This document shows positions 1 to 64,000 of a stretch of 64,000 nt of DNA, one piece after another. Below the pieces are notes generated by a model. The model made no database searches and was not told where the DNA came from. It worked only from the letters and a program-made list of their open reading frames with translations. Position numbers and translations under genes: made by a program. Each line of letters begins with the position of its first letter. Position 1 is the first letter of the stretch. Origin of the DNA: Amoebidium appalachense (lineage: Eukaryota > Protista > Ichthyosporea); assembly GCA_963693365.1 (NCBI GenBank), contig CAVNZM010000006.1:124001-188000 (forward strand), given 5' to 3'.

Positions 1-67
1 CCCACACCCCCCGCTCGCACACCCCTTCCTGCACCATGTGCTCACGCCCCCACCCCCCCCCCCCCAG

Positions 68-3650
<3,583 letters not shown>

Positions 3651-3976
3651 CCATCAGGTGGGCCCCTGTGTGTGCCTGTGCGTCTATGTGTCTGTGTGTC
3701 TGCGTGTCTGTGTGTCTGTGTCTGTGCTTGTTGTGTCTGACGGTTTGTGCTTACTATGTGTAGTGTGAAATTTGTGGGCGGGTGGGTGGGTGTGTGTGTG
3801 TGTGCTGGCTGTGTGCTTGTGTGTGTGTGTGTCGCGATAAGCTCACGAGCTCACCAGTACGTGCACGTGTTTATGCATAAGCACACATCCATGTGTGTTG
3901 TGTGTGTGGAGAGGGAGGGGGGGGGGAGGGGGGGGGACGGGTGTGGGTGTGGGGGGAGGGGGGAGGGTGGAGGGTG

Positions 3977-4051
<75 letters not shown>

Positions 4052-5367
4052 GTGTACTGGGGTGTGCCTGTGTGTGTGGAAGGAGGAAGAGGGGGGGGGG
4101 GGGTTGTATGTGTTTTGCAGATTTGTGTGCGCGATCAAGTAAGGAGAAGGATCATGGGTTGCCCAGCTTCTGCACTCTAGTGAGAAGCAAGACATAGCTG
4201 TGTGTGGGTGGGTGTTGTACGGTCGTTTGGTTTGAGCATGAAGTGGCTTGCGGTGTATGCACTGACACTGCATGTGCCACAGTGCACTGCAACTCGGTCT
4301 GCTCCAAATCCTGCAAATATCTGATGGATGTTGGCTCGTCCCGGGGCTGAATGATAGGCATCCAATCGAAGGGCATCCTTGGCATCGCAACAGTGGCTGT
4401 GTATTACATGTATTGGTTATGCCTAGTGGATAGATGCAAGTATGATGGGCATTAGCAGTGATATTTTATGCCAAAGCAAGGTGGGGCATGCTGTTACCGA
4501 AGTGAAAACCAGAACCTTTATTATAATTTGAGATAAAGCTTGTAGTTATCGTGTAAGTGTAGTGTATAATGGTGTAACATGTTGATATGAATATGGATGT
4601 AATCAGATAGCAGTGTGTGGTCTACTAATGATGTTTGTTTGGTGTTTTTTTGCTCGCGCTGGGATGGTCACTGAAGGAACCAATAGCAACACAGGATCCC
4701 ATTCAAGGAATTCCGATTCAACATGCCTTAGGATGGGTGCATGCGGCACATAGGGTGGTTTAACGAATGACCTATATTAGTAGCAACATAATCAGCTGTA
4801 CATAACATAAATATAGCGTGATAGCACGTGTTCTAGTATAGACCTAATAATAGCCACCGGTTTTCTCACGTTTGTCCGGCTGGGCCGGGCTGAACTACCT
4901 TCCGATGCAGCTATAGCACACTGCCAGAGTCTATGTGCACGTGCATATGTGCGATTGTGTCTGTAGGCTAATATTCAAAGTATGATAGTTGTTGACCTTA
5001 TAGCATATGGCATGTTCCACCCTCCCTCTCCCCCTACCCACAAATATATGGTTATGTCCGGTTAAAAGTTATGACCTGAGTTACCCCCCCCCCCCCCCCC
5101 CCTCCCCCCGCCACCGCCTCCACTTCCACAAACACAAGTACACGTACACTAGTATTATGTGCACATGGCCGACCTCGCGGCTTCCCCGTGAATGTGCGGC
5201 ATGATAAAACTGCATGTCCCGTGGCTTCTGGGCATACTTGAAAGCCCTAAACACATATTGGTGACGAGACATTGATGCCATGATGGTTTTTTTTTTGGTT
5301 TTTTTTGGTGTGTGCGTGTGGGTGTGTGGGTGTGTGGGTGGGTGGGTGGGTGGGTGGGTGGGTGGGT

Positions 5368-5415
<48 letters not shown>

Positions 5416-6378
5416 ACGTGTGTGTGGCCCAGTGGTGGTGGGGTGGGGGTTGGGTGGGTGGCCATGGGTGGTGGTGGTGGGGGGGGGGGGGAAGCGGGGT
5501 TGCAATCCTTATAAGGATCCCTGCATGCGGAGCATGACAATTGTCACATAAGGCACAGGCTGGTGTGTATCTTGGCAGGCGATACGATGTAATAACGTGC
5601 ATGGCGCCATGGCAAACATCCGTAGCTTCAAGCATGCAAGTGCACCATCTTCTCTCCCTAGTTACATAAGCACTCCACACGTAACACAACTGCGGGCATA
5701 CCGTGACGGTCACTGCATATATACGACGTCGTGGCCCACCTATGGTGAGTTTACCGCAGACTCACACGTCAGACTTTTGCAACTCGGGCTCAGCCGGCTG
5801 CCTATCGGCAAGTATCATGAGTATTACTATGTAGCGCGAGTGCACCCGCACTATATTAATACTAGTTGCAGACACAGTGTCTATGTACACCCGACAGTCA
5901 TGCAGATAGTAAGTAGTGCAGAGCTACAATGGTGTGCTGTTTGGGCCTATGCACGTGCGCACACATCCTAATTAACGCCTTTCCGTCTTGAACCACCTGA
6001 CTGATGAATCAACAGGGAGCCCGTATATGAAGGGGAGAAAGGATGATTGAGGGGTCACGGGGGGAGGGTGGGCTCAGGGGGGGGGGGGGGGGGGGGGGGG
6101 AGGGGGGACGTTGCACATGCGCATGCATGTGTATGTGTGTGTATTGTGTGTGTGTGTGTGCGCGCGCGCACGCGTGCGAGCACGTGTGTCAACGCCCCCG
6201 CGCGCCCCCTCGCCCCCGCGCCCGCGCTCCCGTGCCCCGCGCCCCGCGCCCTCGCCCTCGCCCCCGCCCTGGCCCTGGCCCTGGCCCTCTCTCGCCCTGG
6301 CCCTCTCTCGCCCTGGCCCTCGCCCTCTCTCGCTCTCTCTCTCGCTCGCTCGCTTGGGTGGGTTGGTGGAGGGGAAGG

Positions 6379-6410
<32 letters not shown>

Positions 6411-6600
6411 GGGCTGATGCTCTTAATAGAACGATTAGAATGAAAGGGCTCAACGGAACGTGCACACATACTCGTGCACCACGTTGCAGCAGATGGCTTG
6501 GCCCATGTGCCCGGCCAACTGCTCACTTTGTAATGTGCACACAGTGAAGGATACCTTGAATTCAATTCCCAAAACGCCCGCCGGCGGGGCGGGGCGGGGG

Positions 6601-6637
<37 letters not shown>

Positions 6638-6903
6638 CTAGCGCTTGAACAGTAAATTTGTGTAGGGAAGAGGGGGGGAGGGGGGAGGGCCCGGGATTTA
6701 CTGCCGGTGCAATAATCTTGTCGCTGATAAGACCATGGTTGCATGGCTGCATTTGGTTGGCACTGCTGGTAGGGTGTCCTCATTTTGGCACGTGCACCAT
6801 GCAGGGGAAGCCAACACACCCCCGTGGACCCACTGCACTATTTTTGGCGCTACGCATACTAAAACTATCGCCATATTGCCGCAAATAGTCGAGCTAAGCC
6901 TTT

Positions 6904-6942
<39 letters not shown>

Positions 6943-7322
6943 TTGGTTGTATCATGTGTATGCACGCAGAGAGAGCAATGTCGCCTTGAACAGATTTCGT
7001 TTCTGACAGTCACGATTCCTTTCTTTGAGATCATGCACATTTATGTGTCATTTGCCGCTCGCCAAATTGAATCCCATGACACGACACCGGGCCCCATTCG
7101 AATATGTACATAAATAGATGTAAATGATCCTATGTTTAGGGACTTGAAAATATAAACAAAATGTGTTCACAGGTAAATACCAGCAGATGTTAGGTGGGGT
7201 GTTGGTGGTGCATGAGTACCCTTTAAAATACGTGTGCACGTGTGAGGCAAGGTGTGTTGTGTGCACACTGTGTGTATCATACCGTGTGTTTTGGGAGTCA
7301 CTGTGGGGGTGGGGGTGGGGGG

Positions 7323-7529
7323 AAGGTGTTATTATAAAGTACGACGTACACATCTACAACGGACAACACAATGCAGAGTGCACACAACACAAAGAGTATG
7401 CATAATCAGCAGAGCCCATCCTCAGGGGGGCCCCACGACATTGATCCACAGTACCCGTGTTTTGGCCCATTCACCTCGTCGACAAAACACATCTCTATTT
7501 ATGTTTCCCTTCAACATGGGTGGGTCACC
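7323..7529 (-). mobile_element. Poly-C-associated element, diverged A-like copy
   Basis: Reverse complement reads GGTGACCCACCCATGTTG...GGGTACTGTGGAT..GGGCCCCCCTGAGGATGGGCTCTGC..TATGCATACTCTTT..CGTACTTTAT, with G runs on both sides on the + strand. Confidence 0.75.
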
Positions 7530-8173
7530 GGGGGGAGTGGGGTTCAATTCTTTTTGACAGGTTGGTTGTGTCTCCATGTATAACAGACGATATTAGCATT
7601 CACGGGCAAATATGTGTAAACATAGTGTGTGCTTGAACACTGTGTGTGTGTGTGTTTGTGTGTGGCGGGAGGAGGGAGGGGGAGGGGGGGGGGGATCAAA
7701 AAGATTCCAGTATTCGGGCAGTATCATCTGTTTACAGCAGACATTTTTATTGTGACGGCCAATCGTGCTCTTAGCACGGCAACAGTTTTAGCTGCCCTCA
7801 GCCATGCACGGGCCTACGATGTGCACGTGCATGCATGCGCTCACGTGCACATGCATAGGCTCACAGCCTTGCAAGATAGCTATTCAATAGTAGCAGTGTG
7901 TGCCCCCACCGTGCGCATGCATGCAGCCACACCAGCAACCACCTAGTAGACCTACGTACACAGAGTAATGCCGCATCACGTGACACACCATGCAACCAAT
8001 CAGGGGTGTTAACATGCATATACACATGGCCACTTTCATGCACAAACACTGATAGAGCCAGAAGCAGTCAACAGATGGCACAAATTCAACAGGAAAACCC
8101 TTCGTGCACATGCACCTGGTTCACAAGCACGAAGGGGTGGTGTGGTGTGGTGTGGTGTGGTGTGGTGTGGTGT

Positions 8174-8204
<31 letters not shown>

Positions 8205-8289
8205 GGGGGAGATCTGCGTGCATGGACATACATACCAACCATGCAGTCTCACTTGGTTTACAAGCACGTTCAGATAAGGTCAGAGCAGT

Positions 8290-8900
8290 CAACCATTGCG
8301 CGATCACAACAACCCACCCACAAATCAACCGATGCACACATCGGTTGACAGGGGCATCTGTTGTGGGTTGATGCGCACACCAACTCACAGCCGAAGCACA
8401 CAAAAACCAAACGCACGTTTCATCCACAGCCGTTGCAACCCACAACCCATGCACAAATCAACCGATGCACACCCTATGCGTATATCACCCGTTGCACACA
8501 TTTACCCACAAAGCAGGCACATATCAACACTTATCCATAACCCGTGCACAAATCAACCAATGCACACCCCACGCACATATCAACCGTTGCACACATTAAC
8601 CAAAAAATGCACACCCCACACGTATATCAACCGTTGCACACACAATACCTGTACAAATCAACATCAACCCACAACCCTTGCACAAATCAATCAATGCACA
8701 CCCCATGCCCACACTAAATGTTGCACACAATAACCCACAACACATGCACAGCTCCACATTTGCCCAAAACCCATGCACAAATCAACCAGTTCACACCCCT
8801 TGCGCATATCAACCAATGCACACATCAACCCACCACCATGCACACGTCAACCCACAATCGTTGTACGAATCAACCGATGCAGACAACTTCCCATGCAAAA
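8290..8900. repeat. Degenerate minisatellite
   Basis: More than ten recurrences of (A/T)ATCAACC(G/A)(A/T)TGCACA at irregular 25-60 bp spacing. Confidence 0.75.
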
Positions 8901-8965
8901 CCTTCATACATCTGTACCAACTATGCAAAGTGAGACCGGTCTGCAAGCACGCTGGGGTAGGGGGG

Positions 8966-9033
8966 ATTTAGAATGCCTTACAGAGCACAAAAAACACAAT
9001 CACGATGGACAACACAAACCCCATCCTCAAAGG
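8966..9033 (-). mobile_element. Short diverged 3' fragment of the poly-C element family
   Basis: Reverse complement CCTTTGAGGATGGGG..GTGTTGTCC..GTGCTCTGTAAGGCATTCTAAATCCCC retains TGAGGATGGG and the family 3' end. Confidence 0.55.
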
Positions 9034-9235
9034 AAGGTATATTTAACCAAAGGTGTTCTGCAAGCACCAACACCACAGGAAGCACTACTCAATCGTTGCA
9101 CACGTCAACCTAGGCAGAGACTTGTGCATGCACGCTGCACCAACCATGCAGATAACCCAGGTTTGCAAACACGTTTAACACGTTTAAAAAGGCCAGGGGC
9201 GCGGGGGAGAGGGGAAGGGGCGGGGGGGAGCGGGG

Positions 9236-9339
9236 TTGAATGCGTCATAAAGTTACGAATTACACAAACAACGACGGACAACACAATGCAAGGTGCAAAC
9301 CACACTTTGAATAGGAGTATGCATAATAAGCAGAGCCCA
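9236..9339 (-). mobile_element. Poly-C-associated element, 5'-truncated A-like copy
   Basis: Reverse complement TGGGCTCTGCTTATTATGCATACTC...TTCGTAACTTTATGACGCATTCAACCCC, between G runs. Confidence 0.75.
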
Positions 9340-12218
9340 GAGGTGGGGGGGGGGGGGGGGGGGAGATGGGATTGACATGTCATAGAATACAAATAATGCG
9401 TTATAGGAGCAGGGCGGGGGGGAGGGGGTGGGAGCAGGGGGTTATGCACAAAGAGCACCAATAACACAAACGCAAGTACAGGCAGCAACGGGACATAATC
9501 ATAGCTGCAGTAAGCAGGCTCAGAAAACCACAAACTCTAGTAACAGCCCTAGCAGCTCCTTTCGACTATTGAGTGCAGGCAATAACTAAGAACGTGCATG
9601 CCAGCAGGCAAAGTCCAAGCAGAAGAAGGCTTTACACAAACAAGCAGCGAGTGCCCAAGAGACGCAGAAATCACAACTTTCAAAGAGGCATATCTAAACG
9701 ATGTACGGTCATACCAACGTTCTCCTCGCTATAGACAATAAGACTGCACACCAACTACTGCTTTGCACGTGCCGTCACATGAAGACAAAAGGCATGCAAC
9801 CTAGCCGGAATAAAACCTTTACCCCTGGGGCGAAAGAGGGGGGGGGGGGGGGAGAAGGATTGTGCAATACAGGGCAGAAAAAAAGGATAAACGGATCCAG
9901 ACCACATTCCAATCCAAAAGAGGGTGAACGAGAGAACGAGCAGGGGAGAGGGGGTTGGGGGGGGGGGGGGGGGGGGGGTAGGGGGTGCATAGGCAAGCGG
10001 CCACACAAGGAGTACTGCGGCCGTGCCACGTGGAGGTGACAAGCGTACCTGTTTGGTTGCCCCACGGTTCACAGCCGCAACGGTCGCCTGGCAATTCTAA
10101 CTGCTGGAACAGGCGTATTGAGTTTGGTGCGCACTCAGCAAAACCAACGAAGGGCCGGTTCATGTGTTGGTCACAACAGCAAGCGAGCAAGATCCCGACG
10201 AGTACCCAACTGGATCCAAAGTAATCTGCACTGCAAGGAGCGCCTATTAAGAGATCTACACGGCATGGGCCAGGAACATCCGTACACCCCACAGGGTACG
10301 AGTGCGTGTACACCTCACAGGGCATGAGTGTTTGCTTACACGTCACACGCCATAAGCACCTAAATCGTGGTAGGCCATACCCATTGCCAGATGGGCAAGA
10401 TCCGAAGGGCCTTGCCCATGGCCAAACTACCAGCTCTGACACTACAAACAGGGCGCTCATCCTTGGCCTGTGGCCCTCCTGTGGCCGGTGCTTTGTTCGC
10501 TGGTTTTGCCTTGGCAACCATGAAGTGGTTTTCTGGCAAGGCCTCAAAGTGTGTTCCATTTTCGCAGCACGCAAACAATAAACTGGCGTGAAACTATGCC
10601 CCACAGGGCCAAAACAATCGCATTCCCGCCCGCTCAACCACTCGTACACGTGTACACCTGTGCCTCTTAGCCAATGGAATCCCGCCATCTTCTATCGCAC
10701 GTAAATAAGTTATTGGGTCAATGTCAGGGCTCAAAATGCTCCCACGAGGGGGTGTCGTTAGCACGGGTAAGAAGCATGCGTGATATTTAAAGCGCCAACG
10801 AGAGCTTTCAGAGGATTTTTCTTGGAGCAAAACAGTAATTATTTTAGAATATAATGAACTTTTTCATCATCACATCGTTTATATATATGTTTAGTATCGA
10901 AATACAAGATATAAACCTGGCTGTTTTCTCCCAGCACAAGCATGTACACCATGACACTCGAAGCTTGTACATGTGCCAGATGACGCAGCAGGCCCGGGTC
11001 GGGGGTCGGGGTGCGCGCCGCGCGCCGGAGGCTTAAATATATATATACACCCCAATATAGATTAGCACTGTTGATGTGCCCTCACAATAACCTATTGTTA
11101 ATTTTTGTAGCTGACAAGAGCTTTAAATCACATTTTAGGCCTAGATAGGAGAGCATATGCATCCGCTCCTTCAAATTATGGCGCCAGCGATGCCACTAAT
11201 GGCATATATCTCAGCTGTTCTAGGATGTCACTGTACGTGGTGATTTTGATATGCATACGAATTTAGAACGCAGTCGAGGCCTTTCGTAGCCTAAAAAAGT
11301 TCATGAATGCAAATATTTTTGCTTGACTATGCATATATATAATTTGAGTTCCCTTGCCGGGGCCGTCCACGTGTACACTTCACAATTCAGAATTCCGGTT
11401 GGGGGATAGAGATGTTGCCGCGCGCTCATTGGTCCGTGACCAACTAGCAAGCTCAACTAATCAAACAGGACTGTTTACATTACCAACCAATTACAGATAG
11501 CACATAATAGGAATTGTCTCCAAATACCTCAGAACTAACCTGAGCCAATCAACTGGCGGTAGCTCCCTCGTGTTACAGAATTCGGCAAAGATCTCCAACC
11601 GGTACTCTTTCTGCGCTATTCAAATCCCGGAAATCTGAAATAGAACGACTAAAAATTGTGAGTGCCCTTTCACACCCCCCCTCCCCCACACGCCATTGTC
11701 ACACATCTACATGTGGCGGGCCGGGCAGCTCTTCTAGTTAAAGCTAAATTTCATGTAGATCGTCTAAAAAGAACTATTTTGAATATAAAATGTACATTGA
11801 ATAAAATACCTTATATATTTATAACATAAAATCTTCATGGTGTGTTGCCCTCCTCGTAAAGGAACCCAATCAGATCGATGGGCGTGAAGGCATATCACGT
11901 GCCGCAATCAAAAGCCCCCCTAAATAGAGATTTACTGAAAAACGGGATGCCCAAGCATGCAGCAACTTTTACAGCAAAGCTGATTCGCATATTATCATGC
12001 ACGCATCTTGCTGCATGTTTTACTCACAATTCGTTCGCTGACGACGGCGGCGCTCTACACATGGAGAGTTTTGGCTCACAACGTATAAAAAGGTACGTAG
12101 CAGCCGGCCAGCTTCAGTTCGCCACGGTTGTGCTTGCCCCGCATCGTGTGTCTCTCCCAATCTCTGTTTGCGAGGGCGCCCCGCGGATTTTTCAACGTTT
12201 TCCCACACTCTCAACAAC

Positions 12219-15200
12219 ATGCCTCCCAATCAAGCCTCTAACGCCGTCGAGGTCGCCCGCCCGGCCGTCGATGCCACCGTCAAGCAGCAGGGTGACCAGC
12301 TGCTGGCGCAGACCGGCACGCAGAATGCCAAGGACTCTGCCGTTGCCCTCGTGCAGCTGATCAAGGGCCATGGCTTCCAGCTGCTTGAGGAGTTCTCCCT
12401 CGTCAACGTGCTCGGCGAGAACATGAAGAAGAACGGCAAGAAGGATGCCCCTGCCCGTGCTGGTGCCTGCATGACGGTCACGGCCCTGTGCCAGGAGGTC
12501 GGTGTCGGCATCGAGCCCTTCGTGCTGCCCCTATTTGCGCAGGTCATCGACCTGTTGGGCGACAAGGAGAAGCCCGTGCAGGTGGCTGCCACCGAGGCCG
12601 GCAACGCCGTCCTTGCCCTCATCCCCGCCAACGCCATCCGCACGGTCATGCCTGCGCTGCTGCAGAAGTCCCAGAAGTGGCAGTCGGCTCATTTCCGCAT
12701 GACGGCCGTCACGGCTCTGGCCAAGCGCGCCCCCATCCAGGTGGCACGTTGCATGCCCGACATCATCCCCTTCGTGTCCTCGCAGATGTGGGATTTGAAG
12801 AAGGAGGTTAAGGATTCCGCCAAGGAGGCTCTTCTGGCTGTGTGCGACTGCGTTGACAACAGCGACATTAAGCCTTTCGTGCCCAACCTGATCAAGTCCA
12901 TCGAGAACCCCAAGGAGGTGTGTTTTCTTGCAGTTTTTATGGAATGTGCTGGAACAGTAACGAGCAAACACGTTTTTTTGGCAACAACAACATATAGCGC
13001 ACATGCTCGCATAGCATGCACCACATTTGCAAGCACCACGGCATTGGCAACATGGATATGTAGCTAGCGAATTTTGTTGGTAATCTGCGCTAGCGAATTT
13101 TGTTGGTAACCTGCCAAGTTTTGATTTGGTGGGCCTCATGCATCTACGAGCTCGTGATTGGTGGATGGTAGCATGCACGTTCTAGTGGGCTTTTGGTTGT
13201 GTGAATGCAATAGGGGGACACGAGCACTACACGAGCACAAATTTACAGTTACAGTGGGCTTGGGGTTGTGTGCATGCAATATGGGGACACGAGAGAATTG
13301 CATTTTTTAATATGAGAATGAGAGTTCATGTGCAGACGAGATTTCTGACTGGTGTGCTTGTGCAGGTCCCCGAGACGCTGTACCTGCTTGCCAGCACGAC
13401 CTTCGTGCAGGTGGTTGAGTCCGGTGCTCTGTCCATCATCTCGCCTCTGCTTGAGCGCGGTTTCTCTGAGCGCGGCAACACGGTGGCCATCCGCCAGTGC
13501 GCCCGCATCATTGAGAACATGACCAAGCTGGTCGAGGAGCCCCGCGATATCTCCCCCTTCCTGCCCAAGCTGCTGCCCCGTCTGGAGCAGGCCAAGGTCG
13601 AGGTGTCAGACCCCGAGTGCCGTGATGTGTGCGGCAAGGCTGCCGACATCCTGACCCGCAAGGGTGAGGCTGCTGCCAACAGCAAGGCCAAGCTGCACGA
13701 CGTCGAGGCCATGCTTGCTGCCGTCAAGAAGGCTGCCGGTGGCGACAACCACAGCGACCTGTTTGTGCAGTCCCTCAGCTACATGAGCGCCATGGTGCTG
13801 ATGCTTGCCGACATCAAGGTCATCGATGCCCCCGTCTGGCACGCTGCCCTGACCCCCTACCTGGTGCAGTTCGTTGGTGGCCAGGACGTTGCCGTGCAGG
13901 TGGTCGATGCCATCCTGGGCGAGGTCGTCAAGGACATCACCCCCGAGGCCGAGGTCGAGGAGGAGGGCGATGCCGAGGAGCTCTGCAACTGCAACTTCCG
14001 CCTGGCCTACGGCTCCAAGATTCTGCTCAGCAACACCAACCTGCGCCTCAAGCGTGGCTACCGCTATGGTGTGCTCGGCAAGAACGACTGTGGCAAGACG
14101 TCGCTCCTGCGCGCCATTGCCGACCACCGTCTCGAGGGCTTCCCCACCGAGGATGAGCTGCGCACGGTGTTTGTAGCCACTGACATCCAGGGTGAGATGT
14201 CCGACATGACGGTGCTCGACTACATCTTTGCCGACCCTCTGCTGCGTGACTGTGGTGTGCCCCGTGAGGAGATGGCCAAGGTGCTCGACAGCGTCGGCTT
14301 CAACGAGAACTCCCCCGCCAACATCAACAGCCCCGTCGGCTCTCTGTCCGGTGGCTGGAAGATGAAACTGGCCCTGTCTCGCGCCATGTTGCTCAAGGCC
14401 GACATCATTCTGCTGGATGAGCCCACCAATCACCTCGACGCCTACAATGTCAAGTGGGTGGAGTCGTACCTGACCAACCTCAAGGACGTAACCTGCATCA
14501 TGGTGAGCCACGACTCTGGCTTCCTCGACCGTGTGTGCACGCACATGATCGAGATCAAGGACCTCAAGCTCAACATCGCCAAGGGCAACCTCAGCGACTA
14601 CCTGCAGAACCGCCCCGACGCCAAGGCCTACTTCGAGTTCAAGACGTCCAGCAACAAGTTGCCCTTCCGCTTCCCCGCACCAGGTCCCCTTGAGGGCATC
14701 AACACCAAGGGCAAGCCCATCCTCAAGATGACGGATATCACGTTCACCTACCCCGGTGCCTCCAAGCCCCAGCTGCGCGGCGTCACTGTGCGCTGCTCTC
14801 TGGCCTCCCGTGTGGCCTGTGTCGGTGTCAACGGTGCCGGCAAGTCCACCATGATTAAGCTTCTGACCGGTGAGCTGGTGCCCGACGCAGGGTCCGGTGA
14901 GGTGTGGAAGCACCCCAATGCCCGTGTGGCCTACGTGGCCCAGCACGCCTTCCACCACATTGAGAGCCACCTCGACAAGACGGCCAACGAGTACATCTTG
15001 TGGCGCTACCAGTATGGCAAGGACAAGGAAGGTCTCGAGAAGGTCACCATGCAGCTGACGCCCGAGGAGGAGGAGCAGATCAACAAGCCCTTCCAGGTCG
15101 ACATCACCGACTCTGAGGGCAACGTCAAGAAGGAGAAGCGCATCCTCGAGAAGTTCACCGAGGGCCGTCGCCAGAAGGGCAAGACCACGGAGTACGAGAT

Positions 15201-16391
15201 CGAGTGGCGCGGGTTCAGCGGCGAGCCCACGTGGGTGGACATCGAGGTTCTGCTCAAGCAGGGCAGCGCCTTCGAGAAGCTCATCAAGCAGACCGATGAG
15301 GCCATTGCCATGAGCGCCGGTGCCTACCAACGCCCCCTGACCATGAAGAACGTCGAGGAGCACCTCGAGGGCTTCGGTCTCGAGCGCGAGTTCGGCACCC
15401 ACACCCGCATCCGTGCCCTGTCCGGTGGGCAGAAGGTCAAGGTCGTGCTGGCTGCTGCCATGTGGAACTGCCCGCATCTGCTCATTCTGGACGAGCCCAC
15501 CAACTATCGTGCGTATTCCTTCCCTCATGCCTCCTCACAGCGTCGTGTTGCTTAACTAGTGTTGCTTAGCTTGTGCGGAGGGGTGTCTTGTGCTTTTTGC
15601 AGTGGTGTTTAGCTTGTGCTTTGCCCTTTTTTATTTGTGCCCTCCCCCCCCCCCCCCCCCCCCCACCTTCGATAAGTTGCTTGCATTTTTGCCCTGCCCC
15701 CCTTCAGTCACCCATCCTTTTTTTATTTGTGCCCTCCCCCCTCCCCCCCCCCCCCCACCTTCGATAAGTTGCTTGCATTTTTGCCCTGCCCCCCTTCAGT
15801 CACCCATCCTTTTTTTATTTGTGCCCTCCCCCCTCCCCCCCCCCCCCACCTTCGATAAGTTGCTTGCATTTTTGCCCTGCCCCCCTTCAGTCACCCATCC
15901 TTTTTTTATTTGTGCCCTCCCCCCTCCCCCCCCCCCCCCCACCTTTGATAAGTTGCTTGCATTTTTGCCCTGCCCCCCTTCAGTCACCCATCATATCAAC
16001 GACCCAACATGTGCTAACTAAACCTTCCCCCCCTGTAGTGGACCGCGAGTCTCTTGCCCAGCTTGCCGATGCCATCCGCGTGTACGAGGGTGGTGTGGTG
16101 ATGATCACGCACAACAATGCGTTCTGCAGTGAGCTGTGCCCCGAGGTGTGGCACTTGGAGAACAACACCCTCAACCTCAAGGGTGATGCCGAGTGGATGG
16201 AGAAGGCCATGAAGGAGAAGATCGAGGTCAAGGAGCTCGATGACGTGGTCAAGGACCGCTACGGCAACGACGTCAAGGTCAAGAAGGCCGACAAGAAGCT
16301 CAGCAGGGCCGAGCTCAAGAAGAAGGAGAAGCAGCGCAAGGCAAGAAAGGCCATGGGCCTGGCCTCAGAGTCCGAGGAGGACGACGAGTAA
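12219..16391 (+). CDS. eEF3: Translation elongation factor 3 (eEF3/Yef3-like ABC-F ATPase), about 1064 aa
   Basis: Exons 12219-12917, 13366-15508, 16039-16391 join in frame (DEPTNY/L/DRESL across intron 2). HEAT-like N-terminus; TTFVQVV..LSIISPLLERG; EELCNCNFRLAYGSKILL; ABC1 (GKNDCGKTS, LSGGWKMKLAL, LLDEPTNHLD); ABC2 (GVNGAGKST, VAYVAQHAFHHI, chromodomain-position insert, LSGGQKVKVV); Lys-rich then acidic tail. Strong C/G third-position bias. Confidence 0.96.
15625..15991. repeat. ~90 bp tandem repeat x4 filling eEF3 intron 2
   Basis: Unit CCTTTTTTTATTTGTGCCCT-Cn-ACCTTCGATAAGTTGCTTGCATTTTTGCCCTGCCCCCTTCAGTCACCCAT, four near-identical copies. Confidence 0.92.
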
Positions 16392-16739
16392 GTCATTGGT
16401 CGACCCGACCCGGCCCGTATCCATGCCCGTGGGGCCGATTAGAACCGAACCGAACGACGCGCCGACCCAAAAGGTCACCTCCCTTCTGAATGATGTTAGT
16501 GTGTTTGTAGCCGTGAACGTGAAATATGACCCGTCCCTTGGTGGTGTGCGGGCTGGCGGCCTGGTGCCGTCATTGTAGTGGCCTGATCTGATGTGTATAA
16601 TGCACGAGACGCAACTGGTTGCTTTTATTAATTAAACTGATTGATTTTGTCAACGTCATGACTGTCTGCGGCCGCCCTTCCCCTATCTCCCCCCCCCCCC
16701 CCGGGGGGGGGAACACATGCACATAGCGTAACACATAAT

Positions 16740-17200
16740 TGCTTTGCACACACACCACACACGGGAATGCAAACGTGCATGGCGCGCACACACAAACAAA
16801 AAGCATTGCACACGCATCAATTGTGTTGCGTGTAAATACAAAACTTGCACTGCGCACACACGGAAACTTGTGTTGCATGCAGAAAAAAAAAAAGAACTTG
16901 CATTGCATGCGCACATGCACACCCATAAACAAAAAACTTGCATTGCGCGCACACATGCACACACATAAGCAAAAAACTTGGGTTGCGCGCGCACATGCAC
17001 GTAAACACAAAACTTGCATTACGTGCACAAATGCACACACGTAAACAAAAAACGTCCATTGCACGCACTACACACACACTGTTGTTTTTGCACATCAACA
17101 CACACATGCACTATTTGCACATCAACACACACATGCACTATTCGCTTTGCACGTGCAAGACTCAACTGCGCACATTTTTTATCTGCAAAAACACACGTGC
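16740..17200. repeat. Degenerate ~40 bp tandem repeat
   Basis: Recurring AAAACTTGCATTGCGCGCACACATGCACAC..TAAACAAAA variants. Confidence 0.7.
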
Positions 17201-17377
17201 ATTTGTCTTCCCCCCCCCCCCCCCACCCCCACCCTTAACACGCACAGGCACGACATAGCGGCCCTGCATGCATTAGGTCTTATAATTTCCCTTGCCCATG
17301 CATTCTTGATATGCATGTCCGCCTTTGCGTCCCCGTACCTCCCCTCCCACCTGGCCCCCCCCCCCCCCCCCCCCCCC

Positions 17378-17628
17378 TACTGCCCTTGCCTGCATAAGTA
17401 ACCCTGCTCGTCTCTGATCAAGACGGGTGACCTACCCATGTTCAAATGAAACAGTATCTGAGTTGGGTTTCGTTAACGAGATGAATAGGTCGAAACTCGG
17501 GTACTGTGGATGACGTGGGCCCCCCTGAGGATGGGCTATGCATACTCTTTATGTATGGCTTGCATTCTGCATTCTACATGGTGTTATCCGTTGTTCTTGT
17601 GTACTTCGTACTTTATGACGCATTCAAA
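17378..17628 (+). mobile_element. Poly-C-associated element, subfamily A, near-full ~250 bp copy
   Basis: Cn-TACTGCCCTTGCCTGCATAAGTAACCCTGCTCGTCTCTGATCAAGACGGGTGACCTACCC...GACGCATTCAAA-Cn; collinear with 20826-21089. Confidence 0.9.
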
Positions 17629-17832
17629 CCCCCCACCCCCCTCCCCCTCCCTCCCCCTCTTCCCCCCCACACGCCCACACCCACACGTGTTGCGCCCAAG
17701 AGTACCCTCTCTGCCCGGCTGCAATCCACACTGCCTCCCCCCCCCCACCCATCCACATGCACAGTGTCACATGCGATGGCCCCCTCCCCTCTACCATCCA
17801 CAACGTCATGCCAACAGGTATGTGCCAGTCCC

Positions 17833-17889
<57 letters not shown>

Positions 17890-18303
17890 ACCCACCCACC
17901 CACCAACCCACCCCACACCACCCCACTCACCCACCCACCCATCATTCTCTGCCAGTGTTTTGCACCTGTTCTTGTGTTGGGTGTATCAAAGCGCTTACTC
18001 CTGTTGTCAAACCCCCTTCTGCCTTGTGCTTCCACGTGATTATGCTGCCCACACACATACTTTCACCATGCTTGGGTACCTATGCATATGCCATGTGTAC
18101 GTGTGCAAAATTTGCATCAGTGCTATGCCCAATTGTTGTTTCCCCCCCCCCCCCCCCCCCCCCCCCCCCCACCACCACCACCACCACCGGCCACCACAAC
18201 ACACACATGCATCTCCCTCCCTACATGCCAATCCACCACCCGCTCCCTACGTGTTGCCATACAAGTGATAACTCACTGCTCAGTGAAGAGAGGGAAGTGG
18301 TGT

Positions 18304-18350
<47 letters not shown>

Positions 18351-18686
18351 ACACGCACAAACACACACGCACACACACACACACACACACACAGTGAGAG
18401 AGAGAGACAGACACGCACACATGCACACACACAAAACACACACACAAACACATGCAAACACATGCGCGCACACGCACGTACACACACACACCCGCGCACA
18501 CATGCACACGCGCGCACACACACACTACACACACACCACACACACACACAACACACACACGAAGTATCACACACACACACAACACACACACGAAGTATCA
18601 CACACACACACACACACCTACACACATATACATAAACAAAACACACACAAACACGCAGTGATGTGCACACGCGCACATAGACATGC

Positions 18687-18734
<48 letters not shown>

Positions 18735-18859
18735 TCCACCTCCCCCCCCCCCACACACACATCCACCCCCCACCCCCCCCACACACACACACAACACACA
18801 CATTCTGAATTTCTCTGTCCCGTTCTCCCTTCCGTCCTTTAGAACCGGGGGGAGGGGAG

Positions 18860-18892
<33 letters not shown>

Positions 18893-19146
18893 TTGCCGGT
18901 GGGACTCAATCGGTAAAATCCAACCCCCCCCCCCCCCCCCCCCACTCCCCTCCCCCCGGTTCTCAAAGGACCCCACCCTCTCGGTTGGTGTCTTATATTC
19001 GTATATGCTCTACCCCTCCCCGCCCCCCTCCCCCCCCCAATATCCTCTCCTCCTCCCCCTTCTCTCTGTTCCCTGATCCCACACCCATTGCTGCCCACAG
19101 TCCATAGCCGCATGAACCACATGCACGCGTACAACCACACCTAAAA

Positions 19147-19182
<36 letters not shown>

Positions 19183-19651
19183 GCGCACACACCACACTGA
19201 CCCACCCACCTACCCACCGACACACACACACACACAGGAAACACACACATTCTCTGCCCACCAGTTCTCCCCTCCGTCTTTCAAAGTTAGCGGCTTGGGA
19301 CTTACGGTTACAACCCCCCCCCTTCATCCCCGCAGTTCCCCAACCCCTCGTCTCAGAGGTCTCATAATATCCGTACATGTCCCTCCGCGTCCCCCCTCCT
19401 CCCCCCCGTGCACCCCCCCCCCCTCCCCTCCCCTCCCCTTGCCCCTCTCTGCTCTCTCTTCCCTGCCCCCCCCCCCCACACCCATTGCTGGCCACTGACC
19501 AACCATATGGGCCACGTGCAGGGTGCTGCATGTTGGCTGGGTGCAGGTGTGGGCGCATGGGTCTGGTGAAGGGTGTGTAGGCCAAGGCAGAGCACACACT
19601 AGAACATGTGCGCGCATGCATACCCGCAACGCACACACACACACAGCACAG

Positions 19652-19717
<66 letters not shown>

Positions 19718-19907
19718 TAGAGAGAGAGACATATACACACACAGAGGCATACACACACAGGCAGACATAAACATGAGCCTGTTAACATGCACCCACACGG
19801 ACAGATGGCCTGCACACACACGGACACTACATACCCACACATACCGTCGCACACATGCACCCGAGACAACTATAAACACACACCTGCACACGCAGACAGC
19901 TTTTTAC

Positions 19908-19943
<36 letters not shown>

Positions 19944-20190
19944 TGCTCGCATGAGTAAGCCTTCTCGTCTTTGATCAAAACGGGTGACCCACCCATGTTC
20001 AAGTGAAGCAGTATCTGAGTTGAGTTTAGTTGTAGTTGACGAGGTGAATGGGCCGAAGCTCGGGTGGGAGACTTGGGCCCCCCAGAGGATGTGCTCTGCT
20101 GATGATGCACGTTCTAGCTATTTGCTCTGCAACTTCTGCATTGTGTTTTCGTCGTAAATACATACTTGGTGCTCTGTAGCACATGGTAAA
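19944..20190 (+). mobile_element. Poly-C-associated element, diverged copy
   Basis: CTCGTCTTTGATCAAAACGGGTGACCCACCCATGTTCAAGTGAAGCAGTATCTGAGTT...GGGCCCCCCAGAGGATG...ACATGGTAAA-Cn, between C runs. Confidence 0.8.
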
Positions 20191-20825
20191 CCCCCCCCTC
20201 CCCCCTCCCCCCTTCCCCCCCACACAACACACACAAGTGAACACACTTGCACCCTTACGCACAGGAGCACACGTGTACACATAGGCTTCCAAACAGATCC
20301 AACACACACGCATACTATACACACGCACGCAGGCACATGCACGCACGAACATATGCATACACACATGCACATATGCGCGCACCCACACACACACACACAC
20401 ACACACACGCACGCACACGCATGCACACACACACACGCGCACACCGTGGCACAGGCATTATGCAGAGAAACATGCGCGCACACACACAGAACCTCAGAAA
20501 CACACACACACACTTTCTTACGCAAACACATACAAACACATCCACACACATATGGACACAACGTTGACACACGGGCACACACATGCACAAGCACACATTG
20601 GACCGAGTTACACACACACACACACACACATACCTCCTGCCCCCCCCGCCCCCCCCCATTGCGAATTCTGCGGCCTTCGGGACTTAATTCTTTTCAGCTG
20701 GTGTAGTATGTTAGCCAGGGAAGTATCGACTTAGGTAGCGACGGGGGAGCTTCCTAGAAGCCCCGTCTCCTGAGTTCCTATCTATATTTTTCTTGCTTCT
20801 GCTTACTGCTGCAACTTTAACCCCC

Positions 20826-21089
20826 GGCCTTTCCCACTGCCCTTGCCTGCATAAGCAACCCTGCTCGTCTCTGATCAAGACGGGTGACCTACCCATGTTC
20901 AAGTGAAACAGTATCTGAGTTGGGTTTCGTTAACGAGGTGAATAGGTCGAAACTCGGGTACTGTGGATGACGTGGGCCCCCCCTGAGGATGGGCTCTGCT
21001 TATTATGCATACTCTTTATGTATGGCTTGCATTCTGCATCGTGTTATCCGTTTGTTCTTGTGTACTTCGTACTTTTTGACGCATTCAAA
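20826..21089 (+). mobile_element. Poly-C-associated element, subfamily A, longest copy (~265 bp)
   Basis: Complete structured core plus 3' tail ending GACGCATTCAAA-Cn. Confidence 0.9.
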
Positions 21090-21914
21090 CCCCCCCCCCC
21101 CACCCTTCCGTTCCACCATGCATGCAGACATTGGACAGATATACACAAACAGCTGCGCACACCCACCCACCCCACCCCTCCTTCCCCCCCCTTCCATCTC
21201 CTAATCCCCCCCCCCTCTCCCCGCCCCCCGCCTCCTATGCACATACACACATTGGCCAGACACACAGAGACACACACACGGCTACACACTGCACCGACCC
21301 GAACCCCCCCCCCCCCCCCCCCCCCATCACCACACACACACACACACCCGGAGGGGCTTCCGCACCTCTCTCCCCACCACTCCCATCTCTCAGTGACTAC
21401 CACCTGCGATCCAAAGCATGTGTAATCCTCGATGCCTGCAACAGTGTGGTCTGATTGGTCCATTGCCTTGGTGTTGCAGCATGAGGGTGGGGCATGCCTG
21501 GCAGCCAATGTGCTTTGACGGTTAAAATGAAAAGATCAAGTATAAGCCGAGTCTTGTGCATTCTAGGCGCTTGTGGAAAGCGGCTTCAAGCATATAAACG
21601 TGCTTCCTTGGTCGGTGCGTTTACATACCCCCTCCCCCCACACACATCCCCCCCCCCCCCCTTGCGAGCCCAGCCCAAAACCTTCATGGGTCATACACTC
21701 CTAGAGAGATACACACACACACACAGACACAAACAAACCCACCCAGCCACCCCCCCCCCCCCCACACACACACACACACACGTGCGCGAACTAAGAAGCG
21801 GACACACAGACAAACAGTGTCACATACATCCACATGTGCACACACACATACACACAGACATCACTGCTGTATGCGCGAATACACACACCACATAACTAGA
21901 CACACGCACGCACG

Positions 21915-22026
<112 letters not shown>

Positions 22027-22237
22027 TGTGTGCAAAACCACAAATACATGCGCGCACACCACACAGACTGCACACGCACACACTTTTGGCAGACACACAA
22101 ACCTGCTTTTCCTTCCCCTCCCCCCCTTCCCCCCCCCTCCCCCCCCCCCCCCCCCCCAGCTTCTCTCCCCCCCCCCCCCCCCCCCCCACCTCGCCTCCTC
22201 CAACCACCCCCCTCTCGATCCCCCCCCCCCCCCCCCC

Positions 22238-23342
22238 GTATATACGCGGGCTAAGGGGTCGAAACTCAGACGCAATTGATGACTTGGGTCCTCCCTGAGG
22301 ATGGGCTCTGCTTATGACGCATACTGTGCACATGGCTGATGTTGCATACTTGAATGTTTGCCTTTGCATGTGTCCTGCACCATGCTTCTCGTCGTGTATG
22401 CGTACTTTGTACCGTGTTCCGCATTCAAAACCCCCCCAGTCTTCTTTCAGAGGTGTCCTTTCAGGACAGACCACTGTGTGGAGACCGCTTTACTTCCATG
22501 CAACCGGGCATGGTTGCTCTGTGTCGTGCATCTGTAAGCACATCCACATTTTTCGCTGCACTGCATTAGTTTGCACACACATCTTCACCGTTTTGCTCAC
22601 CTTGCTTGCATAAGCAACCCTGCTCGTCTTTGATCAAGACGGGTTGACCCGCCCAAGCTCAGTTGATGCTGCTGTCTGAGTTGGAGTGTCGTATATACGC
22701 GGGCTAAGGGGTCGAAACTCAGACGCAATTGATGACTTGGGTCCTCCCTGAGGATGGGCTCTGCTTATGACGCATACTGTGCACATGGCTGATGTTGCAT
22801 ACTTGAATGTTTGCCTTTGCATGTGTCCTGCACCATGCTTCTCGTCGTGTATGCGTACTTTGTACCGTGTTCCGCATTCAAAACCCCCCCAGTCTTCTTT
22901 CAGAGGTGTCCTTTCAGGACAGACCACTGTGTGGAGACCGCTTTACTTCCATGCAACCGGGCATGGTTGCTCTGTGTCGTGCATCTGTAAGCACATCCAC
23001 ATTTTTCGCTGCACTGCATTAGTTTGCACACACATCTTCACCGTTTTGCTCACCTTGCTTGCATAAGCAACCCTGCTCGTCTTTGATCAAGACGGGTTGA
23101 CCCGCCCAAGCTCAGTTGATGCTGCTGTCTGAGTTGGAGTGTCGTATATACGCGGGCTAAGGGGTCGAAACTCAGACGCAATTGATGACTTGGGTCCTCC
23201 CTGAGGATGGGCTCTGCTTATGACGCATACTGTGCACATGGCTGATGTTGCATACTTGAATGTTTGCCTTTGCATGTGTCCTGCACCATGCTTCTCGTCG
23301 TGTATGCGTACTTTGTACCGTGTTCCGCATTCAAAACCCCCC
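22238..23342 (+). mobile_element. Poly-C-associated element, subfamily B, head-to-tail multimer (~2.4 units of 453 bp)
   Basis: C-run junctions start at 22431, 22884 and 23337 (period 453). Units look identical, the first is 5'-truncated, and the left flank is a C run. Confidence 0.93.
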
Positions 23343-23833
23343 TCCACACACACACACACACACGCACACACACACACAATTGCCCCCACCCCTCTCCTTA
23401 CACACGCAGCTATGGCCATATGATTGCTCCCAGTCTAGCAGCAAGCACAGCACACACCATGCAACATAATGCACGGAATCCACAAAACACATTTTTGGTT
23501 GAAAATCCGATCCAGTTGCAGCAGTCTCCACCGGCCCCGGTGGGAAGGATAAACCTGAATTTGTGCTGGTGGCATGATCACAGGCCCCGGGGTGATAGGG
23601 GAGATGGTGGGGTTGCAGGGTGTGCGGGCGGGGTGGCGGGAGAATGGGGGAGGGGGGAGGGGGAGGGCCGGGATGGGTGGGGAGGGGAGCGGGGAGGGAG
23701 GGGGGATGGGGAGGGGGTTGCAGCAGTCGACACCACTTGTAGGTACGAAGATTTTCAATGTGGCAGGATTCAGATAAAAAATCCGGATACACGCGGAGAG
23801 AGGTACGGTTGGGAATTGCAATATTGGGTGGTT

Positions 23834-23880
<47 letters not shown>

Positions 23881-24643
23881 GTGGGGGGGAGGGGAAAAGG
23901 GGGGGTACTGACATACTAGCAGGGTATCTGGCGGGCATGCGGCTGGTCGGACATGTTGACTCAGTATGCAGTTTGGATTGTTGGGGGAGGATGTAGGGAG
24001 GGGGTGGGGAGAGCGTTGGGTGGTTGCATATAGACAGCAGAAGGATGTGGTGGTGGTGGTGGTGGTGGTGGAGGGGGGTGGGGGGGAGGGGAGAGGCCCG
24101 GGAGGAGGGAGGGGGGGGGGGGGGGGAGGGAAGCCCGTGTGTATATATGGACGTGCTAATCGGTGGGTGTGTGCTGTGTAAGGATTGGTGGCAGTGTCGG
24201 GCAATGCTTAAAGGGATTGGTGTGTCACGTTTGATGTTGGTGGGTGGGTGTCTACATAAATCGGGAATGAAGGGGGGGGGGGGGGGGGGGGGGGGGTCGT
24301 GTATCGATCGAATAAATGATAAGAATATGGAGCGTGTCAGAACATACGAGGCTATAAATAGATGTTATACCATATCATGGGGAAATGCAAAGCACCGGTT
24401 CCCTCAGGCATGTGGTTGCTTCCCTACAGATTATTGGGCTGAGTAGGCATGCAAATGGTTCATGCAATCCAATAAGAATTAAAATCAAAAAAAACGGAAT
24501 ATAACTTGATGATTGGTTGATTCGCTTTATTGTTTCGGCCGCGTTTCGATTCGGTTTGAACCGTGATGCAACAGTTCAACTTGCCCTATGTTTTGGTGGC
24601 TTGCTTTGTGTGCAGTGCATTGAAGTGTGTTGACTGAGTGTTG

Positions 24644-24724
24644 GATACTTTATGGGTGGGATGTGGCATCGCGGAAGTCGGCCGATACTTTATGGGTGGG
24701 ATGTGGCATCGCGGAAGTCGGCCG
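24644..24724. repeat. ~40 bp direct duplication
   Basis: GATACTTTATGGGTGGGATGTGGCATCGCGGAAGTCGGCC occurs twice in tandem. Confidence 0.85.
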
Positions 24725-25199
24725 AACGGGCTGTGGGATTTTTGGGTAGACTCTAGAGCAGCTGCTTTCATGGGGTGTGTGTGTGTTTGGGGGGGGGAGG
24801 GGGGATTGGTGCAGAAGCACGAGAAGCTAATCTTGAAGCTTTTGCATGAGTTACTATAGCTACACGTCCAGATGGTAAAGTTTGAAAACAGACATGTCCA
24901 GAGCATTGCAAATGCCGCTGGTTTGGGTGGTAGATCGATTTGCCAGCCTGTCGCATGATTGGATAAAGGTGGAAGCGCCCCAATCAGTTTACGTGGTTGC
25001 AGCGGCAGCAGCGCCCATAACCTGGAGTGTTGATTGGAGCGCCTTCAATTGGGCAATCAGAGTTTGGATGAAATAGCAAATCTGTACTGTAATGCTCTAG
25101 AGTAAGAGAAGAGCTTCTGGTAGATATGCCTGCACGAAGGAGGATGTGGCACTGGGAGAGCGGAAGAACTCTGTGCGTGTGTGTGTGTGTGTGTGGGGT

Positions 25200-25234
<35 letters not shown>

Positions 25235-25492
25235 GGGGGGGGGGGGGGGGGGGGACCCACAGCCAAAACAAACTGAATGATCGTGGATTTCAGGCCGGGA
25301 GAGCAGTACAACGTGTGGTTTGGGGGGATATGGGGCAAGGGTGGGAAGGAGGGGTAGATATATAAGGGTGTGTAAGGGGGAGTGTCCTGGCAGTGATTGC
25401 TAGTGTGTGCACGTGGGCACGAGTGTGCTGCTTTTGGGCTCCGGGAAAGGGTGGGGTGGGTGGGTGGGTGGGTGGCGGTGGTGGTGGTGGGT

Positions 25493-25539
<47 letters not shown>

Positions 25540-26395
25540 AGGTGAAGGGAGAGGGGACGAGAAATTATGGGATTGAGCAATTGATGAGGGCAGGAGCCGA
25601 AGGACGCGTGGAAAGGGGGGGGGGGGGGGGGGGGGGGGGGGGGAGGGGTGGGGAGGGTGGATACAGCTGCTTTTGATGTTAGAATTCAAAGGCTGGAGTT
25701 TTCTGCAATAAGTCTTTTTCAAAATCATTGTGTGTGTATGTCTGTGTGTGTGCGTGTGACACTGTGGGGTGGGGGTGGGGTTGCACGTATATGTGTGTGT
25801 TGGGGGGGCTTTTGTTTTGCTCTGCTATCCAAATACGATTTTTTGTTGTCGTATGAAGTTTATTGGGCATGCATGTGCAAACAGATTTGCACTCAAATCT
25901 GCACACAGTGCAGGCACCTGACACCGAAGAACGAGTCATGTTACGGTTTCTTCACACACTGGCTAACACCAATTTCACAGGCTCGGCTAAAAGTAAATAG
26001 CGAGTATTCTATTCACATAATGCATAATGTTACCGAATACACAGACTCACTTTCAATTAAGCTAATGAATAACTCAAAACATCCTCACTTTGCAGGGACT
26101 TAAAGGTTGTGAATAAGTAAAATATGACAAGGAATAAGATGTGAATTTGGTTTAAAGACAGGCCAAATTGCATTTGTGTCGTAGCAGCACACGGTGGCGA
26201 TTCCATTTACAGCCAGTCCACAGGTGGTCTCGTGGTGAGGTGGGGGGGAGGGGGAAGGAGGAGGAGGAGAAGGAGCGGGGGGAGGGGAGGGGGGGTTGGT
26301 GGGTGAATTTCTTGTTGAGTGGCTCTTAGGCAAATGGTTTGGTGCAAGGGAGTGGGTGGTGCCAGTGCAGGGTGACTGGGACGGAAGGAGTGCCC

Positions 26396-26435
<40 letters not shown>

Positions 26436-26873
26436 CTTGGCATATGGGTTGGTATGCACGTGGTAGTGCACGGGCCCCTGTGAAGTTGCCGTGCACGTGC
26501 TAGGGCATCGATCAATCTGAAGGATGAGGTAGCGCAGTTGTGTTTGTGTGTGTGTGTGTGTACATACGTGTGTGTTTTGTGTGTGTCTGTGTGTGTGTAG
26601 GGGGGAGCGGTGTGTGTGTGTGTGTGTGTGTGTACCGAAGGGGGGGGGGGGAGGTGGGTTGATGTTAGTAGAAATCATTAATGTGACGGGGATCATAGAA
26701 GACTTGCAGAGGCCTGACTGGAGCATGGGGGGGGGGGGGGGGGGGGGGGGGTTGAACGTCAGTCGACAAGCAATGGGCAAAGGATTACTGAGGGGCTAAA
26801 CGCCTGTTCATCACGGTGTGTGTAGTGGTGGGGATACGTGCGTGTATTTTTTTTGGGGGGGGGAGGGGACGAA

Positions 26874-26907
<34 letters not shown>

Positions 26908-27044
26908 GGGGAAGGGAGAGAGCAGGGGGAGTTCAAGTCAAATGTGTGTGTCACGGTGGTGTTAGTGGTGGTGGGGGGGGTTAGCAAGTTTTTTTTGCGG
27001 GGGAAGGGGGGGAGGGGGGGGGGGGGGGGGGGGGGAATGTTTAC

Positions 27045-27116
27045 CTGTGTGCACTGTGTCGGCATCAATTTCCCACCGAGGCGGCACATACTGGCACGGT
27101 ATGAAGTCTGTGGATA
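27045..27116 (-). other. Probable internal exon (72 nt) of an unidentified minus-strand gene
   Basis: Minus strand: CCTGAC branch, pyrimidine tract, CTGCAG acceptor, 72 nt open in two frames, GTAAAC donor. Similar exon-like islands lie near 25.0, 25.7, 27.5, 27.9 and 28.2 kb. Product not recognised. Confidence 0.45.
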
Positions 27117-28101
27117 CTGCAGGAGGGAAGGACGGTCAGGATGGGAATAGCATAACCTGCATGGTCGGATGATGGGTGTGTTGGGAGGGGTGTGGTGGGG
27201 AATGGGGGGGGGGGGGGGGGGAGGGGGGGGGGAGGGGGGGAACACAGTGTATACATGGGCAGGGCCCTGGTGAATTAAAGGGGGAGTAGCATATGTGATG
27301 ATGGGGGAGAGGAAGAGGGGGGGGGGGGGGGGGGGGGGGGGGGGACAGTGGATGTGTGCTGGTGGTGGTGATGGTGACACAGACACACACACCACACCAC
27401 ACACGCACACACACACACACACTGGTGACAAACAGACACTGAAACACCAACTTGAACACGCACGGACACACATGCCAGTCACACGTGGAATTCATTTATT
27501 GCCTCACAATGCCCCTCAGTAAGACTTCCCCTTTGCTTCCTTCCATCATGAATGATTGTTGGCATGAACATACCCACCTTATGTCTCCCTACCACCACTA
27601 TTAAAAGAGGCGGGACTGGGGGCCGGGTGGGTGGGTAGGTGTTTGGGGGGGTGGAGTTGGGGGAGGGGAGGGGGCGGGGGAGGGGGGGAAGGGAGAGAGA
27701 CTCCACACGGGGAGGGGAAAGGGGAGGGGAGGGAGGAGAGTGAGGGCTTCAGAAACTCGAGAGGGGAGATGGGAGTTGGAAAGGGAGAACAATAAACAAC
27801 AAACAAATAAATGAAACCCTGAACCATCATGAATCTAATATAAACACACACACAGCCCTCAGAATCTGCCATACCACACATACACCCACCTTGCACCTGG
27901 CACCCACAGCACTGCGGCCACCTGCCCCTAGGCCCTAGTAGAGGAGCCCATGATTGCAACACCCCCACCCAGGATATTTCAACCTGCTTTTTTTTTTTTT
28001 TTTCCTTTTTTTTTTGTTGGGGTTGGTGGTGGCGGCGGCGGCGGCGGCGGCGGTGGTGGTGGTGGTGGTGGTGGTGGTGGTGGTGGTGGTGGTGGTGGTG
28101 G

Positions 28102-28151
<50 letters not shown>

Positions 28152-28769
28152 GTTAATGACCTCTGAAAAGCAACAGCACCAACGGTAACCGTTACCACAT
28201 GCTTTGCGGCTGCAAGGTCTCAGGAAAAAAAGATGTTTGTGGTCTGCTGAGAACGGTGGTTAGGGCCAGGTGGAGCACTGAGAAGAAGGGGGGAAGAGAG
28301 AGTGGCAAACATCGAGAGGAGGGCACAGTGGTGAGAAAAAGAAACGGAGGGAGGAGAGCTTTGGGGGGAAGGGGGAGAGGGTGGACTCTAAAAACTGTAG
28401 AGAGAGTGGAGAGAGGTGGAGGGAAAGGGAGAGACTGGTAGGGAGGAGGGGAGGACAGGGGAGGAGGAGGAGGAGGGAGGGGGAGGGGGGGGGGGGGGGG
28501 GGGGGAGAGTATTTGAAGAGAGACTCGGATAGGGGATAAGGAAGTGCTAGGTCAGTCTGAGGGAGAGAAAGAAAGAGAAAGAGAGAAGGAGAGCCCCCCC
28601 CCTCCCCCCCCCCCTCAAGGGGGGAGTGGGGAGGGAAGGGGGGAGGGGGGGGGGCTTCGGAGGGCCTTGAGGCCGATACAGAGAGGAGGGAGATAGAGGA
28701 ATGTCATAAAACTCGGAATACATACCGTGCCGCAGTGTGTGTGGGGCCAAAGGGGACCGGGGGGAAGGG

Positions 28770-30735
<1,966 letters not shown>

Positions 30736-32537
30736 GGGCTCAAAGGCCTCTCAGTCTGTCTTCTGGAGGCCGAGAGAAGCCTCGAAGGGGGGCGACGCAG
30801 GCTCAGTTCTTGAAGCCCTTCCCGTCCCAAGTCTACGTGGGCCGGAAAGTTACTGGCTTTCTCACTGGGGTCCGGCAGTGTGGTGCATCTTCTACGCGGA
30901 CTGGGCTGAGTGGCTGGCGATCCTGACGAACGAACTCCGCACGCAGCCTATTGGCTGCCGGGATGTGTATGCCATCATGGCTTCGTGAGGGATAAAGTTA
31001 CATGCAAAGGCTGATAGGTAAAGATCTCAGCCCGTTGATACTGCAAAAAAAATTGAATTGTTAAATCTTTATCAAGAGAAAAACTCAAAAAATATTACCA
31101 CAGTGCCTACATGTTAAGGAAAATATTCATCACCGATCATTGGAGGTCACCATCGGGGTACCATATGCGGGTCCTTCAAGAAACGTTTTCTCGAAGCCAA
31201 TCAAATGCGAGAACCGCACTTCATGTATGCTATTCAACTCAGTGTAAATTTGGTCCGACTGCGTGCCGACCGTGCAGGCATATGTACAGCCTCAGTGATA
31301 TTAGCCCGTACGTGCCTGTTATTTTCGCTACACGACATACAAATGTGCTGCCCACACATTCCAGCTGTTAATCAAATATTAGGTCATCCGCAAAAGAACT
31401 ACATCATTAATGATAGTCAAATGGAATCTTTCAAATCAATATCAGAACGGTTTCCGAATCGAACGTGTGCGCATGCTCAGTCACCGATTTGTAAATGTAT
31501 CCGGAGGGCCAATGTTCGGACTTCGAAGTTCGGACATCCGACGGATTAACTTTTTCTTCTAGTTTAATATTCGAAGTTGGATTCATGATGTACGGTATTT
31601 TGGTAGTTGACCCAGCATGGGTCCTATTGACACTTTGTCCCAAAACAATTCCGATTCTTTTGTCCCATTCATAAAATATAGATAGAATGAGTTTTTTCAC
31701 TGAAACAATTTTTTCTCTTGACTGGGATTTATTGATCAGTGGTCCAGTCACGGTGGATATGAAGGCAACGTGCAGCCAGGCTACACGACCACCAAAATAA
31801 CCGACTTCGAAAGAGCCACAGCGATGAAATAAAAATAAAATAACAAGTGACCAAAGGACACCAGCGGGCAAAGGTACATTGAAGTGCACGTGTATGCGTG
31901 AAACTAGTTTGCTCAAACTAGTCACATGCAGCGATGATGACCAGGCCACACTCCGCAAGAAGACATCATTACTGCTGCCCCCCTGGAACAGGCCCCACTC
32001 AAAACCTACCGGGGCACAGCAAGCAAGTCAGCCCTTTAAAGAGCAATGCAGACCAAATCCGAGCGAGAATTGGCAATCCCCACGGGCCCGTCCCCTAGAA
32101 AACCCGCAGAACTTGACTGTCTCTAACTTTTTGATAAGGTGGCCTAGTTGTGGCAGGACACACAGGAGAAGACAACTACAGAATGCATGCAAGCAAACCC
32201 AGTCATTGCCATACTGCTGAAGGCTGAAAACACGGCAGCCACAAGGAAAGCTCCTCGACGACCCAGTAGCTACCCCTCCACTCACGCAGCGCAGAAGCAG
32301 TTGAAGAAGTTGCAGCAGCCCACCGCCAATAGCTCGCGTAGAAGCGTAGATAGTGTGTAGAAGTCGCCGTAAGTTGCAGTGGGCCACCAGATGTCGAAGA
32401 AACCACTCCTCAAGCGAGAAACTCCGCGGAAGCTGGGAGATGTCCCCACACTCTCACAACTGTTACAGTAGGAATAGACAAGGCCGCACTACACACACAC
32501 AGTGTCACGTTCCCCTGAGTGGGACCCCTTCCTACCA

Positions 32538-32723
32538 CAAAAAGAAAAAACGAAAGCCTTTATATACCTGCCATGGTGAAGAATCGGGAAAAAAAGTTGA
32601 CGTGACAGCTAAGAGATCGAAGTAAAAGTGAAGTCAAAAAGAAAAAACGAAAGCCTTTATATACCTGCCATGGTGAAGAATCGGGAAAAAAAGTTGACGT
32701 GACACCTAAGAGATCGAAGTAAA
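32538..32723. repeat. 89 bp direct repeat x2 (period 97)
   Basis: CAAAAAGAAAAAACGAAAGCCTTTATATACCTGCCATGG...GAGATCGAAGTAAA at 32538-32626 and 32635-32723, one mismatch seen. Confidence 0.92.
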
Positions 32724-34994
32724 CTTCGGAAGTAATGCACCATGAAGGGGGAGCCATGGCGTAAATATAAGATAGAATAGATTTACCTTTATCCGCGCAT
32801 TCCAAGCCCATCGTACACGACTGCGTACATGTGTGCCACAGCTGGCGGTCACGGCTCTCCGATCATGGGCGAATCTGATTCACGTGGATACGTGTCTGGG
32901 CCAAAATTATCGGAATAATCTGAACCAGCGCTCTTATCATTGCCAGTCAATACGAATATATACCGCAGGGAAGTTCATTGGAAAGCTGCCTACAAGATAT
33001 AAGCATCTTGGTAGACAGGGGTATTCAATCTTGCCCTGGGCGACGTCGACCATGTGATGTGAGTCGTCGCGTAACGCGAGATTCGTGAATTCGAATCTGC
33101 TGGACCACGGGCCGCTGTTGTATGTAGCTAGCTGATCCTGCTCACGTACTTGTTCGAAGTGCGGGCACGCGCGCGCCAGCTCAGTGCACACGCCCAGGCC
33201 ATAGTATATAGCTTTGGGCAAAGTGTGTACTTATAGTTAGGTTGTGAAGGATGGTTTAGCTAGCTGTACTCATAGATAGCACCTTAACTAGTGTACTGTC
33301 GGTGCTGTGTGGTAGACGGTAGTTTCCCTAGAGGGCCTGAAAAGGCCCTCCGGGATTGTACAAAACGTGATAAAATAAAAAAACATAGTATATAGCTCCG
33401 TGAAATGCTTGATAGAACAGCCTGGCCGCAAAGCCAACTTTGAATTACCTCAGTATATATATTATCGGAAATAAATCTAATTAGTTCTAGTTGTAGCTAG
33501 ACAGCGCCATAAAACTGCTGAAGCACTTGATAATGTCATTACCTAAGGAGTCTGAATAGAAAATTCCTCCGATACTTGAAGGCATATCCACTTGCATCTT
33601 ATACGAGGACACAAAACTATCTTTGTAGCATTTAGGCTTATTTGGTTCCATCACATTAGTACAGTCTATCTACGTAAAGTATATCCAAGGAGTCGAAATA
33701 AGTTGGCCGTACGTGCGCGGCGTGTCACCTGCTCCGTGACTGCATGCAGGTCGGACACGCTACTACTGACTGTAGAAGGCTTGACCGAAGTTCAAAGGGC
33801 CAGTCACAGCCTGTCTCCGAAGTGACCTGGGGCTCAGAAGTGACCTGTGTTTCTAAGTAGGGTTACCCTTGCCGGCATACTAACATTATGATATACCTTC
33901 ACTAGTTTCTGAGTGTCAGTTGACTACGGTTGTCACTACGCGTACGGTTAGCTCAGACTGTCTTGGGCCACTGCCGCTGAAAGTGGAAGCAGTCACTGCC
34001 TCCGGGACGTCGCAGGGCCTAGCAAGGTTCTAATTAGATTCTGCCCGTTCCGACTAGTACTTGCAAGACTTAGTCTGGACAAGTTAACTTAAACCATACT
34101 ATATTATCAAGAATCACCGCCTTGATTCGGGGTCAGCTACCGTGAGCGTCTCAGTGGGACGTTGCTGTGCTCGAACACGGTCGACCTAGTTTAAAGTCTG
34201 ATGGAAGGAGGTTTAAGTTTTGTTAGGCTTATAATATACTAGTCACTGCAGCGGACAGCTCAGACACAGGCTGTACATGTCAGTGAATGGCATCGCCGTA
34301 GTAAGGCATCCGATTTCAATGGCAACTTGCTAGACTCAATGGCAACCCGGCCGTTAACGTTGGCGTAATTTACTGCAGCGAGTGAGTCAGTCTGGCCGTG
34401 CATTGTCAAGGCAGGTCCAGTGCTCAGTACTCCTAGGAGTCAGTCTCGGAGCCTGCCGGCAGCCGCACTTGCCAACTGAGCGGCCACCCACACGGTCACC
34501 GCGCACCGTCCTGATTCTGAACTAGAAGCTTTCAATCGTGACGTACAGCCGTCGTGCAAAGTTTGCCAGGAAAAGGTTGGTGACCGTTAATCTTTCAACT
34601 TACGGTGGTAGCTCCGGCGCAAGGACAGTGCTGTTAGGCTGCTACCGTAGTAACAGTGAGCTGCAGGGCACAGAAGGACACAACCCTGACTGGGGCTCTA
34701 TTCACACAGCCGGCCGCATTGGCATAACTAAGTCAGCCGGTGGTACTTTAATATTTCAGTGGAGAGAAGGTGACATGGCCCTGTCGTTCCTTTCTTTGCA
34801 TCATTGTGTGGCTCACTAGGCTTAAATACAGTCAGTCTGCTCACGTACAGATTGAGTTGTTAGCAACATGCCGCCGGCTGCTCAGCATTATTGCCGCCTA
34901 AATATGCCTGCCGCACGGTTACCTGCTGCGCAAGTGTCACCGTTGTGATGGCTAGCCGGCATTGACACCTCTCACCCTGCAGCCTGCAGTGCCT

Positions 34995-36491
34995 ATGCAA
35001 GCAACCATGATGGACCCGCCAGACGGCTGGCCGCTGTTTCCCGACATGCACCCTCAGTCCGCCCGCTATCGCAGCGCCCGGTCCCACCGGGCCAGCCAGC
35101 TCTCGGACGGCCCACACCCGGGCCACGGTCGCACGGCCAGCCTGCGGGAGTATGGCCAGCCAGCCTGGCTGGAGTCTGAGTCCCCCTCGGTGCACGGCGC
35201 CTGGGCCGCCCCACCTCAACACCCGAACCGTGGCGAGGGCACCAGCCACACGGCCTGGCACGGCCCCAGCCAGCGCCACCCCGCCCAGTGGGATGGCCCT
35301 GAGGGGCCCTGGAGTTCCCCCCCGGCTGCCTGGCAGCGTGGGGCCCCTGCCACGCAGGCCTGGCTGCAGCAGCTGCCGCCCCCCTCGGCCAGCCCGCCCA
35401 GCACCTGCCGGGCCTGCTGCCGCTACCTTGGGCCCTGCGAGGCCCACAGTGGCCTCCAAAACCCAGCCGCCCGCGGACCACGCAGCCGGGCGGCAAGCTG
35501 CCCGGTGGGCCGGCAGACCGAGTGGAGGGAGGGAGCTGGGGTGGGGGACGAGGTGCACCGGCAGGCCAAGCACGGGGCGTCTGCCGACTGGACGCTTCCC
35601 CCCCACAAGCTGGCCCGGCACTGCCTCAGCCTGGGCCCCCGCAGCAGCCTGGGGGACAGCGGCTGCCTACCGGACTACCAGGACTGCTGGTCGGCGGCCC
35701 AGCTGCCGCCCCCAGCCCACGGCCACAGACGGCCCCATCACCCGGCCACCTACAGCAGCTCACCAAGTGTGGCCCACGACAGCGGCTGGTGTTCCAGCCC
35801 CCCCCGGGCCCCCGGCAGCAGCAGGACCCCCCAGGAGGCCGAGCGGCAACGGCCAGCCAGCCGGGCCAGTGTGCACGGGCCCGCAGCCGCACAGGCGGCT
35901 AGCCCAGACACAGTGAGCCCACCGCCAGCCATGCCCTCCCCAGGGCCTGGGGCCGGCACAGGCCCAGGGTCGCCCTCCGAGGACATCCTGCTGCAGGCGC
36001 AGCGGCGGCACGGGCTGTGTGGGCGGCGCAGCAACCGCAGCAAGAAGCATGCCACACGGCTGCAGTTCCTGGCCTTGGTGCTGCGCACCACAAGAATAGG
36101 CACGCCTGCGGCCCCAAACACAACCCCCAGCTACCAGCTGCTGCCGCCCTTCCGTCGCATACAGGTGAGCTATCCTGCTGTCCCGCAAGTTGCGGTAAGG
36201 GAAGGGGCCTAGGACTAGTACTAAGATTAGGCTAAGACTTGGCCTGACACACACCTGAGTGACCGTTTTGTATGGTCTAGTAGAGCTAGGGCTAGGGGCC
36301 CATCTGATAGCAGCCGCATTGGGCTGGGGGCTGAGTGTGTGGGGTAGGGCGAGGACAGCGACTCGCTGCGGGGGCACTTCAACAGCGAGCAGCAGGCGGC
36401 CGGGGAGACTATCAGCAATGCCACAGCGCAGGCCTGGTTCAAGGCCATACTGCTGGACAGCGCGGCCTTTGCCAGGGAGGAGGCCGACTGA
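34995..36491 (+). CDS. Hypothetical protein (~437 aa), Pro/Ala/Ser-rich, two exons
   Basis: Long GC-rich ORF to a phase-0 CAG|GTGAGC donor at 36164; TAG|GGC acceptor at 36348 gives an in-phase 48-codon exon (GEDSDSLRGHFNSEQQAAGETISNATAQAWFKAILLDSAAFAREEAD*). No family recognised; start codon uncertain. Confidence 0.6.
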
Positions 36492-37270
36492 CCCCCGGGC
36501 ACCCCCATAATACATGTAGCCTTAGTTGGGAACTCGGGGTGTAGGTGCCCAGCCCTTTCGGCCCTTGGGGCAGCTCTCAGAGACAGTCCGACGGCCAGCC
36601 TGAGTGCGGCCTCACAGCATGTTACAGTACAGTATGTAGCACGTTTTTAGGCGGCCACGGTGCCTGCAGCCAGTGGCAGTGGCTCTCGTGGTCACTACGG
36701 CACCGTACAGTGTTTATTTGATACTATATGGTTCGGCCCACAGGGCCTGAGCGACAGACTGGTACGTTCACAGTGTGTACGTGTGTGTGTGGGGCCGCGG
36801 CTGGGGGGGCGGTGGGGCGGGGAGGAGGCGGGGCTAGCATCGGCCACTGCTAAGTTTCAGATCGCCCGGTGACGGATCGATCGATGATCGGATCTGCCGT
36901 CAGCCCAGTCCACACAAGTCCAAGGTCGACCCCGGCAAGCGACGCACCTCAGAGTGAAAACTGTTGAACTTGCCACTCAGTCACAAGCCATGCTTGCCTG
37001 CACGGTTGCAATTGTGCACTCCCCCCACTGCGCATACGTTCATCATCCCCTCTGCCTAGCCACCCCCTCTGCCCCTTGCTGCCTGTGTGCGTGTGCGTGC
37101 ACCAGCCACCCAACCGTTTCGCACGTGCACCGTTCCTCGCCAACGTGGAGCCCACCCCCTCCTCCGCTACCTCTTACCCTCCCTCCACCCCCACCCCCGG
37201 TGTAGACGCACTTGAAGATGTTTTAAAATGCTGCGCCCACGTAACGCCGCCGCCCCACCGCCCTGCTGTG

Positions 37271-50122
<12,852 letters not shown>

Positions 50123-50392
50123 GGCTGTGGGCTGGAGTGATGGATGGTTCTTGGGGGTGTTGTGCGTTGGTGTGCACGTGTGTGGTTGGGGTTGTTGATC
50201 CAAACATGCAAGTTGAAGGCAAGCATTCATGCCTGTTATTGTGACTGTCTGCTGAAAGCAAGAGTTTTGGTTTGTATAGTCGACCTATTTGGGATCTATA
50301 TTGCTGGAGTGGTGGTGATGCTTCGTAAAACCCCCTGCACATGTATAGCTGTGGCATAATGCACGCACACACATCGCATGCGCATGTGCGTG

Positions 50393-50444
<52 letters not shown>

Positions 50445-51854
50445 CACATACACACGCGTGTGCACACGCACGCACGCACACACGCACGCACACACACACA
50501 CACACACACATGTGCATTCCAATGTTGCTCAGTGAGCAAATATCTGTATAAACATGTTCTGTTCATGTGCGTGTGTGTGCATTTGTGTGAATTGGGGGCT
50601 GACGAACAGATCGAACGTGTAACGTTACGAAAACCGTTTTTACGAGAGGGTGCCCTACGTGTACTCGTTAGCCATGCGATTTCAAGGTTTTGTCGCAATA
50701 ATAATCGTCACGCAAGCATCTTAGAGGACCGAACTGCATATGTGTCAGTGGCTGGTTTTATTTTGGGATATTACTGTTTCAGAACGGTGGTGCTGCTGGA
50801 CTAGATCCGGACACGTGCGCTCAAACACGTGTGTGTATGCGTGTGTGGTGTGTACACGGCACAAAAGGTTGGTGGCTGAGTGAACTCGGCACTGGCTGAC
50901 TACGGCTGCGGCGCAGTGCCATCCATTTGTGGCTCACCGTCCCACACCGTGAATGGATAAATAAAATGAGAGGCACGGAGGAGCCATGGCGCCAATCTGG
51001 CTCTCTCTGGCGTATGACCATCACTACAGCTTTGCAGGGCTGTGGCGGGAACAATTAATATGGTGGTGATAAATAATGCCGTGTTGTTTTTTGTGGTTAA
51101 AAGGCAGCGTGCGCAGATACAATAACGCCATCTAATGTGTTCGAGTCCAGTCGCGTTACGATCGATTACGTAACTAGGCGACAGGCATCGATTTGTGATT
51201 GGTTCTTTGTCACGAAAGCAGTTTTTCCACACCCAGACCTGCGGCTCAGCGTACTTGCCAGAAAACGATAGTCCGAGCAAGGTGATTCTTTTGCAATTGG
51301 GTCACTCCATGCATTGATGTGTGTGTCAGAATGTGGAGGCAGGAAAGATAAACACGCAGAAAAGAAGAAGAGGTGTTTCGGTCCAAAACCGATGAGAGTT
51401 TCTAAGGCTAAGCAACGCAGCTAAACTTGTTCATGTTCATAAAGTAACGATCATACTGACAAACAGCAGCAACTTCGGAATTAGCTTGCAAATTGAAACT
51501 GCAGCATCCTTGAGTCGCCTCAGGTTTCAGGTTTACGTTTTTGTCAGACACAAGTGAGCCCGGTGGCAACACAATAAAGGTAGGTCGCCTCCTTTCTGTT
51601 TTTGCCATGGGTTGGGTTGCCTTAGACAAGAGGGCCACGTGCACTACACCATGCGGGGGTGGAGAGAGTTGGTGAACATTTGGGGTCCTAATCTTAGTAA
51701 TGTGGTCTGTGTGCACACACAGCACACTGACTGCATGCACAATATACGGAGGGCCTGTGTTTTGTACGAACAAATGGTACTCTGTGCTACCGTCACCCCA
51801 GATCTGTTCACCACTAGAGGCTGATATTTGTGGTCTTTTCGCAGCACGAGCAGC

Positions 51855-52591
51855 ATGGCTGAGGCAGGTACGGCCAAGCGGCACATCCTGGTGGCCGTGG
51901 ACGGGTCACCCATGGCAAAAATGGCTCTGCAGGTGCGTGCTGGGTGCTGGGAGGTGCTCGTGCGTTCCACTATATGTTAGTGTCCACGCCACACTGTGGG
52001 CTTATGCATGGAAACTGGACGCAGTTGTGTGTTTGCAGTCAGACTGCATTCCCGTGTAAATTTCTGCATGTACGGGCAGCACGGTATAGCGCCACAAAAG
52101 TTCTAGCAGCTCAACATGCACAGATGTGCACGTGGAAAAATGTATCACAGTGTCAACATCTTAGAAACTTTCACCGTACACACCGACGAGAATTAGCCGC
52201 AGACCAGTAAATTTGCCAAAAGACATGCTAGCAAAGGGCGTACTTCTGCCAGGACACACGAAACTCGTAGTATAGGTCCTGACCTGTGTATGACCCCCCC
52301 ACACACACACACGGATCCCCCTGCAGGCAAAAACTCACACACAGCTTCAAATGCCTGCCTTCAATAAGAAACACACGTACCCCCCCCCCCCCCCCCCCCC
52401 CCCCCCCAAACACACACACACACACGATACCCTGCTGACACCTCATTCTCCCCACTCACGTGCCCGCCTGCACGCACTTGCTAGCACCTGTACATTTACA
52501 CACAGACCCGCACGCATCATAAACACACACGTGTGCGCACACACACACAAACACGCACACGCGCGCGTGCGCGCGCACACACACACACAAC

Positions 52592-52663
<72 letters not shown>

Positions 52664-52774
52664 CATACTGCAGTGGACCCAGGAGAACTTCCTTCGGCCA
52701 GATGATTTCGTCACCCTCTTTCTGGTGAGCCCCTCCCTTCCCCCTTCTCCCCCCCCCCCCCCCCAGCGGAAAGA

Positions 52775-52805
<31 letters not shown>

Positions 52806-53786
52806 AAAGAAAAAGAAAGCCTAACCATAACTGCCTCTGGACACCATTCTTTCCTCCTCCTACCCACACCAACCCATGCCCTTTGAGCCCTCCCCCCCCC
52901 CCCCCCCCCCCCCCCCCCCCTTTTTTTTTTATGACAGCAGCTTTGAGAAATTCTAAACCTCCCTGTTCGTGTGAAGCTTACTCCATTTATCACCTGTGCT
53001 TTCTTCCCCTGGAAACCCACCCCACTCCTCTCCCTTCGTCGTTCCGCGGTCCCTCCTCCCTCCCCCACTTCCCCTCCTCCCCCCAAAGACTACTTAGCAG
53101 AGCACTTTCTTTCCATTCCACTCATCAAACCTACCCCGCATATCCCTACGTCATCCATGAACAACCCCCTGGGACCGCCTCTGACCAATTTCTCCCCCCC
53201 CCCCCCCCCCCCCCCCCCCCCGCCCGGATCCCCCCCCCCTACCCCCCCCTACCCATCTGGGCTCAGCCAAGTTTCCATTCTAATTTTGATCCGTCTCTCC
53301 TTCTGCATTGGCCCTGTGACTGCTGTCTGACCCCCACTACCCCGCAGGCCTTTGAGGTGCCTCTGAGCACACCGTCTACGCTTGCCGGGATGACGTTTGG
53401 GATGGGGGGAAGCGAGGAGCTATTTATAGTGCGAGATGACGACCAGGAGAGGGCCGAAATCGAAGATGCCAGAAGGGAGCTGAGTGCCGGTTACACGGCC
53501 ATGGCCGGGGCCCTGGCAAGAGAGGCCGGCCTGAAGGAGGTACTTCCTTGCCCTTTAAAGGAAGAAGGAAGAAAGAAAGAAAGAAAGAAAGATAGAAAGA
53601 AAGAAAAATCACAGACACTAAACAAGCAACCACATGACCAGCTGTTAGGATTACGCAATTGTCATAACAACCCTCTCCCCCTTCCCCCCCACCCCCCCTC
53701 TTCCACCTGTCTGCGCCGCCTGTGCTTTTTTTGCAACTCAGGCTGCACAAGCCGAATTCTGGATTGCCTCACCGCCCATGTCGCTA

Positions 53787-53820
<34 letters not shown>

Positions 53821-53868
53821 TCCTCCTCCTCTCACACCCATCCCACTGTATAGTACTACTTTAAAAAG

Positions 53869-53899
<31 letters not shown>

Positions 53900-54799
53900 C
53901 CTCCGTCTCCTTTTTTTTTTTTTTTTCTCTCTCCCTTCACCGGACACCCCATGCTGACCCTGTGTGCACGTGCAGGGGCACTACCAGGTGGTGGTGGTTG
54001 AGGGGGATGCACGTGATGAGATAGTGGCCTATGCACAGCGCCACAGTGTGGGCCACATTGTGATGGGCTGCAGGGGCCTGGGCATGCTCAAAAGGTACAA
54101 CTGCCCCCCAAATTACACCCACAGAAACACATTTCTTACCCCCCCTCCCCCCCCCCCCCCCCAAAAAAAAAAAATAAAAAAAAAAATACGTCTTCTATCG
54201 AACAACCCCCCCCCCCCCCCCCCCCCCCTCCCCCTCTTTTCTCCCCCAACTCCCTCTCCAGATCCCCAGATAAAAGTCACTTCCTTTTCAAAAGCACCAT
54301 CTGTCACCCTGTACGAGTCAGAGTTTTTATACATGGGGCAACCTACCCACTCCAACCCCCCCCCCCCCCCCTCTCCCCCCCCCCTCCCCCCCCTCCCCCG
54401 TTTGTTTCCCCTTGTATGGGGTTAATCACCCCTTCCCTCCGTCTTTCCCCAGTAGCATGCTTCTCCCAGTATGGAGGGCAATCGACTCCACGTTTCCATC
54501 CCCCCCCCCCCCCCCCCCCCCCCCCCGAATTCTGAGGGGCCACTAAAATGCAATCCCTCCCTTCCCCCTCCCCCCTCCTCTCCGGATTGCTGCTTTCTCC
54601 TGCGCAGAAGTCTCTTTTCTCACTCTTATCTCCCCCCCCCTCCTCCCCCCCCCCCCCCCCAAACACACACACACACACACTGGGGTGCAGGGCGCTGCTG
54701 GGGTCAGTCAGCGACAGTGTGATGCACAATGCCCACTGCCCCGTCACAGTCGTCAGGGCTCCGCTGCAAGACAAGGAGGACACCCCAAAGACGGAGTAG
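51855..54799 (+). CDS. Universal stress protein (UspA family), about 182 aa
   Basis: Exons 51855-51932, 52674-52724, 53348-53539, 53976-54094, 54691-54799 are in phase. Motifs [39 protein letters not shown] (G-2x-G-9x-GS ATP-binding type), [11 protein letters not shown]. Confidence 0.93.
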
Positions 54800-57131
54800 C
54801 GGCTGGCAGGGGGAGAGGGAGGGGGGGGGGGGGGGAGATGGGGGGGATGAGGTTGGTACCGGCGGGGGGAGGGAGGGGGGAGGGGGAGAGGGGAATGCTG
54901 TTGCCAGTAAGTACTTTATGAAGGTGTTGATGGGTGGGTGGGGGGGGGGGAGGGAGGGGGTGGGGGAGGGGGAGGGGAGGGGGAGAAGAAGGGGAGGGTG
55001 GGGTTCATACTCCTAGGGGAGATGGCATAGTTGACAGTACTAATTATAATAGTGCTCTCGAACTTGGTCCCCCTGGTCCCCTCTCTCCTTTCTCCTAGGA
55101 GACGTGTGTATTTGTGTGTGACTGCTCGTGTGAACATAATATTTGCCCCCCCTCTTTTTCCTTTCTTTTTTCTTGGGCGGGGAACCGGGGGGGGGGGGGG
55201 GGGGGAAAGGGGAGGGGAGAGGGAATGAAAGGGACCGAGGGGTAAAGGCCAGCAGGTAAGGTACAAATAGCCCATTTTCTATGGGTTCCATGTCATTGCT
55301 CAACTTATGACATTTGTGTTTCAAAAAATACAGTTTGTCTAGTCTACCTACTGGGGAACATCCGTGTGTTTTGAAGAAAGGGCTATGCCATGGAGGTGTA
55401 GTGTGTGTATAGAAGATAATGGTGTGTGGAGGACGCTGAGTACACGTGCCACACTTGCATGTGGTACACGTACATGTGCCGCACATACCCCCCCCCCCCT
55501 CCCCCCGCTCCCACCCCCCCCCCCCTCACCTAACTCGGCTGTGCATATCATAATGTGTGCAAGCACAGCATGCATATGCATGGAAGAAAAAGAACGCCTT
55601 GGCGTCCACTATTCGTACTAAGCATAGCGAGAGTATTCTTGCTTGAGCTCGAGGCCCCCCACACGTCTAGTGGAATAGTAGCTTAGTGTGGCGAGCGTCA
55701 CGACGGTGCCATACTATGTGACCACGCGGCAGTTTGCTTGGCATGATGCACATTGCATGTGTGCACATGCAGATCGCTCTAGGCTGGCAAAAGGTGCCAT
55801 GATGGTGGCTGTGGAAATTCGGCTTGAGCCTGTAACGTAGCTAATATTAGTGTGCACTGCGCGCGCGCGCGTGTGTGTGCGTGCGCGTGCGCATGCGAGT
55901 GCGCGTGTGCGTGTGCGTGTAAACGACGTGCACCATGTGCATGTGTGTGTGTGTGCATGTGGGTGCATGCACTCGATTCATGTGTGCACGTGTGTGTGTG
56001 TGTGTGTGTAGGGGGGGGGGGGGGGAAGCGGGGGGTGAGGGGGGGGGGGGTTGTCTTTGTAGGGAGAGGGAAGGGGGAGTAGGGGGGGAAGGGGGGGGGG
56101 GGGGGGGGGGCGAGGAAGGAAGGGGATTCAGGCTCTACAGCCGTCAGGTCATCATGACGGGGGATGCGAAAGTATGTGCCAAAAAGGATGTGAGAGCCAC
56201 ACTGGTGCTGTTGGGATGGGAATGCACATGCGTGTCACTCACGGCACCCAGTGTACCGTCGTGAAAACTGCACTGACTCGCAGTGACTCCCGTGTTCGAA
56301 GGGAAACCACTTACGGTGGTGATGTTCCATGGCCCGGCCGGGCGAAATTTCGGCCAGGCCTATTAGAAATCCTTAAAAAAACAACTTATACATACATAGC
56401 CTATCTACTTGAAATATAAAGCAACAATGAGTGAGGGCCTCACTGAGGGGCAGTTCTCTAGAGCTGGCTGGACTCAGGGGCTGGACTCAGCTGGGTACTC
56501 TTGTGAAAACCGAGACAGCCCGCCCAAATTTCCTGCTATATGGCAGATTGGCAAAAGATCATGCTAAGTATTAAACGGTGCATTTTTAGCGAATCATACA
56601 CAAGCCAACAAAGAGAACTGTCTTCAAATAAGGCTAGTATGTGTGATAGATGATTGGTTTATGCTGCACTTCTTGGGTCTTCTAAACTTTTTGAAAATGG
56701 GGCGTGTCCTTTGCCCTTTAAAAGTTCAAGTGAAAATAAAACTAAAGGGCCTGGGTAAATCCAGGGACACGGCCATCTAGAAACACCCGTGATCCAGGAA
56801 CTATTCCGCTACAGACAGCGTTATGCATTATTTGTAATTCAATAATGCATTACAAAGTCTTAGCTTACATAAAAAAGCTTTATGTAAGGATAAAGTAATA
56901 CGTTTTACACAACTATGCACAATTATTGCTGCCACAATATCTCAAACTTTCCAGTAAATGAAAGTTTTGGGGGAATCCATGCTCTGCCTCCAGTCATCAT
57001 TCACTTGGCCACTTGGCACATAAACCTATGTGGCACAGTTGTAAGGTTTTTTTTGTGTGTTGGTAGGAGAGTTGGTAGGGCGAGAGAGAGAGAGACAGGG
57101 GCCAACGTGCCCCACTAACCACTCAGTTACA

Positions 57132-63979
<6,848 letters not shown>

Positions 63980-64000
63980 GTGTGTGTGTGTGTGTGTGTG

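Follow-up and report, generated by a model that had tools for sequence, protein, structure and literature searches.

A predicted split-core hammerhead ribozyme in a non-coding tandem repeat of an ichthyosporean genome

A non-coding tandem repeat in the window, the 64-kb stretch of DNA analysed here, probably encodes a functional self-cleaving hammerhead ribozyme with a split core, as judged from its sequence. The predicted ribozyme has the strand order known as type SGC, with the 5′ strand of stem II moved upstream. In the scheme of Eckert et al. (2023; PMC10085705) the hammerhead consists of blocks S, G and C, and these authors validated the order S-G-C in vitro. The order in the repeat, site-GAAA-CUGANGA in place of the canonical site-CUGANGA-GAAA of types I, II and III, is therefore already known and is not the new topology that an earlier, sequence-only reading offered as one option. 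The same reading saw a weakness in the gap between CUGAGGA and the stem II strand. The separation is real; instead of a weakness it is the actual novelty, because Eckert et al. assume that block C cannot be interrupted. The new feature is thus a stem II strand that lies upstream of the cut site and not after CUGAGGA.

In the subfamily B unit, all parts of which lie on the forward strand (+), the 5′ strand of stem II is GACCC at 22646..22650 (G10.1 = 22646), which forms 5 Watson-Crick pairs with GGGUC at 22709-13 and is detached from CUGAGGA. It is followed at 22652..22657 by the 5′ strand of the stem I-II helix, the ‘I’ interaction of type SGC, which forms 6 pairs with the 3′ strand at 22736..22741. 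The stem III 5′ strand and the GUU triplet (22680-82) occupy 22673..22682, with stem III itself comprising 9 pairs (22673-81/22717-25), and the cut is predicted 3′ of U22682. The stem I 5′ strand at 22683..22686 pairs with 22744-47, and the stem is short, with 4 bp in B and 3 bp in A. Sequence pairing places the stem II 3′ strand, GAAA (22714-17) and the stem III 3′ strand together at 22709..22725, while 22744..22755 holds the stem I 3′ strand, CUGAGGA (22748-54) and an extra U after A9, as in SGC ribozymes. The unit is closed by a helix, P0, whose 5′ strand (22609..22620) forms 8 + 3 pairs (pair probability 0.99/0.82) with a 3′ strand at 22756..22769, the first bases of which double as a rival stem II strand. 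Hairpin H1 (22623..22643, 8 pairs) carries a self-complementary UGAUCA at its tip, and the linker that separates the stem I strand from the stem II strand holds a 10-nt palindrome at 22690..22699. Every coordinate that the sequence-only reading had given for stems I, II and III, GUU, GAAA and CUGAGGA was recovered on re-location in the sequence; the stem I-II helix (22652-57/22736-41), P0 and H1 had been missed.

Subfamily A, represented by the copy at 20841-21097, has 6 pairs in stem II, 13 in stem III and 3 in stem I. The core nucleotides CUGANGA, GAAA, UH, G10.1-C11.1 and A15.1-U16.1 are present in 7 copies in the window. UGAUCA in H1 is kept in both subfamilies (22630-22637; 20872-20877), and the stem I-II linker carries 10-nt palindromes of different sequence in B (22690-22699) and A (20927-20936); such self-complementary loops may promote pairing between molecules. 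A UGA bulge adjoining the stem I-II helix is also kept in both (22733-22735; 20968-20970) and may be a tertiary contact.

The repeat shares with type SGC (HRIMA-1 and the SGC variant) the strand order, all core nucleotides and the extra U after A9. Both also have a stem II strand that leads, through a short spacer, into a helix linking stems I and II, and one member of the SGC variant has nearly the same letters as the repeat in stem II and the stem I-II helix. In published SGC alignments the stem II strand comes next after the extra U; a short spacer then leads to a helix formed with the strand that precedes stem I. The SGC search patterns permit an extra U after CUGAUGA (PMC10085705). The repeat differs from SGC in that the chain is opened between A9/U and G10.1, within block C, and in that the piece made of stem II strand, spacer and helix strand lies on the 5′ side, joined to stem III. 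Further differences are the addition of P0 and H1, a long rod that unites the SGC 5′ and 3′ ends, and a hairpin in the position of the stem I-II linker, where SGC has about 3 nt. Since the SGC pieces are present and the stem II piece is 5′, the repeat reads as a circular permutation of SGC opened at A9/U-G10.1, a plausible break point given that SGC and Penelope-like hammerheads already have an additional nucleotide at position 9/10.1. Type CSG, reported from only two metagenomic sequences (PMC10085705), has the same cyclic block order as the repeat, but there CUGANGA remains attached to stem II and the opening follows stem III. Eckert et al. did not find SGC motifs in genomes of known organisms, whereas the present motif sits in a eukaryotic genomic repeat.

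We found no description of a split-core hammerhead in the literature covered, which was mostly open access; it included portions of PMC6765202, PMC13725137, PMC10162972 and PMC3088659. A precedent may exist in Weinberg et al. (2015, Nat Chem Biol), to which other papers refer for hammerhead variants with additional helices. The portions of PMC11244446 that were covered mention neither ribozymes nor Penelope.

The same region could instead fold as an ordinary type-SGC hammerhead, in which stem II would be built from 22757-62 after CUGAGGA, with a 2-nt insertion, and GACCC would form an inhibitory alternative helix. In this register B could form 6 pairs and A could form 4, and insertions of one or two nt after CUGANGA are known (PMC10085705). 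Its pairing is also improved in two decayed copies, where a change that is not listed at 2% in the sequencing runs disrupts the second pair of stem II to the benefit of the rival stem. Yet that stem is weaker by 2 to 4.5 kcal/mol: the upstream duplex is predicted at −7.1 kcal/mol versus about −5.1 to −5.4 for the rival in B, and at −6.7 versus −2.2 in A. The change seen in A breaks the fifth pair of the rival stem, the stem competes with P0, and the stem I-II helix loses its SGC geometry. A stem II strand directly after CUGAGGA and one U would make only 2 pairs, the best strand being the upstream one. We regard the ordinary SGC fold as improbable.

Comparison of the two subfamilies supports the split-core helices. 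As the sequence-only reading had claimed, subfamily A changes both sides of each helix: stems I, II and III carry one both-sided change apiece, and stem III has three additional one-sided compatible changes. The stem I-II helix likewise differs on both sides between A and B. In stem I, the fourth pair of B is lost to a mismatch in A. This covariation comes from two or three subfamilies in the window and so represents few independent events. The ribozyme domain is 77% identical between A and B, versus 54% and 51% in the flanks; a shuffle control for the upstream flank gave a mean of 48% and a maximum of 53%. In contigs of four sequencing runs, no variant of at least 2% is listed in 20886-89, 20914-25, 20945-55 or 20981-95, and the common helix variants are mostly wobble-compatible or paired. 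The two partners of stem II pair 5 show similar levels of variation, with 3-5% on each side in three DNA runs and depths of 1433.8 and 1433.5 in run X13; these variant data are unphased and in part mirror the same A/B difference.

Shuffling with the core words held fixed, at thresholds taken from the real sequence, reproduced all four helices in 1 of 60,000 trials for B and in none of 60,000 for A. A looser descriptor matched 7 places in the window, all of them copies of this repeat, and matched 0 of 138 null loci carrying both core words, with stems I and III only in 2 of the 138; a loose scan of viral contigs (120 of about 3600 stretches) served only as a null set. Pattern scans gave 3 matches in viral contigs and 15 in metagenome contigs, none of them with flanking helices. 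Together, the core words, compensatory changes and chance tests bear out the hammerhead reading and the assignment of GACCC/GGGUC to stem II, both of which the sequence-only reading had proposed. That the core words arose by chance, or belong to a box C/D snoRNA-like RNA (UGAUGA in the 22731-36 region, with CUGA boxes downstream), appears very remote: chance is rejected by the shuffle and null-locus tests, and the snoRNA reading, which the C- and D-like words and the short terminal stem of B favour, was rejected because the distal D box and terminal stem are missing in A and the unit has no Rfam snoRNA hit. Rfam gave no gathering-level match across the window, and in 20500-23400 returned only weak or low-complexity miRNA, snoRNA and lncRNA matches, all below the gathering score; ARAGORN found nothing relevant.

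The split layout places the two halves of the core at opposite ends of one structure. Stem III and the stem I-II helix form a single long hairpin. Its tip loop contains the cut site and GAAA together with one strand from stem I and another from stem II; its base contains the partner strands of both stems and CUGAGGA. Predicted folding gives P0, H1 and the long hairpin as a scaffold in which the stem II 5′ strand is unpaired with a probability of 0.85 in B and 0.91 in A. CUGAGGA is predicted to be unpaired only 0.38 of the time in B owing to a competing local hairpin, and the probability of P0 drops to 0.14 in A when folded in full-unit context. By itself, the 201-nt region did not exceed its shuffles in stability (z = −0.04). 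A rod-like viroid fold of a monomer circle was unsupported (z = −0.42), and an apparently constant rod length of 22 bp was dropped, as the count in B depends on the chosen register.

In the mechanism that we propose, the core would be opened at the A9/G10.1 link and held together by P0 and H1, the hairpin tip would dock on the base through stems I and II to form the usual active site, and the docked core would cut after U22682. A rod of roughly 22-25 paired steps separates tip and base, making docking between neighbouring units more likely; our structural reasoning accordingly leans, by a modest degree, toward docking between two units in a head-to-tail transcript rather than within a single unit that folds back on itself. 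The sequence-only reading had offered a new topology and a core assembled from two units as alternatives. These are not exclusive, since the break is needed either way, and the two-unit assembly is plausible.

Docking in cis, with one unit bending at its bulges or fraying at the far end of stem III, is one form of the split-core reading and by itself has a lesser, though appreciable, probability. One unit holds every part and is closed by P0, and published SGC monomer constructs cleave during transcription, including one form with a geometry hard to fit to the crystal structure (PMC10085705). A 7-nt bulge in A is a possible hinge, whereas in the minimum-energy fold of B the bulges measure only 1-2 nt and leave the rod almost continuous. 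In A, a 6-bp helix and a 6-nt linker would have to span the 13-bp stem III, the core and stem II, a distance of about 60 Å at a helix rise of 2.8 Å per step. Stem III is also 13 bp in the Naiad_Anas elements described below, where one strand has no linker.

The DNA that carries the repeat is eukaryotic and microsatellite-rich. An intron-containing elongation factor 3 gene lies at 12042-16392 (+); its scanned ORF is 84% identical to that of Ichthyophonus hoferi, and the identity to Sphaeroforma arctica is 61%, which identifies the host as an ichthyosporean, a unicellular relative of animals. About 12 full or partial copies of the repeat occur in the window, in two main subfamilies, A and B. The subfamily B array at 22237..23342 (+) comprises 2.4 copies of a 453-bp non-coding unit (TRF, 100% match), is 5′-truncated with C-tracts at both ends, and shows 0 differences over 653 overlapping bases between units. 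An internal C-tract at 22884..22890 (+) is likely the point of integration or priming, and all 8 genomic copies inspected end at or near it. A second subfamily B tandem at 38635..39358 (+) contains 1.6 units with a 452-bp period, is about 96% identical to the 22 kb array and has 0 differences over 272 overlapping bases. Subfamily A is represented by a copy of about one full unit at 20659..21097 (+), with the ribozyme domain at about 20850-21004, and by a 5′-truncated copy with an intact core at 17384..17634 (+). An older subfamily B copy at 44858..45325 (+) has H1 partly deleted, and the core words are broken in two decayed A-like copies, at 19941..20197 (+) and 7336..7529 (−). The 5′ ends of the window copies are scattered, and C-tracts flank the copies.

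Sequencing runs coded as four organisms also contain the 453-bp unit. Contig depth summed over the element in three DNA runs, a quantity that does not equal copy number, was 0.06-1.8 million versus 7-17.5 on the flank; with the density of copies in the window, this suggests thousands to tens of thousands of copies. In run X13 the element reached a summed depth of about 30,000 and the flank 21364-21600 had 0, a contrast that we do not take as evidence of expression because low-coverage DNA would give the same picture and the RNA nature of X13 is only a guess. Run X12 had G>A near 100% at several sites and was left out of further analysis. A contig of run X1 contains a joint going back 453, compatible with either tandem or circular units.

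The host element is likely a mobile, non-autonomous Penelope-like retroelement, or retrozyme. A helper reverse transcriptase would copy multimeric or circular RNA into C-tracts, and the ribozyme cut would trim multimers to unit length. Reverse transcription of such RNA fits the C-tract end, the 5′ truncation and the contrast between identical units within a locus and differences of about 4% between loci; local duplication is the alternative source of the identical tandem units. Craig et al. (2021; PMC8557442) describe Chlamys elements, Penelope-like elements that target (C)n and include non-autonomous head-to-tail members. The repeat resembles Chlamys in its (C)n targeting and both Naiad and Chlamys in 5′ truncation, head-to-tail copies and non-autonomous members; microsatellite targeting, a fixed 3′ end and 5′ truncation are all found in it. 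As to a coding partner or helper, the 36 of 254 window ORFs scanned contained no GIY-YIG or reverse transcriptase Pfam domain.

The repeat also resembles non-LTR retrozymes, which are non-coding tandem units of a few hundred bases with one hammerhead each and are proposed to originate from Penelope-like repeats (bioRxiv 10.64898/2026.07.22.740005): it is dispersed, present in high copy and built of non-coding tandem units with one hammerhead-like domain each. The hammerheads of those animal elements are of type I and canonical order, whereas that of the repeat is scrambled, split and found in a unicellular holozoan. Dimer-dependent cutting, reported for minimal Penelope hammerheads (PMC4209133) and a feature of retrozymes, matches the docking proposed for the repeat.

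Elements of the Naiad group offer animal counterparts of the split form. Craig et al. (2021) report that Naiad and most Chlamys elements are without canonical hammerheads and that some of their core words fit no descriptor; in the portions covered here the paper does not mention ichthyosporeans. We judged 81 CGAAAC places in its supplement by eye, without a tool. At consensus ends, 7 of the 81 show the same split layout with unrelated helix letters; another 7 are contiguous type-CSG hammerheads at Naiad 3′ ends, four looked canonical and the rest had no hammerhead, and among the Chlamys places no split form was seen. The split-form Naiad places make up three clean groups, with one place having only 2 bp of stem I. 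In the Naiad_Anas group (three related records), stem II has 6 bp, stem I 6, stem III 13 and the joining helix 9, and P0 and a hairpin (H1) are positioned as in the ichthyosporean repeat. Two further records are octopus-type, one of which, Naiad_Ovul, is annotated HHR_half_core in Craig et al., and the remaining two are single records, one of them the place with the 2-bp stem I. The split-form ends have no usable stem II strand after CUGANGA (at most 2 pairs); they matter because the ordinary SGC fold requires such a strand and so does not apply to them. As a separate observation, motifs compared by eye with a twister alignment suggest that the 3′ end of Naiad-1_Movir resembles a twister ribozyme.

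The fold could also be real and selected while cutting is absent or negligible, with a hammerhead-derived structure that binds the helper reverse transcriptase or dimerises RNA. None of the 12 window copies starts at the cut site, the nearest start being 7 nt downstream, and the run contigs show no depth step there. Tandem copies run across the cut site, which implies that the template is uncut or re-joined. GUU is a slower triplet than GUC, and the self-complementary loops have been retained. Penelope-like hammerheads cleave poorly in vitro, and in one such element hammerhead mutations left insertion unaffected and no reads ended at the cut site (PMC11167929). Against a non-cutting structure, subfamilies A and B, like the animal Naiad examples, retain all of UH, CUGANGA, GAAA and G10.1-C11.1, as expected under selection on catalysis. 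We consider a non-cutting role unlikely, and a functional split-core ribozyme remains our preferred reading.

We put at about even a broader interpretation, in which the repeat represents a seventh natural hammerhead wiring (SGC order, A9/G10.1 break, added junction and tip-to-base dimer), the missing ribozyme of Naiad elements from unicellular holozoans to corals and octopus, and the genomic origin of the scrambled hammerheads that were initially discovered in viroid-like RNAs. If the repeat cuts, the scheme of six hammerhead permutations would be incomplete, because nature would have broken a block assumed to be indivisible. The split form escapes both Rfam and standard descriptors, so a large class of genomic ribozymes may be uncounted. 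If correct, the interpretation would also explain, in a testable way, the apparent absence of hammerheads in Naiad elements, would place non-circularly permuted hammerheads in the genome of a unicellular animal relative, and would make the A9/G10.1 opening a natural site for engineering split or switchable ribozymes.

Several further features of the window and the runs were observed. The region 34860-36521 is GC-rich and has long overlapping ORFs on both strands, without a Pfam match, and the last intron of the elongation factor 3 gene holds a 92-bp tandem unit in 4 copies (98% match) at 15627-15992. Beyond 20662, the upstream limit of the A copy, contigs in runs X13 and X7 continue with sequence that differs from the tandem junction, and subfamily A may therefore represent the 3′ end of a longer element. 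Over 20889-20986, run X2 contains a short insert from a relative that has diverged further and in which the rod between GAAA and CUGAGGA is much shorter, hinting at further subfamilies.
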